64,000 bases of DNA from the NCBI GenBank assembly GCA_051531975.1, contig JAOPTT010000003.1:64001-128000 (forward strand), given 5' to 3'. The DNA comes from Spirochaetaceae bacterium. GTDB taxonomy: Bacteria; Spirochaetota; Spirochaetia; DSM-2461. Below are positions 1 to 64,000 of the stretch, in pieces (position 1 is the first letter of the stretch; every line of letters begins with the position of its first letter). The notes beneath the pieces are model-generated. The model was not told the origin of the DNA, did not search any database, and saw nothing but the letters and a program-made list of their open reading frames with translations. The position numbers and the translations under genes were made by a program.

Positions 1-581
1 TTACCAAAGGTAAGAGAGAGAATAACTTTTTAGTGGCTCTAGGGGAAGCGAGATCTGTAAATATTAGTGACAAAGGTTCTAAAGGTTTAGCTACCGGTCT
101 TGGAATGGTTATTGATGGGAAAGTACTATTAGGTGATAATTTCTCTGCAGGGGAATTTAAAAGTTTTTTATGGAAAGGATCACAATTTTCACAATACTCA
201 ATATCAGATGACGATGCTTTTGGTTTATTAGAAAATAGAGAGAATACACTAATTGTAATAGAAGAACTGGTAAAACAATTAGCCCTATATGTAAATAGTT
301 TTAACTTTACAAAAGTTATTTTTGCAGGAATATTTAACGACTATAAAATGGATATTAAAAGAATACTAACAACAGAGATTAAAACCAATTGGGGATATTC
401 AAATACTCCAGAGGTACAAATAGAATTTACAACTTTTGGTGATTACGACGTATCCTATGGGGCCGCAGGTATGGTAGTAGAAAGATTTTTTACTACACCA
501 GATATTACTACAGCAGAGGATAAAAAAAGCCTAAAAGGAATAGATCTATTTAGTTCAATGAATTTCGCCGCTCATGAATAG
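1..581 (+). CDS. ROK family transcriptional regulator/sugar kinase, C-terminal part (5' truncated by window)
   Basis: Frame open from window start; GLGMVIDGKVLLGDNFSAGEF ROK motif and terminal YGAA. Confidence 0.8.
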   Translation, partial: TKGKRENNFLVALGEARSVNISDKGSKGLATGLGMVIDGKVLLGDNFSAGEFKSFLWKGSQFSQYSISDDDAFGLLENRENTLIVIEELVKQLALYVNSFNFTKVIFAGIFNDYKMDIKRILTTEIKTNWGYSNTPEVQIEFTTFGDYDVSYGAAGMVVERFFTTPDITTAEDKKSLKGIDLFSSMNFAAHE

Positions 582-2052
582 AGTGTCTAGTTATAATTTT
601 ACGTCCATTATCCGGTCTATTATGGCTAATATTACCAATAATCTGGGAAATACAGTCATATAAATCCAGCTGAACTATGGGCTTAATTAAATAAGCACTA
701 AAACCAGCATTCTCTAATCGAAGGGCATCTCCCCTACTATTAACTGATGTCAAAAGTACTAATGACAAACCACTTAATGCAACGTTTTCTTTTATCTTTT
801 TACATATTTCAAGTTCAATATTACTTTGAACTTTTTTATCAATAAGTATAATATTATATGGTACTGATTCTTTATAAGAGTCCAATATAACGTTAACAAT
901 ATCTTCAGAAAAAGTTGAAAAGTTATGCCTTACATCCCATTTAGATAGTATTGCACCAATAACATTACCACTTGAGATACTATCCCCTATACATAAAATA
1001 TTTGCATCGGATAGATCTCCAACATTAAATGACGAGCGCCTTCGATCACTCTTTTTAAGTGGGATTTTAAATATAAATGCGGTACCTCCCCCTTCAAGAT
1101 CAGTTACAGCCATTTGCCCATCCATAAGTTCCACTAACTGTTTTGAAATTGGCAGACCAAGGCCTATACCACTAAGTTCACGACGAATACTACTTTCATC
1201 ATGAGAAAAACTATCAAAAATATCAATTTTATCATTAGGGATACCAACACCTGTATCTGAAACAGAAAATATAAAATTAGATGATTTATCTGAATCTTCT
1301 TCCATAAGACAAGAGATTGTAATCCCACCCTTTTCTGTAAATTTTATTGCATTATCTGTTAAGTTTGACAAAATCTGTCTTATTCGACCTGGATCTCCAA
1401 TAAGAAATTCAGGGATATCAGAATCAACAATACAATTTAGATCTAACCCTTTATCATGGGCTCTATAAGAGAAGGATGAGACAAAATCATCTAACATAAA
1501 TTGCAAGTTAAATTTTATATCTTCTAACTCTAATTTGCCATCTTCAATTTTTGAGTAGTCAAACATATCTTCTATTATAGATAGTAAAGTTCCACTACTA
1601 TTTTTTAAAATTCTAATGTACTCCATCTGTTTATCATCTAAATCTGTCTCTGCTAAAAGTTCAGTCATTCCAACTATGCCATTCATAGGAGTTCTGATCT
1701 CATGGGATATATTTGATAAAAAGTCACTTTTAATTCGGGTTGAATTTTCAGCTTTTCTTGCCATTAAATCGGTTAATTCAATATTGCTTTCAAGTTCTAT
1801 GGCATTATTCTCTTGGATTAGAAGTTGTTTTTTAATTATTCGAAGTGTAGGAATAAAAGTTAAATAAATTGACAAAAAAACTATTACTAACAAAAGCATA
1901 TTCATTATTAAAGAGAACTGAACAGCACCTATATGTTTAGATAAAATTCTTGAGACTACATTAACAACAATGATGCTTAAAAATATTATAACACCACCAA
2001 TTATTGCTCTACTTTTTAATTCATTATATATATTATCTTTTTTAAATATCAC
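550..2052 (-). CDS. Membrane hybrid sensor histidine kinase (2 TM, HisKA, HATPase_c, receiver)
   Basis: FLSNISHEIRTPMNG H-box, NLTDNAIKFT, DTGVGI, GLGLPIS; C-terminal REC with AYLIKP. Confidence 0.9.
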   Translation of the reverse strand: MIFKKDNIYNELKSRAIIGGVIIFLSIIVVNVVSRILSKHIGAVQFSLIMNMLLLVIVFLSIYLTFIPTLRIIKKQLLIQENNAIELESNIELTDLMARKAENSTRIKSDFLSNISHEIRTPMNGIVGMTELLAETDLDDKQMEYIRILKNSSGTLLSIIEDMFDYSKIEDGKLELEDIKFNLQFMLDDFVSSFSYRAHDKGLDLNCIVDSDIPEFLIGDPGRIRQILSNLTDNAIKFTEKGGITISCLMEEDSDKSSNFIFSVSDTGVGIPNDKIDIFDSFSHDESSIRRELSGIGLGLPISKQLVELMDGQMAVTDLEGGGTAFIFKIPLKKSDRRRSSFNVGDLSDANILCIGDSISSGNVIGAILSKWDVRHNFSTFSEDIVNVILDSYKESVPYNIILIDKKVQSNIELEICKKIKENVALSGLSLVLLTSVNSRGDALRLENAGFSAYLIKPIVQLDLYDCISQIIGNISHNRPDNGRKIITRHSIHERRNSLN

Positions 2053-2113
2053 ACTTATAATATTAGTTTATCGGTCACAACAATGCAATTTTTTTATGTT
2101 AAAATTAATTAAT

Positions 2114-2141
2114 AAATGGACCTGCAAAAGCAAGTCCATTT
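2114..2141 (-). terminator. Intrinsic terminator-like hairpin after the nucleotidase gene
   Basis: aaatggac-ctgcaaaagcaa-gtccattt inverted repeat directly after the stop codon. Confidence 0.55.
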
Positions 2142-2145
2142 AATT

Positions 2146-4011
2146 CTATTTGATATCTACTGCAGTTATTGCACGAACATTCATAGTTCGTCCATCTTCT
2201 GATGTTGGTATCATTAAAGAACCATCTTTTGCTTTAGCCACAACTGCTTCAATTAGAGGATTATCAAAATCAAAACCAATAATTTCCCAGTTATTATCTA
2301 CATCAGGTGTTACAACACCATTTTTCTCTTCTTGTACATATTGAACAATTAAACTTCTTATTCGTCCAGCGTCCTGTATTGCAGCATATGAGTCATAATA
2401 TTTATCATCTAATGTTACAAGATCAAGTCCAATTAGTGTTCCAAACCGGTAGTTATTAACAGCCAATTTGTATACTTTAGCATCATCAATATCAGAACCG
2501 TTCATTGTTACATCTACAACTCGCTCACCAGCAGGGTTTCTAATATCAACATTGTAAGAAACACCAGAGAACATATCGTAGTTATAACCTCTTACATCAG
2601 GGTTAAAACTTACAGTTAAGTCACCCTCAGTCGTAGTATTATAATAAGATGCTGACCATTCCATATATTTCTTTAAGTTAGCACCAGTAATATTTACACC
2701 AACTAAAGTATTTGGATATTTATAGATATAAGCTACATCCTTTTTCATGAATGCACCTTCTTTTAAAGTAGAACCAAAGTTAAATAGTGCTGCAGAAGAT
2801 ACATCTGCCCCAGTATAAAACATCTGAACTTCGTTAATAAAGTCTATTACTGCAGTATCTTCGATCTGAGCTCTAGGCATAGTTGTAACTTTGTCTTCTC
2901 CAGTTAAGTAGTCAACACCGTTTACAAAATCACCTTCGATTTGACCAACAACCATGTTTGCATCTGCAACTGAGTCATCGTGAACAAATTTAAACTTCTC
3001 TAACATCGAAGCTTCTTCGTCTAATGGTTTAGTTTCAACATTTTTAGCTTCAACACCTAAAACAACCCATTTATCACCATCTTTTTTAACTTTAATGTCA
3101 GCTCTAGCTAAAGCCCAACCATATTTTCCAGGCTCAAGAATTGTAACATCTCCAACCATATCAACATATTTAGCATGCTCATGACCACCAAAAATAACAT
3201 CAAATTCTTGCATATTTTCAGCAATCTCAATTATAGCTTCAGCACCTCTGTCACTTGTTCTTCCCATGTGAAAAGCACCAACTAAAACATCGTATTGACC
3301 TTCCATCTGAGCTACAGCAGCTTGTACAGATTCTAAAGTACCTTTAAATTCTAAACCTTTAAAGTGAGATGGAGAAGAAGCTTCCCATTCAGGAACGTGG
3401 GGAGGTAGAACACCTACAACACCAACTTTACATCCGTTTACATCAAATATTTTGTAAGGCTGAACATAATCACTTCCATCGGCTTCTTCTTTTATATTAG
3501 AAGATAAAACTGCACCGTTAAATGCTAATACATTTCTATCTAAAAATGATTTTTCAAAGTTAAACTCATGGTTACCTAAAACCCATACATCAAAGTCCAT
3601 ATAGTTTAAAGCTTGAATCATTGGATGAGTATCTAAGTCGTTAAATAGATCTGCACTATTATCTTGAACAGTATCACCAACATCCATTAATATCATGTCT
3701 GGATTTGCTGCTCTCTCTGCCATTATCGCAGAATAAACTTTTGCTAACCCTGCATCGGAATCTGGAGCGTCAATTGCATAATCATATGCATAAATTCTTC
3801 CATGTACATCTGCAGTGGCACCAATTGCAATTGTCTGTTCTGTTAGATCTTTGTCACCTTTAATAGTAACATCCCCAGTTTGGGAATCGTACATGCTAAT
3901 TACCGATTGCTTAGAATCAGGTTTAGCAACTTTGTTGTTCATACAGCCTGTTAAAACCAATGAAACGGCTAGGATTGATAGAATCCCAGGATTAAATAGT
4001 CTTCTTTTCAT
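2146..4011 (-). CDS. Bifunctional 2',3'-cyclic-nucleotide phosphodiesterase/5'-nucleotidase lipoprotein (CpdB-like)
   Basis: Lipobox LTGC; metallophosphoesterase motifs ADVHG, DVGD, GNHEFN, GGHEH; 5'-nucleotidase C-terminal domain (YKYPNTL, YNYDMFSGVSY). Confidence 0.88.
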   Translation of the reverse strand: MKRRLFNPGILSILAVSLVLTGCMNNKVAKPDSKQSVISMYDSQTGDVTIKGDKDLTEQTIAIGATADVHGRIYAYDYAIDAPDSDAGLAKVYSAIMAERAANPDMILMDVGDTVQDNSADLFNDLDTHPMIQALNYMDFDVWVLGNHEFNFEKSFLDRNVLAFNGAVLSSNIKEEADGSDYVQPYKIFDVNGCKVGVVGVLPPHVPEWEASSPSHFKGLEFKGTLESVQAAVAQMEGQYDVLVGAFHMGRTSDRGAEAIIEIAENMQEFDVIFGGHEHAKYVDMVGDVTILEPGKYGWALARADIKVKKDGDKWVVLGVEAKNVETKPLDEEASMLEKFKFVHDDSVADANMVVGQIEGDFVNGVDYLTGEDKVTTMPRAQIEDTAVIDFINEVQMFYTGADVSSAALFNFGSTLKEGAFMKKDVAYIYKYPNTLVGVNITGANLKKYMEWSASYYNTTTEGDLTVSFNPDVRGYNYDMFSGVSYNVDIRNPAGERVVDVTMNGSDIDDAKVYKLAVNNYRFGTLIGLDLVTLDDKYYDSYAAIQDAGRIRSLIVQYVQEEKNGVVTPDVDNNWEIIGFDFDNPLIEAVVAKAKDGSLMIPTSEDGRTMNVRAITAVDIK

Positions 4012-5156
4012 TTTTGTTTCTCCTCTTTTGTAACAATAATAAAAATTATATTTGTAAGGGGTACAGTTAAAATGATACCTATACTCCCTGCAAGTGCCTG
4101 TATTATCTCTATTGATATTAGAGGTATATTGATAAACTGGGTAAATGACATGGATAATCCAGCAATCATTAAAATAAGTGTAAAAGAACTGCCCGTAAAT
4201 GCAAGTATTAAAGTATTTATCATGGTTCCTATAAGATCTCGCCCTATAGACATACCAGATTTAAACAGTTCTTTTGTTGTTATTAAAGGTTTATGTTTTT
4301 GTATTTCGTCTAATGCAGAAGTTAAACTCATAGCAACATCCATTACTGCTCCAGAAGATGCAATTAAAATAGCTATAAATAGAAAACCATTAATTCGGAT
4401 TCCAAAATCCTTGGCAATATATAAAATTTGCTCACCTTTTTCCATATTAACCCCGGATAGATGGGCAATCTTTGAAGTTATATAACTGATTAAACCAGCA
4501 ACAACTATTCCACCAATAGTTCCTAAAATAGCTATAAGGCTTTTTTTAGAAAACCCAGTCAATAAAATAAAACTAACTACTGTAATAACTGATAAAATTA
4601 ATATGGACAGTCCCATAGGATCAAATCCATTTAATATTAATGGGACTAATACAAAAAGTAACATGACACCTGTAAAAGATAGGGCAACCAAGGAACGAAA
4701 ACCTTGCCTACCAGCTATAAAAATAACTAGAAATAGAAACAAAAGTAGCAGGCCAGCAAGAAGTGGAATCCTATTATAGCTATATAACCAGACAACTAGT
4801 TTCCCATCGGGTTCAGTTCTTATAGAAAAAATATAAGTTTTCCCCTCTTCACCTAATACATTATGACCTTTACTTAGAGTATTAGAAATATTATAGGTTT
4901 CAGCTCTTTGGGTACCTGTTAAAATTTCTATAACAAGATCCTGTATACCTAATTGTCTACCTGAAACATAAGGGTCAAGATCTAATGTTTCAGATTTTAC
5001 AGACATCACTTTTCCAAAAACAAATGTTTGAGAAAAGTATTTTTGAGGTTGAAAAAATTCTAAGGAAAGAAAAACTATTATAAAATTAATTAGTATAATA
5101 CCAACTAAAAAAAATCGTCCATGTAATATTACTGTAATATTTTGTAATTTTTTCAT
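4008..5156 (-). CDS. YibE/F family membrane protein
   Basis: Multi-TM; GAVMDVAMS and GRDLIGTMINTLILAFTG motifs; start refined to MKKLQ; overlaps the next gene by 4 nt. Confidence 0.85.
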   Translation of the reverse strand: MKKLQNITVILHGRFFLVGIILINFIIVFLSLEFFQPQKYFSQTFVFGKVMSVKSETLDLDPYVSGRQLGIQDLVIEILTGTQRAETYNISNTLSKGHNVLGEEGKTYIFSIRTEPDGKLVVWLYSYNRIPLLAGLLLLFLFLVIFIAGRQGFRSLVALSFTGVMLLFVLVPLILNGFDPMGLSILILSVITVVSFILLTGFSKKSLIAILGTIGGIVVAGLISYITSKIAHLSGVNMEKGEQILYIAKDFGIRINGFLFIAILIASSGAVMDVAMSLTSALDEIQKHKPLITTKELFKSGMSIGRDLIGTMINTLILAFTGSSFTLILMIAGLSMSFTQFINIPLISIEIIQALAGSIGIILTVPLTNIIFIIVTKEEKQK

Positions 5157-5329
5157 TGTTTTAAGATAACACATATAATCGTATAGTCAAGTGTATTTTT
5201 TTCACCCACATTCAATAGATACGTAATTCGAATATTGCACGATAAATACGGCGATTATCGTAGAAGAAGGACTGTTGCATTAAGAGGGAACCAAAGAGTA
5301 TTATTATTGTATACAAAAGAGGTAACGAT

Positions 5330-6328
5330 ATGAATAAGATTATTAAATGGGGAATTTTAGGTTGTGGAAATATTGCAAACAAATTTGCAGAGAGTACAAT
5401 ACTATTAGATAGTGTAAAAATAGTTGCTGCTGCATCTAATACACCAGGAAAAGCAGAGACATTCGCCAACAAACATTCTATTAAAAGTTACTACTCAAAC
5501 TACCAGGAATTATTAGAAGATCCTGAGGTTGATGCTGTTTATGTTGCAACGACTCATAACTTTCATTATAAAAATGTAAAACAAGTTCTAGAATATAACA
5601 AACATGTACTTTGCGAAAAACCAATGACAGTTAATGGAAAAGAGATGAAGTCTTTAATAGAATTAGCTACAGAGAAACAGCTGTTTATGATGGAAGCTAT
5701 GTGGACTAGATTTTTACCAGCAATAACCCAATTAAGAGAGTGGCTTAGTACCGAATTAATTGGTGAAATTAAACAGATTAGAGCAACTTTTGGTTTCCAC
5801 TTTCCATTTGACCCTACCCATCGACTTTACAATTTAGATCTGGCGGGGGGAGCTCTACTAGATGCCGGGATATACCCTTTATCATTTGCTAATATGATTA
5901 TGGGAGATAAACCTATAGAGATAAAATCTATTGCAGATATCGGTTCTACAGGAGTAGATGAGCAATCAACCTATATTTTTAAATATCAGTCTGGAACTTT
6001 AGCATTTTTAAACTCTACTATTACAGGAAGTGTGGTATCTAGGGCAGAAATTGTAGGAACCAAAGGTAGGATAACAATCCCCCAGGGCTTTTTAGCTGCC
6101 AAAGAGATCTGGTTGGAGATAAATAATCAAAACACTGTAAAAAAGAATCTTAACTTCGATGATGAAACAGGGTTTTCATTTGAGATTGAAGCCGCCTCAA
6201 ACTCTATCAGAAAAGGTTTGTTGGAAAATGATATAATGCCACTTTCCGATACACTTCAGCTAATGGAAACTATTGATATAATTAAAGATCAGCTTGGATT
6301 GGTATATGCAAACGACCGGAATTCTTAA
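5330..6328 (+). CDS. Gfo/Idh/MocA family oxidoreductase
   Basis: WGILGCGNIA Rossmann fold, HVLCEKP, MEAMWTRFLP, GGALLDAGIYP. Confidence 0.9.
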   Translation: MNKIIKWGILGCGNIANKFAESTILLDSVKIVAAASNTPGKAETFANKHSIKSYYSNYQELLEDPEVDAVYVATTHNFHYKNVKQVLEYNKHVLCEKPMTVNGKEMKSLIELATEKQLFMMEAMWTRFLPAITQLREWLSTELIGEIKQIRATFGFHFPFDPTHRLYNLDLAGGALLDAGIYPLSFANMIMGDKPIEIKSIADIGSTGVDEQSTYIFKYQSGTLAFLNSTITGSVVSRAEIVGTKGRITIPQGFLAAKEIWLEINNQNTVKKNLNFDDETGFSFEIEAASNSIRKGLLENDIMPLSDTLQLMETIDIIKDQLGLVYANDRNS

Positions 6329-6473
6329 CTAATTTTTTTGCATATTTCTCAGTAGCAACATACATTTCAAAGAACTCATCCATTTGTGCCATAGTCATAT
6401 TATCTATGTCACAACTTGGATCTACATGCTCTTTGTAACACATTAATTCTATTTTTAACTGGGCTTCTGTCAT
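6282..6473 (-). CDS. Small hypothetical protein
   Basis: 63 aa with GGAG RBS upstream; overlaps the convergent gene end. Confidence 0.45.
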   Translation of the reverse strand: MTEAQLKIELMCYKEHVDPSCDIDNMTMAQMDEFFEMYVATEKYAKKLVKNSGRLHIPIQADL

Positions 6474-6583
6474 TATCTTCTCCGTGACAACATACTATAT
6501 CCATATTAAATAAAAGGATATTAAAAAAACTTTTAAGGTTATTAAAGGTAATGAATTAGCAAGGTTGGGTGTATAATTATAAT

Positions 6584-7060
6584 ATGAAAAAGGTATTATT
6601 AATATCTATCTTTATTATATTTTTCTCAAACAATATTAACGGGAATTCCCTTTATATTGAGATTAATCAGATGTTAGGATATAACGTTGGTTACGAAATG
6701 AAAAACTCAACTGGTTTAGGCTTTAGATTTGGTTTAGGTCTTTCAGTGTTTAATATAAAATCAGTGAGCTATAGTAGTGTTCTGTTTTACGAATTGCCAA
6801 TTAATTCCGATAATGTGTCTCTATCAATAAACATAGGACTTCCTCTAGCATATTTTGATCTGTGGGAAGAAAAATATTTAGACTGGGATCCTATTATAGA
6901 TACTCCATACGCTGGCTGGCTAATAGGCTCGACCATTAAATGCACAATTAAAAAACACTTTAGCATAAACTTAGGAGCTGCATACTGGATAGAGTGGCAG
7001 GAATATGGTGACGATAAAGATGGGTTTATGCCACTAGTCTTCTTAGGTTATTATTTCTAA
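6584..7060 (+). CDS. Hypothetical exported protein, possible outer-membrane beta-barrel
   Basis: Signal peptide MKKVLLISIF; alternating aromatic strands; C-terminal YYF. Confidence 0.6.
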   Translation: MKKVLLISIFIIFFSNNINGNSLYIEINQMLGYNVGYEMKNSTGLGFRFGLGLSVFNIKSVSYSSVLFYELPINSDNVSLSINIGLPLAYFDLWEEKYLDWDPIIDTPYAGWLIGSTIKCTIKKHFSINLGAAYWIEWQEYGDDKDGFMPLVFLGYYF

Positions 7061-7114
7061 TTGAATAGAGAATATAATTATACTATTATGTCCTTAATTA
7101 AAAGGATATTAAAA

Positions 7115-7900
7115 ATGGAAAAATGTAATAACAGCCATAAACAAGAATTATTAGAGACAATTAGACATAAAGCAGGAGAGAACTGTTTTTTATACGGAGA
7201 CATTGAAAACTTCAGCTTAGATTCAGACTTTATGGATGTCTGGAGAATAAAAAAATCTGGAATAACAACTTCAATACTACTTAGATATTATAAATTTTAT
7301 GTAGTTTATTGTTCCGACGACGATGACATAGAAGAGGTGTCCCAAATAATAAAAAAAGATAACAATGCTAGTGGCGTTTCAGGACTAACCACAACAGTAA
7401 ATAAATTAGGGAAATATATAGATTTTGATAAACTAAAAGAGATGTTTTTAGCTGAGTTAACATCTGCTACCTACAAACCATTTAAAGAGGTTGCAACACC
7501 ACAAAAAGCTGTTGAATCCGACTTAGATGATCTATTTAATTTTGAGTGCACAGTAGAAGAGTTTGAAGTAACAGAAGAGAATAGAGAATCCTTTGGTCAA
7601 GAAGTTATTACAGGTACTGGTAGAATTTATTTTATTAAGGAAAATGAAAAAATAATATCAACTGCAGCATTATCTGCTGAAAATAGTAAAAATGGTATGA
7701 TTATAGGTGTAGCAACAAATCCAGATTATAGGAGAAAAGGTTTTGCTAAATCATGTGTAGGATTATTATGTAAAGAGATGGTAGAAGAGAGTAAATCTGT
7801 ACTACTTTTTTATGATAACCCTACAGCAGGAATATTATACAAGGATCTTGGTTTTGTAGATATTAATAACTGGGGTATGGGAGTTTTAAAACACTCGTAA
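7115..7900 (+). CDS. GNAT family N-acetyltransferase (DUF4081/FR47-like)
   Basis: GVATNPDYRRKGFA acetyl-CoA motif; LFYDNPTAGILYKDLGF. Confidence 0.85.
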   Translation: MEKCNNSHKQELLETIRHKAGENCFLYGDIENFSLDSDFMDVWRIKKSGITTSILLRYYKFYVVYCSDDDDIEEVSQIIKKDNNASGVSGLTTTVNKLGKYIDFDKLKEMFLAELTSATYKPFKEVATPQKAVESDLDDLFNFECTVEEFEVTEENRESFGQEVITGTGRIYFIKENEKIISTAALSAENSKNGMIIGVATNPDYRRKGFAKSCVGLLCKEMVEESKSVLLFYDNPTAGILYKDLGFVDINNWGMGVLKHS

Positions 7901-7944
7901 AAATATCTCTACATCTGATAAATAGCGGAGTGATGTTGAATACC

Positions 7945-7991
7945 AAGAGAAACAGAATTATATCCATTATTGAAATAGTTCTGTTCCTCTT
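7945..7991. terminator. Hairpin between convergent genes
   Basis: aagagaaacagaatta...tagttctgttcctctt imperfect inverted repeat. Confidence 0.45.
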
Positions 7992-8002
7992 AGAATATAT
8001 AA

Positions 8003-8959
8003 TTATGCTCTAGATTTTTTATCTTTATTCATAGAATCGATTCCTACAACTACAAGGATAATTAATCCTTTTACTAAGTACTGAATGTAAACTTGAACAC
8101 CTAGTAGGTTAAACATATTCCCAATAATCGAAAGAATTAAAACACCAACAAGAGTACCAACAACACTACCCTCTCCACCGGAGACACTAGTTCCACCAAT
8201 AACAGTTGCTGCTATTGCATCAAGTTCATATCCCTGGCCTGCTAATGGAGTTGCAGAGTTTAGTCTGGAGGCATAAACAATACCTGCCATTGCAGCCATC
8301 CCTCCTCCTATTACAAATGTCATTATCTGGTAATAATCAACAGACACCCCAGATAATCTAGTGGCTTCTTTGTTTCCACCAACTGCACATGAATAACGTC
8401 CTAAAGGTGTCTTGTTTAGAGTAAATTGCCACACTACAACCATAAATACAAGAAGTATTATAGGAAATGGAATTGGACCTATATAACCTGAACCGATAAA
8501 TCTAAAACTATCTGAATATCCAGTTATAGGGTATCCTCCAGTATAAAGATAGGTTAATCCACGGACGATTGTCATTGTTCCTAATGTAGCAATTATTGAT
8601 ACTATTTTAATTTTAGCAGCCAATATACCATTTGCAAGACCAACAAAAGAACCAACAGCCAAAGCTATAACAACTGCAAATCCCCATGGCATTACCCCTT
8701 GTAGACCTAATACAACAGCAGCAGATAGAGCAAGTGTTGATCCAACTGAGATATCAAATCCTCCACCAATTATTACATAGGTAGTACCGATTGCCATAAT
8801 CCCAATAATAGAACTCTGTCTTAATATATTTAAAATATTTCTTGACGTTAAAAAGTTAGGAGTTATTATGGAAATAACCAAACAAATAACACTAAATATT
8901 ATCATTATGCCGTATTTCTTAAAAATATCCCGTATTTTAGTGTTTACAATATTAGTCAT
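8003..8959 (-). CDS. Monosaccharide ABC transporter permease (RbsC-like)
   Basis: GGFDISVGS, GGNKEATRLSGV, YELDAIAATVIGGTS. Confidence 0.92.
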   Translation of the reverse strand: MTNIVNTKIRDIFKKYGIMIIFSVICLVISIITPNFLTSRNILNILRQSSIIGIMAIGTTYVIIGGGFDISVGSTLALSAAVVLGLQGVMPWGFAVVIALAVGSFVGLANGILAAKIKIVSIIATLGTMTIVRGLTYLYTGGYPITGYSDSFRFIGSGYIGPIPFPIILLVFMVVVWQFTLNKTPLGRYSCAVGGNKEATRLSGVSVDYYQIMTFVIGGGMAAMAGIVYASRLNSATPLAGQGYELDAIAATVIGGTSVSGGEGSVVGTLVGVLILSIIGNMFNLLGVQVYIQYLVKGLIILVVVGIDSMNKDKKSRA

Positions 8960-10451
8960 TAATTTCTCCTTCTAATAATTTATTATAGATCTCTTTTTCT
9001 GAAACCCCTCGGTTACATATTTCATGGATATGACCTTTTTTCATTATCATTATTCTGTCTGAAATACCAACAATCTCAGGTACTTCTGTAGAGATAAATA
9101 TTATGGTCTTCCCTTTATCAGAAAGGTCCTGTACGATTTTATATATTGCATCCTTTGCTCCAACATCAACACCTCTAGTTGGCTCATCCATAATAATTAT
9201 ATCAGGGGCAGCTTCCAACCATTTCCCAATTATCACTTTCTGCTGGTTCCCACCACTAAGGGTTTTAACATCCTGATAAATTGAATTAATCTTAACATTC
9301 ATTTTATTTATTATTGATTTGGTTGATAGTTTCTCAGATTCAAAGGAGATCAAACCTTTAGTAACATGTTTTTCTAACGAGGCAAGTGTACAATTTGTTA
9401 CGACAGAATGTTCCTGTATTAGTCCTACTTTTTTCCGATCTTCAGGAAGCAGACCAATACCTAGCTTTTTACCTTTTTTAGGACTGGAGATTATAACTTT
9501 TTTATTGTTTATATAAATGTTTCCAGAGGTTGCTCTATCCCCACCAAACAGAACCATAGCTAGTTCAGTTTTTCCAGCACCGATAACCCCGGTAATACCT
9601 AAGACCTCACCCTTATAAACAGAGAAAGAGACGTTTTTTACTTTATTAAAAAAAGATAAGTTCTCAACTCTCAGAATCTCAGAATCAAAGCTTTTATTAC
9701 TTTTTTTCACACAACTACTCTGAAAGTCCTCTCCTACCATCATTTTTATTATTTTTTGCTCTGTAACGTCTTGAATATCTACTGTACCAACAAACTTCCC
9801 ATCTTTTAAAACAGTAGCTCGATCTGCTATCTCAAATACCTCTGATAAATAGTGAGTAATATATATTATTGTGACATTTTTTTTTCTAAGTTCAGCAATT
9901 ATAGAGAAAAGGTATTCAGTCTCTTTGTCTGTTAATGCATCTGTAGGTTCATCCATTATAATCAGGTTTGAATTCCTGGATATACACTTTAAGATCTCAA
10001 CTAGTTTCTTTTCTGCTGCGGTTAAGTTATATACTATGATTTCAGGATCGAAGTAAAACCCCATTTTTTCACATAATATATCATATCTTTCTCGGTTTTT
10101 TTTATTATTAAAAATTCCAAATTTTGATTTCTCTTCAACACCAAGGAATACATTATCTATTATTGATAGCTCTTCTATTAGACTTGTTTCTTGAAATATA
10201 ACTCCAATACCATTGTTGTAGGCTTGTGCTGGTGTCTGGTAACTACTCTTTTTTCCATTTAATAAAATAGTTCCATTGTCTCTATGGTATACCCCAGTTA
10301 TTATCTTTATAAGTGTCGACTTTCCTGCACCGTTCTCACCTAACAAAGCATGGATTTCTCCACTATTTATATCGAAGGATATATCATCTAAAACTTTTAC
10401 TCCAAAAAAGGACTTATTAATGTTCTTAATCTGTAAAACTTTCTCGGTCAT
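8952..10451 (-). CDS. Monosaccharide ABC transporter ATP-binding protein (RbsA-like, two NBDs)
   Basis: GENGAGKST, MDEPT, YITH, LSGGNQQKV, DEPTRGVDVGAK. Confidence 0.93.
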   Translation of the reverse strand: MTEKVLQIKNINKSFFGVKVLDDISFDINSGEIHALLGENGAGKSTLIKIITGVYHRDNGTILLNGKKSSYQTPAQAYNNGIGVIFQETSLIEELSIIDNVFLGVEEKSKFGIFNNKKNRERYDILCEKMGFYFDPEIIVYNLTAAEKKLVEILKCISRNSNLIIMDEPTDALTDKETEYLFSIIAELRKKNVTIIYITHYLSEVFEIADRATVLKDGKFVGTVDIQDVTEQKIIKMMVGEDFQSSCVKKSNKSFDSEILRVENLSFFNKVKNVSFSVYKGEVLGITGVIGAGKTELAMVLFGGDRATSGNIYINNKKVIISSPKKGKKLGIGLLPEDRKKVGLIQEHSVVTNCTLASLEKHVTKGLISFESEKLSTKSIINKMNVKINSIYQDVKTLSGGNQQKVIIGKWLEAAPDIIIMDEPTRGVDVGAKDAIYKIVQDLSDKGKTIIFISTEVPEIVGISDRIMIMKKGHIHEICNRGVSEKEIYNKLLEGEIND

Positions 10452-11671
10452 ATTAATTTCCTGCCTAATACCTTAAAGTGGTTATCAGGAATATGAATAA
10501 TGTTCCATGAAGCGACAACTCCTAAAACTTCTTCTTGTAAAGAGTCTATATAACCATCTAACATACCTTCCGATATTTTAGTAGAGAAGTAGGGACAATT
10601 TACAATTTCTAATCCACTATAAATAGGTACAGAATTATTAACCTGTTTTTGTGCTATCTTAAGATCTACTAATGCATTTTTTGGATCAACACCATTTTTT
10701 TCAATTTCAATTAAATTGTTTGGTAATTCAAAACCAAAATGTCTTTGCAAAAATCTAAGAAAGGCACTTTCTGAAACCTTAGGTGCAAGATTTCTAAAAC
10801 CATTAGTTAAACATATAATTTCCAGTGGGAATGCTGCTGGACCCATGGCGTAACAGTAAGACATGGTTTTAATCCAATCACATTGTGTAGAAAGTAGTGA
10901 ATAATCCTGTCCTGTAAAAAATGATAAACCTGGTGATAAAAGATCCAAACCAACTATTTTATCATTATTAAATCCATATTTATTATAAAGACTAACAGCC
11001 TTATATATCTGATTTCTCTTATATTGAAAAAAGGAACTAAAATCCTCAAATATTTTTTCAAAATTATTAAAACTATTTAATTTTTTATCATCTAATGTTG
11101 AAATCTTTTTATAGAAATTTGAAACCTTACTCATTTCAGATTTTAAGTCCATATTTTGTTCTAGACAGTAAGATGAATAGGATGTAAAAAAAGTAGAAAA
11201 AATTGACTCAAAACCATTAGCTGGAGAGGTATATCTAACTCTATCCAGGAAAACACCGTCATATTCATACTCTTCCATAGAAGATTTAAATTGGTTGAAA
11301 TTATTATCATTTATTAGATTATCAGTAGGATCTACAAATAAAAAACCTTCCTCACCCTTCCCAATTTTGTCCCATATACCTGATAGGTCTAAATCCTTGT
11401 GATAGGGTACTTGTGCCATGTTCTTTGTAGTTATATCTATATGGTTCATATCTGCAAAAACAGGATGCCAAAGATATGTTTCAATTTTGTTTTCTTTACA
11501 GAAATTTATAATTTCTTTTGTGTCATCTGAAGGATTTACATCCCAGATCATCAGCTTTTTCAGATCAAGATAGCCTTTTGTCCGGGCGATCTTATCTTTA
11601 ATGTCAGCCAAAGAGAAGGATTCCTTCTCTTCGACTCCAAGATAAAGCTGAGTACTATAATTAATACTCAT
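10448..11671 (-). CDS. Hypothetical protein, probable glycoside-hydrolase-like TIM barrel
   Basis: YDGVFLDRVRY and GQDYSLLSTQCDWIKTMSY resemble GH-like barrel strands; inside the sugar ABC operon. Confidence 0.5.
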   Translation of the reverse strand: MSINYSTQLYLGVEEKESFSLADIKDKIARTKGYLDLKKLMIWDVNPSDDTKEIINFCKENKIETYLWHPVFADMNHIDITTKNMAQVPYHKDLDLSGIWDKIGKGEEGFLFVDPTDNLINDNNFNQFKSSMEEYEYDGVFLDRVRYTSPANGFESIFSTFFTSYSSYCLEQNMDLKSEMSKVSNFYKKISTLDDKKLNSFNNFEKIFEDFSSFFQYKRNQIYKAVSLYNKYGFNNDKIVGLDLLSPGLSFFTGQDYSLLSTQCDWIKTMSYCYAMGPAAFPLEIICLTNGFRNLAPKVSESAFLRFLQRHFGFELPNNLIEIEKNGVDPKNALVDLKIAQKQVNNSVPIYSGLEIVNCPYFSTKISEGMLDGYIDSLQEEVLGVVASWNIIHIPDNHFKVLGRKLI

Positions 11672-11692
11672 TCTAAATTCCTTTTCCTTAAT

Positions 11693-12649
11693 TTAAAGTT
11701 CTGCTACTACACTATCAACGTTTTCTATACTTACAATTTCTGGAATAATTGAAATAATTTTATCCACTTTGTCTCCATTTAAGACTTTAGAAGCTGTTTG
11801 AACTGCAATGTAACCCATACTTGAAATTGATGCATTTGAAGTCATGTCAACTTTTCCTTCTTTGATATAAGGAATTAGCTCTTTAGAAAATTCTAAGCCC
11901 GTAATATTAACTTTGTAATCCAATCCGGCTTCTTCAACTGCTTCTGCTGCTGCAGATGCTGCGGAATACCACTGACAACTGATTAAGTCGATCTTTTCAC
12001 CTTTTTGTAAACTTGCCTCAACTGCACCTAGTGCGCCCTCTTTTGTCCAACCTGGAATACTTTGGCTATAAATAATGTTCCAGTTACTATGTTTTGCAAC
12101 AACTTCTTTAAAAGCTTTTGATCTCAATCTTTGTGGAGCTGTTCCAGCTGTTCCTTCAATTAATACAATATTAGAAGGTTCATTTCCTAATAGAGATTCA
12201 GCCATTTCACCCATTAAAAATCCTAGATATTCATCGTTAATTCCAATGAAACTTTCAACACCTTCAACATCTCCAGTTGGGTCTTCACCTAGTATGTTTG
12301 TAAATGTAATAAGAGGAATTCCAGCGTCCTGACAAAGCTCTATTGATGGTAACAGTGCTATATTGTCAGCTGAGCATAAAAGAATAACATCAACACCTCT
12401 GGCAACAAAGTTCTCCATCTGAGTTAACTGCTTACCAGCATCCCATTCCGCATCAGAATATATAAGATCTAATCCGAACTCTTTAGCTGCTTCATCCATT
12501 CCTTTACGTTGGATCATAAAGAACTCAACACTTCCAGGAAACAATACCGCGACTTGTGGGTTCCCACTTTTACTTTCATTTGTTCCACTTGCAAAAACGG
12601 TTGAAACTAATGTTACTAACAACAACAATGCTAAAATTTTCTTAGTCAT
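11693..12649 (-). CDS. Sugar ABC transporter substrate-binding protein (RbsB-like)
   Basis: Signal peptide ending FASGTNE; DAEWDAGKQ, GIPLITF and EGTAGT PBP type-1 motifs. Confidence 0.9.
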   Translation of the reverse strand: MTKKILALLLLVTLVSTVFASGTNESKSGNPQVAVLFPGSVEFFMIQRKGMDEAAKEFGLDLIYSDAEWDAGKQLTQMENFVARGVDVILLCSADNIALLPSIELCQDAGIPLITFTNILGEDPTGDVEGVESFIGINDEYLGFLMGEMAESLLGNEPSNIVLIEGTAGTAPQRLRSKAFKEVVAKHSNWNIIYSQSIPGWTKEGALGAVEASLQKGEKIDLISCQWYSAASAAAEAVEEAGLDYKVNITGLEFSKELIPYIKEGKVDMTSNASISSMGYIAVQTASKVLNGDKVDKIISIIPEIVSIENVDSVVAEL

Positions 12650-12682
12650 AAAAACTCCTATAGTATTTTTACAATTACATAC

Positions 12683-12697
12683 GCAATACCCGTGCCA
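12683..12697 (-). promoter_or_regulatory. Sigma54 (-24/-12) promoter of the ABC operon
   Basis: Minus strand TGGCACG-GGTA-TTGC matches the TGGCACG-N4-TTGC consensus, 34 bp upstream of the SBP start. Confidence 0.88.
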
Positions 12698-12748
12698 ATT
12701 TTTTAAGTCACTATTTAATTAGTTTTAGTAGATTCAATTCTAATAAAT

Positions 12749-12795
12749 GGGTAATAAATTGCACATTTATTACACCTCGTGCACGTTTTACACAT
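12749..12795. promoter_or_regulatory. Putative enhancer (UAS) for the NtrC-family activator
   Basis: Palindrome gtaataaat-tgcac-atttattac and adjacent gtgcacgttttacaca, about 50-100 bp upstream of the sigma54 promoter; could also act as the kinase terminator. Confidence 0.5.
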
Positions 12796-14584
12796 CCAAA
12801 GCTTCAGGAATAGAGACATAAAAAATAGTTTTATCTTCTATCTCTTTAAATCCAATCTCTCCTCTATGGTCTTCAACAATCTGTTTTGATATAGCTAGAC
12901 CTAGTCCTGTATTTTTTTTTGTAACCTTAGTAGTAAAAAATGGATCAAATATTTTGGATTTTTTATCTAGGTTAACTCCAGATCCATTATCTTCAACGCT
13001 CAAAATTACACTGTTATTCTTTTTTTTAATCTCTACATCTATTATGCCTTCGTCTAAAACTGCTTCGATGCTGTTAATTACAAGATTTATAATTACCTGT
13101 TTTAATTTACTAGAATTTCCATTTACAAGATATTCTTGGTTATCATCGATGTTTAGGTTCAAAGATATATCCTTCGTTTTAATTTTATATTCCAGCAGAA
13201 CCAGGGTTTCTAATAATATCTCTTTTAGGTCTATAGTAGTCTTACCACTTTGCATCTTTGAAAATGATAATAAACTGCCTGTAATTTCTTCAATCCTCGA
13301 TAACTCTTTTTCTATCTTCTGAATTTTTTCCTGACTATTAATATCAGTAATTTTCATTTTTAGAAGTTCTGTATAATTTGATATAATTGCCAAAGGATTA
13401 TTTATTTCGTGGACAACTCCTGCTGCAAGTTCAGCTAAAGAGAAAACTTTGTCTGCACCAATTTTATACTCCTGCATATGACATTTTTCTGTTACATCTT
13501 CTAACATAATTATAGAATCATCTGCTTCATTATCATTTGCTAGTGGAAATATAACGATGTCCATAAATTTACCATTTATGAGTTCCACCGAGGATAAACT
13601 AAGATGAAAATTCTTTGTAAGTGATGAAAGAATAAGTTCTTTGGAATTTTTATCTATAACAAATCCTTCCTGTAATCGTTCTAGAAAGTTTTCTCCACTG
13701 TTATCCATATCTAGAATATCTATTGCACTTCGGTTTATTACTGAAACTCTTTTTTGGTTATTAAAAACAATTATTCCCTCTTTTAGCTCATCAATTATAG
13801 ATTTAGAATATCTTTTTTCTAAAAATGAGTCCCAATCATTTCCTGCTGTTAATAATTTTGCATAGGAGAGTTCAACAAGTTTACTTTTGTCTACATTTTT
13901 TATATCCTCGGTTCCTTGCCTTCTTCCATCTTTTAAAATTGTAATTCTGTCTGCAAAATCAAAATCTTCATTAATGTTAGAAAAAATGTAGATTATACTT
14001 TTCCCCTTATTTTTAAGTTTTCCTAACAGCGTGTGTAATATTTTTAACTCTTCTGTTTTGAATCTTGATGACACCTCATCTAATATAAGAACATCAGGAT
14101 TATGAATCAGTGCTTTAGCAATCTCAATAAAATTTCTATTAAAAGGAGAGAGTTTTTTTACTGGAATGTTTAGATTAAAGTCTACATTAAATTCAGACAT
14201 TAACTGCTTCAGGTTTTTTAACATTTCTGCTCTTTTTAAAGTTTTAAAAATATTAGTTATAAATCTGCCAGAATATACGTTTTCATAAGAATTAAAATCG
14301 AGGATTAGATTGCTATATTGGTAAATTACTGAAATATTCTGATTTAGAGAATCTTTGGGTCTTAAGAACTCAACAACATTTCCATCTAATAAAATTTTTC
14401 CTTTATATTTTTTACACGCTCCTGTTAATATATTAACAACTGAGGATTTCCCACAAAAATGTTCTCCGTATAAGGCGTGAATCTCTCCCTCTTTCAGATC
14501 AAAGGAGAAATTCTGTAGGGCAAATACATTCTCTTCTCTATAAACAGAGATATTTTTTAGAACTAATTTATTTGCTCCCTTCAC
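12788..14584 (-). CDS. Soluble sensor kinase: N-terminal ABC-ATPase-like domain + PAS + HisKA + HATPase_c
   Basis: GEIHALYGEHFCGKS, EIAKAL, VLILDE (RbsA-like NBD); SIIDELKEGIIVFN (PAS); AAGVVHEINNPL, DNGSG, IFDPFFTTK, TGLGLAIS; no TM segment. Confidence 0.88.
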   Translation of the reverse strand: MKGANKLVLKNISVYREENVFALQNFSFDLKEGEIHALYGEHFCGKSSVVNILTGACKKYKGKILLDGNVVEFLRPKDSLNQNISVIYQYSNLILDFNSYENVYSGRFITNIFKTLKRAEMLKNLKQLMSEFNVDFNLNIPVKKLSPFNRNFIEIAKALIHNPDVLILDEVSSRFKTEELKILHTLLGKLKNKGKSIIYIFSNINEDFDFADRITILKDGRRQGTEDIKNVDKSKLVELSYAKLLTAGNDWDSFLEKRYSKSIIDELKEGIIVFNNQKRVSVINRSAIDILDMDNSGENFLERLQEGFVIDKNSKELILSSLTKNFHLSLSSVELINGKFMDIVIFPLANDNEADDSIIMLEDVTEKCHMQEYKIGADKVFSLAELAAGVVHEINNPLAIISNYTELLKMKITDINSQEKIQKIEKELSRIEEITGSLLSFSKMQSGKTTIDLKEILLETLVLLEYKIKTKDISLNLNIDDNQEYLVNGNSSKLKQVIINLVINSIEAVLDEGIIDVEIKKKNNSVILSVEDNGSGVNLDKKSKIFDPFFTTKVTKKNTGLGLAISKQIVEDHRGEIGFKEIEDKTIFYVSIPEALDV

Positions 14585-15882
14585 ATCATGTCCAGTTTCT
14601 TCATTTTGTTATATAAAGTTTTTCTATGTATTTTTAATATATCAGCCGCTTTTTGTTTTGAACCATCAGCCTCTTTTAATGCGTTAATAATTATCACTTT
14701 ACTTAAGGTATTTAGTAAAATTTCTGGGCTATTTTCTGTTACTTTTTCGATCATTGAATACTGAGAGGATAAATTACCCATATTAATATTTTCTGTTTTA
14801 CAAAAAATTACTGCTCGTTCCATACAATTTTTTAATTCTCTAATATTCCCAGGCCAAGAGTGTTTAATGAGTTGATCTATTACGTTCTGTTCTACCCCGT
14901 GGATTACTTTCCCATACTGAGTACAGAATTTGATTCTAAAAAAATCTATTAAATCTACAATATCTTCTTTTCTCTCTCTAAGAGGAGGAAGTTCTAATGT
15001 TATTACGGATAATCGATAATAGAGGTCTTCTCTAAAAAGTCCACTTTCTATTAACTTCTGGAAGTTTTTATTAGTTGCTACAACAAAACGGATATCAGTT
15101 TTTATAACCTTTGTACCACCAAGCCGTGTAAACTCCTGTTCCTGTAGCACTCTTAAAATTTTTGCTTGAGTAGTTAGAGACATGTCTGCTATTTCATCTA
15201 AAAAGAGTGTTCCTGTATGGGCAAGTTCAAACTTTCCTTGGTACTGTCTATCAGCACCTGTAAATGCTCCTTTTTCGTGTCCAAATAGTTCACTTTCTAA
15301 TAGAGACTCAGATAAGGCAGCACTATTAACTTTTATAAACGGCTTATCTTTTCTTGAACTTTCACTATGGATTAAACCTGCAATAAGTTCTTTACCTGTT
15401 CCACTCTCCCCAGTAATAATTACAGATGCATTACTTTTAGCTGCAATTTCCAGTGTCTCATAGACAGCTATCATTCTTCTGTTTCGACTATGTCTTTCAG
15501 GTTTAAATGTACTGCTTGTTGATACTAAGTTCCCATATTTTTCTATATTACTTAATAATTTTGGAAGTTTTATTGGTTTGGATAAAAAATCAATGGCTCC
15601 ATATTTCATGGCATCTACTGCTTTATCTACTGTAGGATATCCTGTCATAACAATTACATGGATCTCCGGGTTAGCTGTCTTAATCTCTTTTAAAAGATTT
15701 AACCCACCTTTCCCAGGCATTTGAATATCCGTAATAACAAATTGTGGAGGATTTTTGAGTATCTGCTCTAAGGCCAGAATAGGATCGGTATTGTATTTCA
15801 CGTGAAAATTCATCTCAATTAAAATTTCAGATAGTGATAGACACATCTCCTGTTCATCATCAACAATAAATATAGTATTCAT
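14581..15882 (-). CDS. Sigma54-dependent NtrC/AtoC-family response regulator
   Basis: REC (IVDDE, TDIQMP, KP); GESGTGKE, ESELFGHEKGAFTGA, WPGNIRELKN; Fis HTH. Confidence 0.95.
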   Translation of the reverse strand: MNTIFIVDDEQEMCLSLSEILIEMNFHVKYNTDPILALEQILKNPPQFVITDIQMPGKGGLNLLKEIKTANPEIHVIVMTGYPTVDKAVDAMKYGAIDFLSKPIKLPKLLSNIEKYGNLVSTSSTFKPERHSRNRRMIAVYETLEIAAKSNASVIITGESGTGKELIAGLIHSESSRKDKPFIKVNSAALSESLLESELFGHEKGAFTGADRQYQGKFELAHTGTLFLDEIADMSLTTQAKILRVLQEQEFTRLGGTKVIKTDIRFVVATNKNFQKLIESGLFREDLYYRLSVITLELPPLRERKEDIVDLIDFFRIKFCTQYGKVIHGVEQNVIDQLIKHSWPGNIRELKNCMERAVIFCKTENINMGNLSSQYSMIEKVTENSPEILLNTLSKVIIINALKEADGSKQKAADILKIHRKTLYNKMKKLDMM

Positions 15883-16101
15883 TTATCCCCCTTAGACAAT
15901 AAAAAATGCCCCTGTGTTTATACATTCATGGACTAGTTTACACAATAATGTCTTATACATAGGAATGCAGTCAAGGACAAATTACTATATTATTTAGGAA
16001 TAGTTACACATAAAGAAACATTACAAATAGTTACTTTAAGAAACAATAATAGGATACGAGCTTTGAGATATATAAACGAGATTGTAATGAATTTTAAATG
16101 C

Positions 16102-16422
16102 TTACCACTTAAACTTACAATAGCGACAAGAATTGTTATATGTTTTTTTTAAATTAAACAATTTATGAATAATATTAGAACCAGATTTATAGTTAGATGA
16201 ACCACACATTGGACAACCATTTTTATGTTTAACAAAATTAGCTGTTTCAAGAAGAACCCTGGCGATTGCATCTTCCTTATCACTTACAAATAATTTAATA
16301 TCAATTTTTCCATCACAACTTTTATTAGATATAAAACAATCAATATTTAAGTCATCAAAATATTCTCTAACTCTAAATGCAGGAAACTTTGATTCATTAT
16401 CTATGATACAGACTTTATGCAT
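16102..16422 (-). CDS. Hypothetical protein with C-terminal zinc ribbon (DUF2007-like)
   Basis: IKLFVSDKED..A; CPMCGS...CRYCKFKW. Confidence 0.6.
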   Translation of the reverse strand: MHKVCIIDNESKFPAFRVREYFDDLNIDCFISNKSCDGKIDIKLFVSDKEDAIARVLLETANFVKHKNGCPMCGSSNYKSGSNIIHKLFNLKKTYNNSCRYCKFKW

Positions 16423-16564
16423 TTTACGATCCCCTTCCTAATTTGATTAATAGTAATCAATATTAAAAAGAAGTTATAGATATAGAAAGTTATATAAAAG
16501 TTACATTTTAAATGAATATATAAAAAATACGGCATTCCAAATATTTAGTATTTTTATGTGATTT

Positions 16565-17236
16565 TTATAAAAGGTTCATTTCAACTAATTCTTCAATTTC
16601 ATAATTTCCAGGTTGTAAATTTTCAAAACATGATACAATTTTCGCCAAGCCTTTTGAATAACTTATTGCACCTTCTATTTTTGTCTCTATTTCTATTGAT
16701 GAATCTAAATCACCTATTCTGATTTTATGATATGCATGATGGTTTAGGTTTTTTATATTAAGTTTTTCTTGTTCATTCTTGTTTCTGATACTAATGATAT
16801 CATCTTCATTAAGACCTAAATATTGTGCAAATTTAATAGCTGTTCCTGGTTTAGATTTTTTTCCAGTTTGATGACTTTCGAAAATAGATATCTGTTCATT
16901 TTTAAATAAATCTTTGCCAAGTTTCAACCAATATATAAGTTTAATAATATTTATATCTAAATTAGGAGCATGTATATATTTAATAGAAATATTTTGAGGA
17001 GGCTCTAACTTATATTTATTTTCAGTTGAAGATTGGATATATGAAGAATCATACTGAATAGCCAACTTAAGTGATTCTTCAAATTCTCTTCCTGACCCTA
17101 TATGAACAAAGATTGAATTATTATCAAATACTCCAGAATTATTATATCGTTCTATATTTATATCTGTATAATCAGAAATATTGTTTGCTATAGAATCTGC
17201 TAATTTGCCATTTCCAACTATTACTAGCTTTTTCAT
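16565..17236 (-). CDS. Dihydrodipicolinate reductase-like protein (DapB family, divergent)
   Basis: VIVGNGKLA Rossmann; APNL; ESHQTGKKSKPGTA resembles the DapB substrate motif. Confidence 0.7.
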   Translation of the reverse strand: MKKLVIVGNGKLADSIANNISDYTDINIERYNNSGVFDNNSIFVHIGSGREFEESLKLAIQYDSSYIQSSTENKYKLEPPQNISIKYIHAPNLDINIIKLIYWLKLGKDLFKNEQISIFESHQTGKKSKPGTAIKFAQYLGLNEDDIISIRNKNEQEKLNIKNLNHHAYHKIRIGDLDSSIEIETKIEGAISYSKGLAKIVSCFENLQPGNYEIEELVEMNLL

Positions 17237-17466
17237 ATTTAGTCCTCAGCTTTTTGGTGATTTAGATATGTTAATACATACAATATAAAAGAAATGACTA
17301 CTTTACAATATAAATAAAACATCTAAATATTGGTCTAAATAAATTATTATTAAAGTTGAAACAATGAGTTAAGTCAATTAATATATAGTTAAGTACTATT
17401 TCAGTAATTATACATTTATATTTTTTTAATTTTTAATAGAGAAGAACAATATGACGAGGAGATTTA

Positions 17467-18336
17467 ATGTTAGATATGGAAATCATTACAGAAGAGTTTA
17501 AAATGATTAATGGGGTAAATCTATATTTTAAAACTATTGGTAAAGGAATTCCTATTATTGTTGTTCATGGAGGTCCAGGTTTAGCTCATAATTATCTATT
17601 TACATATTTTTCCCAATTATGTGATCAATATCAGATAATTTTCTACGATCAACGAGCATGTGGACTTTCGACCGGGGATGAAACTGAAAAAGATATAACA
17701 ATGGAAAATTTTATTGAAGATATAGAGGGTATTCGAAAAGCTTTTGGTATCGATAAGGTTAATTTAATAGGACAATCTTATGGTGGATTAATAACTCTTT
17801 CTTATGCAGTAAAATATCCACAAAATATGGGAAGCCTACTTATTTTAGAGTCTGCTGCTGCAAATCCAGAATCTGATATACAATTTGAGTTAATTATAGA
17901 TAAAAGAAAGTCACAATTTGATAAAACTCAATTATCAAAATTTGAAAATGAATTAGAGTTTTCTAATGCAAAATCTGAAATCATGAAGAAGTATTTCATG
18001 ATATTATTTAAATACTACTTTTTTGATGAAAGTTTTTTATCGGAATTATCCTTAGATTATTTAACTGATAAAATGGTAGATAAATTATTCCTAAGTGGAC
18101 GTTGTATTAAATCAGATCCAAATCTATTAAAGTTACTGCCAATAATAAAATGTCCTACATTAATAATTCATGGTGATTATGATCCTATTCCTGTAGAAGA
18201 TATTAGACTTATACATAATGCAATTGTTCAATCCCAATTTATTATAATTAAAGATTGTGGACATTTTGCTCATATTGAAAAGCAATCTCAATATTTTAAC
18301 GAAATAAGAAAATTTTATAATAAATACATAAATTAA
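17467..18336 (+). CDS. Alpha/beta hydrolase (proline iminopeptidase-like)
   Basis: HGGPG, YDQRACGLS, GQSYGG nucleophile, HGDYD, CGHFAHIE. Confidence 0.88.
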   Translation: MLDMEIITEEFKMINGVNLYFKTIGKGIPIIVVHGGPGLAHNYLFTYFSQLCDQYQIIFYDQRACGLSTGDETEKDITMENFIEDIEGIRKAFGIDKVNLIGQSYGGLITLSYAVKYPQNMGSLLILESAAANPESDIQFELIIDKRKSQFDKTQLSKFENELEFSNAKSEIMKKYFMILFKYYFFDESFLSELSLDYLTDKMVDKLFLSGRCIKSDPNLLKLLPIIKCPTLIIHGDYDPIPVEDIRLIHNAIVQSQFIIIKDCGHFAHIEKQSQYFNEIRKFYNKYIN

Positions 18337-18525
18337 TTTTTAAAAGATGTTTTATAGATTAGATATTACAGCCACTTTGATTAGGAAGTTGATACCATCT
18401 CCAGCGTTCTACAGATCCACGGCTTGTCCCTTGGACTAAGTGGAGGGATTGCCGTGATTCTTGTTCTATCGTAGTAAATCGATTGGTATTCACACTATTG
18501 ATCCTACGAATTGTTCGCGACAATA

Positions 18526-19755
18526 CTATTTTTTAGGTGACAAAACCTTAGAAACCCATAATTTATCCACTACAACGATTAAAGCAATACCAATAACAAC
18601 AATTCCAAAACCTATTGCTGGGGTCCGATTAATTCCAAAAAATAAAGACAAACAAGTAGCTAGTAGAACAAGTAAACGAGGCCACATAAACTTGTTCGTA
18701 ATCCTCCAAACCGTCGCCGCTGTTGAACCTACAAACAATCCAATACCAATAGACATTGTTAGAGCTGCTGAAATAGAAAGTGGAGTTGCGGAGTGTGGTA
18801 ATATCATCCCAAAAGCCACTGACAAACTGATAACTCCACAAATAAGAGGAAAGTGAAAATAGCTATAACCAGAAGTTGCTAATTTTGATTGAATTTCAGA
18901 AGGGCACTTCTTAAGATGATCTTCTAAGAATTCTCTAACCCATCCAAAATATGTCCACCATAATAGGCAGGTCACAATGACTGCTGCCCCTGCAGCTACA
19001 AGTAAGTACAGAGTTCTCTCATCTTCTGCTACTGAATTACCAGCAACAATCAAAGACTCACCTAATGCAATGATCACAATAAGTGCATGACGTTCAATAA
19101 AATGCCCAACACGTAATTCACTTATAGGTTTTTTCCCCTTACCGCTACCGGCAATAATACCTGAAGCCAAGTCTGCCATGACAGCTCCTAACCATAACCA
19201 CTGACGAAGTTCGGGTTTTACAAAAGCTCCCACCAAAATTGCAACCAAGCTCGACATCGCTGTAATGAATGTAGGAATCATATTAGAATCTTTCAGATGC
19301 TCTTTGTTAGATCCAATGGCAATCAATACCAACCCTATCATGCGAATCAGTAGATATGGCACAACAAACCAGAAAACACCGTCACTAAACGCCATATCTA
19401 CAGAAGCAGCCATGATAAAAGCAACTCCGGTTGTTATTAGAGTAACTACTCGTGTGGCAACCTTTTTAGTATCAGCAATATTCAAAGTACAGGTGAATTG
19501 AGTCCAAGCCCACCATACAAGAGCAAACATCAACAACGTCTGACTCACATTATGGAAATCTAAATGGTGAGCTACTAAGTGAGTTGTTCGAGTTATTGCA
19601 AAAACAAAAACCAAATCAAAAAAAAGTTCGACAAAATCAACAGACTGGTCGTTCGTCGCACTACCAAAAGGACTAGGACGATCCTTTTTTCGGATAGATT
19701 GTTCACCGGATAGCGGTATTGTATCTATTACCCTAAGCTTTTTTTTTATATTCAT
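18526..19755 (-). CDS. ltrA: Low temperature requirement protein A family membrane protein
   Basis: ELFFDLVFVFA, WWAW, HFIERHALIVIIALGES. Confidence 0.88.
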   Translation of the reverse strand: MNIKKKLRVIDTIPLSGEQSIRKKDRPSPFGSATNDQSVDFVELFFDLVFVFAITRTTHLVAHHLDFHNVSQTLLMFALVWWAWTQFTCTLNIADTKKVATRVVTLITTGVAFIMAASVDMAFSDGVFWFVVPYLLIRMIGLVLIAIGSNKEHLKDSNMIPTFITAMSSLVAILVGAFVKPELRQWLWLGAVMADLASGIIAGSGKGKKPISELRVGHFIERHALIVIIALGESLIVAGNSVAEDERTLYLLVAAGAAVIVTCLLWWTYFGWVREFLEDHLKKCPSEIQSKLATSGYSYFHFPLICGVISLSVAFGMILPHSATPLSISAALTMSIGIGLFVGSTAATVWRITNKFMWPRLLVLLATCLSLFFGINRTPAIGFGIVVIGIALIVVVDKLWVSKVLSPKK

Positions 19756-19791
19756 TCAAGTTCTCCTATTTTTCCATAATATTTGTTATTA

Positions 19792-20877
19792 TCACTTCAA
19801 CTTATCTGGTTCTGTATCAAAAGTTTTATACATATTACTAACTCCAAGATCTTTTTGCTTCAAATTTATTATTAGCTTTAAGGTTGAAACACCAAATGGT
19901 AGTTGTGCAACTCCAGTATCTGTTCCAGTGGTGGTAACAACAAAAACAGGCTGCTTCTTATATGAATTATTCTTTTTACCTTTTACAACATTAATTAGAT
20001 TCTTTGCTAACATCCCACCCTGAACAGTCGCTACATAACCATTTTTATTAGAATTATCAAGATTAGAGCAGTCTCCCAAAGCGAAAATATTATCGAACCC
20101 CTCAACCTTCATGTAGCTATCAACCTTAACTAAACCCTTTTCATCAAGAATATTTGGCATTTCAGCCCGTATAAACTCTGTATTAGGAACCATTCCAATA
20201 CAAACATATACTATGTCTGCATTGATCGTCTCGTTACTGTTTTTACATCGATAAATGTCACCATCTTTCTCGAACCTACGGTTAAATTTTACATTTACCC
20301 CTCTATTTGTTAGTTGTTCTAATGCAGTTTGTTGCATCTTTGGCTTAAAGTTATCTAGTAGATTATCAGTTCCATGGGCTAATGTGATCTTCTTCTCAGG
20401 GAAAGCAGACGCTATTTCTCCTGCGAACTCAACACCAACAACTCCACCTCCAATAATAAGAACCGAATCAGCAGATTTTAAAGACTTGTGTTCTTTTAAT
20501 ATCTCTTTATTTCGCTCTTCGTAGTCGAATTTAGAATTAGACTTTGTCAATGGCAGTGTAGGATAACGACTTCCTGTAGAAATAACTGCACTTTTAAAAC
20601 TAATAGTATTTCCATTAGACAATTTTACTTCTTTATCGTTCATAGACTCTACATTGCCTTGAATGAATACCCCATTTATAAAATCATTATACATTTTACG
20701 TGGTGTATTACCGACTTTTTGAGGATTGGTTATATTACGTAACATTGCAAAAGTCACTTCAAAATAGTTTTTTTTATCAATTAGTATAGTATCGATACCA
20801 CTCTTTGCTAGTTTCTGGGCTATTGTTACTCCAGCGAAACCGCCACCAATAATTAGTACATCTGTTTGTTTGTTCAT
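19792..20877 (-). CDS. FAD-dependent pyridine nucleotide oxidoreductase (AIF/AMID/FSP1-like)
   Basis: GGGFAG, GGGVVGVEFAGEI, IFALGD. Confidence 0.85.
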   Translation of the reverse strand: MNKQTDVLIIGGGFAGVTIAQKLAKSGIDTILIDKKNYFEVTFAMLRNITNPQKVGNTPRKMYNDFINGVFIQGNVESMNDKEVKLSNGNTISFKSAVISTGSRYPTLPLTKSNSKFDYEERNKEILKEHKSLKSADSVLIIGGGVVGVEFAGEIASAFPEKKITLAHGTDNLLDNFKPKMQQTALEQLTNRGVNVKFNRRFEKDGDIYRCKNSNETINADIVYVCIGMVPNTEFIRAEMPNILDEKGLVKVDSYMKVEGFDNIFALGDCSNLDNSNKNGYVATVQGGMLAKNLINVVKGKKNNSYKKQPVFVVTTTGTDTGVAQLPFGVSTLKLIINLKQKDLGVSNMYKTFDTEPDKLK

Positions 20878-21024
20878 GTTTAATACTCCTATAAATATTA
20901 TTAATTTTATATTACTTAACTTAATTTGATAATTGAATACATAATGTTACCTATTTCTTGCACAATCCTCTCAGATAGAGAGAAAAGGGTATATTATTGG
21001 TTATTGATAATATAATATTAAAAT

Positions 21025-21933
21025 ATGAAAATAGATGTTAATAAATTAGATAAATTAAAGAGATTGATTTCTGATCACACAACTATAGAAGAAGGTGTTA
21101 CACAAACTCCATTAAATAATTTTATGTTGTTTAGATCTAGCAATGGACAACCACGTAAACATGAAGTTTATCAGGCATACCTTCTAATTTTAGCTCAGGG
21201 AGAAAAGCAGTTACATATCGGAGGGGAGAAATACAACTTTAAGGCTGGTGATTTTTTAGCAGTATTTATGCCTATGTTGTTGGAAGCAGAAAGGGTTGAT
21301 GTTCCAAAAGATGAACCATATCTTATGTGTTGTATCGAAATAGATCTTATTAAAATTGCCAATATCCTACTGAAGCTAGATGCTCATAATCCTTCTAGTA
21401 TATCTAACGAGTTAGCAGAAGCATCATCTTACTATTTAGGACCGATGGGTTATAACTTGTTAGATCCAGTTATACGTTTACTCGAAACACTTAAAAACCC
21501 TAGAGATACTGCGATATTAGGAGAATCCATTATAGATGAGATATATTATAGGCTCCTTACTGATGACAAAGTTGGGTTAGGCTCTTTGCGCCGGCACTTA
21601 GAACAACATGGACAAATTCAAGAAATTGCCCGTTCTGTAAATCATATTCAAGGGAATTTAAAAGAAAATGTCTCAGTGGAACAATTAGCAAAGCTATCTA
21701 ATATGAGTGTTTCTGGGTTTCATAGAACATTTAAAACAGTGATGCATACAACACCTATACAGTACGCTAAAACACTTAAGCTACACAGATCCAAAGCATT
21801 AATAAAAGAAGGTCAAACAGCGAATGAAGCTAGTATGTCCGTAGGGTATAATAGTGCAGCACAATTTAGTAGAGAATATAAACGTTTTTTTGGTACTACA
21901 CCATTGGAAACAAAGCTTTCTGTAAATGTATAA
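21025..21933 (+). CDS. AraC family regulator with AraC_N domain (YqhC-like)
   Basis: ILAQGEK, EIYYRLL, MSVSGFHRTFK, VGYNSAAQFSREYKRFFG. Confidence 0.9.
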   Translation: MKIDVNKLDKLKRLISDHTTIEEGVTQTPLNNFMLFRSSNGQPRKHEVYQAYLLILAQGEKQLHIGGEKYNFKAGDFLAVFMPMLLEAERVDVPKDEPYLMCCIEIDLIKIANILLKLDAHNPSSISNELAEASSYYLGPMGYNLLDPVIRLLETLKNPRDTAILGESIIDEIYYRLLTDDKVGLGSLRRHLEQHGQIQEIARSVNHIQGNLKENVSVEQLAKLSNMSVSGFHRTFKTVMHTTPIQYAKTLKLHRSKALIKEGQTANEASMSVGYNSAAQFSREYKRFFGTTPLETKLSVNV

Positions 21934-21957
21934 GAAAATTTACAGATATTATTGAAC

Positions 21958-22053
21958 TTAATTTATTACATCCATAGCTTTCTCTATCTCTGTTTTAAGC
22001 GTATTTATTTGTTTTACTTTTATATCAGGAATGACACCGACACCTTCCCAATT
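21958..22053 (-). pseudogene. C-terminal remnant of an S41-family peptidase
   Basis: Minus-strand translation NWEGVGVIPDIKVKQINTLKTEIEKAMDVIN*; no N-terminal part. Confidence 0.55.
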
Positions 22054-22177
22054 AGGGTATATTCGAAATACATTTCCTGGTTAAAACAAATACTGGGACT
22101 TTTGGACGTCTTTTCCCTTTGATACTGTATTTGAACTTATTAATTATGCATATTTTGTAATCCACAACCATTTGGGG

Positions 22178-22286
22178 GTATAGCGTCCTATAAGGTGCGA
22201 ACTTGCCACGAAGTGTTACTGTAGTTTCTGCATTTTTCTTGCAGAAACTATAACAAAAGTCTGCCACTTACAATAGTTTGTTAAAC
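22178..22286 (-). mobile_element. Degenerate integron attC-like site downstream of the DJ-1 gene
   Basis: Minus strand GTTTAAC ... TGTTA-TAGTTTCTGCA-loop-TGCAGAAACTA-CAG-TAACA ... GCTATAC; begins 13 bp after the stop codon. Confidence 0.5.
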
Positions 22287-22299
22287 CGCCAAACCCATA

Positions 22300-22938
22300 T
22301 TATTTACTGTCCAAAGATTCCATCAATTGTAAAAAGTACTTTGAATCTTTTAAACTATATAAATTATACCAGGCTTCTAGCGTCTCTTTATTCATGACAT
22401 CTAATTTCTTTAAGATTTCATATGTGAATTCTAATGGTGCAAGCCATGAAGCAGTTATTAAATTATTGTTAACAACAACACTATTAGTTGAATAAAAAGC
22501 ACTACCAGTATAATCGGTACAAATCATTTCTAAATAATTTAGATCATTACTTGTATGTTTTTGATTATTTAAAATTCCTAACTGTGCAAGAAAAATGGTA
22601 GCTCCACAAATGGCTGCAACATTTATTTTTTTATTAATAAAATCCTTAAGTCTACTAATTAAACAGTTATCATCAATCTTTTGCCAATTATCTGAACCAG
22701 GTAATATTAATAAATCCCCTTCCTTAAAATTAATTTTAGAAATTTCAATATCAGGCTCTATTATAGTTCCACCCATTGTTTTTATGGGATTTAAAGTTTT
22801 ACTAATAAATTTAAAATTCAAATTATTATTTTCAGAAAGAAACCTCTTACTTTTTAGTTCTGCAGTTAAATATCCAATTTCCCAATCAGCAAGACCATCT
22901 AGAATGTACATATAGCAATTTTTATCTTTATCTATCAT
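22300..22938 (-). CDS. DJ-1/PfpI family protein (YdeA-like)
   Basis: LADWEIGY, LILPGS, VAAICGAT, HTSN. Confidence 0.9.
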   Translation of the reverse strand: MIDKDKNCYMYILDGLADWEIGYLTAELKSKRFLSENNNLNFKFISKTLNPIKTMGGTIIEPDIEISKINFKEGDLLILPGSDNWQKIDDNCLISRLKDFINKKINVAAICGATIFLAQLGILNNQKHTSNDLNYLEMICTDYTGSAFYSTNSVVVNNNLITASWLAPLEFTYEILKKLDVMNKETLEAWYNLYSLKDSKYFLQLMESLDSK

Positions 22939-23198
22939 AATTTATTACTCCAACGTTTTAACTTTGGTAATAATAATTCTAAATTTTTTCTTGCTTCAGT
23001 ATCAGTAATCCCCTCTTTCACCATAAAGGGGATGCAGCTAATTATCATTTCTTCTAATGTTTCATCAGGTTTGTTAAAATTACCATTAACATAACAAAAT
23101 TTACAATATTCTTCACTTTTAATTCCATTCGATTCAAGACCAAACAAGCTTTCATCACTAAGTGGCATTCCACAACTTTGACATAATTCTTGGCTCAT
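22935..23198 (-). CDS. Putative zinc-ribbon domain protein
   Basis: CQSCGMPL...YCKFCY...LPKLKRW. Confidence 0.88.
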   Translation of the reverse strand: MSQELCQSCGMPLSDESLFGLESNGIKSEEYCKFCYVNGNFNKPDETLEEMIISCIPFMVKEGITDTEARKNLELLLPKLKRWSNKL

Positions 23199-23238
23199 GT
23201 TTTTCTCCTTTAATATGTGAGAAGTCTACAATAGCAAT

Positions 23239-23258
23239 TACGACAACAGTGTGTCATA
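23239..23258. promoter_or_regulatory. Putative operator of the YafY/WYL regulator
   Basis: tacgaca-acagtg-tgtcata palindrome between the regulator and its downstream genes. Confidence 0.55.
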
Positions 23259-24165
23259 GATTATAAATTTTAATACTTTTTTTTAATCTATTAACGATGA
23301 CCTTTCTTAAAGATTCAGGTTCAATTATTTCAACTTCATGACTTAAGCTCAATAACACTGAATAAAGCCATTCATCTATTGGAAAAGAGCATTTTAGTAT
23401 TACATTACCATCTTTATCTAAAGTTTCATCAATAGGATCAAGATAATCGGGGATCCTTCCATACATTGAAGGAATAAATTTTAAGATTATATCGGTTGAA
23501 CTTCTTGTCATATCAATTTGATCAGGTTCAATTGGCTTTATATCTGCTCGTTCAGTAAAAGTATTTTCTAATTCAATATCAAACATTCTTTTAGTATTAA
23601 ATATTCTATAATCATTTCTTAATGTGCAGTAAGCATAAAGATACCAAGAATTACCTTTCATTATTATAGTATATGGCTCAACTTTTCTTTTTGTTCTTTT
23701 TTTATGTAAATCAGTATAGTTAAATATTAAAATTCTATTCTTTTCAGTTGCTAAATATATATCATCAAGTTTTTCATTTTGTCTTTTATTATTTCCCCAG
23801 GGTTTAGTATCGATTAATAATTTTCTGCTTGAACTATTATTCTCATTCATACTAGAAAACTTGTTTAATAAATCACGGACAGAACCTTTAAATAATGTAT
23901 CTTTAAAACTACCCAGTATCTCTACTAAAGTATTTATTTCTTTCTGAGATATATAATTTTTATCCAGTTTATAATTTTCAATAATATGGTAACCACCATT
24001 CTTCCCTACTTCACCATAAATTGGGACTCCAGCATTGCAAAGGTTATCTATATCTCTTTGGATTGTTCTTATTGATACATCAAATGTTTTTGATAATTCC
24101 TCTGCTGTTACTTTCTTTTTTTCAATGATAATTAAAAGAATTGAAACTAATCTATCTATTTTCAT
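23254..24165 (-). CDS. YafY-family HTH-WYL-WCX transcriptional regulator
   Basis: MKIDRL, VSIRTIQRDI, GKNGGY, RKVEPY, WYLYAYC. Confidence 0.92.
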   Translation of the reverse strand: MKIDRLVSILLIIIEKKKVTAEELSKTFDVSIRTIQRDIDNLCNAGVPIYGEVGKNGGYHIIENYKLDKNYISQKEINTLVEILGSFKDTLFKGSVRDLLNKFSSMNENNSSSRKLLIDTKPWGNNKRQNEKLDDIYLATEKNRILIFNYTDLHKKRTKRKVEPYTIIMKGNSWYLYAYCTLRNDYRIFNTKRMFDIELENTFTERADIKPIEPDQIDMTRSSTDIILKFIPSMYGRIPDYLDPIDETLDKDGNVILKCSFPIDEWLYSVLLSLSHEVEIIEPESLRKVIVNRLKKSIKIYNL

Positions 24166-24303
24166 ATTTAACCCTAAATTTTTGATTTATATTATTTTAA
24201 TAAATATATGCAGTTTTTGATACAATAATTAATGAATAAAACATTAGACTTCTTCTTGGTATAAATGTAACATTATTTGGGGTATTAATAGGAATGGTAT
24301 TAT

Positions 24304-24744
24304 ATGGAAGTAAGAGAAATTTTACATGAAGATCTAGAATCTATTTATAACTTATCTAAGCAATTAGGATACACATATTCAAAAAATAAGATGGATAAAC
24401 GTATTGTAGAATTAATCAAATCAACAAATGATAAGATTTTTGTGGCTTTTGATCCTAGAACTAATTCAGTTACTGGTTATATACATCTTCAAGTATATAA
24501 AACACTGTATTTTGATTCACTACTAAATATTTTAGGTATTGTTGTAGATAAAGATATTCGAAATAAAGGAATCGGATCTCTTTTAATAAACAAAGCAGAG
24601 GAATATGCTAAAAATGAAAGCTGCGTAGGGATAAGGGCTAACTCAGGTTCATCTAGAATTTCTGCCCATAGTTTTTATAGAAAAAGTGGTTTTATGGATG
24701 AAAGTGATCAAAAAAAGTTTATCAAAATATTTTCAGAAACCTGA
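24304..24744 (+). CDS. GNAT family N-acetyltransferase (PhnO-like)
   Basis: VVDKDIRNKGIGSLL, AHSFYRKSGF. Confidence 0.88.
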   Translation: MEVREILHEDLESIYNLSKQLGYTYSKNKMDKRIVELIKSTNDKIFVAFDPRTNSVTGYIHLQVYKTLYFDSLLNILGIVVDKDIRNKGIGSLLINKAEEYAKNESCVGIRANSGSSRISAHSFYRKSGFMDESDQKKFIKIFSET

Positions 24745-24766
24745 CATCATTTGTTACAATACAACA

Positions 24767-24795
24767 CCCTTTTGTATAAAAGATATACAAAAGGG
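24767..24795. terminator. Bidirectional terminator hairpin
   Basis: cccttttgtat...atacaaaaggg between convergent genes. Confidence 0.6.
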
Positions 24796-24804
24796 ATATA
24801 AAAT

Positions 24805-26157
24805 TTAGGTTATGTTTATATCTAAACCTTCAACATCTAAAATGTCTTTTTTAATAATCTCTCTAAGTTCACTCTTAATAGTAATTAAATCGATGTTATT
24901 AATTAAGTTCTCTTTTTCAAAGGGATCATTTTCTAGGTCGTAAAGAAAAATCTCTTTATAATTCACTCCCCCGCTGGTATTCCATCCTGTGTCCTTCTCT
25001 GTATCAGGAATGGAGATTTCATACTTCCACTTTTTTGTCCGTATAGCCCGGCCAATGTGGTTTTCACTTATCTCAAGATATACATGTTCTCGCCAATTGT
25101 CATTTACACCATCAATTAGAGACTGAAGAGGTGCTCCTCTCATATATGATGGAACAGGAATATCAGCTGCGGCAAGAAAAGTAGCGGGTAGATCTATGAG
25201 ACTTACAAGATCATCGTTAACCAACCCTCCCCTGAATCCAGGGCCACATATAACCAATGGAATATGGATACTAGAATCATGACAGGAGCGCTTATATTCC
25301 AAGTTTCTTGTTCGAAAGTGTGACCCATGATCTGAGGAAAAAATTATAAGAGTATTTTCATCCAGTCCAATATCTTTTAACTTCTCCCTTATACGGCCAA
25401 GATTTTGATCTAGACTATTACAACATCCAAGATAGTCTGGATACTCCTCTCTCCATGATCCTTTGGTTCCTTTTAAATCCCCTGGTACTGTAAAATCTGC
25501 AAACTTTTCTTTTGAATCCTTAGGACCGATGCTAACATTCATATCATTCTGGTGGTGTGGTTCAATATATGAAAGAAATAGGAAAAAGGGATTATCATCA
25601 TTTTGTCTATCAAGGAAATCTAGAGCCCAATCTGTCTGTGCATCCGGCCTAAACTGGTCTTTAAACTCTTTTTTATTCCCATTAATATCAAACATATGCC
25701 CTTCGAAGGGATGGGATGTAAATTCTAATACATCGGAAGCAATCCACTCGTCTTTCCAGCCACCACGGTAGGCTTTATCAATAGCTTTGATACTATAGTC
25801 AGGATATATTTTAGCAGTTTCTGACTTAGGATCACTTTTAGTTGTTGCTAGGTGCCATTTCCCGATATACCCTGTTTTATAGAAATTCTCATTAAAGTAG
25901 TGTGCAATTGTTTTTTCATCCTGGGGCAGGTGTATTGAATTCCTGAAACAACCTGTTTCTGTGGCATATTTCCCTGTTTGAAGACTGGATCTTGCAGGGC
26001 CACAAACTGGCTGACAGGTAAATGCTTTTGAGAAACGCACTCCCTCCCTGGCCATTTTATCCAGTTCCGGAGTAACATTTAAATCCTGTCCGTAACATCC
26101 ACATGTATCAGCTCTCTGCTGATCTGTAAAAAAAAATACTATATTTGGCTTTTTCAT
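24805..26157 (-). CDS. Cys-type sulfatase (cytoplasmic)
   Basis: KPNIVFFFTDQQR, CGPARSSLQTG (CxPxR), GKWHL, SDHG. Confidence 0.92.
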   Translation of the reverse strand: MKKPNIVFFFTDQQRADTCGCYGQDLNVTPELDKMAREGVRFSKAFTCQPVCGPARSSLQTGKYATETGCFRNSIHLPQDEKTIAHYFNENFYKTGYIGKWHLATTKSDPKSETAKIYPDYSIKAIDKAYRGGWKDEWIASDVLEFTSHPFEGHMFDINGNKKEFKDQFRPDAQTDWALDFLDRQNDDNPFFLFLSYIEPHHQNDMNVSIGPKDSKEKFADFTVPGDLKGTKGSWREEYPDYLGCCNSLDQNLGRIREKLKDIGLDENTLIIFSSDHGSHFRTRNLEYKRSCHDSSIHIPLVICGPGFRGGLVNDDLVSLIDLPATFLAAADIPVPSYMRGAPLQSLIDGVNDNWREHVYLEISENHIGRAIRTKKWKYEISIPDTEKDTGWNTSGGVNYKEIFLYDLENDPFEKENLINNIDLITIKSELREIIKKDILDVEGLDINIT

Positions 26158-26228
26158 ATTTAAATTATGACTGATTATTTTATATTTAACATTGAAGAAT
26201 ACTACAATTTATTACACTATAATACAGT

Positions 26229-27080
26229 ATGGATGATTTTGATAAGGTTTATGAGAAGTTAAAAAACTGTTTTAATAAAAATGGAGCTGATAATGTAATT
26301 TATGCATCACCTGTAAAATCTCCACCACCACCAAAGAGCTATTACAGCCATAACCATAGGCTTGCAATACCAATTAGTGGGATTCATTCAATGGTCATTT
26401 CTAGTACAGATTTAGGACATAACAACATATATCCAAAACCCGGCGATGTAACATTTATGCCCATGGGATCCTGGAACCAACCTGACTGGTTAAAACCTGT
26501 CGAGGTTATTACATTTATTTTTGAACCGGATAAAATAATAGTAAGCTATGTAAATAATATGATAGAGACTGAAGGTAAAGTTCTAAACAGATTCTCCCTT
26601 CCAAAAGTTCCCAGAAATATAACGACCCTACTGAATCTCATAGAACTAAAAGAGCCATCTGATATAGAGAAGCTTTCAAATTTGAAAAACAGACTATTAA
26701 TAAACGTTTTAATAATAGAACTAATTGAAGATCTAAAAAAAAGAGAGAAGTTAGGAAAGCATAACAAAGTATCAGGATGTCATGGTATATGTTTGCATTT
26801 AGATGAGTTCTACTCCGACAACTGTTCCAGGGATACAATTGCCAACATTTTCTCCCTGACCCCTAACTATATTTCCAATTTATTTAGAAAGGAAACTGGA
26901 TACAGTTATTCAGAATATGTTAATAATTTAAGAGTAAAACATAGTTGCCGTTTATTAAAAGATACAAATGCCACTCTTGATGAAATCTCAGCTTCCTGCG
27001 GTTTCTCCAGTACAACTTATTTCTGCCGTGTATTTCGAAAGATAACAGGTAAAAGGCCAGGAGAGATTAGAAAAGAGTGA
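26229..27080 (+). CDS. AraC family transcriptional regulator
   Basis: C-terminal double HTH (YISNLFRKETG, CGFSSTTYFCRVF); divergent from the sulfatase. Confidence 0.9.
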   Translation: MDDFDKVYEKLKNCFNKNGADNVIYASPVKSPPPPKSYYSHNHRLAIPISGIHSMVISSTDLGHNNIYPKPGDVTFMPMGSWNQPDWLKPVEVITFIFEPDKIIVSYVNNMIETEGKVLNRFSLPKVPRNITTLLNLIELKEPSDIEKLSNLKNRLLINVLIIELIEDLKKREKLGKHNKVSGCHGICLHLDEFYSDNCSRDTIANIFSLTPNYISNLFRKETGYSYSEYVNNLRVKHSCRLLKDTNATLDEISASCGFSSTTYFCRVFRKITGKRPGEIRKE

Positions 27081-27167
27081 TTATTTTACTTGTCCTCAAC
27101 ATTAAAACTTCATTACATATTTAGAATATATATGGAGTTACTTACTGTTTTTATGGTAAAAGAACTC

Positions 27168-28568
27168 ATGAGATTAAAAATATTAATATTACTTCTTTTG
27201 ATACTGTCATTTAATAAAGTCTTTGCTCACCCACATATTTATATAAACTACAAAATAGAAATTATTGATGATAACTTTGCAATGATACGCTGGACATTTG
27301 ACCCACTAACATCAGAAAGGAATATTTATACTTTCGATAATAACTCTGATGGAATCTTTGACCGGAGTGAGTCTGAATTATTATATGATGAAGGGTTTAA
27401 AAGTGTTGCAGATTATGGATACTTTATTAGGTTAAGTGTTGGAGATGTAAGCTTTAAAGTAGCTTCTATCTCAAGTTTTTCAGTTAATATTAATAGTGAC
27501 AGAACCTTAACTTACTCTTTTAAAATAGCTCTTCCAAAATTTGTTGATAGTGATCTCTTAACAATTACACATTTTGATACATCATACTTTATCGCTTTTA
27601 AAGAACCGACAGAAGAGAACATTAGTTTTAATAGTCCGCTATATTTTAAAATAGCAAAAAATATAACAAGGCCTTACTACTATGACCCAGCAGCTCCTGC
27701 AGATATAAATCTTGATACTTCAAAACCACAACCAGGATGGCTAAAAGCCTACCCAACAGAAGTAATTATTAGTAAGGAACCAATATCAAAATCCGTAGGG
27801 GATAACAGAGTAACACTTAAGGAAAAACTAATAGAGATTCAGAGGGATGTATACCTAAAGTTATCTAACTATTTAGTCCAAATCAAAAACAAAACATCTA
27901 TTACTATAATTGCTTTAATCCTTCTACTATCGTTTATATACGGCATCGTTCATGCACTAGGGCCTGGGCATAGAAAGGTCGTAATCTCGTCCTACCTGTT
28001 AGCTACAAAAAAAACTACTATTAAAGAGGGTGTTTTCATAAGTATGTTATCGGCTTTAATACACTCAGGGTCAGGGGTTTTACTTATAATTATTTTAACT
28101 AAACTATTCTCTAAAGTTCAACCAAACCTTATTAATAGTTTTACTTTATCCCTTCAAGCTATTAGCTACATCCTACTTCTTATTTTAAGTATCGTATTAT
28201 TAATGATGAAGATTATTAGACTAAAGTCATCAAACAAGGTTCAGGAATCTAAAAGTAGCCTCTGGTTAATATTTATCACAAGCTTCTTCCCCTGCCCTGG
28301 AGCAATAACTATTATGCTTTTTTCCATAACTATAAATATGATTGGGATAGGTATACTTACAGTTCTTGGTATGTCTTTAGGTATAGGAATTACCCTATCT
28401 ATTATTTCTATAATAACCGTTAAGAGTAAAGAAATTTTGACACTTGGGAAAAATAAAGCTTTTATATTTCTAAATAAATATACCCAGTGGTTTGGTTTAA
28501 TTATACTTCTAATATTCTCGGTTTTTATGGTTTGGTCTGGAAGCTACTTCGAAGTAAACTCCCTATAA
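27168..28568 (+). CDS. DUF1007 periplasmic domain fused to NicO/RcnA-type Ni/Co transporter
   Basis: Signal peptide then AHPHIYI; later YGIVHALGPGHRK, FPCPGA and GMSLG motifs. Confidence 0.8.
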   Translation: MRLKILILLLLILSFNKVFAHPHIYINYKIEIIDDNFAMIRWTFDPLTSERNIYTFDNNSDGIFDRSESELLYDEGFKSVADYGYFIRLSVGDVSFKVASISSFSVNINSDRTLTYSFKIALPKFVDSDLLTITHFDTSYFIAFKEPTEENISFNSPLYFKIAKNITRPYYYDPAAPADINLDTSKPQPGWLKAYPTEVIISKEPISKSVGDNRVTLKEKLIEIQRDVYLKLSNYLVQIKNKTSITIIALILLLSFIYGIVHALGPGHRKVVISSYLLATKKTTIKEGVFISMLSALIHSGSGVLLIIILTKLFSKVQPNLINSFTLSLQAISYILLLILSIVLLMMKIIRLKSSNKVQESKSSLWLIFITSFFPCPGAITIMLFSITINMIGIGILTVLGMSLGIGITLSIISIITVKSKEILTLGKNKAFIFLNKYTQWFGLIILLIFSVFMVWSGSYFEVNSL

Positions 28569-28621
28569 TTATTAGTTTTAATGCAATCTTTTATGAGCTA
28601 TAATTGATATTAAGAACATAC

Positions 28622-28933
28622 CTACGAATTATGATTTACCAGTATATGAGTATTTTGTAGGAGCTCTTTTGATCTTCTTATTTTTGCATCTTTTATATAC
28701 ACAGATAATTTTATTCCAGTTAATAATTTATATCTTCTAGATAGATATGGGGAGTTAAAATAAAACTCATCAGCTATTTTTGTTACAGATAGATCACTAG
28801 CTATGTTTTCAGAAATATATTTATTAATTCTAAATATGAGGTTCCTGTTTTCATTTGCTTTATCTAGTCTTAATCCATAACTTATTTTTCTATTAAGTTT
28901 AGGGTAAAATAGTTCTGTTTTATCTTTATTCAT
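28622..28933 (-). pseudogene. Truncated AraC-type HTH fragment
   Basis: YISENIASDLSVTKIA..YLSRRYK..AKIRRSKELL then premature stop; no sensor domain and no second HTH. Confidence 0.65.
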
Positions 28934-28967
28934 AACTCCCCATACATCTTATTATTTTCATTTATCT

Positions 28968-30095
28968 TTATTCATATCTATTAACAACTTTAGGGATATT
29001 GCCATTTCTAATGGATTCTGTTGCCATAACACCAGCTGCAACTGCATTTCTAGCAGCAATAGGAGATGTATTTGGTTCTTTATTAAAACGGATGTAATCA
29101 ATAAATCGATTTACAATTTCCACATCAGCAACTTCATGTCCCGCTTCATTACCATTAAGGTTATAAATAATATCTGGCTGACCAAAGACATCTGTTCTTT
29201 TAGTATAAACTTCTACAGTACTATTCCCTGAATCTCCTCTGTTTTCTATCCGACCTTTAGTTCCTATAAAAGTATAACTTCTCCAGGCATCAGGAGCGTA
29301 ATGACACTGTGTATAAGAGGCCTGAACACCATTATCAAGCTGCATTAAAATCATATTATGATCTTCCACGTCTATAACTAGGGAGAGGTTATCCTGTTTT
29401 TCTGCAGGCCATATATCCGGTCTAAAGCTAGCAACACCCCGCTCATCGGCATTTCTTCTTTTACACTTATCATAAACACTAAGTTTTCCCATTCCTACTA
29501 CAGATTCAGTATAACCACCTGCAAGCCAATGTATAACATCAATATCATGTGCTCCTTTCTGTAAAAGTAGACCTGTTGTATTTTTTTGTTCTGAGTGCCA
29601 ATCTTTAAAATAAGCATCCCCTCCATATGATATAAAGTGCCTGCACCATACAGCTTGAATTTCTCCTATTGTTCCTTCATCAATTATTTTTTTCATTGTT
29701 AAAATAGAGTCCATATGCCTCATATTGTGCCCAAGGTATAGTTTTTGTCCTGTTTTTTTTACAGTATCAAGAATACGATCACAACCCTCTATTGTTATTG
29801 CCATTGGTTTCTCTAGAAATACATCCTTACCTGCTTCTAAAGATGCAATTGCATGTTCCTCATGTAAATTGTCCGGACTACATATCATGACCGCATCTAT
29901 ATCTTTTGATTTTAGAAGAATTCTATAATCTTCATACAGATCTGCATCTGGATATTTTTCAGAAAAGTTATCCCGGGCATCCTTATAAGGATCAGCTCCT
30001 GCAGTAACAAAAACATTTAATTCAGGATTATGAGCGTGTTTTGAGATATCACTTCTTAATCCGATACCGATTATTCCAATTTTAATTTCTTTCAT
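28968..30095 (-). CDS. Gfo/Idh/MocA family oxidoreductase
   Basis: IGIIGIG, VFLEKPMA, GLLLQKGAHDID. Confidence 0.9.
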   Translation of the reverse strand: MKEIKIGIIGIGLRSDISKHAHNPELNVFVTAGADPYKDARDNFSEKYPDADLYEDYRILLKSKDIDAVMICSPDNLHEEHAIASLEAGKDVFLEKPMAITIEGCDRILDTVKKTGQKLYLGHNMRHMDSILTMKKIIDEGTIGEIQAVWCRHFISYGGDAYFKDWHSEQKNTTGLLLQKGAHDIDVIHWLAGGYTESVVGMGKLSVYDKCKRRNADERGVASFRPDIWPAEKQDNLSLVIDVEDHNMILMQLDNGVQASYTQCHYAPDAWRSYTFIGTKGRIENRGDSGNSTVEVYTKRTDVFGQPDIIYNLNGNEAGHEVADVEIVNRFIDYIRFNKEPNTSPIAARNAVAAGVMATESIRNGNIPKVVNRYE

Positions 30096-30235
30096 TTTGT
30101 TCTCCGATATAATTAAAATTACTACAGTATTTCCAATATACAAATGACATATAGTGTATAAATTTTAACAATAAGTGTATTTATAATTTAGAGATAATCA
30201 TTTGGGAATATTAAAATATAGGAACAATACTAAAT

Positions 30236-31051
30236 TTATTTTATTTTAAAAAGTTCAATTCTCATTTCTCTAGGACTTTTACCTGTTTCAATTTTAAATT
30301 GCCTTGAAAATTGGTAAATATCAGACCACCCTACTAAATCCCCAATTTCTCCAATTGATAACCGGCTGTTATAAAGATGATACAGAGCAGCTTCTATCCG
30401 TATGGATCTGAGTTGGGACATAATTGTTTCACCAAACTCTTTTTTGAACAAGGAACAGAGGTAAGGAGCTGATAAGTTAGCAATTTGTGCAAGAGATTCT
30501 AATGTTATTTTCTCATTATAATGTTCTTGTAGATATCTACGAATATCTAACATTGGGTTATTTTCCAACAAATTATTTTCTATATTAGTATTTCTATTTG
30601 TTATTTTAACAATTGATTTTATTAAACTCTCTATTATTGATTTATCAGTAAAATTATTTACCATTTCTTTATATAAAAGCTCTAACCAAGGAATTATTTC
30701 AAACATTGAACAGGATTGTGGGATACCTGGTGTTATTTTTAGATTTTGAAAAATACACTCAGCTATATTACCACTTAGATGTATCCAGCTGTGTATCCAT
30801 GTATCGTATTCAGAGTGATAATAGTGCCCCATATCTGGTTTCCAGTATATAACAGATGATTCTGCAATATAATACTTATCTGAAGGAACCCCTGAAGACA
30901 TGGACTGATGAAAAAACATTATAAGTATATCACCAGTTCCCACAGGTCTATCAATAGTAGAATAGTTCATTTCCTCTTTGATTCCGATACCATTAATTTG
31001 TAAATCATTATTAGATTCTTCTTTAGAGAACCACTTCTTCAAATTCTTCAT
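30236..31051 (-). CDS. AraC family transcriptional regulator
   Basis: WIHSWIH sensor; LSAPYLCSLFKKEFG, VGWSDIYQFSRQFK. Confidence 0.9.
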   Translation of the reverse strand: MKNLKKWFSKEESNNDLQINGIGIKEEMNYSTIDRPVGTGDILIMFFHQSMSSGVPSDKYYIAESSVIYWKPDMGHYYHSEYDTWIHSWIHLSGNIAECIFQNLKITPGIPQSCSMFEIIPWLELLYKEMVNNFTDKSIIESLIKSIVKITNRNTNIENNLLENNPMLDIRRYLQEHYNEKITLESLAQIANLSAPYLCSLFKKEFGETIMSQLRSIRIEAALYHLYNSRLSIGEIGDLVGWSDIYQFSRQFKIETGKSPREMRIELFKIK

Positions 31052-31141
31052 AATATTAATATATAACAAAAATTAGTAACAAAAGCCATTTAATTTATCA
31101 CTTTGTAGCAATATTATATAAAAAAGATTAAGGAGATTATT

Positions 31142-32284
31142 ATGTTTAAACCACTTCAACACTCTCTAAGTACATTATCCCTTTTAACCGATGCACAAAG
31201 TAGATCTATTTGTGGAGAAAATAGAACTGGGGAAATCGCTGGAGGTGCTCGAGAACACTGCCCTCAAGACGATAATGGGAACCCAATAGGAGATGCCAGA
31301 GAATTAGGTCAGGGCTGGAAAGTACATCCAAGTGACATTATCCCTCCTGGGGAAGTTTTTGAATTAGCAAATATTGAGGGCCCTGGTTGTATTAACCACA
31401 TATGGATGGTTCCTACAGGGAGATATCGATCATCTATTCTTAGAGTATATTATGATGGTAATGATTTCCCATCAATTGAAGTACCTGTCGGTGACTTTTT
31501 CGCCAGTGCATATACAAGTGTTGAGGATTTTGCACAAGTTAACTCACTACCAGTATGTGTTAATCCAGGCAGTGCATTTAATTGTTACTGGCCAATACCT
31601 TTTAAGAAAAATCTTAGAATGACTTTAGAAAATAGAGATTACGAAGATGTAGTTCTTTATTACCAAATAGATTATACACTCCAGACGCTTCCAGAGAATA
31701 CAGCATACTTTCATGCCCAGTTTAGAAGGATTAATCCTCTACCTTATGGTGATGTTTATACAATACTAGATGGTGTTGAAGGCCAAGGACATTATGTAGG
31801 GACCTACATGGCATGGCAAGTTAATAACAATATTTGGTGGGGAGAAGGTGAAATAAAGTTCTATATAGATGGCGATGCGAATCCAGAAATATCCGGTGGA
31901 AAGATAGTGGCAGGGTCAACAGGTTTCCCAACTATTTGTGGAACAGGAACAGAAGATTATTTCTGTGGATCATATAACTATGAAAATCAGCGAGAAAATA
32001 AATATCAGGAATACTCTACCCCTTATGCTGGGGTACCACACATAGTTAGACCTGATGGATTATATAAAGCTAATCAAAGATTTTCTATGTATAGGTGGCA
32101 CCTTCCAGACCCTATACATTTTAAGAAGAACTTAAAAATTACAATCCAAGCTCTTGGTTGGAGAAAAAATAGAAAACATCTCCAACTTCAAGACGATATA
32201 TCTAGTGTTGCATTTTGGTATCAGACACTACCATCAAGACAATTTCCTAAACTACCAAACGATGATTATTTGGAGATAATTTAA
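31142..32284 (+). CDS. DUF2961 / glycoside hydrolase family 172 protein
   Basis: SRSICGENRTG, GPGCINHIW, WWGEGEIKFYIDGD, GTGTEDYF, YRWHLPDPIHF, DDISSVAFWYQ. Confidence 0.9.
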   Translation: MFKPLQHSLSTLSLLTDAQSRSICGENRTGEIAGGAREHCPQDDNGNPIGDARELGQGWKVHPSDIIPPGEVFELANIEGPGCINHIWMVPTGRYRSSILRVYYDGNDFPSIEVPVGDFFASAYTSVEDFAQVNSLPVCVNPGSAFNCYWPIPFKKNLRMTLENRDYEDVVLYYQIDYTLQTLPENTAYFHAQFRRINPLPYGDVYTILDGVEGQGHYVGTYMAWQVNNNIWWGEGEIKFYIDGDANPEISGGKIVAGSTGFPTICGTGTEDYFCGSYNYENQRENKYQEYSTPYAGVPHIVRPDGLYKANQRFSMYRWHLPDPIHFKKNLKITIQALGWRKNRKHLQLQDDISSVAFWYQTLPSRQFPKLPNDDYLEII

Positions 32285-32289
32285 TTTAT

Positions 32290-32332
32290 AAATCAAATAT
32301 AGGGCCATTTAGTGACACCTATATTTGATTTT
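32290..32332. terminator. Bidirectional terminator hairpin
   Basis: aaatcaaatatagg...cctatatttgattt between convergent genes. Confidence 0.6.
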
Positions 32333-32345
32333 TATCACAATATTA

Positions 32346-32990
32346 TTAGTCATCAAATAATTTTAAGTCAATACAAGTTCTCATAGCTTGCATTCGATCA
32401 CGAATATCCATTTTCTCATATATTGTTGAAACATAATTCTTTACAGTCTGAGGGGATAAATGGACTTTTACAGAAATTTCATTATTGTTATATCCATGTG
32501 CTAAGTATTTAAGAACCTCGAGTTCTTTTCTGTTTAATTCGTCATACCATGAGGGTAACTTTTTATCTGATGCCATCATCAATGTCTTATGAATCAACGA
32601 TGGGGATATGGATATCATCCCCTTAACTACATTTTTTATTGTATATATGAGGTCTGATGGAAGCATGTCTTTAAGAAGATATCCCTTTGCTCCTTTACGC
32701 AGAGCTTTTTTAACATATTCATCTTCATCAAAGGTGGTTAGCATTACAATCTTAAGCTTTTGGTCTATGGAAAGTATACGCTCTACAGCTTCGACACCGT
32801 CCATAATAGGCATCTTAACATCCATTAGAATTACATCTGGCTTCCTACTTTTACAAAAATCTACAGCCTCAGAACCGTTGTAACATACACCAATAACCTC
32901 AATGTTTTTATCATTCAATTCTAGAACACTCTTTAAGCTATTAATAAAGAGAATCTGATCGTCTACGAGTAACAATTTAATCTTTTCCAT
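32346..32990 (-). CDS. NarL/LuxR family response regulator
   Basis: LVDDQ, MDVKMP, LTTFD, GYLLKD; HTH LSPQTVKNYVSTIYEK. Confidence 0.93.
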   Translation of the reverse strand: MEKIKLLLVDDQILFINSLKSVLELNDKNIEVIGVCYNGSEAVDFCKSRKPDVILMDVKMPIMDGVEAVERILSIDQKLKIVMLTTFDEDEYVKKALRKGAKGYLLKDMLPSDLIYTIKNVVKGMISISPSLIHKTLMMASDKKLPSWYDELNRKELEVLKYLAHGYNNNEISVKVHLSPQTVKNYVSTIYEKMDIRDRMQAMRTCIDLKLFDD

Positions 32991-34251
32991 ATACCAACAC
33001 CTTTTCTATAGGGAGTTCAATACTAACCTTCGCCCCAATCTTTGAGTTTGAGAGAGTCATTGTCCCGTTGAACTTCTTAATCCGTTCCCTCATCCCAGAG
33101 ATTCCGAGTCCAGGATCTTTTTTATTAAACCCTTTACCGTTATCATTTATAGTTATCATTAGTTTACCACTTCCAACAAAAAGAAATATGTCAATTTCAG
33201 AGGCAATACCATGTCTAAGAGCATTTACCATCCCCTCTTGTATAATCCGGAAAATTATATGAGAAGCTTCTTCCCCAAAATTATCTGGTGTATTTCCCCA
33301 TTCTAGTCTGATTTTTAAATTTGAGGCCTTCTCAAAAGCTTTAATCATCCTTCTCAATTCCATAAAATGAGATAAATGTTCTTCTTTCTTTATTTTCAGA
33401 ATCCTTAATACAATTCTCATATCCTTTAAACCATCACGGGCACCAGAGTGGATCTCTTCAAGATTCTCACTTATAATTCCGAGTTTCCCTTTGTTCATAT
33501 CAAGGATTGATCGGGAAATCATCATTATAGTAGTAAGGGTGTAACCTATCGAGTCATGGATTTCCCTTATAATTCTGTTTCTCTCATCTTCAGTGGACTT
33601 CTCTTCTACAACTTTTACATAGTGCTGGTATCCATAATTAGTATCTGTCAGATTGGCAATTGTCTGATTTAACTGTCTGACTTTACTTTTTTCAATTTCC
33701 ATTCTACTAAAAATATAGCGGAAGATTATGAATATGCCTGTCATAATAAGTACTAAGACAGAAGAAAATATAGTGTTGTGTATAGTTATAGAATTCCATT
33801 TACCAAGATTAATAAGACTCATAACATTTATAAGCAGTAAAAAAAATAGAGAGCCCATAGAAGAAGATATGGAATAACGTATGGGAATAAAGAAATTTAG
33901 ATCTAACAGAAAGGCTAAAAGAAATAGCAATTTTAAACCAAGGTATATTTCACTAGGAAAGTGAATTATTATTATCATTATGTATCTGATTATTAATAAA
34001 TATAAAATCCTGTTTTTTTTAGGGGAAAGATAAATAAGAACTGTGATAATCATAGATAGCAAAACCATAATACTATATTGTTTTGCCCAGTTAATTACAT
34101 AAATCTCACTAGGCACCATACTGTACTGAAAAATTGATAATCCTTGAAAAAGCAATGATGTGATTAGTGTAAAGAGGAAGATATGTTTTTTATCTATCAT
34201 CAAATTAGTATAATCCAAATCAATGGTAAATCCAATCTTTATCTTCCTCAT
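32977..34251 (-). CDS. Membrane sensor histidine kinase (HisKA_3 type)
   Basis: ERNRIIREIHDSIGYTLT, QEGMVNALRHG, DNGKGF, GLGISGMRER; N-terminal TM helices. Confidence 0.92.
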   Translation of the reverse strand: MRKIKIGFTIDLDYTNLMIDKKHIFLFTLITSLLFQGLSIFQYSMVPSEIYVINWAKQYSIMVLLSMIITVLIYLSPKKNRILYLLIIRYIMIIIIHFPSEIYLGLKLLFLLAFLLDLNFFIPIRYSISSSMGSLFFLLLINVMSLINLGKWNSITIHNTIFSSVLVLIMTGIFIIFRYIFSRMEIEKSKVRQLNQTIANLTDTNYGYQHYVKVVEEKSTEDERNRIIREIHDSIGYTLTTIMMISRSILDMNKGKLGIISENLEEIHSGARDGLKDMRIVLRILKIKKEEHLSHFMELRRMIKAFEKASNLKIRLEWGNTPDNFGEEASHIIFRIIQEGMVNALRHGIASEIDIFLFVGSGKLMITINDNGKGFNKKDPGLGISGMRERIKKFNGTMTLSNSKIGAKVSIELPIEKVLVYGKD

Positions 34252-34254
34252 TTA

Positions 34255-35088
34255 TCAACCTTTAAAAGCTCCAGCGGTAAGTCCAGAAATGAAATGTTTC
34301 TGAAGCCAAATATAGAAAACCGTTATTGGTGTTATGGCTAGAAATAATACGGCAAATACATCGTCCCATTTTTGCTGATACTGACCAATGGCTCTGTAGA
34401 TCCCAGTTGTTATTGTATAATATTTTCCACTTCCAAAAATGACATATGGAAGAACAAAATCATTCCATGTCCAAAGTGTGACAAATATAATTACAGTTAC
34501 TACTGCAGGTTTCATAAGAGGGAATATAATAAACACAAAAGTCTGTAAAGGAGAAGCTCCCTCGACCTGTGCTGATTCATCAAATTGTGGAGAAATTGTT
34601 CCAATATACCCTGTAAAAATGAAACATACAAAAGGCATATAAACCGCAACAAAAACTAGAATAAGTCCTGGAAAGCTAAACATAAGTCCAAAAGTTCTAA
34701 GTATCTGAATAATGGGAATTATGATTACCTGAACTGGAATAAAAAGTCCTGCTAAAAGTGATAAATAAGCGACTTTATAGAATCCTGTTCTATTACGACT
34801 TAGGATATAAGCTGTCATTGATGCCGTTATCAGGACACAAGTTAGTGTTATTATCAAAATAAATCCTGTAAATCCATAAGCCTTGAGAGCACTAAACTGA
34901 TTGGAATTAAAATTCCTGGCCACATTTGTCACAGTCATTTCAGCGAAAGGTAGTCCCATAGGATTTTGGAAGATCTGTGCTTCAGTTTTAAAAGCATTAA
35001 CTATTGTTATATAGAATGGTATCAGGTATATCAATGACAGGACTGTCATAAGAGTTCCCCGAATCTTCCCACTTTTATTAATTATCAT
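34255..35088 (-). CDS. Carbohydrate ABC transporter permease (MalG-like)
   Basis: ESAQVEGAS, WTWNDF, QKHFISGLTAGAFKG. Confidence 0.92.
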   Translation of the reverse strand: MIINKSGKIRGTLMTVLSLIYLIPFYITIVNAFKTEAQIFQNPMGLPFAEMTVTNVARNFNSNQFSALKAYGFTGFILIITLTCVLITASMTAYILSRNRTGFYKVAYLSLLAGLFIPVQVIIIPIIQILRTFGLMFSFPGLILVFVAVYMPFVCFIFTGYIGTISPQFDESAQVEGASPLQTFVFIIFPLMKPAVVTVIIFVTLWTWNDFVLPYVIFGSGKYYTITTGIYRAIGQYQQKWDDVFAVLFLAITPITVFYIWLQKHFISGLTAGAFKG

Positions 35089-35957
35089 AGTAGGTTCTCC
35101 TCTCTAATTCTAAGTCTATTGGTTAAAGTTACAGTGATCACTGTCAGGATTATTAAGAAATAGACAGCCACGGCGGATGCATACGAAATTTTATAGCGGT
35201 TGAATCCTACATCTATGATAAATATGGCTATACTCTTTGTCGTATTTACAGGCCCCCCTCCAGTTAGGACAAAAATTATGTCAAATATTTTCATATACCC
35301 AGTAAAGAGGAAGACTGTTACAGTTGTGAAGCTCGGAGCCAACCATGGGAAAGTTATGTTCCAGAATGCTTGGTACGAATTTGCGCCGTCAATTTCTGCT
35401 GCTTCGTATTGCATCGCAGGTATAGCCTGAAGTCCTGATAGGTAAAGAATCGTGGAGAAACCTGTTGCCTGCCAAATACTTATTCCTAAAACAGACCATT
35501 TTGCTAATGAAGGATCTCCTAGAAAATCGATAGCCGTCCAGCCAAATCTCTCAAAAAGGCTATTAACAACACCATAATAGCTGAATAAAGCTTTAAAAAT
35601 AAAACCTACAGCAACAAGACTTATTAGCTGCGGGAAAAAGAATGCGGCTCGGTGAAAATTTGTGAGCAAACTTTTTCGGTTAATTTGTACCGCCAAAAAT
35701 AGAGAAATTATGTTAACCGAAACCCCTCCGAGTAGTGCAAAAAAGAATGTATTTCCTATAGATGTTAAGAATTCAGGCTCTTTTAGAGCTTTTATATAGT
35801 TCGTGAACCCAATAAAATTCATACTAGTCTTCAGTCCATCCCAATCAAAGAATGAATAGTAGAAAGTAAGAAATATAGATACTAGGATTATTGTAGCAAA
35901 GATGGTATATCCCGGCAGGAACATTAATAATTTCTGCTTCCAGTGATTGTCTTTCAT
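35085..35957 (-). CDS. Carbohydrate ABC transporter permease (MalF-like)
   Basis: YEAAEIDGA EAA loop, LTGGGP; start refined to MKDNH. Confidence 0.92.
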   Translation of the reverse strand: MKDNHWKQKLLMFLPGYTIFATIILVSIFLTFYYSFFDWDGLKTSMNFIGFTNYIKALKEPEFLTSIGNTFFFALLGGVSVNIISLFLAVQINRKSLLTNFHRAAFFFPQLISLVAVGFIFKALFSYYGVVNSLFERFGWTAIDFLGDPSLAKWSVLGISIWQATGFSTILYLSGLQAIPAMQYEAAEIDGANSYQAFWNITFPWLAPSFTTVTVFLFTGYMKIFDIIFVLTGGGPVNTTKSIAIFIIDVGFNRYKISYASAVAVYFLIILTVITVTLTNRLRIREENLL

Positions 35958-35970
35958 ATTTATTCCTACA

Positions 35971-36000
35971 AACCCTGCAAGCACATAGAATGCAGGGTTT
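35971..36000 (-). terminator. Intergenic hairpin after the SBP gene (terminator or mRNA stabiliser)
   Basis: aaccctgca...tgcagggtt. Confidence 0.55.
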
Positions 36001-36015
36001 TATTATTAAAAATTT

Positions 36016-37290
36016 CTAATTATTATTTGTAAAATCGTCAATACCAACCATTAGGGCTTCAAGAGACTCGTACTTTTGTGAATAAATGGCTTCTAATAGT
36101 GGGCCAAGATGTGCACCCTCTAATCCAGCTGGTGATGGTGCACCAAGATAATAACTGATGACTGTAGTTGAAAAATCGGCAGATTGCATATGCTCAGCCA
36201 TTGTCTGTTGTAATGGTGAGTAGTCATAGTCAATAGAAGGTTTATGATTTGAGAATAATCCATCAGCCTTAAGTAGAACCTTATTTATTGTAGGATCTGT
36301 ATAGAACCATTTGTAGAATTCCCAAGCTTCTTCTTTAACCTCTGAACCTGCATAAATTCGGTTACCTAAAAGCCCTTTGTAGGCGATAGCGTTCGTTTTA
36401 CCGTCAGATGTTGGAAGTTCAAAATAACCAGTATCCCAATCTTTATCAGAAGCAGCATCAGCAGCACTATACCACGATCCCATAGGATACATTACACCCT
36501 GCCCACCAAGGAAAAGTTGTTCACCCTGGCTATATCCAACACTCAGGTTTCCTTTTATGATATAGTCGTTTTTAACAAGATTATCCCAGAAAGTGATAAG
36601 AGCCATACCCTCTTTTCCCGCAAAAGAGAAACTACCTTCTCTCGCTTCTTTCCATAACTCAGGATGATTATCTACAAGTTCAGCACTTAGACTCCATCCT
36701 AATACAGCACCAGGAACCCATTCTCCACCACTGATTACAGGTGTAAGTCCGGCGGCTTTTATTTTTTCACATACTATTTCAAACTCACTATATGTTTTTG
36801 GAATATCAGCATCGGTAAGACCTGCCTGCTTCCATAGTGTTTTGTTATAAAAGATTGCTCCAGCAAGCTGTGTATTATAATGAAGATGATAGACATTACC
36901 ATCTTTGTAAGGTACTTGATAATTAAATTTTTCAAAAATTGGATCATCAGTTGGAAGAGCCCAAACATGACCAGCATCAATGAATTCTGTATCACCAACA
37001 TTAGACCATACATCAGGAACATCTCCTCCTGCAATCCGATTTCTCATAAAGTCAGCAGCAGTTCCCGATCCAGAAGCGTTACTTTCAACAATTTCAAGAA
37101 TAATATCAGGATTAGCTAATTCATATGTTTGCTTAATTCCCTCGTAGAGTTCCATTGTAAGATTTGGTGTAACCCAGACCTGCCATTTAATGGTGGTCTT
37201 ACTTGATTCTTTCTGCCCATTTGCCCAAAGGCCTTGACCAACAACCATCGTAAAAGTGATGAGTAAACAAAATAATTTTCTTTTATTCAT
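36016..37290 (-). CDS. Carbohydrate ABC transporter substrate-binding protein
   Basis: Signal peptide ending WANGQKE; IFYNKTLWKQAG..PKTYSEF, FLGGQGVMYPMGSW. Confidence 0.9.
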   Translation of the reverse strand: MNKRKLFCLLITFTMVVGQGLWANGQKESSKTTIKWQVWVTPNLTMELYEGIKQTYELANPDIILEIVESNASGSGTAADFMRNRIAGGDVPDVWSNVGDTEFIDAGHVWALPTDDPIFEKFNYQVPYKDGNVYHLHYNTQLAGAIFYNKTLWKQAGLTDADIPKTYSEFEIVCEKIKAAGLTPVISGGEWVPGAVLGWSLSAELVDNHPELWKEAREGSFSFAGKEGMALITFWDNLVKNDYIIKGNLSVGYSQGEQLFLGGQGVMYPMGSWYSAADAASDKDWDTGYFELPTSDGKTNAIAYKGLLGNRIYAGSEVKEEAWEFYKWFYTDPTINKVLLKADGLFSNHKPSIDYDYSPLQQTMAEHMQSADFSTTVISYYLGAPSPAGLEGAHLGPLLEAIYSQKYESLEALMVGIDDFTNNN

Positions 37291-37346
37291 TTCAATTCTC
37301 CTTTTGTATTTACTCTATATTAGACACTGAGTAACTGAGTTGTAAA

Positions 37347-37381
37347 GTTACCCAAGTAACAACTTCTAGTACCCCAGTACT
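37347..37381. promoter_or_regulatory. Tandem palindromic operator, putative NarL-type regulator site
   Basis: gttacccaagtaac-N7-agtaccccagtact upstream of the SBP; similar element at 39693. Confidence 0.6.
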
Positions 37382-37532
37382 ATTTACTAAACAGAATATG
37401 CTCTATTGATATTGTATTAATTTAAGAAGCCTTCTAATAAGTCTAAACTTTTTGAGATTGTAATAACATAGAGAAGAAATAAATTTTATTAAGTCCGGTT
37501 AACAGGATTATTAACCGGTAATTTTGATTAGA

Positions 37533-38678
37533 TTATTTTATATTAAGGTTCGTCCAGATATCGGATAGATCAATAATAGATCCCTGTAACATAGCTTCAT
37601 TAATTGTAATACCAACAACAGCACTTCTTAATCCTTCATCTCCACCACAGACAGGTTTTATTCCTTTTACCATGGACTCATGTAATTCTTTCATAATATG
37701 AAGATCTCCATCACCATGGCCTCCACCAACTAGATTCATCATTTTTATAGATTCATCACCAATGGCTTTGTATTGTAAAGTACCGGAATACAGTTCAACA
37801 ATGAGTGTTCCACCAGTACAATGAAAATACATTCTTCTCTCGGGGATTGTATTACACATTGTTGCCTGAAACTGAACCCTGATTCCATTTTTATATTCCA
37901 TAATGGAAACAACATTATCTTCAATCGTATTATCTGATAAAAAAGGATTTTCTGTAGACTGCTCAAATTTATCAGTAATTTGATCCCAGCCCTCACAATC
38001 AAATAGTTTGCTATCTTTATTATAGATTTCACTATTTTGAGGTGTAAACATATCGTTTCCACCAAAAGCAGCTATTTTTAGAGGTACTGACTCTGTAAAC
38101 CAGTTTAATAGATCCAGATCATGTACACATTTTTCAAGAATATGTGATCCGGCGATCTCTTTCTTACGTCTCCAGTTTTTCATTATATATGCACCATGAT
38201 CAGGTAGTATATTTTCAGAAGCGTTTATGGAAATAATTTTACCAATTTTCCCACTAGATAAAATCTCTTTTGTTTTTCTATAAATAGAGGCATACCGTAG
38301 AGTAAAGCCAGTAGCAAATAATTTGCCACTAGAGTTATGAACCCTATTAATCTCTATACAATCCTCTATTGTTGTAGCTAGAGGTTTCTCTGAGAATACA
38401 TTTTTCCCATTTTTAAATGCAGCAATTATATGCTCTTTATGGAAGATATTTGGTGATCCTATTACAATCCAATCTAATTCTGGGTCAGTAACTATCTCTT
38501 GGTAGGAAGAGTAGATTTTCCCCTTGCCATAATTTCTTTTATCCAACATTAACTGAGTATTATTTTCAGATGGATCCCATGCACCAACTAACTCAAGATC
38601 CTCTTTATCTTTTAACTGGTCTATTAATGAACTAATCCGCCCACCACAACCTATCACTGCGTATTTTATTGTTTTCAT
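37533..38678 (-). CDS. Gfo/Idh/MocA family oxidoreductase
   Basis: AVIGCGGR, VFSEKPLA, LEKCVHDLD, GGHGDGD. Confidence 0.9.
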   Translation of the reverse strand: MKTIKYAVIGCGGRISSLIDQLKDKEDLELVGAWDPSENNTQLMLDKRNYGKGKIYSSYQEIVTDPELDWIVIGSPNIFHKEHIIAAFKNGKNVFSEKPLATTIEDCIEINRVHNSSGKLFATGFTLRYASIYRKTKEILSSGKIGKIISINASENILPDHGAYIMKNWRRKKEIAGSHILEKCVHDLDLLNWFTESVPLKIAAFGGNDMFTPQNSEIYNKDSKLFDCEGWDQITDKFEQSTENPFLSDNTIEDNVVSIMEYKNGIRVQFQATMCNTIPERRMYFHCTGGTLIVELYSGTLQYKAIGDESIKMMNLVGGGHGDGDLHIMKELHESMVKGIKPVCGGDEGLRSAVVGITINEAMLQGSIIDLSDIWTNLNIK

Positions 38679-38751
38679 TTTAAGTCTCCTTATTACAATT
38701 TAACTAATGTTACGACAGGATTATTGTTATAGAAATGGCTCAAACTTGAAT

Positions 38752-39588
38752 CTATTTACCATTTTCTGTATTTTTAAATCGACTTGGAGGAAATCCGGTT
38801 ACTTGTTTAAATGATCTTGAAAAGCTGTAGACAGAATCAAAACCACAAAGAGAAGCAGTCTCAGTTATGTTTCTTTTCCCAGATTCTAAAATAGAACAGG
38901 CGTAATTTATTTTAACCTCTCTTAAATATCTTCCAGGACTGATTCCTATGAACTTTTTAAAATGTTTATGAAGACTACTTTCTGATATACCAATCTCCTG
39001 TGCTATTATTGAAGTTGTTAAAATACGGCTTAAATCGAAATATACAAGTTTCTGAACTTTTGTAATAATAGTATCTTCATCCCTGTTAATGTGTTGTATT
39101 GTCCCACCTTTATTACTGTTTTCCAGATTAAGATGAATTATTGTAGATAAAATACTACTTTTAAGATCATTAGACCCAGTAATCATTCTTTCAAGTGATT
39201 CTAGGACATAGGGTTCAATTTTAACAGGATTATATAATAGAGGTTCAAGACCTTTTCTTTCTCTCATTTCAAAACCTATAAAAAGCCATAAAAGATCTTT
39301 GTCTTCTGATGATACATAATGATGATTCTGGTATGGGAAAACAAGGAGAGATTCCCCTTCATTTAATGTTATGATGTGTTTATCTATATGAATCTGAATA
39401 GAACCTTTAAGATTGAATAAGAGATTAAACCTATAATGAATAATTGGCTGATCATTTACAAATTCTGAGCACCTTAACCTAGAAAAGAAATTTATTTTCT
39501 CAGGATTATATACCAGGTCAGCAGAAATGCCATCAAGATATTTTTGAGGTTCCTTTAGGTTTGTAATATAGTGTTCAAGCCTTTTCAT
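38752..39588 (-). CDS. AraC family transcriptional regulator
   Basis: Cupin HYRFNL..PYQNHHY; CGFDSVYSFSRSFK. Confidence 0.9.
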   Translation of the reverse strand: MKRLEHYITNLKEPQKYLDGISADLVYNPEKINFFSRLRCSEFVNDQPIIHYRFNLLFNLKGSIQIHIDKHIITLNEGESLLVFPYQNHHYVSSEDKDLLWLFIGFEMRERKGLEPLLYNPVKIEPYVLESLERMITGSNDLKSSILSTIIHLNLENSNKGGTIQHINRDEDTIITKVQKLVYFDLSRILTTSIIAQEIGISESSLHKHFKKFIGISPGRYLREVKINYACSILESGKRNITETASLCGFDSVYSFSRSFKQVTGFPPSRFKNTENGK

Positions 39589-39692
39589 ATTCTGTCCTTT
39601 AATACTTTGATTTTACTTATATAAATCATCTGGGGCTCTAAAATACTTCCTCTTTAATATACTAAGATATTAGATTATTAACAACAAATAAA

Positions 39693-39727
39693 GTTACCAG
39701 AGTACTTTAAGTTGTTACCAGAGTAAC
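39693..39727. promoter_or_regulatory. Tandem palindromic operator upstream of the MCP
   Basis: gttaccagagtact-N7-gttaccagagtaac. Confidence 0.6.
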
Positions 39728-39845
39728 TTACCGAGGAGATATTTTAGCTCTATAGTATTATATATTATTATTTTTTTTGGTAATGATTAGTACTTTTTTA
39801 CATAAGAAAAAATTGGTAAATACATATATTAATCGGGGGTATTAT

Positions 39846-41669
39846 ATGACTATTAGATGGAAACTTTACACTATGGTGTTTGGTATTATTAGTGCATTTA
39901 CCATTGTGGTTCTTTTTGCTGTTTTTACATATATTCCATTAACCAGAATTTCAAAAGAAGCAGCTCATTTAAGGAATTTGACTGAAAGTATTCTAAATCT
40001 TAGAGGTGATATAAACTCACTTAGTGGAGAGTATATAGAATCTCAGAATAAAAGAATTAAAAAAACAAAATTAGATCTGGATAAAAAGTTTGTAATTTTG
40101 CATGAGTTGAAATATTTACCTAAACTTAATAATGATATTTCTGAAGCACTAAAAATAATTAAAAATCTTCAGATTCTTTTTGACACTGTTTGGAAAGATC
40201 TAGAAAAGAATACTGAACTAATAATGATTTACTCTGAAGAAGTTCTTTTTAGTTCGGACGTAAAAATCAGTGGACTCTGGAGTTCTCCATTAGCAGATAA
40301 AGAGACTGTTTTCGTACAAGTAAATGATTTTACTACTGCTATCTTAGCCACAGATGAAAATCTTGACCGTGCATATAAAGTAATATCTAAACAATTTGTA
40401 TCAATAGAAAATGAAATTAGTCGGAGAGAATCATTCATAGCATTTACTATTTTTATATCCATTGTAGTTGTTTTTTTCATTACCCTCATTTTATCGTTTC
40501 TTATTGCCAAAACAATTGGTAAGAATATCAGATTACTTGAAAAGGGATTGTCTATTGCTCTAAAAGGAAATTTGATAGACGAAATTAAAATCAAATCAAG
40601 TGATGAAATCGGAAAGCTTGGAAAAAACATTAATACCTTTACAGGAGAATTAGCTAATTCTATCAGGCAAATTAAGCGATCCTCTGAGAGGAACTTAGAT
40701 ATTAAAGAACAGTTAATAGATTCTACTATCGAGACATCTGCAACCTCAATTCAGATGAATAAATCTGTACAGAGCATACAAGACAAAATTAGTACCTTAG
40801 ACAAAAGCGTTCACGCGTCTACTATATCTGTGGCTACTGTTCAAAAGAGTATTAATGGTCTGAATAATGTTATACTAAAGCAGATTAGAACAATTGAGGA
40901 ATCTACAGCAGCTGTCACTGAAATGATTGCATCTATCGTAAGTGTGACTAAGATTACTAATCAGAAAAAAGAGAACTTCCGTAATCTTGTTGATACTGCA
41001 AAGAAAGGTGGCTCACAATTATTCTTTACAATACAGATAATCCAAGAAATAACCTCCAATATAGAGGAAATTCGAGGGATTGCATCAATAATTAATAATA
41101 TTTCAGAACATACTAATCTTCTAGCTATGAATGCAGCAATTGAAGCTGCTCATGCTGGAAATCATGGGCAGGGATTTTCAGTAGTAGCATCTGAGATACG
41201 GAAATTAGCAGAAGCCTCCGCTAAGAATTCAAATATTATAAGTAAAGTATTAAAAGAAACTGTTGAAAAGATTGAATCTGTATCTTTATCAGGAGAAGAA
41301 ACTCGTATTGCCTTTGACCATATTGATAGAGGTGTATCCGGGGAATATGATTCTTTTGAAGAAATCTATAACTGTATGAATGATATGAGTTCTGGAGGCC
41401 AGCAGATATTACAAACTATGGGTACACTTCAGAAATATTCAAGTGACGTACAGGAAGGAAGTTACGTTATAAGTGATTCATCTTCCCATCTTGAAGAAGC
41501 TGTTGGAATTGTAAAAACTGTTTCTTCAGAGGTATTAGGAAATATATCAGAAGTAAGCATAGGAATAAGTGAAATATCCATTGCTATGGATTCCTTAACA
41601 GATCTTAGTTCTAACCTAAGCGATATTGCACAGAACCTAAATGTAGAAATTAATAGATTCCAGACGTAA
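39846..41669 (+). CDS. Methyl-accepting chemotaxis protein
   Basis: Two TM, HAMP (DEIGKL), [30 protein letters not shown]; start refined by GGGGG RBS. Confidence 0.95.
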
Positions 41670-41751
41670 AAATACGCTCCAATAAAAGCATTAGGAAGAG
41701 CCAATTATTGGCTATTGAATTAAAATGAGGAGTTGGAGAATAAATAGTGAA

Positions 41752-42203
41752 ATGTTAGAAAAAGTATTGGCAAAAGGTGTAAATAATATTCATGGTAGAG
41801 TTAAGATTTCACAACCTGTCCTGACATTAAATATGATGAGGCAGAAGGGCCATTTAACACAGAACTAATAATGGCACTTATTTATATAGAAAATGAAATC
41901 TTTAAAAAGTCATCATATTTTAAAGATAAGTGGGCATTATTAATTGAGTTTAAAACAAACTGTCTGGCGACTATGGATATGACTTTACAACTAACTGACT
42001 ACGTTAATAAATGTAAGTTAAACGGGAAAATACAAGAAGCTACAGCCATTGTCGTAAATAAAGATGTAGTTGGATCTTTTTTTGCATCAAGGAGATATCG
42101 TCCAATTTATGAATATGTGAATATTCCATTTAAGTCTTTTAGTAATATAAAAGAAGCTGAGTTCTGGTTAGTAGATAAATTGAAAATCAATAATGAACTA
42201 TAA
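41752..42203 (+). pseudogene. Probably frameshifted hypothetical protein (STAS/SEC14-like small protein)
   Basis: MLEKVLAKGVNNIHGRVKISQP joins, after a 1-nt shift near 41815, PDIKYDEAEGPFNTELIMAL... of ORF 41871-42203; C-terminal FSNIKEAEFWL. Confidence 0.5.
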
Positions 42204-42238
42204 TCTGACATATTTAGTAGACTTTACACCCCTTACAG

Positions 42239-42315
42239 TAAAACGATATAATCTAAAGTTATAGAAGTATTGAGGTGGAGTGATGTTAGTTGAATTAAAA
42301 ATGATTGTTTAAAAG
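42239..42315 (+). repeat. Direct repeat copy 1: promoter, RBS and first codons of the aldose epimerase gene (frameshifted)
   Basis: About 72 of 78 nt identical to 48477-48554; one-base deletion breaks the frame. Confidence 0.9.
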
Positions 42316-42670
42316 CTTCATATATAATTAAATAGGTTCATAAAAACAGTTGATGATTACGATTATCCTAACATGAATTGGAATATAACATGCAGATGTG
42401 AAGTGATTCAGTTTACCGATGAAAAAACATGCCTATAACTTGTAGAAAAAGCAGTTAACCTGTTGTACAATTCCAAGACTAATGGGTGGAATGATATAAT
42501 ATCTTAGGTGAGAATACTAAACATAAAATAATGCAGCAGAATTACAATCTTAAACTAATAATTTAAACGTAATACTATTTTTTATACATCCTATTTAATA
42601 AACAGTTCAGCTAATTCTTTAACTTAATACTTTTTATTACAAAATCAAAATTTCATACTAAATAAATTGA

Positions 42671-42700
42671 TGTCCAGAAAAACGAACGATTAATTGTACA
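42671..42700 (+). repeat. 30-bp inverted repeat, left copy (res-site-like)
   Basis: tgtccagaaaaacgaacgattaattgtaca; reverse complement matches 47475-47504 at 28/30. Confidence 0.85.
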
Positions 42701-42806
42701 GTGAATATAGGTAACTTTTTTGACAGTTAATTAGGAACTAAGTATTATTAAATAATTGTTATACAATTTTAGCCCCTCATAGATTGTGTTAGATATTTAA
42801 AGTATC

Positions 42807-43258
42807 TTAATGTTCATAATTATAAGGGTTAATGGGGTCTAAGTTCCTGTCATCGTATGGTATATTATTTGAAATATTTTCTATTTTAGGTGCACCATCT
42901 TGAAGTGGATCAGAAGGATCAAAAACCGTTAGATCACATATGCATTAGAAAGATATAGGGGGGCACGTTATCTTCCATTGCAGTTGCAATATCATCATCA
43001 GAAAGATACTCTCCATTTCCTAATTTTCCATCAGAATGAAAATGTACCAATCCAACTACAGTTTCATTCTGATGGATTAATACTAGTTCTTGATCCAATA
43101 TTTGGAATCGTATAGGTAACTTTTCCTTCTTTTTAACCTTCTATTTTATATATACTAGAACTTAACTCACGATTTTTTCTTATTGAGTCATCTCCATAAG
43201 TTTTCACCAAATGTTTAGAGGAACTTTCAATATCATAAAAATCCAAGAAAGGAGTATT
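42807..43258 (-). pseudogene. Decayed RHS-type C-terminal toxin domain (DUF4329/JAB-like)
   Basis: Joined frames: KTYGDDSIRKNRELSSSIYK..YTIPNIG..ETVVGLVHFHSDG..YLSDDDIA..LYLSNAY.DLTVFDP..ISNNIPYDD; internal stop and frameshifts. Confidence 0.6.
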
Positions 43259-43334
43259 TATTTATTTTATTAGAATTATTGGATATCATTTTAAGAGTTT
43301 ACTTCTAGTATGGTCTATTATCAAATTGATTTAA

Positions 43335-43366
43335 AATACTAAAGCCCTAAAAAGGGCCTTAGTATT
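43335..43366 (-). terminator. Intrinsic terminator
   Basis: aatactaaagccct-aaaa-agggccttagtatt with T-run on the minus strand. Confidence 0.65.
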
Positions 43367-43384
43367 CCAAGAAAAGTATTTTCT

Positions 43385-43440
43385 CATAAGTCGAAGGTTC
43401 TCTGACCTACAGAGTAGGTACTGTCCGCCGTTATCTTATG
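43385..43440 (-). ncRNA. Candidate structured RNA element
   Basis: GC-rich nested stems cataag/cttatg, cggcgg/ccttcg and acctac/gtaggt in an AT-rich context, directly before a terminator. Confidence 0.3.
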
Positions 43441-43465
43441 GGGCTTTAATCATTAATATAGATAA

Positions 43466-43855
43466 TTATATAAAATATTTCTTTCTTCTTAAGCTGTTTA
43501 AAAACAGTAATATAATAAAAACAATTAAATACTGAATATAGTTAAAAATATGAACTAGACCTAACTCTTGCATTTTAAATTGAATAATTAGCCTTGGGAT
43601 CAATGCTAATAAAAGGTAGACAATGATTGCAAGAATACTGAATAGCTTCTTTTTAGAAACAGCAATTGCAGATATAGGCAATAAAATAACTAAACTAATT
43701 GATCTTACTTTAAAGAATAATGGCAATGATTCAAAATAATTTGGAGCTGGTAAAATTTCTAAATAAGATATAATAATCGTTATTAACAGACCAACAATAT
43801 TAATCGAACTCATTATAAATAATAACACTATTGCAAAGCCTGCTTTATTTTTCAT
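43466..43855 (-). CDS. Hypothetical 4-TM membrane protein (candidate immunity)
   Basis: AGGAG RBS; four hydrophobic segments; RHS-remnant context. Confidence 0.65.
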   Translation of the reverse strand: MKNKAGFAIVLLFIMSSINIVGLLITIIISYLEILPAPNYFESLPLFFKVRSISLVILLPISAIAVSKKKLFSILAIIVYLLLALIPRLIIQFKMQELGLVHIFNYIQYLIVFIILLFLNSLRRKKYFI

Positions 43856-43922
43856 ATTTTTTCTCCTATAATACTATGTAAATAGTATAAATGAATCGCT
43901 CATTAAATAAATATCAATATTA

Positions 43923-43950
43923 AGTCGACTGAGTGATAATGATTGGAAGC
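43923..43950. repeat. 28-bp dif-like repeat, copy A
   Basis: agtcgactgag-tgataa-tgattggaagc; 23/28 identical to 45311-45338. Confidence 0.5.
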
Positions 43951-43966
43951 TATTCTACATATACAC

Positions 43967-44281
43967 TTATTCAAATTGCTTCCGGTTTTTAATTCGATAT
44001 AAGGTTAATGAGATCCAAAAGATAAAAATAAAAAAAACTCCAATAACTAAAGTTATACAACACACCCATGTTAAGGTATTTTGGTTTATATATTCTTTAT
44101 TCGTAATATATACTTCTTTACCATTTATATCTGTAAAAAAATAATATGAGTCATACTTTTCAGCAAATAAATAAATTCCACCTACAGAGTCACTATTTTT
44201 TTTAGCTAATGAACCAGTGATACTTCCTATAATTAATAATGTAATACCTAATAATAATTTATAGTACTTTAATGTTTTCAT
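43967..44281 (-). CDS. Hypothetical 2-TM membrane protein (candidate immunity)
   Basis: AGGA RBS; N- and C-terminal hydrophobic segments. Confidence 0.6.
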   Translation of the reverse strand: MKTLKYYKLLLGITLLIIGSITGSLAKKNSDSVGGIYLFAEKYDSYYFFTDINGKEVYITNKEYINQNTLTWVCCITLVIGVFFIFIFWISLTLYRIKNRKQFE

Positions 44282-44316
44282 ACATCATCCTTTATGTTTT
44301 AAATCTCATTTTTATA

Positions 44317-44610
44317 TTAAATAAACTCTTTTGATATTGTCATAATTCCATTAAACCATAATGTTAAGACCCAAGAACCTAAAAAAATAGAAAAAGGAAA
44401 ACTTAAATAAAATATTTTACGAGTTTTTATAATTGTAAAAACATAATATATCAAAATAAACATAACAAGAATGTTATAGATAATCAAAGAAATTGATTCC
44501 CCAAAATCACTGGTAATATTAATGATTGTAATCATAAACTTAACCAATTTTAGAAAGCCTAACAAACATAATTCAGATAATAAAAAAGTTGCATATATTC
44601 TTTTTCCCAT
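44317..44610 (-). CDS. Hypothetical 3-TM membrane protein (candidate immunity)
   Basis: AGGAG RBS; hydrophobic. Confidence 0.6.
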   Translation of the reverse strand: MGKRIYATFLLSELCLLGFLKLVKFMITIINITSDFGESISLIIYNILVMFILIYYVFTIIKTRKIFYLSFPFSIFLGSWVLTLWFNGIMTISKEFI

Positions 44611-44746
44611 AATAAAAACTCCTATTCTGCTGGTGTTATAGATCTTCCTTATTTTAGTTTTGTTAAATATAAATCCAGAAAAGTTTAAGTCTTCTAGATT
44701 CTTATTATAAATTTGTAGATTCTGTTAAGAAATTTAATTTGTGGGT

Positions 44747-45115
44747 TTATTTAGTATGAATATATCCAATTATTCGACCATCCTTTTTTGATATTTTTAT
44801 ATATGGGATACCTCCAGTGGAATACATAGCTTCAGTCCTATGAAAAGTACCTGTTATTAACCAAACAGTACCATCTTCAACTAATTCTGCTTTAAAAGGT
44901 TTCTTGTCATTTACTTCTTCTCCATAATTTGAAACCAATAGCACTTCAGCAATTTTTATTGCAACAGATGCATCTCTAACAAATCCATCACTACGCTCTA
45001 TTACTATAATTGAACCTATATCCTTGTCTTTGTGTTCACTTCTTGTATATTCAACTGAAAATATTGGAGGTGAGACGAGTAGTAGTAATAAAATCTTTAT
45101 AAAATTATTTTTCAT
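44747..45115 (-). CDS. YbbC/YhhH-family (NTF2-fold) immunity protein
   Basis: Signal peptide; FVRDASVAIKIAEVLLVSNYG..KPFKAEL..WLITGT..GGIPYIKISKKDGRI. Confidence 0.8.
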   Translation of the reverse strand: MKNNFIKILLLLLVSPPIFSVEYTRSEHKDKDIGSIIVIERSDGFVRDASVAIKIAEVLLVSNYGEEVNDKKPFKAELVEDGTVWLITGTFHRTEAMYSTGGIPYIKISKKDGRIIGYIHTK

Positions 45116-45165
45116 AATTTATTCTCCTATTATTTAACTACAATTAGACTGTGTTATGATGTAGC

Positions 45166-45213
45166 TAACTTCGTTGGATCAATAATGTTAATCAGATTGT
45201 TTCCTATATACTT
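45166..45213 (-). pseudogene. Remnant of the RHS core C-terminal motif
   Basis: Minus-strand KYIGNNLINIIDPTKL resembles YxxNNPINxxDPTGL, just upstream of the immunity gene. Confidence 0.6.
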
Positions 45214-45310
45214 ATCGAAGGTCCAACCATATTTAGTCATTTAATATCTTAACCTTTAATTATTATCTGAGCCACTTAATTAAATTTTGAAAAACTTAAA
45301 TGCCGATATC

Positions 45311-45338
45311 AGTCGACAGAATGATAATTATCAGAAGC
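45311..45338. repeat. 28-bp dif-like repeat, copy B
   Basis: Reverse complement GCTTCTGATAA-TTATCA-TTCTGTCGACT, an 11-6-11 layout resembling B. subtilis dif ACTTCCTAGAA-TATATA-TTATGTAAACT. Confidence 0.55.
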
Positions 45339-45654
45339 AATGTGTTAAGTTGCTAAATACGAAGATTATATATAAATTTATTACTACTCCACTTTGTTTG
45401 GAAATTGATAATGGATTCTTCTTAGTGAATTTAGTTATATTCAGAAGGTGTATTTCAAACTCTTGGTACCAAAGACACGAAACCAAACTACAGTTTAACC
45501 TTGACTCAATAAACCAAGACTCTTTTCATTTGGCAATGTATAATCTTTTATTGTTACTGTAGAATGCATTATGACCTATTTTGCTAATTCCAACTTTTTA
45601 TCATGGATAAAAATAATCATCGAATATTATATAAGTGCTAATTTGTATTATTCT

Positions 45655-46134
45655 TTACTTCTTCCTTATCTCTAATAACTCTTTTTCTGTAGCTGTATAA
45701 CTATTAATACTTAAGATCATATTATCAATATTACTTAATATCTCTACTTTATAATCATCATTGTTGTTATTATTAGTAATACTCGTAACTAATAAAATTT
45801 TATATGCTTCTATTAATTTATTTTGCTGTGAAGGATTATCAGACACAAGCTTTATTGTGTAGTCTAATATAAATACAAGCTCTTTTCTATTAATGTTAAA
45901 CTGCTCAACTATTACATCATGTTCTTTAGAGTCTTCTAGCATAATCTGCTTAAGTGCATTTAAATGTATAAGTGCCTTCTCTCCATAATCAATTGTATTT
46001 AAAGTATGTTCTATCCATCCTTCTTTTTCCTTGTTGCTACAGGTCATTAGAACTAATAGTGTAAGTAGAAAAATTATATTTTTTAGTTTAATCATATACT
46101 TGTCCTTTTTATACTTTTTAATAAAATAAACCAT
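45655..46134 (-). CDS. Hypothetical lipoprotein
   Basis: Hydrophobic stretch ending LMTC; likely start at MIKLK. Confidence 0.6.
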   Translation of the reverse strand: MVYFIKKYKKDKYMIKLKNIIFLLTLLVLMTCSNKEKEGWIEHTLNTIDYGEKALIHLNALKQIMLEDSKEHDVIVEQFNINRKELVFILDYTIKLVSDNPSQQNKLIEAYKILLVTSITNNNNNDDYKVEILSNIDNMILSINSYTATEKELLEIRKK

Positions 46135-46327
46135 CCCAATTCATGTTGCAATAAATCGCAACAATTAAATAAGTAGATGAGAATATAATAATCAAAGATC
46201 TAAACCTCTTTTTATCTAATTGTTTAGTAATATAATATCCAATACATCTTCCAGTAAAAGTTATAAATAAAAGTGAAAACAAGAGAATATTAAATATAAT
46301 TCTATTTTGAAGTAATTCTTTAGTCAT
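46118..46327 (-). CDS. Small 2-TM hypothetical protein
   Basis: Two hydrophobic segments; overlaps the neighbouring ORFs. Confidence 0.5.
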   Translation of the reverse strand: MTKELLQNRIIFNILLFSLLFITFTGRCIGYYITKQLDKKRFRSLIIIFSSTYLIVAIYCNMNWDGLFY

Positions 46328-46463
46328 CAATTTTTGTAAAACTAGCTTTTAATTCATCTAATCCCTCAGTATAAGTTACATACGATTCTTCATTATTTAC
46401 TTTTAATAAACAATATTCATCTCCTGCAGGATGATTCTTCCACACGACATTACCCTCTTTCAT
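46320..46463 (-). CDS. 47-aa ORF not in the supplied track, possible orphan toxin-tip fragment
   Basis: GAGGT RBS; MKEGNVVWKNHPAGDEYCLLKVNNEESYVTYTEGLDELKASFTKIDD*; stop overlaps the next ATG. Confidence 0.4.
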   Translation of the reverse strand: MKEGNVVWKNHPAGDEYCLLKVNNEESYVTYTEGLDELKASFTKIDD

Positions 46464-46498
46464 TAATACCTCTATTAAATCTTATTTATGTTTTTTAA

Positions 46499-47191
46499 TT
46501 ATATTGGATATAATCCCCAATATACTTGTGTATTGGAACTACAATAAAATCCCTCATAGTTGTTCTCTTCAATAATTTTTTCAATAATATCCTTAGAAGA
46601 ACATAGAAAAGAACAATGACTATCCCAGTGTGTTGAAACTAGTAACTTTTCATCATTAGTAAAAATATTACCATGCCCAGGTATTAAGTCATTCAGTTTT
46701 AGTTTATCAATTGAATATAATGTTCTTTCTGTTGAAAATTCATCTCCAATCCATAAGTGGGTATACCCTAGTTTTTCTATAGAGTTGTATAATCGGTTTT
46801 CTAATAGTGGAGGAATATCTCCTTCAGGAGGTTGAATTAAATCATATTCTTCTAATAGGTTATCTAATTTATTTTCTAATATGTCTGATCTAAACTTCTT
46901 TTTTATTCCATGTATACTAGTTCGTAAAGCTATGTCTATTTCTGATATATTGTTGAAATTACCTAAGTGTAAAATTTTACTCCAAGGTATTGGTTCACAA
47001 TTTTTGATTATTTCGAATTTATCAGGCCATGTTTCTGGATAAAAACAGTCGCTATTAATTTTTACTGGTTTCACAAAAGGATGCAGTAAAACATAAACAG
47101 ATTCAAAATTACTGGAATAGTAATCAACTATTTTGCCATCAATAGGGCAAGATGCATAAATATGTGGTTTAGGAATAATATTTTTTTTCAT
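46499..47191 (-). CDS. DUF2711-like hypothetical protein
   Basis: FESVYVLLHPF, PPEG, LWIGDEF, THWDSHCSFLCS, EGFYC. Confidence 0.6.
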   Translation of the reverse strand: MKKNIIPKPHIYASCPIDGKIVDYYSSNFESVYVLLHPFVKPVKINSDCFYPETWPDKFEIIKNCEPIPWSKILHLGNFNNISEIDIALRTSIHGIKKKFRSDILENKLDNLLEEYDLIQPPEGDIPPLLENRLYNSIEKLGYTHLWIGDEFSTERTLYSIDKLKLNDLIPGHGNIFTNDEKLLVSTHWDSHCSFLCSSKDIIEKIIEENNYEGFYCSSNTQVYWGLYPI

Positions 47192-47474
47192 AATAACTCA
47201 CTTGTTAAAATATACAATAAGATTTTTACTTAAACAATATTCTATTAGGTATTTTTTTATTGAATAGAACATATTATATCACTTGTTTTATCCTGATTTA
47301 GCAGAATAAAGTACTTTTAATATATCCATTGCCGTATAACCTTGTGTTTATGAGTTTTCAGTTTACATATGTCTGTATAACTGAATGTATGATTATTTAA
47401 TATTGCCCCTGTAAATTATATTTATCAAGGTAGAAACTTTTTATATTTATATGAATTTAAAGTTAGTAATATTA

Positions 47475-47504
47475 TGTACAAATAATCGTTCGTTTTTCTG
47501 AACA
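47475..47504 (-). repeat. 30-bp inverted repeat, right copy
   Basis: tgtacaaataatcgttcgtttttctgaaca. Confidence 0.85.
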
Positions 47505-47592
47505 CACAGCTAGCAGCAAATTTTAAGTCAATTATGATATAAAACTAATGTAAAATTATAATATTTTTGTATGGTTAGTATAAAAAAATATT

Positions 47593-47874
47593 CTACACTA
47601 ACCTAAGCTCAACTCTTTTACCAAGTATTTCAGCTGCTTTTTCAATTGTTGTTAAATTTATGGAGGTTTCTTCTGGATCTAATAAACGATCCAATGTAGA
47701 TCTTGAAGTTTTCATTAGTTCAGCCATTTTAATTTTTTTGATATTCTTTAGCTTCATTTCTTCAAGAAGTTGTTCTGCAATAACTTTTTTTATTGCCCTA
47801 GAATTAACTTCTTCAAGTAATCCACGATCCTTTAGATAATCATCAACATTACTTCCTATCTTCGATTTCTTCAT
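47593..47874 (-). CDS. XRE-family antitoxin/HTH regulator
   Basis: IGSNVDDYL..AIKKVIA..MAELMKTSRSTLDRLLDP..LTTIEKAAEILGK. Confidence 0.88.
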   Translation of the reverse strand: MKKSKIGSNVDDYLKDRGLLEEVNSRAIKKVIAEQLLEEMKLKNIKKIKMAELMKTSRSTLDRLLDPEETSINLTTIEKAAEILGKRVELRLV

Positions 47875-47898
47875 ACTTACCCCCTTACATATAAAGTG

Positions 47899-48240
47899 TT
47901 ATGTTTTGATTCTTTTCTCAGCAAGCCTTATATCTTTTAGTGGAGTCTGTTGTGTTTTTTTAATAAAGCCATGAACAAGAATCATTTTATCTCCTTTGAT
48001 GGTAAAAAGCACTCTTGAAATCCTACGACTACTAATCTTCGATCTTACTTCCCAAATCTTTGGATTAGTCTTTATTTTCTTAGTCAAAGGCATTCCAATT
48101 GGCCAACCAAAAATTACTTTTTTTACATCAGACATGATTATATTAACATCATCATCTGATAAATTATCTAACCATTTCTTGACTGGTTCTGAACCTGTTC
48201 TAGTTTTAAAAAAAACTAGTATAAGAATTCTTTTTCTCAA
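47899..48240 (-). CDS. RelE/ParE-family (Gp49/HigB-like) toxin
   Basis: FFKTRTGSEPVKKWL, GWPIGMP, IWEVRS, RVLF, LVHGFIKKTQQTP. Confidence 0.88.
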   Translation of the reverse strand: MRKRILILVFFKTRTGSEPVKKWLDNLSDDDVNIIMSDVKKVIFGWPIGMPLTKKIKTNPKIWEVRSKISSRRISRVLFTIKGDKMILVHGFIKKTQQTPLKDIRLAEKRIKT

Positions 48241-48476
48241 TTGTAATAGACCTGCCCTATATACTATGCATTTAGAAACCTGACAATCATTACAATCAAA
48301 ACCTTATACTTTACTGTATGTTTAAACATACAATATGTCAATAATGATTTAGTGTTGGTGTTCTAAGTATATAAATTACTTTATAAGAGATTTATATTTT
48401 GATTCAAAATATTTCATAATAAGCATCGTATTAAATAATATTTCATGAGATTTAACTGACTATACAATTTTTGTAA

Positions 48477-48554
48477 TAAAACGATATAATCTATAGTCAT
48501 AGAAGTATTGAGGTGGAGTTATGTTAGTTGAGTTGAAAAATGACTGTTTAAAAG
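48477..48554 (+). repeat. Direct repeat copy 2: intact promoter/RBS/start of the aldose epimerase gene
   Basis: TATAAT, GAGGTGGAG RBS, ATGTTAGTTGAGTTGAAAAAT. Confidence 0.9.
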
Positions 48555-49396
48555 TTGGAATATCCCCTAAAGGTGCAGAAATACATTCTGTTAAGACCTT
48601 ATCTGATAATCATGAATATATGTGGCAGGGAGATGCAAAATCTTGGAATAGACATGCACCTATCCTGTTTCCACAAGTTAGTGCAACTAACAATAATAAG
48701 TATACTTATAAAGAAGATGAATATACTCTAAGTTCCCATGGATTTGCCAGGGATATGGTATTTGAAATAATTGAACACACAGAAACTAAAGCAGTATTTT
48801 CTATAAGTGAAACTAAGGATACATTAAAAGTATTCCCTTTCTGTTTTCAGCTAATGTTAGGTTATGAATTAGAGGGTGATATTTTAAAAGTTACATATAA
48901 AGTAATAAACAAAGATAGTGACAATCTTCTATTTTCTATAGGCGCACATCCTGGATTCATCTGCCCTATTGAAGATAACTTAAAGTTTAATGATTACAAA
49001 ATAACACTGAATAAAAAAGAGACATCACAAAGGCGTATGAAAGGTGATGCTGTATTAACCGGTGAGAGATTGGACTACTTTGATAATGACAATATAATAA
49101 ATTTAGAGCATCCACTATTTGATGATGGTGCACTGATATTTGATGATTTAAAGTCAGATAAAATGACATTAGAAAGTGATAAAGGTACTAAGAAAATAGT
49201 TATGAACTTTAAAGGATATCCATATATGGGTATCTGGACTAAACCTAAAACAAACGCTAACTACATATGCCTAGAACCTTGGTTTGGAATCGACTCTACA
49301 GTAGGAGATTCTCCTGAATGGGCAAAAAAAGAGGGGCTAATTAATCTAGATGAAGGTGAAGAGTTTAATAGTTTTTATACTATGAGATATCTATAA
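48521..49396 (+). CDS. Aldose 1-epimerase family protein (LacX-like)
   Basis: GAEIHS, EYMWQGD..W..HAPILFP, HGFARD, GAHPGF, ICLEPWFG. Confidence 0.92.
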   Translation: MLVELKNDCLKVGISPKGAEIHSVKTLSDNHEYMWQGDAKSWNRHAPILFPQVSATNNNKYTYKEDEYTLSSHGFARDMVFEIIEHTETKAVFSISETKDTLKVFPFCFQLMLGYELEGDILKVTYKVINKDSDNLLFSIGAHPGFICPIEDNLKFNDYKITLNKKETSQRRMKGDAVLTGERLDYFDNDNIINLEHPLFDDGALIFDDLKSDKMTLESDKGTKKIVMNFKGYPYMGIWTKPKTNANYICLEPWFGIDSTVGDSPEWAKKEGLINLDEGEEFNSFYTMRYL

Positions 49397-50086
49397 AACA
49401 AATTTATATCCACGGCCTCTAACAGTCAAAATATGCCGTGGAATATCAGATTCATCAAGTTTATGCCTAAGTTTAGCAATGTGAACATCTACAGTTCTTG
49501 ATGTTGTCTCATTTTCATATCCCCAAACATCATCTAATAGTACATCCCTAGAAATTATCTTATTGGAGTTCTCTATTAGATATTCTAAGACCCTAAACTC
49601 CTGGGCATTAAGAGGTATAGGAGTTTCATTTTTACTAAGTTCCCCACTCTCTTTATTAAGGGTGAATTCGCCAAATGTTGTTTGTCCTCTACTGTTACTG
49701 TTTGAACTAACCCTACTACACCGACGTATTATAGCCTCTATTCGTGCTAATAAAACCGACATCTCAAATGGTTTTGCAATATAGTCATCCGCACCTTGTC
49801 TTAAACCTATAACAGTATCTAAATCTGTATTTCTAGCTGTTAACATTATTATTGGAGTATTTATATCTGCTGCTCTTACATTTTCACAGACCTTATAACC
49901 ATCCCGACCTGGTAACATAATATCTAATAAAATAATATCATAATTTCCTGTCTTAGCTTCCTCTTCACCACTTGGGCCATCGCCGCGAATAGTAACTTTA
50001 TACCCCTCAGAAACTAGTCTATCTTCTAAAGTAATCTGGATACCTATTTCATCTTCTATTATTAAAACGCTATACACTTTTTTCAT
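49391..50086 (-). CDS. OmpR/PhoB family response regulator
   Basis: IIEDE, LDIMLP, GADDYIAKPF, RTVDVHIAKLR, TVRGRGYKF; start refined to MKKVY. Confidence 0.93.
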   Translation of the reverse strand: MKKVYSVLIIEDEIGIQITLEDRLVSEGYKVTIRGDGPSGEEEAKTGNYDIILLDIMLPGRDGYKVCENVRAADINTPIIMLTARNTDLDTVIGLRQGADDYIAKPFEMSVLLARIEAIIRRCSRVSSNSNSRGQTTFGEFTLNKESGELSKNETPIPLNAQEFRVLEYLIENSNKIISRDVLLDDVWGYENETTSRTVDVHIAKLRHKLDESDIPRHILTVRGRGYKFVL

Positions 50087-51701
50087 CCTTATCGACCTGA
50101 CTAAATGGAATTGTAACTGTAAACTTACAACCACTTCTACTTTTTGCATCTGCCCTATTATATGGAGATTCTAAAGAGATCTTTCCACCTAATAATTTTA
50201 CTTTTTTGTAGGTTAAAAATAGTCCAAGACCGCTTCCATTAGTTTGATTTTCATGGCTTTTAACACCTCTAAAAAATGGTTCAAAAATATGTCTCTGCTC
50301 TTTTATATCAATACCGACGCCATCATCTTCAATAACAAATATAAGTTTATTAGGTAGCTTTAGATGTGCCTTTACTCTAATAACTCCCCCGTCGGAATAA
50401 CCGTGTTTAGCACTATTAATAATTAGGTTACTTAATATAAGTTCTACGGACTCTATATCTGTATAAAAGGTTTCTGGTAGACCAAAATCGAGTAGAACCT
50501 TTACACCATATTTATCTGCTATACTCTCATTTATTGTCTCTAACTCATCTTCTAAATCTGAGCATTTAACAGAAGTCAAATGTGGGGTTTGTATTGCCTT
50601 ACCCTCAAATCTTGAAAAAAGTAGTATTCCCTCTATCATCGAGGACAATCTTCTAGACTGGTCTGTTATTAATGTTCCATACTGCTCCATTCGTTTAGGG
50701 TCAATAATTCCACTTTTAATGTTATCGGCAGCAGAGTGTATAACAGCTAATGGAGTCCGTAATTCGTGGGTTACAGATGCAACAAATTCCTTCTCTCTAG
50801 CTCTAAGGATTTTTAACTTATTTATCTGGTTAAGTATTAAAATATAAGCGATACCTAAACCTATAAGAAGCAAAACTGTTAATAACCACTGTATTGTTAG
50901 TGCCTTCTCTTTTACATCAACTAAAGAGATGCCATTTTGCTGTACATCTAAATATAAAAAATCTCTTTCATTAGGACGGTTTGCTTCCATAGGTCCATTT
51001 CTAAACTTAATATCCTTTGAATCCTTTACTCGAACACCCATGGAAAAGTTAACACCCATTAACCACCCAATATCCTTAGAAAACAGACTATTTTTAATAT
51101 ACTTTATTGGAGAAAAATTATAGGTCTCTGCGTTAATAACCTGGGAATCCTCTGGTAAAGAGAAGTACCATATAAACTGATAATCTTGTAAAACAGAATC
51201 TAATCCATCCTCTATTTTATCTCTATAAAAACTTAAGAGATCAAAATATATAAATACATGAATAGGGGGTTCTTGTCCTTTTAATGGAAAGCTAAATTTA
51301 ACAATACCTGGGTTATATGGGTCTGGAGCAAAAACACCTAATTCCTCAGGTCTAATATTTCCAAAAAACTCTTTCTCCTGCCACTTTTTATCAGTATAAA
51401 TATAAAGAACATTAGTAGCTGAAATAAAACCAATATCAGATATATAACTATTATCAATGCCTTCTAAAGATTTTTTAAACTCGTCATCATCGTTATTATA
51501 GTTAAGTTCAAACAGCCCATTTGTGGAGAAAAGCTCATCCTTAAGTTCATAGGAGATAGATCTATATAGAGTAAAGTTAAGGTTTCTATAAAGTTCTGAG
51601 ATATCTTTTTCTGCAGATGACTTTAACCACTGGTACTGAATGATAGATATAAATAGAAGGGTTATAAGAACCACAGTTGTCGATATTATGTTTTTTACCA
51701 T
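50070..51701 (-). CDS. Membrane sensor histidine kinase
   Basis: Two TM; VTHELRTPL, NLIINSAKH, DDGVGI, GSGLGL. Confidence 0.92.
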   Translation of the reverse strand: MVKNIISTTVVLITLLFISIIQYQWLKSSAEKDISELYRNLNFTLYRSISYELKDELFSTNGLFELNYNNDDDEFKKSLEGIDNSYISDIGFISATNVLYIYTDKKWQEKEFFGNIRPEELGVFAPDPYNPGIVKFSFPLKGQEPPIHVFIYFDLLSFYRDKIEDGLDSVLQDYQFIWYFSLPEDSQVINAETYNFSPIKYIKNSLFSKDIGWLMGVNFSMGVRVKDSKDIKFRNGPMEANRPNERDFLYLDVQQNGISLVDVKEKALTIQWLLTVLLLIGLGIAYILILNQINKLKILRAREKEFVASVTHELRTPLAVIHSAADNIKSGIIDPKRMEQYGTLITDQSRRLSSMIEGILLFSRFEGKAIQTPHLTSVKCSDLEDELETINESIADKYGVKVLLDFGLPETFYTDIESVELILSNLIINSAKHGYSDGGVIRVKAHLKLPNKLIFVIEDDGVGIDIKEQRHIFEPFFRGVKSHENQTNGSGLGLFLTYKKVKLLGGKISLESPYNRADAKSRSGCKFTVTIPFSQVDKDEKSV

Positions 51702-51752
51702 GATCTAAATATATAATCCTTTATCTTTGTTTTCCATAATTTTAGGTATCAT

Positions 51753-51789
51753 TTTACATAGTTTACAATTCTTTTACACACTGTTAACC
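51753..51789. promoter_or_regulatory. Putative OmpR-type direct-repeat binding site
   Basis: tttaca three times (51753, 51762, 51773) plus ttaacc, in the divergent TCS/exporter intergenic region. Confidence 0.4.
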
Positions 51790-51834
51790 ATAGAGACTAA
51801 TAATAGAGCTATATTTAAGCTACGGAGGACTTAC

Positions 51835-53124
51835 GTGGTAGAGAGAAAAATAATTAATGTAGATGATAGTGCACCACTAATTTCTAAAAAAAAGAAAAAA
51901 CAGGCTGCAGTAACATTTGCTAGTGTTATAGCTATAGTCATTATAGTAGTAGTAGTTATCTTATTAACAACAGCAGATAAAATCCAAAAAGTTGGAAACT
52001 TCAGTATTACTAAAGTAATATCTGGCCCATTAACAACATCCACAGAAGCTAGTGGTTCAGTTGTATTACCAACCCAGGTATCTATAGTTTCTATGGAGAC
52101 AGGTTATGTATCAAAACTTTTTGTTGAAGTTGGAGATTCCGTAACAAGTTCTACAATTTTAGCAACTCTAAATATTCCTGAATTAGAGCAGGATCTAGTT
52201 GATCTTCAGAATGATATAGAGACAAAAGAGATAAGTTTAGAACAGACTTTATTAAGCCATGAATATGCTATTAAAGAGCTAACCATTGATCTTAAAAGAT
52301 TAGAAAAAGATATTACAGATTCTAAAGCCGATCTAGTTAAAGTCGAAGAGTTAAAGAACCTTAAAAGTTCTAGAGAGTCTGATTACGATGACGCCATAGA
52401 TAATTTAGAAGATTTAAATAATCAGAAAGAGGACCTTCTATTAGATCTTGAAAAAGAGAATAGACAGGGTGCTTTAAGTATTAGAAGTAAAGAAGCTGAG
52501 CTATCTCAGTTAAAAACTAATTTAAGTCGTGTAGAATCTGATCTTGCAGATGCAAATATTAAAAGTCCAATTAGTGGAGATGTTATTAGTATAGACCAGA
52601 AGTTATTTGTACCAGGTAGTAGAGTGACTCAAAGTACAGAACTTTTTACAGTTGCTAATACTAGTGACGTATATATAGATTTAGAAGTTTACGAAGAACA
52701 CCGAACAGTTTTAGAAGTTGGTGGAATAATGGAAATATTAATAAGTTCCAACATTATAGAGGCTGAAATACTTCAGATTGGTAGTGTTGCAAGTTTATCC
52801 TCAGACTCTTTAGCTGCCACAATTACTGTAAGGGCTAAACCTATCCAGGATGTTGATTTAACAAGTGGAGCATCAGCTGTTGCAACAATTCCATTAGGAA
52901 CAAAAGAGGATGCCCTTATTTTACCTAGAGGGTCATATTTAACTACTGGTAATCAAAAATATGTCTATATAGTAGATGGTGATATGGCATATAAAACAGA
53001 GGTTACATACGGAACGATAGACGGTACTGAAGTAGAGATAATAAGTGGATTAGAGGCTGGTGATAAAATTATAATTAGTAGTTACCAGAGTTTTATAGAC
53101 CAGGAAACAATAGAGTTAAAGTAG
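51835..53124 (+). CDS. Efflux periplasmic adaptor (MacA/HlyD-like)
   Basis: GGAGG RBS with GTG start; one TM; VEVGDSV, coiled coil, IKSPISGDV, EIISGLEAGDKII. Confidence 0.9.
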   Translation: MVERKIINVDDSAPLISKKKKKQAAVTFASVIAIVIIVVVVILLTTADKIQKVGNFSITKVISGPLTTSTEASGSVVLPTQVSIVSMETGYVSKLFVEVGDSVTSSTILATLNIPELEQDLVDLQNDIETKEISLEQTLLSHEYAIKELTIDLKRLEKDITDSKADLVKVEELKNLKSSRESDYDDAIDNLEDLNNQKEDLLLDLEKENRQGALSIRSKEAELSQLKTNLSRVESDLADANIKSPISGDVISIDQKLFVPGSRVTQSTELFTVANTSDVYIDLEVYEEHRTVLEVGGIMEILISSNIIEAEILQIGSVASLSSDSLAATITVRAKPIQDVDLTSGASAVATIPLGTKEDALILPRGSYLTTGNQKYVYIVDGDMAYKTEVTYGTIDGTEVEIISGLEAGDKIIISSYQSFIDQETIELK

Positions 53125-53132
53125 GAGATAAT

Positions 53133-53822
53133 ATGATTACATTAAAAAACATTAATAAGATTTACGACCTTGGAGAAGTTAAGGTTGAAGCATTAAAAAG
53201 TATAGATTTAACAATAAATAGAGGTGAATATGTATCAATAATGGGACCTTCCGGTTCAGGGAAATCAACATTAATGCATATTATGGGTATATTAGATTCC
53301 CCATCTAGTGGTCAGTATTTATTAGAGGATTACGATATAACTTCGCTACCAGATAGAGAGTTAGCCCGAATTAGAAATAAACACTTTGGTTTTATATTCC
53401 AAAGTTTTAATCTATTCCCAGAACTAAGTGCCTTGGAAAATGTAATGTTACCACTTAGTTATGCAGGAATACCCCATAAACAGAGAAAGGCAAGAGCTCA
53501 GGAAGTATTAGCTGAAGTTGGACTTTCCCACCGAATGCAACATTTACCAACTATGATGAGTGGTGGTGAGCAACAGAGAGTTGCTGTAGCTAGAGCTCTA
53601 TCTGGAGATCCTGATCTAATATTAGCCGATGAACCAACAGGTAATCTTCCTTCCGACAGAGGCCATGAAATTATGGATATGTTAGAGGACTTAAATAAAA
53701 AGGGTGTAACAATTGTAATGGTTACACATAGTGACGAACAAGGTGCTAGAGCAAAGAGAAAGATATCAATTAGAGATGGTATTTTACATAGCGATGAACT
53801 ATATAAAGGGGGACCTCTATAA
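53133..53822 (+). CDS. ABC transporter ATP-binding protein (MacB/LolD-like)
   Basis: GPSGSGKST, MSGGEQQRVAVARAL, LADEPTGNL, MVTH. Confidence 0.95.
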   Translation: MITLKNINKIYDLGEVKVEALKSIDLTINRGEYVSIMGPSGSGKSTLMHIMGILDSPSSGQYLLEDYDITSLPDRELARIRNKHFGFIFQSFNLFPELSALENVMLPLSYAGIPHKQRKARAQEVLAEVGLSHRMQHLPTMMSGGEQQRVAVARALSGDPDLILADEPTGNLPSDRGHEIMDMLEDLNKKGVTIVMVTHSDEQGARAKRKISIRDGILHSDELYKGGPL

Positions 53823-55177
53823 TGACCAACGAACCTAATTTAATAATGAAGAGAAGGTTTACTGGTCGGATATTAGAGTCAGGTCTTCTGATTATTGCAG
53901 TGGCGCTAGGTGTTGGAGCTGCAGCATCAGGGTTATCCCTTCTTTTTCATACAAACGAGTACAGTAAAAAACTTTTAGCATCCCCGGAATATAGAGAAGT
54001 TGTTGTAACTACACGGGCAGATATGGAGGATATGGAGTTCCCCGTAATTGAGAAAATCTCTGAAAAAGAGGTTAGACTTGGAACCCAGGACTTAAAAGCT
54101 GGAGAACTTATGCCTAGTATCTCCTTCTCATATATTACAGCTGGATCAAGAATTGGTTTTATGACTACAGAGGTTCTAGAATCTAAGAATGTACCCCAAA
54201 GAGGCCCAGGCAGAAATAGGGATAATGAAGATAATAAAGATGAAGTAAGTGATTTTGAGAAGATGGTTGAAACATTTGAAAAAGCTGCCGACAGCCCAGA
54301 TTATATAATTCCAGAAGTTGAAGAAATTAGTGGATATCAGGTATCGTCACAATTTTTTAATGCTATGGATATGGATACGTCCTACGGTAGTTTTTTCACT
54401 TCTAAGGACTATACAACTAATAATAACTTCATAATTCTAGGATCAGAAATTGCAGAATTATTAGCAGGCAGTAAATATGAATTATCTGAACTAACTGGAA
54501 AAAAAATAATCTCCTGGGAAAGTTTATATACAGTAATTGGTATTTTACAGCCCACTGGTACCGATATGGACGACCAATTCTACTCTCCAGTAAAACAGTT
54601 AACAGAGAATGGTAGATTTAGAGGCAGAGGAATGGGTAGTTCAAACCTTAGATACTCTGTAACTAATGTAGAAGATCTAGATAATACTGTTACAATGTTA
54701 ACCCAGTGGTTTGATACAGCATATGGTGTTGGTCAGGTATCAATATCCAACCCTAGAGCAGAAGCTACCAGACTAGTTAGTAGAAATAGAGGAATTAGTA
54801 TTTTAATACTATTTCTAAGTTTAGCAGGACTTTTTATAGCATCTGTAAATGTATCAAATATATTAATGAGTAGATCACTACGAATGAAAAAACATGTAGG
54901 TATTTTAAAAGCCCTAGGTGCATCTAAAAAGAGCATTATCAAACTTTTTGCTACAGAGGCACTAATAATTACTTTAATTGGTTCAATATTAGGAGCAGGT
55001 TTAGCAATTCCACTATCTATGGCTATGGAAAGCTCTTTAGGATTAGGTGATGTATCTTGGTTATACATTTTAATCGGAGTAGTTTTATCATCCATATTAA
55101 CACTACTGTTTTCAGTTATTCCAGCTAGACAAAACTCTGGAATAGAGGCAGCCACAGCCATGAGAAGTGCAGGTTAA
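53822..55177 (+). CDS. MacB/FtsX-family ABC permease
   Basis: N-terminal TM, periplasmic domain, GILKALGAS, three C-terminal TMs. Confidence 0.88.
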   Translation: MTNEPNLIMKRRFTGRILESGLLIIAVALGVGAAASGLSLLFHTNEYSKKLLASPEYREVVVTTRADMEDMEFPVIEKISEKEVRLGTQDLKAGELMPSISFSYITAGSRIGFMTTEVLESKNVPQRGPGRNRDNEDNKDEVSDFEKMVETFEKAADSPDYIIPEVEEISGYQVSSQFFNAMDMDTSYGSFFTSKDYTTNNNFIILGSEIAELLAGSKYELSELTGKKIISWESLYTVIGILQPTGTDMDDQFYSPVKQLTENGRFRGRGMGSSNLRYSVTNVEDLDNTVTMLTQWFDTAYGVGQVSISNPRAEATRLVSRNRGISILILFLSLAGLFIASVNVSNILMSRSLRMKKHVGILKALGASKKSIIKLFATEALIITLIGSILGAGLAIPLSMAMESSLGLGDVSWLYILIGVVLSSILTLLFSVIPARQNSGIEAATAMRSAG

Positions 55178-55187
55178 GGAGAGAGAT

Positions 55188-56489
55188 ATGAAAAAATTAT
55201 TAACAACATTATTAAGACATTGGATTAAAACTCCAGTTAAAATATCCCTAACCCTATTAGCAGTAGCTCTAGGAACTGGGATTCTGATTTTATCCTTTAG
55301 TGCAGGGCAAATTATAGAGAATGAAATAGTATCTTTAATGAATAAAGATGGAATAGTTTTACAGGTAGTAAATGGAGTTTGGGGTGAAGATGGAGAGATG
55401 GAAAATCAACGTCCTACAGAGTGGAAAAAAAATATAATAGATAATCTAAAATCGGATGGAACATTAATTAAAGAAGCAGCCATGATCTTTCACTTTCCTA
55501 TTCCATATATTAGTACAAACGGAAAACCTTACCAAATTAGAAACATTATGGGTAGTGATCCATCTTATCTAGATGTATTTTCGCTGGATATTGTAGCAGG
55601 GAGCAGAATGACACAGCAGGATTTTGATTCAGGGCTTCCTAAAGTTTGGATTTCTGAAGAGATGGCAAACATGTTATATGGATCTGCTGATAAAGCTATT
55701 GGTCAAAAAATATCTCCACCTGGTCGTACCCAGAGAAATGGGAAACAGGCTGATTTTTTAATATCACAATTTAGTGTAGCAGGGGTTTATGAAACACCAT
55801 CTGAAGTTGCTAGAAGAGCATATGGAATTGCCGATGCACTATTTCCTGTAACATCTATTATGCCTACAAATAAAAAAGGTGCCGGTGTTCTAAACTGGTT
55901 ATCAGCACGGTTAGTAGTAAAAAGTAGCTCTACTTCAGTGGAAAAGTCTACAGCGGAAATAAACCAGATTGTAGAAAATTCATATGGAACTGAGACCCAG
56001 GTAACAGTGTGGGAAGGTGACCCTAGTGGTGAGTCAAACTACATGAATGAGTTAAGACAGACAATAGCTATTTTTACAGTATCTATTAAAATATTAGGTA
56101 TAGTTCTGTTACTGACCAGTTCCTTAGGGATCTTTAGTATTATGGTTGTTGAAGCCTTAGGTAGAAAAAAAGAGATCGCAATAGAGAGAGCTTTAGGAGC
56201 ATCTAAACTTAGAGTTGTTTTTGAGTTCTGGCAGTGGTCCTTAATGTTAAGTTTATTAGGAGCAATATTAGGTGTAATTTTAGCCTTTGTTATTGCAGAG
56301 CCCGTTCTAGGAACTATGACACCTCTATTAACAGAGTTAACTGATAACATAGACATGGGAATTAAGGTTAAACCTATGGCATTAATTTCAGGTGTACTTT
56401 TAGCATTAGGTTGTGGTGGAATATTAGGTGTACTTCCTGCCTTTTCGGCAACAAAAGGTGACATCTCCGATACATTAAGGGACGCATAA
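55188..56489 (+). CDS. MacB/FtsX-family ABC permease
   Basis: RKKEIAIERALGAS, GVLPA; start refined after AGGAG. Confidence 0.88.
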   Translation: MKKLLTTLLRHWIKTPVKISLTLLAVALGTGILILSFSAGQIIENEIVSLMNKDGIVLQVVNGVWGEDGEMENQRPTEWKKNIIDNLKSDGTLIKEAAMIFHFPIPYISTNGKPYQIRNIMGSDPSYLDVFSLDIVAGSRMTQQDFDSGLPKVWISEEMANMLYGSADKAIGQKISPPGRTQRNGKQADFLISQFSVAGVYETPSEVARRAYGIADALFPVTSIMPTNKKGAGVLNWLSARLVVKSSSTSVEKSTAEINQIVENSYGTETQVTVWEGDPSGESNYMNELRQTIAIFTVSIKILGIVLLLTSSLGIFSIMVVEALGRKKEIAIERALGASKLRVVFEFWQWSLMLSLLGAILGVILAFVIAEPVLGTMTPLLTELTDNIDMGIKVKPMALISGVLLALGCGGILGVLPAFSATKGDISDTLRDA

Positions 56490-57769
56490 TGATAAAAAAA
56501 TTATTGATATCTATACTGTTTATATTGTTTTCATCATCACTATTTTCTATTACAGAAATAAGCAGTATAGAGCAGATACAACAGTTTGCAATAGAGAGCA
56601 GTATTGAGTATAAAAACAGTCAATTAAACTTAGAGGAAGCAGAGGAGGATGTTAAGGGGATACTTCTATTAGACTCAACATCCTTATCTGTAAGAACCTC
56701 AAACAGTGACCTTGAAAATGGTGATTGGGGTCTGACTACATCCATTGAGATTCCAATAGTTGAACAGTTATCAATTACAGGAGATATAGATGAGGACCTC
56801 TCTGGCTCTATAGGGCTTAGTATTAATCCTTTAGCCCACTCTGAAACTGTAGTAAGGTCAGAAGTATCATATAAAACAGCTTTTATTGAAGTAGAAACAG
56901 CCTATCTTGAAGCCCAAAACGAGGCTGTTTCTGCAAGTTTAAACTGGATGATAGTTAGACAAAACATGAAAATACAAAACAAAAGAGTAGACTTAAATTT
57001 ACTGCTATATAACGATGATAAAGATAGATATCAACTTGGGGATATTACTTTAGATCAACTTCAAGATAGTTTAGTAACGTGGTCTGAATCCAGGAAAGAA
57101 CTATTAGAAATAAACCAGAGTTATAAACAAGCAGAGAAGAGTTTATATAGTAGCCTTGGTGTAAATTCAACAGAAGTGAAACTAAATATTTTAACTATAG
57201 CTAACATTGAAGAGTCACTTAAAAAACTTAAAGCAGACATTGATATAAATCAGGGTAATTTCTTAAAAAGCAGTAGTTATAGATTGTCAAATTATTCTGT
57301 AGAAAGTGCAAAAGAAAACTTTAATAAAACTTGGGTTTATGAACCTAGTCTGTCTGCAGATTTAGGAATGACCTATAGTGCAGAAGATTCCGAGACCTCA
57401 GTTTTTAATGCTTCTATTAACTTCTCCATAACTCTAGATGACTTTCAAAGTAAAAAAAGAGACAGAGCTGAAGAGTCTTATAAGTTATCAGTTAGAGAGA
57501 TGGAACTAAAGAGAAACGAGGCAGAACTGGACTTTAATCAGGCATTAGAAGAGCTTGAAAGTAGTCTTATTAATAGTGAAATTTATAGGATTGAGTATGA
57601 TCAAGCACTGCTACTATTCTACGAAGGTGAACTACTATTTAAAGCAGGGGATTATTCTGAAGTTGAATTAGAACAGAGCCACATTTATTTAGAAGGAGCA
57701 AAAAATAGTCTCTTTAACTCCTTAGCCGATGAATATAAAGTCTGGATGGATTTTAGAAAGTATCTTTAA
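56489..57769 (+). CDS. TolC-like outer membrane efflux protein
   Basis: Signal peptide, helical repeats (RYQLGDIT, FKAGDYS); last gene of the exporter operon. Confidence 0.7.
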   Translation: MIKKLLISILFILFSSSLFSITEISSIEQIQQFAIESSIEYKNSQLNLEEAEEDVKGILLLDSTSLSVRTSNSDLENGDWGLTTSIEIPIVEQLSITGDIDEDLSGSIGLSINPLAHSETVVRSEVSYKTAFIEVETAYLEAQNEAVSASLNWMIVRQNMKIQNKRVDLNLLLYNDDKDRYQLGDITLDQLQDSLVTWSESRKELLEINQSYKQAEKSLYSSLGVNSTEVKLNILTIANIEESLKKLKADIDINQGNFLKSSSYRLSNYSVESAKENFNKTWVYEPSLSADLGMTYSAEDSETSVFNASINFSITLDDFQSKKRDRAEESYKLSVREMELKRNEAELDFNQALEELESSLINSEIYRIEYDQALLLFYEGELLFKAGDYSEVELEQSHIYLEGAKNSLFNSLADEYKVWMDFRKYL

Positions 57770-57839
57770 TATACAAACTATTAACATTATTACACATTCT
57801 AGCTTATATTTATAAAATAAGCATTGTAATAAGGTATAA

Positions 57840-60800
57840 ATGGAAAAGAAAAAAAGGCGACGAATTGCAGTTATCTCAGCGTTTATATCCGGGTATTATC
57901 TCGGTGAAATTGTGGATAACTTAAGGTTACAATCAATAGAACATGACTTTGATTTAATTGCAATTGAGACTCGTAGTTTCAAAACTTATGAATTAACAGT
58001 TGCATTAGGTAATGTTGATGGTGTTATAATAATTATTGACTCAATTTCATCAAAATTAGCAAATGAGATCGCATCTAATAATATACCTGTAATATCCATA
58101 GGGTATGACTATTTCCCAGCAAAAATTGAGACTGTGCAAATCGATAATATTAATGGGATGATTCAGATATTAGATCATTTAGTAGATCTGGGGCATAAAA
58201 AAATAGGCTTTGCAGGGGATGTGAGTGTTCATGACTTTAGTTTGAGATATCAAGCCTATAAAAAATATATTCAGGAGCATAACTTAAGTTTAGAACAATC
58301 CATGATTTTTGATGTAACAGGAAATGATCAACAAGGTGGAACAAAAATCGCAGAAGAGTTTATATCAAGAAATAGACCATGTACAGCAATGGTATTTGCG
58401 ACTGATATTACAGCTGCTGGATTTCATAAGAAGATGCTTGCATCAAACATTAAAATTCCAGAAGATGTAGCAATTGCAGGATTTGATAATGCGATTATAG
58501 CAGCAATGTGTATTCCACAAATAACAACTATAGATCAGAATTTACCCCATCTATCAAAATATGTAGTAAAAAGGATTCTAGAAAAAATAGATGGGGCTCC
58601 ATTTTTTAAAGCTGTAAACCTTCCATGTACAATACTAAAAAGAAGTTCAACAACAGGTGAAAAAAACTTTTTACCTGTTGTTGAATTAAAAGATAAAGAC
58701 AGCACTTCACTTAAAATAATGGAAGGAATTGTGTCTAACAATTTTGAATCAATGAAAGCAATTATATTAAACAATAATGATGGTGGTAATATAGTTAATG
58801 CATTTGGTTCATTTTTTAAATTTGCCTGCGTTGCGAAATGGAAGGATCCTAATAAACCAGAAACATTAATTATAGATAACTTGATAAATGATTTTTCCAA
58901 CAATCAGCAAGAATATAAACTTGGAGATGAAATAGCTAAAAAAGAGTTTCCCTTTGATCATTTATTCAACATAAATAGTAAAAATCATATAGTATCGGTG
59001 TTCCCATTAATGTTTAAACATAGACTATGGGGAATATTTGCAATATCGGGAGAAGCAGACAATAATGACCTCTATTCCAGCTATCAAATATTTGCAAATC
59101 ATATGGAAGTATTGGTAAGTATAATGGAAAAAGAGAAGCTCTTGGATATGGTTGTCCAAAAGGAAGAGCATCATAAAACATTAACTGACGAATTGAAAGT
59201 AATTTCAAATAATAGCACCGATGGTGTTTGGATATGGGATTGTAAGAAAAACATATTTGAGTGGAACATAAAAGCACTGAATATGATTGGATATCAAAAT
59301 GAGATAGATTTAAAGTCCACAAAAAATATACCTATTTATGAGATGGCTCATATAGAAGATATGTATAAAGTTAAAAATGAGTTCCAATCTCTTCTAAAAA
59401 ATAAACAAAAATCCAGTATAGAGTTTAGAATTTCTAATAAATCTAACAATTTTATCTGGATTAAATCGAAAGCAGAAACAATATTTGATGAAGAGGGTCA
59501 GCCTTCAAGAATAATCGGAACTATTACCGATCTCTCTGAAAGACATGAACACATAAACAAAATAAAATATATGTCATTATACGATGAACTAACAGGGCTT
59601 CCTAATAGAGCAAATATGAGGTTAGAACTTGATAAGATAATATCTTTAAATAACGATCAAGTTCTTGCTGTTTTACTTTTGGATTTAGATAGGTTTAAAC
59701 TTCTAAACGATAGTCATGGCCATATAGCAGGAGATAGATTATTAATCCATATTTCAAAGATAATTAGTGCAGAACTAAGAAGTGTAGATCTGCTTTATAG
59801 AATTGGAGGGGATGAATTTGTTATTATATGCCCAATCCAAACAGGGAAAGAAGCTTTAACAATTGCAGATCGAGTATTAGAGAGTATACGTACACCATAT
59901 ATTGATGAAACAGGTTTTGAATTTCATCTCTCAAGTAGTATTGGAATTGCTCAATATCCAAACCATGGAAAGAATACACAACAACTAATTAAGAATGCGG
60001 ATATCGCTATGTATCAGGCTAAAAAAGTTGGAAAAAACTGTATTATTCAATTTAAAGATGATATGGCTAATACTTTTCAAGGAAAGTTTGATATGGAGAG
60101 ACTGCTAAGGAAAGCATTAAAAAACAGAGAGTTTAATATTTTCATACAACCGCAATTTAATATAGAGAGCAGTAAACTTGTTGGTGGAGAAGTTTTAATT
60201 AGATGGTTTTCTGCAGAATTAGGACAAATTTCTCCTGTAGAGTTTATACCTATAGCAGAAGAGACAGATTTAATAATACCAATAGGTGCATGGGTATTAA
60301 ATGAAAGTTGCAAGTTAATAAAAAGGTTTAAAGAGGACTATAGTTTTAATATTGATCTGTCTATTAATGTAAGTCCAGCACAAATCCTTAGAAGTGATTT
60401 TGTAAAAATTATAAAAGCCTCAATAAAAAATAATGATATAGATCCTCATAACATTTGTATTGAAGTAACAGAGAGTATGGCTATCAATAACATTGAACAT
60501 ACGATCTTGGTTATTAATGAATTAAAGAAAATTGGTATTCAAATATCTTTAGATGATTTTGGTACAGGTTATTCATCTCTATCAGTATTAAAAGAGCTAC
60601 CTTTAGATGAGTTAAAAATAGATAAATCTTTCTTACCAGAAAATGACAAAGAGGGCAAAGAATGGGCAATAATTCAATCCATAATTACGATGGGTCATGC
60701 CCTAGGGATTAGAATAGTTACTGAAGGAGTAGAAAATATTCAGCAACTTAATGTTTTAAAATCTATGGGTTGTGATATAGCACAAGGTTTCTATTTGGGA

Positions 60801-60848
60801 AAACCACAACCTGTTGAAGACTTTATAAAGCTTTTAAACCTAAATTAA
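57840..60848 (+). CDS. LacI-type sugar-binding domain + PAS + GGDEF + EAL protein
   Basis: [60 protein letters not shown]. Confidence 0.92.
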
Positions 60849-61078
60849 AGAGTTTTACCTCTAGTTTCTATATACAACTTCTCAACTTTATTTCTAGCCC
60901 AAGCTGTTCTTCTTAAAAATTTCAGACTTGATTTTACAGAAGGGTCTAAATTAAAACAGTTAATTTTAATCATGGATCCTAACTCTTCCCAACCATAATA
61001 ATCTACTAAAAATGTAACTATATCTTGTAATTTAATGCCATGTAGCATGTCTTTTGAATGATCGTTTTCTGTTAACAT
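60845..61078 (-). CDS. VF530/DUF2132 family DNA-binding protein
   Basis: [41 protein letters not shown]. Confidence 0.9.
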
Positions 61079-61143
61079 ATCCCTAGTGTAGCAACCTTAT
61101 GAAACTAAATCTACTGGTTATTGGTTAGATTGAATATTATACT

Positions 61144-61854
61144 ATGGATATGTTAGATGAATTAAAAGATATTTTATATAAGTTAGCCTCAGAAGAAAGG
61201 CGGATAAAATCAATTAGATATTTTAAAACAGCAAAAGGTGAATATGGAGAAGGTGATACTTTTATTGGTATAAAAATTCCCGATATAAGGAAAGCCATAA
61301 AACATTTTACATTTAAACTCTCATTAAAGGATATAGAACAGCTATTGCACTGCAAAGAGCATGAATTTCGGCTTGCTGCCCTTATAATAATGGTTAAAAG
61401 ATACCAAAAATTAGAAGATGAGAGGGAATTGGTAGTAGAGCTTTATATTTCTAATACAGACTATATTAATAATTGGGATTTAGTAGATTCGACCGCACAT
61501 TACATCTTAGGGCCATGGTTAGAAAGCAGAGATAGAACCCTGTTATATGAGTTTGCCAATACACATAATCTTTGGAAACAGCGAATTGCTATAATGTCTA
61601 CTTTTCACTATATAAAAAAGAACAGGGATTTTAAGGATGCACTGGCTATATCAGAAATATTATTAAACCATAAACATGACTTAATTCATAAAGCAGTTGG
61701 CTGGATGTTAAGAGAGATTGGTAATATTTCTATATCATCTGAAGAAGAATTTCTAAAAAAACACTATAAAAATATGCCAAGAACTATGTTGAGGTATGCA
61801 ATAGAAAAGTTCCCAGTCGATAAAAGACAGAACTATTTAAAAGGAACAATATAA
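61144..61854 (+). CDS. DNA alkylation repair protein (AlkD-like)
   Basis: YFKTAKGEYGEGD, NNWDLVD, HDLIHKAVGWMLRE, MPRTMLRYAIE. Confidence 0.9.
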   Translation: MDMLDELKDILYKLASEERRIKSIRYFKTAKGEYGEGDTFIGIKIPDIRKAIKHFTFKLSLKDIEQLLHCKEHEFRLAALIIMVKRYQKLEDERELVVELYISNTDYINNWDLVDSTAHYILGPWLESRDRTLLYEFANTHNLWKQRIAIMSTFHYIKKNRDFKDALAISEILLNHKHDLIHKAVGWMLREIGNISISSEEEFLKKHYKNMPRTMLRYAIEKFPVDKRQNYLKGTI

Positions 61855-61856
61855 GT

Positions 61857-62609
61857 ATGTATAATAAACAGCAATTAGAAGAAGCTATTAAACAACTAGG
61901 GATAAAACCGACTGATACTATTTTAATCCACTCTTCTATGAAGTCAATTGGAGATGTAGAGGGTGGTGCAGATACAGTTATAGATCTCTTTACAGAGTAT
62001 ATGAAACCCGGATTGTTAATTTTTCCTACCCACACCTGGAACATAGTAACAAAAAATGGGGATATATATGATCCTGAAACGACACCATCATGTATTGGCA
62101 TATTAACAAATATATTCAAAGAAAGACCAAATGTAATCAGATCTTTACACCCGACCCATTCTGTTGCAGCAATAGGAAAAAATGCACAACAATTTACATC
62201 AGGAGAAGAAAATGCAACAACACCTGCGCCCTGGGATGGATGCTGGGGGAAACTATATAGTTTAGATGCTAAAATTCTATTCTTAGGTTGTTCTTTAAAT
62301 AGAAATACTTTTATACACAGTGTGGAAGAGTGGTGTAATATTCCTAACAGATTATCAAAGGATACAATCGATATTAAAATAAAAGAGAAACCGGGTAACC
62401 TTTTAAATGTTAAAATGTTTACACATAAAGCACCTGTTGATGATATTTCAGCAAACTACGGAAAACTTAAAAAGACTCTATTAGAAAAAGGTATTGCAGA
62501 AAAGGGTTATATTGGTGATGCAGAATGTTATCTTTGCAATGTTAAAGAGATGGCAGATGTAACAAAAGAGATTTTAGAAGATAACCCAGATTTCTTTTTA
62601 TATAAGTGA
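61857..62609 (+). CDS. AAC(3)/YokD family N-acetyltransferase
   Basis: ILIHSSMKSIG, FPTHT, RSLHPTHSVAAIG, NTFIHSVEE. Confidence 0.88.
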   Translation: MYNKQQLEEAIKQLGIKPTDTILIHSSMKSIGDVEGGADTVIDLFTEYMKPGLLIFPTHTWNIVTKNGDIYDPETTPSCIGILTNIFKERPNVIRSLHPTHSVAAIGKNAQQFTSGEENATTPAPWDGCWGKLYSLDAKILFLGCSLNRNTFIHSVEEWCNIPNRLSKDTIDIKIKEKPGNLLNVKMFTHKAPVDDISANYGKLKKTLLEKGIAEKGYIGDAECYLCNVKEMADVTKEILEDNPDFFLYK

Positions 62610-62619
62610 ATAAAATCAT

Positions 62620-63606
62620 TTAGCCAGTAGTTACAGAAGCGGAACTACCTTTAATAATTAACTCTGTATTTATGGTACTAACTTTAGCAGTACTTTTATC
62701 AGATAATATATCTAAGACTAATCTTCCTGCTGCTAAACCCATGGCACTACTTTGACTATCAATAGTTGTTATTAGAGGGTTAGAGCACTCTGAATATATA
62801 AGATTATTAAATCCTGTAACAGAGAAGTCTTTAGGTACATTAAAACCTTTTATTGTTAGTTGTTGTATTATTCCTAAAGCAACAATATCTTCATCGCATA
62901 TAATAGCTGTTGGTCTTTTTTGCAATTCCAAAATTTCATCAACGATTTTCAAACTGTTCTCTAAGCCTTTAACAGCCGGGATAATAGGTTGATCTTTAAC
63001 CTCATTTGTAAAACCTTTTAGCTTTCTTTTAGCACTATAACTGCTACTAGATTTTATATATACAAAGTTTTTATGCCCTAGACCCTTAAGATGTAAAACT
63101 AGCTGATTGATACCCTCGTTTTCATCGGATAGGATAGAGTAAATATTGTCACCTTTTAGGCTTTCATTAACTATTATTACTGGGATCTTTGATGATACAG
63201 TTTCTATGATCTCCTTAAGTTCTGAATATTTGAAAACAGAACCTACTAGAACTAGGACATCAATTTTTTTCTGCATTAATAGGGAGATATAGTTACGCTG
63301 AGTATCTGATTCTCCCCCAGTGTTACATAGAATGACATTATACTTAGAAAGACTAAGTTCTTGCTCCATAGAGTGAATAACAGAAGCGTAATATTCATCC
63401 CTAATATCGATAGTTAATATACCTATACTTTTAACTGAACTTCCAGATAGCCCCCTAGCAAAGGCGCTAGGAGTATAGTTCTCTTCTTCCATGAGTTTTA
63501 ATATTTTTAGTCGTGTTTTTTCACTAACCTTAGAGCTACTGTTTATAACTCTAGAAACTGTGGCAGTTGAAACACCAGCTTTTTTTGCTATCTCATAAAT
63601 GTTCAT
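62620..63606 (-). CDS. LacI family transcriptional regulator
   Basis: IYEIAKKAGVSTATVSRVIN, YTPSAFARGL, VPKDFSVTGFNN. Confidence 0.95.
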   Translation of the reverse strand: MNIYEIAKKAGVSTATVSRVINSSSKVSEKTRLKILKLMEEENYTPSAFARGLSGSSVKSIGILTIDIRDEYYASVIHSMEQELSLSKYNVILCNTGGESDTQRNYISLLMQKKIDVLVLVGSVFKYSELKEIIETVSSKIPVIIVNESLKGDNIYSILSDENEGINQLVLHLKGLGHKNFVYIKSSSSYSAKRKLKGFTNEVKDQPIIPAVKGLENSLKIVDEILELQKRPTAIICDEDIVALGIIQQLTIKGFNVPKDFSVTGFNNLIYSECSNPLITTIDSQSSAMGLAAGRLVLDILSDKSTAKVSTINTELIIKGSSASVTTG

Positions 63607-63608
63607 TT

Positions 63609-64000
63609 TTATCCTGGGAAGTTAAAGTATTTTAGGCTATTAGTATAACTTATATCACTAATCATTTCACCAAGTAAACTAAAATCCCTTGGAGCTTCAC
63701 CATTTTCTACCCAAGAACCAACAAGGTTACATAAGATACGTCTAAAATATTCATGTCTTGTATACGACAAAAAGCTTCTTGAATCGGTTAACATACCAAC
63801 AAACTGGGAAAGTACACCCATATTAGATAATGTCTCTAACTGTTTCTCCATTCCAGTTTTTTGATCATTGAACCACCAACCAGAACCAAACTGAATTTTA
63901 CCAGCAACAGAGCCATCTTGAAAGTTCCCTATCATCGTCCCAATAATATCGTTATCTGCAGGATTAAGAACATAGATAATGGTTCTAGGAAGTAAGTTAT
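63609..64000 (-). CDS. uxaC: Glucuronate isomerase, C-terminal part (truncated by window)
   Basis: [47 protein letters not shown]. Confidence 0.93.

Follow-up and report, generated by a model that had tools for sequence, protein, structure and literature searches.

What does an ABC nucleotide-binding domain (NBD) of the sugar-importer type do at the N-terminus of a histidine kinase? The question is raised by a gene in the 64,000-nucleotide stretch of DNA analysed here (the window), which encodes a soluble NBD-PAS-HisKA-HATPase_c sensor kinase of 598 aa with a GTG start (12788..14584, minus strand). The input modules of this kinase are solely an ABC domain of the CUT2 NBD1 type and one PAS domain, and the protein belongs to an unstudied family that is always located beside CUT2 sugar importers. 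We put the probability at roughly one half that the locus is a transporter-coupled two-component system, in which the NBD would plug into the importer's permease and relay the state of the binding protein or of transport to the kinase. The initial annotation of this DNA had interpreted the kinase as a candidate transporter-coupled sensor, and this interpretation is partly supported by the evidence presented below.

Architecture and ancestry of the fused kinase

The kinase is encoded by one ORF and lacks a transmembrane segment, as initially annotated; an ORF check agreed, and its highest 19-residue Kyte-Doolittle mean is 1.59, as compared to 2.44 in the permease of the same locus. The proposed order of RbsA-type NBD, PAS, HisKA and HATPase was likewise recovered by Pfam, NCBIfam and AlphaFold2. 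Reading the minus strand, the gene encodes the CUT2 NBD1-type NBD (13889..14584; residues 1-232), a helical NBD-PAS linker of low model confidence (13790..13888; residues 233-265), the PAS fold (13496..13789; residues 266-363), the DHp/HisKA domain with the H-box HEINNPL and its His392 (13244..13492), and the catalytic HATPase_c domain (12803..13240), in which the N, G1 and G2 boxes do not vary across the family. Pfam assigned ABC_tran to residues 23-171 (E 1.2e-21; 78.2 bits, cut-off 25), HisKA to 383-447 (52.6 bits, cut-off 26.9) and HATPase_c to 490-594 (75.2 bits, cut-off 26.4), with a weak PAS_7 match at 264-294. NCBIfam matches the N-terminal half of AraG/YtfR/MglA/RbsA to residues 7-248, and AtoS to residues 257-584. 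The AlphaFold2 model (mean pLDDT 82.7) resolves the NBD at 1-230 with a confidence of about 90, linker helices at 233-265, PAS at 266-363, DHp at 365-442 and CA at 449-594. Across 49 sequences, the kinase core shows no variation at His392, Asn500, Asn504, Gly534 and Gly560-Leu-Gly-Leu563.

Misassembly or a gene-call artefact as the source of the NBD-kinase fusion was ruled out by homologues and by a second assembly, one contig of which spans the domain junction without a difference. The same fused architecture is present in 150/150 listed representatives at 50% identity, all with E <= 2e-117 and 141 of them 585-646 aa long, and ABC_tran and HisKA occur together in 93/120 listed 90%-identity clusters. 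Clustered at 50% identity, the family has no fewer than 150 members. In a scan of genome contigs, dominated by kinase-only matches from Acidobacteriota, 12/80 loci carry the fusion. Among 7999 candidates scored at lengths of 1048-2990 aa, no longer fusion, e.g., permease-NBD-kinase, was found at E <= 1e-30, which is weak evidence, and a literature search that covered journals outside subscription yielded no paper on an ABC-NBD-kinase fusion.

The nearest relatives of residues 7-248 are the first NBDs of the CUT2 (TC 3.A.1.2) ATPases RbsA, AraG, MglA, XylG and YtfR (E 1e-38 to 1e-45). Unlike these ATPases, the kinase has a single rather than a tandem NBD, fused to a kinase core, and its score stays below the equivalog cut-offs (154 bits vs 689 for AraG). 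Kinase NBDs form one clade next to the CUT2 NBD1 rows in a quick tree (62 rows, SH-aLRT 97), at a distance of 0.29 from them; NBD2 is set apart by a branch of 1.29. The remainder of the protein resembles soluble PAS kinases: residues 257-594 align to ThkA (3a0r; E 5e-36), AtoS is matched at E 6e-57, and the best Foldseek matches of the model are PAS/LOV-DHp-CA kinases; YF1 (4gcz) is a further comparable soluble PAS kinase. Systems of the AtoS/AtoC type, members of the NtrC family, are also alike in their REC-AAA+-HTH_8 partner, yet neither they nor ThkA or YF1 have an ABC NBD. Equivalog thresholds of named systems were not reached by the kinase and regulator (AtoS 193 bits vs 646, ZraS 133 vs 479, AtoC 382 vs 714).

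A conserved locus with a sigma-54 activator and a sugar importer

Directly upstream of the kinase gene lies a gene for an NtrC-type response regulator of 433 aa with REC, sigma-54 AAA+, AAA lid and HTH_8 domains (14581..15882, minus strand). The regulator stop and the kinase start have 4 nt in common (ATGTGA), as the initial annotation had stated, and the kinase gene is translationally coupled to that of the activator. On the other side of the kinase gene, a -24/-12 promoter for sigma-54, TGGCACGGGTATTGCG (12682..12697, minus strand), lies about 33 nt ahead of the binding-protein ATG. Some 55-75 nt ahead of the -24 element, in AT-rich DNA, an inverted repeat, GTAATAAAT-N5-ATTTATTAC (12751..12773, no strand assigned), may be a candidate activator-binding site.

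The importer operon, also on the minus strand, encodes in this order a periplasmic sugar-binding protein (Peripla_BP_4 with signal peptide; 11693..12649, 318 aa), a GHL10-like protein (10448..11671, 407 aa), a full CUT2 ATPase with tandem NBDs of the RbsA/AraG type (8952..10451, 499 aa) and a CUT2 permease (BPD_transp_2; 8003..8959, 318 aa). The 407-aa protein has no Pfam match; the Atlas cluster closest to it bears the name 'Glycosyl hydrolase-like 10 domain-containing protein'. The previously described sigma-54 promoter of an RbsBAC-like operon downstream of the kinase gene is present, but the extra gene makes the operon more than plain RbsBAC. With rpoN found in the window's genome, the REC/AAA+/HTH_8 regulator and the -24/-12 promoter at the target, the locus has the elements of a sigma-54 two-component system.

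This arrangement recurs throughout the family. An NtrC-type sigma-54 activator gene is directly upstream of the kinase in 55/55 family genes (51 found by script and four by inspection), and a CUT2 gene lies within 6.5 kb of the kinase in 44/55; the remaining 11 are on short contigs stopping just before the ntrC gene, so that the synteny suggested for the window is as strict as contig ends permit. Wherever the flanking DNA is long enough, a CUT2 operon with its own complete tandem-NBD ATPase adjoins the kinase, and in most cases a -24/-12 promoter heads this operon. Across 53 loci (643,533 bp), the strict -24/-12 pattern is found 22 times, in 19 cases at the start of a CUT2 gene. The window's genome has three paralogous sets, each adjoining its own CUT2 operon. 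One locus (L109) seemed to be without a CUT2 permease, which was rejected as its CUT2 operon runs off the contig end; the neighbouring ABC genes there are an unrelated Opp-type system. Shuffling of the transporter relative to the kinase pair, considered for the window against two other loci (L004 and L084), was also dropped, since the whole six-gene cluster is orthologous and evolves at unequal rates. Identities between the window and L084 are 73% for the permease, 58% for the binding protein, 47% for the regulator, 46% for the ATPase, 39% for the kinase and 28% for the 407-aa protein. A single RNA run from the same sample as the window gave no alignments.

Nucleotide-binding motifs and modelled docking of the NBD

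The reported Walker A (GEHFCGKS, residues 40-47) and Walker B (LILDE, 166-170) strings were found in the kinase, as were DEVSS, IIYIFSN and HEINNPL. On the minus strand, Walker A (GEHFCGKSS, residues 40-48) is at 14441..14467, Walker B with the D-loop (VLILDEVSSRF, residues 165-175) at 14060..14092 and the H-loop position, Ser202, at 13979..13981. In an alignment of 49 family members, Gly40, Gly45 and Lys46 of Walker A are invariant (49/49), and the general P-loop pattern GxxxxGK[ST] is present. The Q-loop Gln89 is kept in 47/49, the Walker B Asp169 in 49/49 and the catalytic Glu170 in 46/49 members, and all three are present in the window kinase. The earlier description of the domain as a degenerate pseudo-ATPase was thus overstated.

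Loss of the switch His, proposed as a mark of this domain, holds for the window kinase, which has Ser202, but not as a family trait: the position is His in 30/49 and Ser in 12/49 members, and the loss is lineage-specific. The D-loop Pro, in contrast, is missing throughout the kinase family; for the window kinase, this had been read from DEVSS against DEPT. The neighbouring ATPase has both DEPT and IIYITHY. Two further replacements had been overlooked. The middle Gly of the Walker A form GxxGxGK[ST] is Phe in the window kinase (in the family Arg43 in 38/49, Gly in 4/49), and the signature lacks both glycines. LSGGQ is absent from the kinase, which has LSPFN instead; the family signature consists of L, S or T, three variable residues and Q (38/49), with GG in none. 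NBD1 of the neighbouring ATPase also has a degenerate signature without both Gly (LTAAEKK), and its NBD2 has LSGGNQQK. A further difference from the CUT2 ATPases is His in place of Asn at position 42 of Walker A, and His42 is shared by 45/49 family members.

Docking of the NBD on the permease, one of two partnerships initially envisaged, was modelled with ipSAE values of 0.65, 0.67 and 0.65, as compared to 0.00 for the best of three controls, which were unrelated proteins with no other NBD among them; pairing with RbsA found no support. The pass mark is reached by 116/157 solved complexes and by 2/215 mismatched pairs. The runs share at least 95% of their contacts, and partner pLDDT is at least 80. 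In the model, the cytoplasmic loop 183-206 of the permease lies against NBD residues 88-116 at the Q-loop groove, with permease contacts at NBD residues 54, 56, 75-80, 88-116 and 157. The residue character of this groove is kept in the NBD (P76, Y88, I94, L97, E101, G106, R107). As a modelling result, the pass shows likeness to known ABC complexes in general, not binding by this copy; perhaps any ABC NBD would pass with any ABC permease, simply because such proteins are alike in general. A search for solved structural homologues of the permease gave none at E <= 1e-5.

In neither family are the modelled interface positions more conserved than other positions. At 23 modelled interface positions the kinase NBD is closer to NBD1 of the same-locus ATPase than to those of other loci, by +0.135 BLOSUM units per position (p = 0.036), a weak trend among four uncorrected tests; the other 203 positions have no such preference (+0.006, p = 0.39). 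The trend weakens when near-duplicate loci are left out (18 loci; NBD1 p = 0.076, NBD2 p = 0.18). Correlation of distance matrices (mirror-tree) gave a rho of 0.29 for kinase NBD and permease, but the approach is without resolving power here, because even the true partners, ATPase and permease, give only 0.34-0.41.

Proposed transporter-coupled signalling and its alternatives

In the transporter-coupled reading, the permease dimer would bind the two NBDs of a kinase dimer in place of the tandem-NBD ATPase, with its cytoplasmic coupling loops held in the Q-loop grooves of the NBDs. A sugar-loaded binding protein on the permease would lead to ATP-dependent closure of the NBD pair, which would be transmitted through the helical linker and PAS to the DHp/CA core. 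The kinase would then phosphorylate the NtrC-type activator, and the sigma-54 promoter of the importer operon would open. In each ATP site of the kinase, a retained Walker A would be paired with a signature that has neither glycine, and therefore the NBD pair is expected to be a slow switch and not a motor. We tentatively extend this to a dedicated receptor: quite possibly, the soluble kinase gains transmembrane sensing via the transporter's membrane domain, with (NBD-kinase)2 replacing the ATPase on some permease dimers. The sugar-loaded binding protein would signal via the permease, NBD closure and PAS to activate the kinase, ABC-type closure would be a signalling stroke instead of a power stroke, and the three paralogues of the window's genome would each go with their own importer. 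Against docking stands the complete tandem-NBD ATPase encoded at every locus, owing to which the permease needs no second NBD partner. The PAS domain could also by itself sense a cytoplasmic ligand, which speaks against transporter coupling.

Such a cytoplasmic sensor is in our view unlikely. In it, PAS would bind the imported sugar or a metabolite of it, and the NBD would stay away from the membrane complex, gating the kinase solely as an ATP/ADP-dependent switch for dimerisation or energy charge. The PAS fold sits between NBD and DHp, residues 257-594 match the soluble PAS kinase ThkA and the nucleotide-binding residues of the NBD are retained; moreover, each locus has its own complete ATPase, and co-evolution of kinase NBD and permease was not resolved. 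Yet generic ATP sensing would leave both the exclusive linkage to CUT2 operons and the CUT2 NBD1 type unexplained, the hydrophobic groove residues I94, L97 and L116 are kept although the domain would float free, and the docking model passes.

The kept catalytic Glu170 and the H-loop His of 30/49 members, together with a docking model that uses the site expected for the ATPase, would also be in accordance with a reverse or two-way flow, in which the transporter-bound kinase competes with or replaces the ATPase and throttles or drives uptake. Published work describes dual-activity transporter-kinases and a kinase with post-translational control of its pump (PMC7096432, PMC11018627). We consider such a flow improbable, whether it amounted to control of uptake after translation or to a motor-sensor with two functions, similar to CbrA or KdpD, as the true ATPase is always encoded alongside, the switch His is missing from the window kinase, and a kinase homodimer would have two degenerate ATP sites given a signature without both glycines in every member. 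It is very improbable that the NBD is a decayed leftover of an old gene fusion without a signalling role in a kinase that is otherwise regulated. The replaced residues (Walker A middle Gly, D-loop Pro, signature Gln151 and, here, the H-loop His) would fit decay, but the NBD is full-length in all of the 150 listed representatives, the Walker A Gly, Gly and Lys and the Walker B Asp are invariant, the family has conserved residues of its own such as His42, and model confidence over the NBD is high.

The transporter-coupled reading has parallels in known systems. In BceAB-BceS of Firmicutes, the kinase signal depends on an ABC transporter and the kinase controls the transporter's own genes (bioRxiv 10.1101/2020.02.28.969956; PMC6978683). 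We propose, by analogy, that the window kinase would be alike in these two respects, but BceS, a membrane protein in its own right, makes contact with an exporter and has no covalent link to it. Unlike BceS, whose regulator is of the OmpR type, the window kinase is soluble, carries the NBD itself, is associated with an importer and has a sigma-54 activator. In PstSCAB-PhoU-PhoR, the kinase has no direct sense of the substrate and is informed of the state of an ABC importer instead (PMC9239213, PMC6978683). This relay passes through the separate PhoU protein to a membrane-anchored kinase, whereas NBD and PAS-kinase are one polypeptide in the window; no PhoU-like gene was seen in the family loci. 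The PAS domain of PhoR takes part in Pst signalling. As in the Bce and Pst systems, the kinase gene is linked to the predicted target transporter, here with a sigma-54 promoter at the operon start. In CbrA and CrbS, a histidine kinase is joined to a transporter domain of the SLC5 type (PMC7096432, PMC5715377). They share with the window kinase the covalent fusion of a transporter module to a sensor kinase, but theirs is a secondary transporter's membrane domain, and that of the window is a soluble ABC motor domain that would have to rely on a permease encoded by another gene. In the MalK-MalT system for maltose of E. coli, the state of the sugar ABC importer is likewise reported to transcription by its ATPase subunit; there, MalK sequesters the activator through its C-terminal regulatory domain, with no kinase and no fusion.

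In known transporter-kinase sensing complexes (Bce, Pst/PhoU/PhoR, DctA/DcuS) the partners are separate proteins, and the route from transporter state to kinase is hard to see. Here the link would be one polypeptide, from ABC motor domain to kinase core, with a single sigma-54 promoter as readout. If docking is true, the family would offer a compact, testable model for turning NBD closure into a signal, and external sugar would be sensed without a membrane kinase. Should the NBD be only an ATP-dependent dimerisation module, it would still be a new kind of histidine-kinase input domain. As the kinase family is always beside such importers, uptake genes may be induced through a readout of the importer itself. 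With three paralogous sets in one genome and its many clusters, this modular family may therefore be a source of sugar-specific switches.

A soluble histidine kinase with a fused ABC domain

The kinase is encoded on the minus strand at 12788-14584 of the window, begins with GTG and comprises 598 residues. Pfam assigns ABC_tran to residues 23-171 (E 1.2e-21), HisKA to 383-447 and HATPase_c to 490-594, with a weak match to PAS_7. In NCBIfam, residues 7-248 resemble the tandem CUT2 ATPases AraG, YtfR, MglA, AlsA, XylG and RbsA in their first half (E 1e-38 to 1e-45) and residues 257-584 align with AtoS, while none of the curated NCBIfam cut-offs is reached by the kinase. In the AlphaFold2 model, computed from an alignment of 49 sequences (mean pLDDT 82.7, pTM 0.47), residues 1-230 form a nucleotide-binding domain (NBD; pLDDT about 90) and residues 233-265 linker helices of low confidence; a PAS fold follows at 266-363, a DHp hairpin at 365-442 and the CA domain at 449-594. 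Foldseek related the C-terminal half of this model to PAS/LOV-DHp-CA kinases and the N-terminal third to ABC NBDs, among them LptB and domains of the LivG type; ThkA (3a0r) is a sequence match for residues 257-594. The kinase has no membrane segment; its highest 19-residue hydropathy mean is 1.59 as compared to 2.44 in the adjoining permease. The sequence strings quoted in the initial annotation are all present, as is the 4-nt overlap with the upstream regulator gene. A 500-aa ORF elsewhere in the window (550-2052, minus strand) shares ~30% identity with a portion of the kinase and resembles another histidine kinase.

The fusion is real and not a misassembly. ABC_tran and HisKA occur together in 93 of the 120 best clusters at 90% identity (the window's own included), mostly proteins of about 600 aa with 29-76% identity to the query. 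A second assembly, built from a run that is possibly the source sample, contains a contig that is identical over 12928-14700 and spans the NBD-PAS junction. Contigs of the second assembly break at 12925-12957, at a ~31-nt word in the CA domain that a further contig also carries, which suggests a short repeat common to another gene in the sample; the break is irrelevant to the fusion.

When 1.84 billion representatives (50% identity) were searched with a profile, at least 150 family proteins were recovered; since all 150 listed had E <= 2e-117 and 141 of them measured 585-646 aa, the family comprises at least 150 clusters at 50% identity. The few source names of the fused clusters were 'ATP-binding cassette domain-containing protein' (Spirochaetia) or 'AtoS'. 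The present analysis deals with the spirochaete family. Distribution across the phylum is patchy, with full-length matches in 14 of 401 sampled genomes and 11 of 153 genera, counting the window's genome, which carries three copies. In one member from the profile search, P0127 (851 aa), the NBD is followed by two HisKA stretches, suggesting internal duplication of the protein's middle part. Family genes broken into two ORFs or carrying one internal stop also occur (locus L011 at 2646-4453, genomes G048 and G281); decay or MAG assembly error could account for them.

Descent and ATP site of the NBD

In a quick IQ-TREE phylogeny of 62 kinase NBDs with 38 NBD1 and 38 NBD2 sequences of CUT2 ATPases, all kinase NBDs formed a single clade (SH-aLRT 97) next to the NBD1 sequences, with NBD2 on a branch of length 1.29. 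The fusion therefore goes back to a single event involving a domain of NBD1 type. In the window's genome, the three paralogues belong to separate subclades and are thus old.

The domain had been described as a degenerate pseudo-ATPase, which is only partly right, because binding residues are kept and other motifs changed. Among 49 aligned members, hand-picked from the 93 fused clusters, Gly40, Gly45, Lys46 and Asp169 are invariant, and Gln89 (47/49) and Glu170 (46/49) nearly so. Family-wide changes affect the middle glycine of Walker A (His42 in 45/49, Arg43 in 38/49), both signature glycines and the proline of the D-loop. At the H-loop, 30 members retain histidine and 12, including the window kinase, have serine. 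The most marked differences from 38 NBD1 sequences are the replacement of Asn42 by His and the loss of Pro171, Gln151 and Lys14. The adjoining ATPase reads LTAAEKK at the NBD1 signature and LSGGNQQK at that of NBD2, and the degenerate signature of the kinase NBD is, judged from these sequences, inherited. Nucleotide binding is probably retained, and fast hydrolysis by an NBD homodimer is unlikely.

Association with sugar importer operons and sigma-54 promoters

Six genes follow each other on the minus strand: the NtrC-type regulator (15882-14581; REC, sigma-54 AAA+ domain, lid and HTH_8), the kinase, a Peripla_BP_4 binding protein (12649-11693) 138 nt after it, a 407-aa protein without Pfam match (11671-10448), a complete tandem-NBD ATPase (10451-8952) and a permease with BPD_transp_2 (8959-8003). 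Between kinase and binding protein lies the promoter sequence TGGCACGGGTATTGCG at 12697-12682, about 33 nt ahead of the binding-protein ATG, with a 9-bp inverted repeat further upstream, and sigma-54 is encoded in the genome. A search of the minus strand from kinase to operon detected no terminator-like site, so read-through from the kinase could supply a basal operon level. The Atlas cluster nearest to the 407-aa protein, 'Glycosyl hydrolase-like 10 domain-containing protein', scores 0.98, and homologues (~28% identity) occupy the same slot in loci L004 and L084 only (3 matches among all locus ORFs); the protein may process the imported sugar.

We compared 15 loci from genomes and 80 from metagenomes, 43 of the latter with the fusion, and scored 55 family genes. 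An NtrC-type gene lies directly upstream in 51 of these by script, and is visible in the other four, which are ORF-caller artefacts. A CUT2 binding protein, ATPase or permease is encoded within 6.5 kb of 44; around the remaining 11, contigs stop within about 1.5 kb of ntrC. A complete tandem ATPase was found wherever the locus DNA extends far enough. The common layout is divergent, with co-directional genes in the window, loci L083-L085 and a few others. Across 53 loci (643,533 bp) there are 22 copies of the strict pattern TGGCA[CT]-N5-TTGC. Of these, 19 sit where a CUT2 gene begins, in 18 cases a binding-protein gene; among the 37 loci in which a binding-protein gene is visible, 16 have the strict pattern. 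The other two regulator-kinase pairs of the window's genome (L081, G000:C9:274000-293000; L082, G000:C9:350000-369000) are each divergent from their own CUT2 operon, L081 with a one-mismatch version of the pattern. Downstream of the L081 operon come a chemoreceptor gene and an enolase-superfamily gene, and a regulator of the AraC type is encoded at its flank; the L082 operon contains two permease genes. In one spirochaete MAG (L005, 4950-11800), two regulator-kinase pairs stand back to back, each facing a separate CUT2 operon that has a strict sigma-54 promoter of its own. A single ORF in locus L132 (1996-4533, plus strand) encodes a complete tandem CUT2 ATPase and a BPD_transp_2 permease, as confirmed by Pfam; with similar long ORFs in L133, L138 and L157 (all about 830-848 aa), this fusion is unusual, as CUT2-type subunits are usually separate.

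Predicted docking on the permease and the proposed signalling route

Modelled with the permease (47-row alignment), NBD residues 1-245 gave ipSAE values of 0.65, 0.67 and 0.65 versus 0.00 for the best of three controls, with at least 95% contact agreement between runs and partner pLDDT of at least 80; of 157 solved complexes, 116 pass the docking mark, as do 2 of 215 mismatched pairs. The predicted interface joins permease residues 183-206, a conserved GRxxYAxGGNxEAAxLSG loop, and 262-263 to NBD residues 54, 56, 75-80, 88-116 and 157, the Q-loop groove. The permease has no solved homologue at E <= 1e-5. Because the general architecture of ABC transporters is well known and the controls were unrelated proteins, this pass shows likeness to known complexes and is no proof of binding by this NBD copy.

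The residue character of the groove is retained across kinase NBDs, and a comparison without power revealed no extra conservation of groove positions in either family. Distance matrices from 23 complete loci (of 52 kinase gene sets) tied NBD, kinase core and regulator tightly together (rho 0.84-0.90); rho was 0.29 for NBD and permease, and just 0.34-0.41 for the ATPase and permease themselves, so this comparison is uninformative on docking. Over the 23 interface positions of the model, the kinase NBD resembles NBD1 of the same-locus ATPase more closely than that of other loci (+0.135, p = 0.036), a weak trend with p = 0.076 for NBD1 and 0.18 for NBD2 once near-duplicates were removed (18 loci); the remaining 203 positions showed no same-locus preference (+0.006, p = 0.39).

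We give about even odds (0.5) to the following chain as a whole. The two NBDs of a kinase dimer would dock on the permease dimer, where sugar-loaded binding protein would favour their ATP-dependent closure; this movement would pass through linker and PAS domain to the kinase, and the phosphorylated activator would open the sigma-54 promoter of the importer operon. The domain architecture, the existence of the family, the descent of the NBD, the synteny and the promoter are established by the sequence data; docking, signalling direction and slow switching at the ATP sites are the inferred elements. The kept ATP-site residues and the PAS fold could alternatively belong to a PAS sensor in the cytoplasm whose NBD acts as a nucleotide-dependent switch, a possible but rather unlikely arrangement. 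That the kinase instead controls or drives transport by the importer encoded beside it appears improbable, and that the NBD, with its invariant Lys46, is a relic domain is highly improbable.

No paper on an ABC-NBD-kinase fusion was found in the literature covered, which did not extend to subscription journals. MalK-MalT is a further system with which we compared the kinase set. A transporter module is likewise fused to a kinase in CbrA and CrbS, where the module is a membrane domain (PMC7096432, PMC5715377). With transporter-sensing via the docked NBDs, the kinase system would work like the transporter-dependent kinases BceS/BceAB and PhoR/PhoU/PstSCAB (PMC6978683), but with a soluble kinase whose link to the transporter module is covalent.
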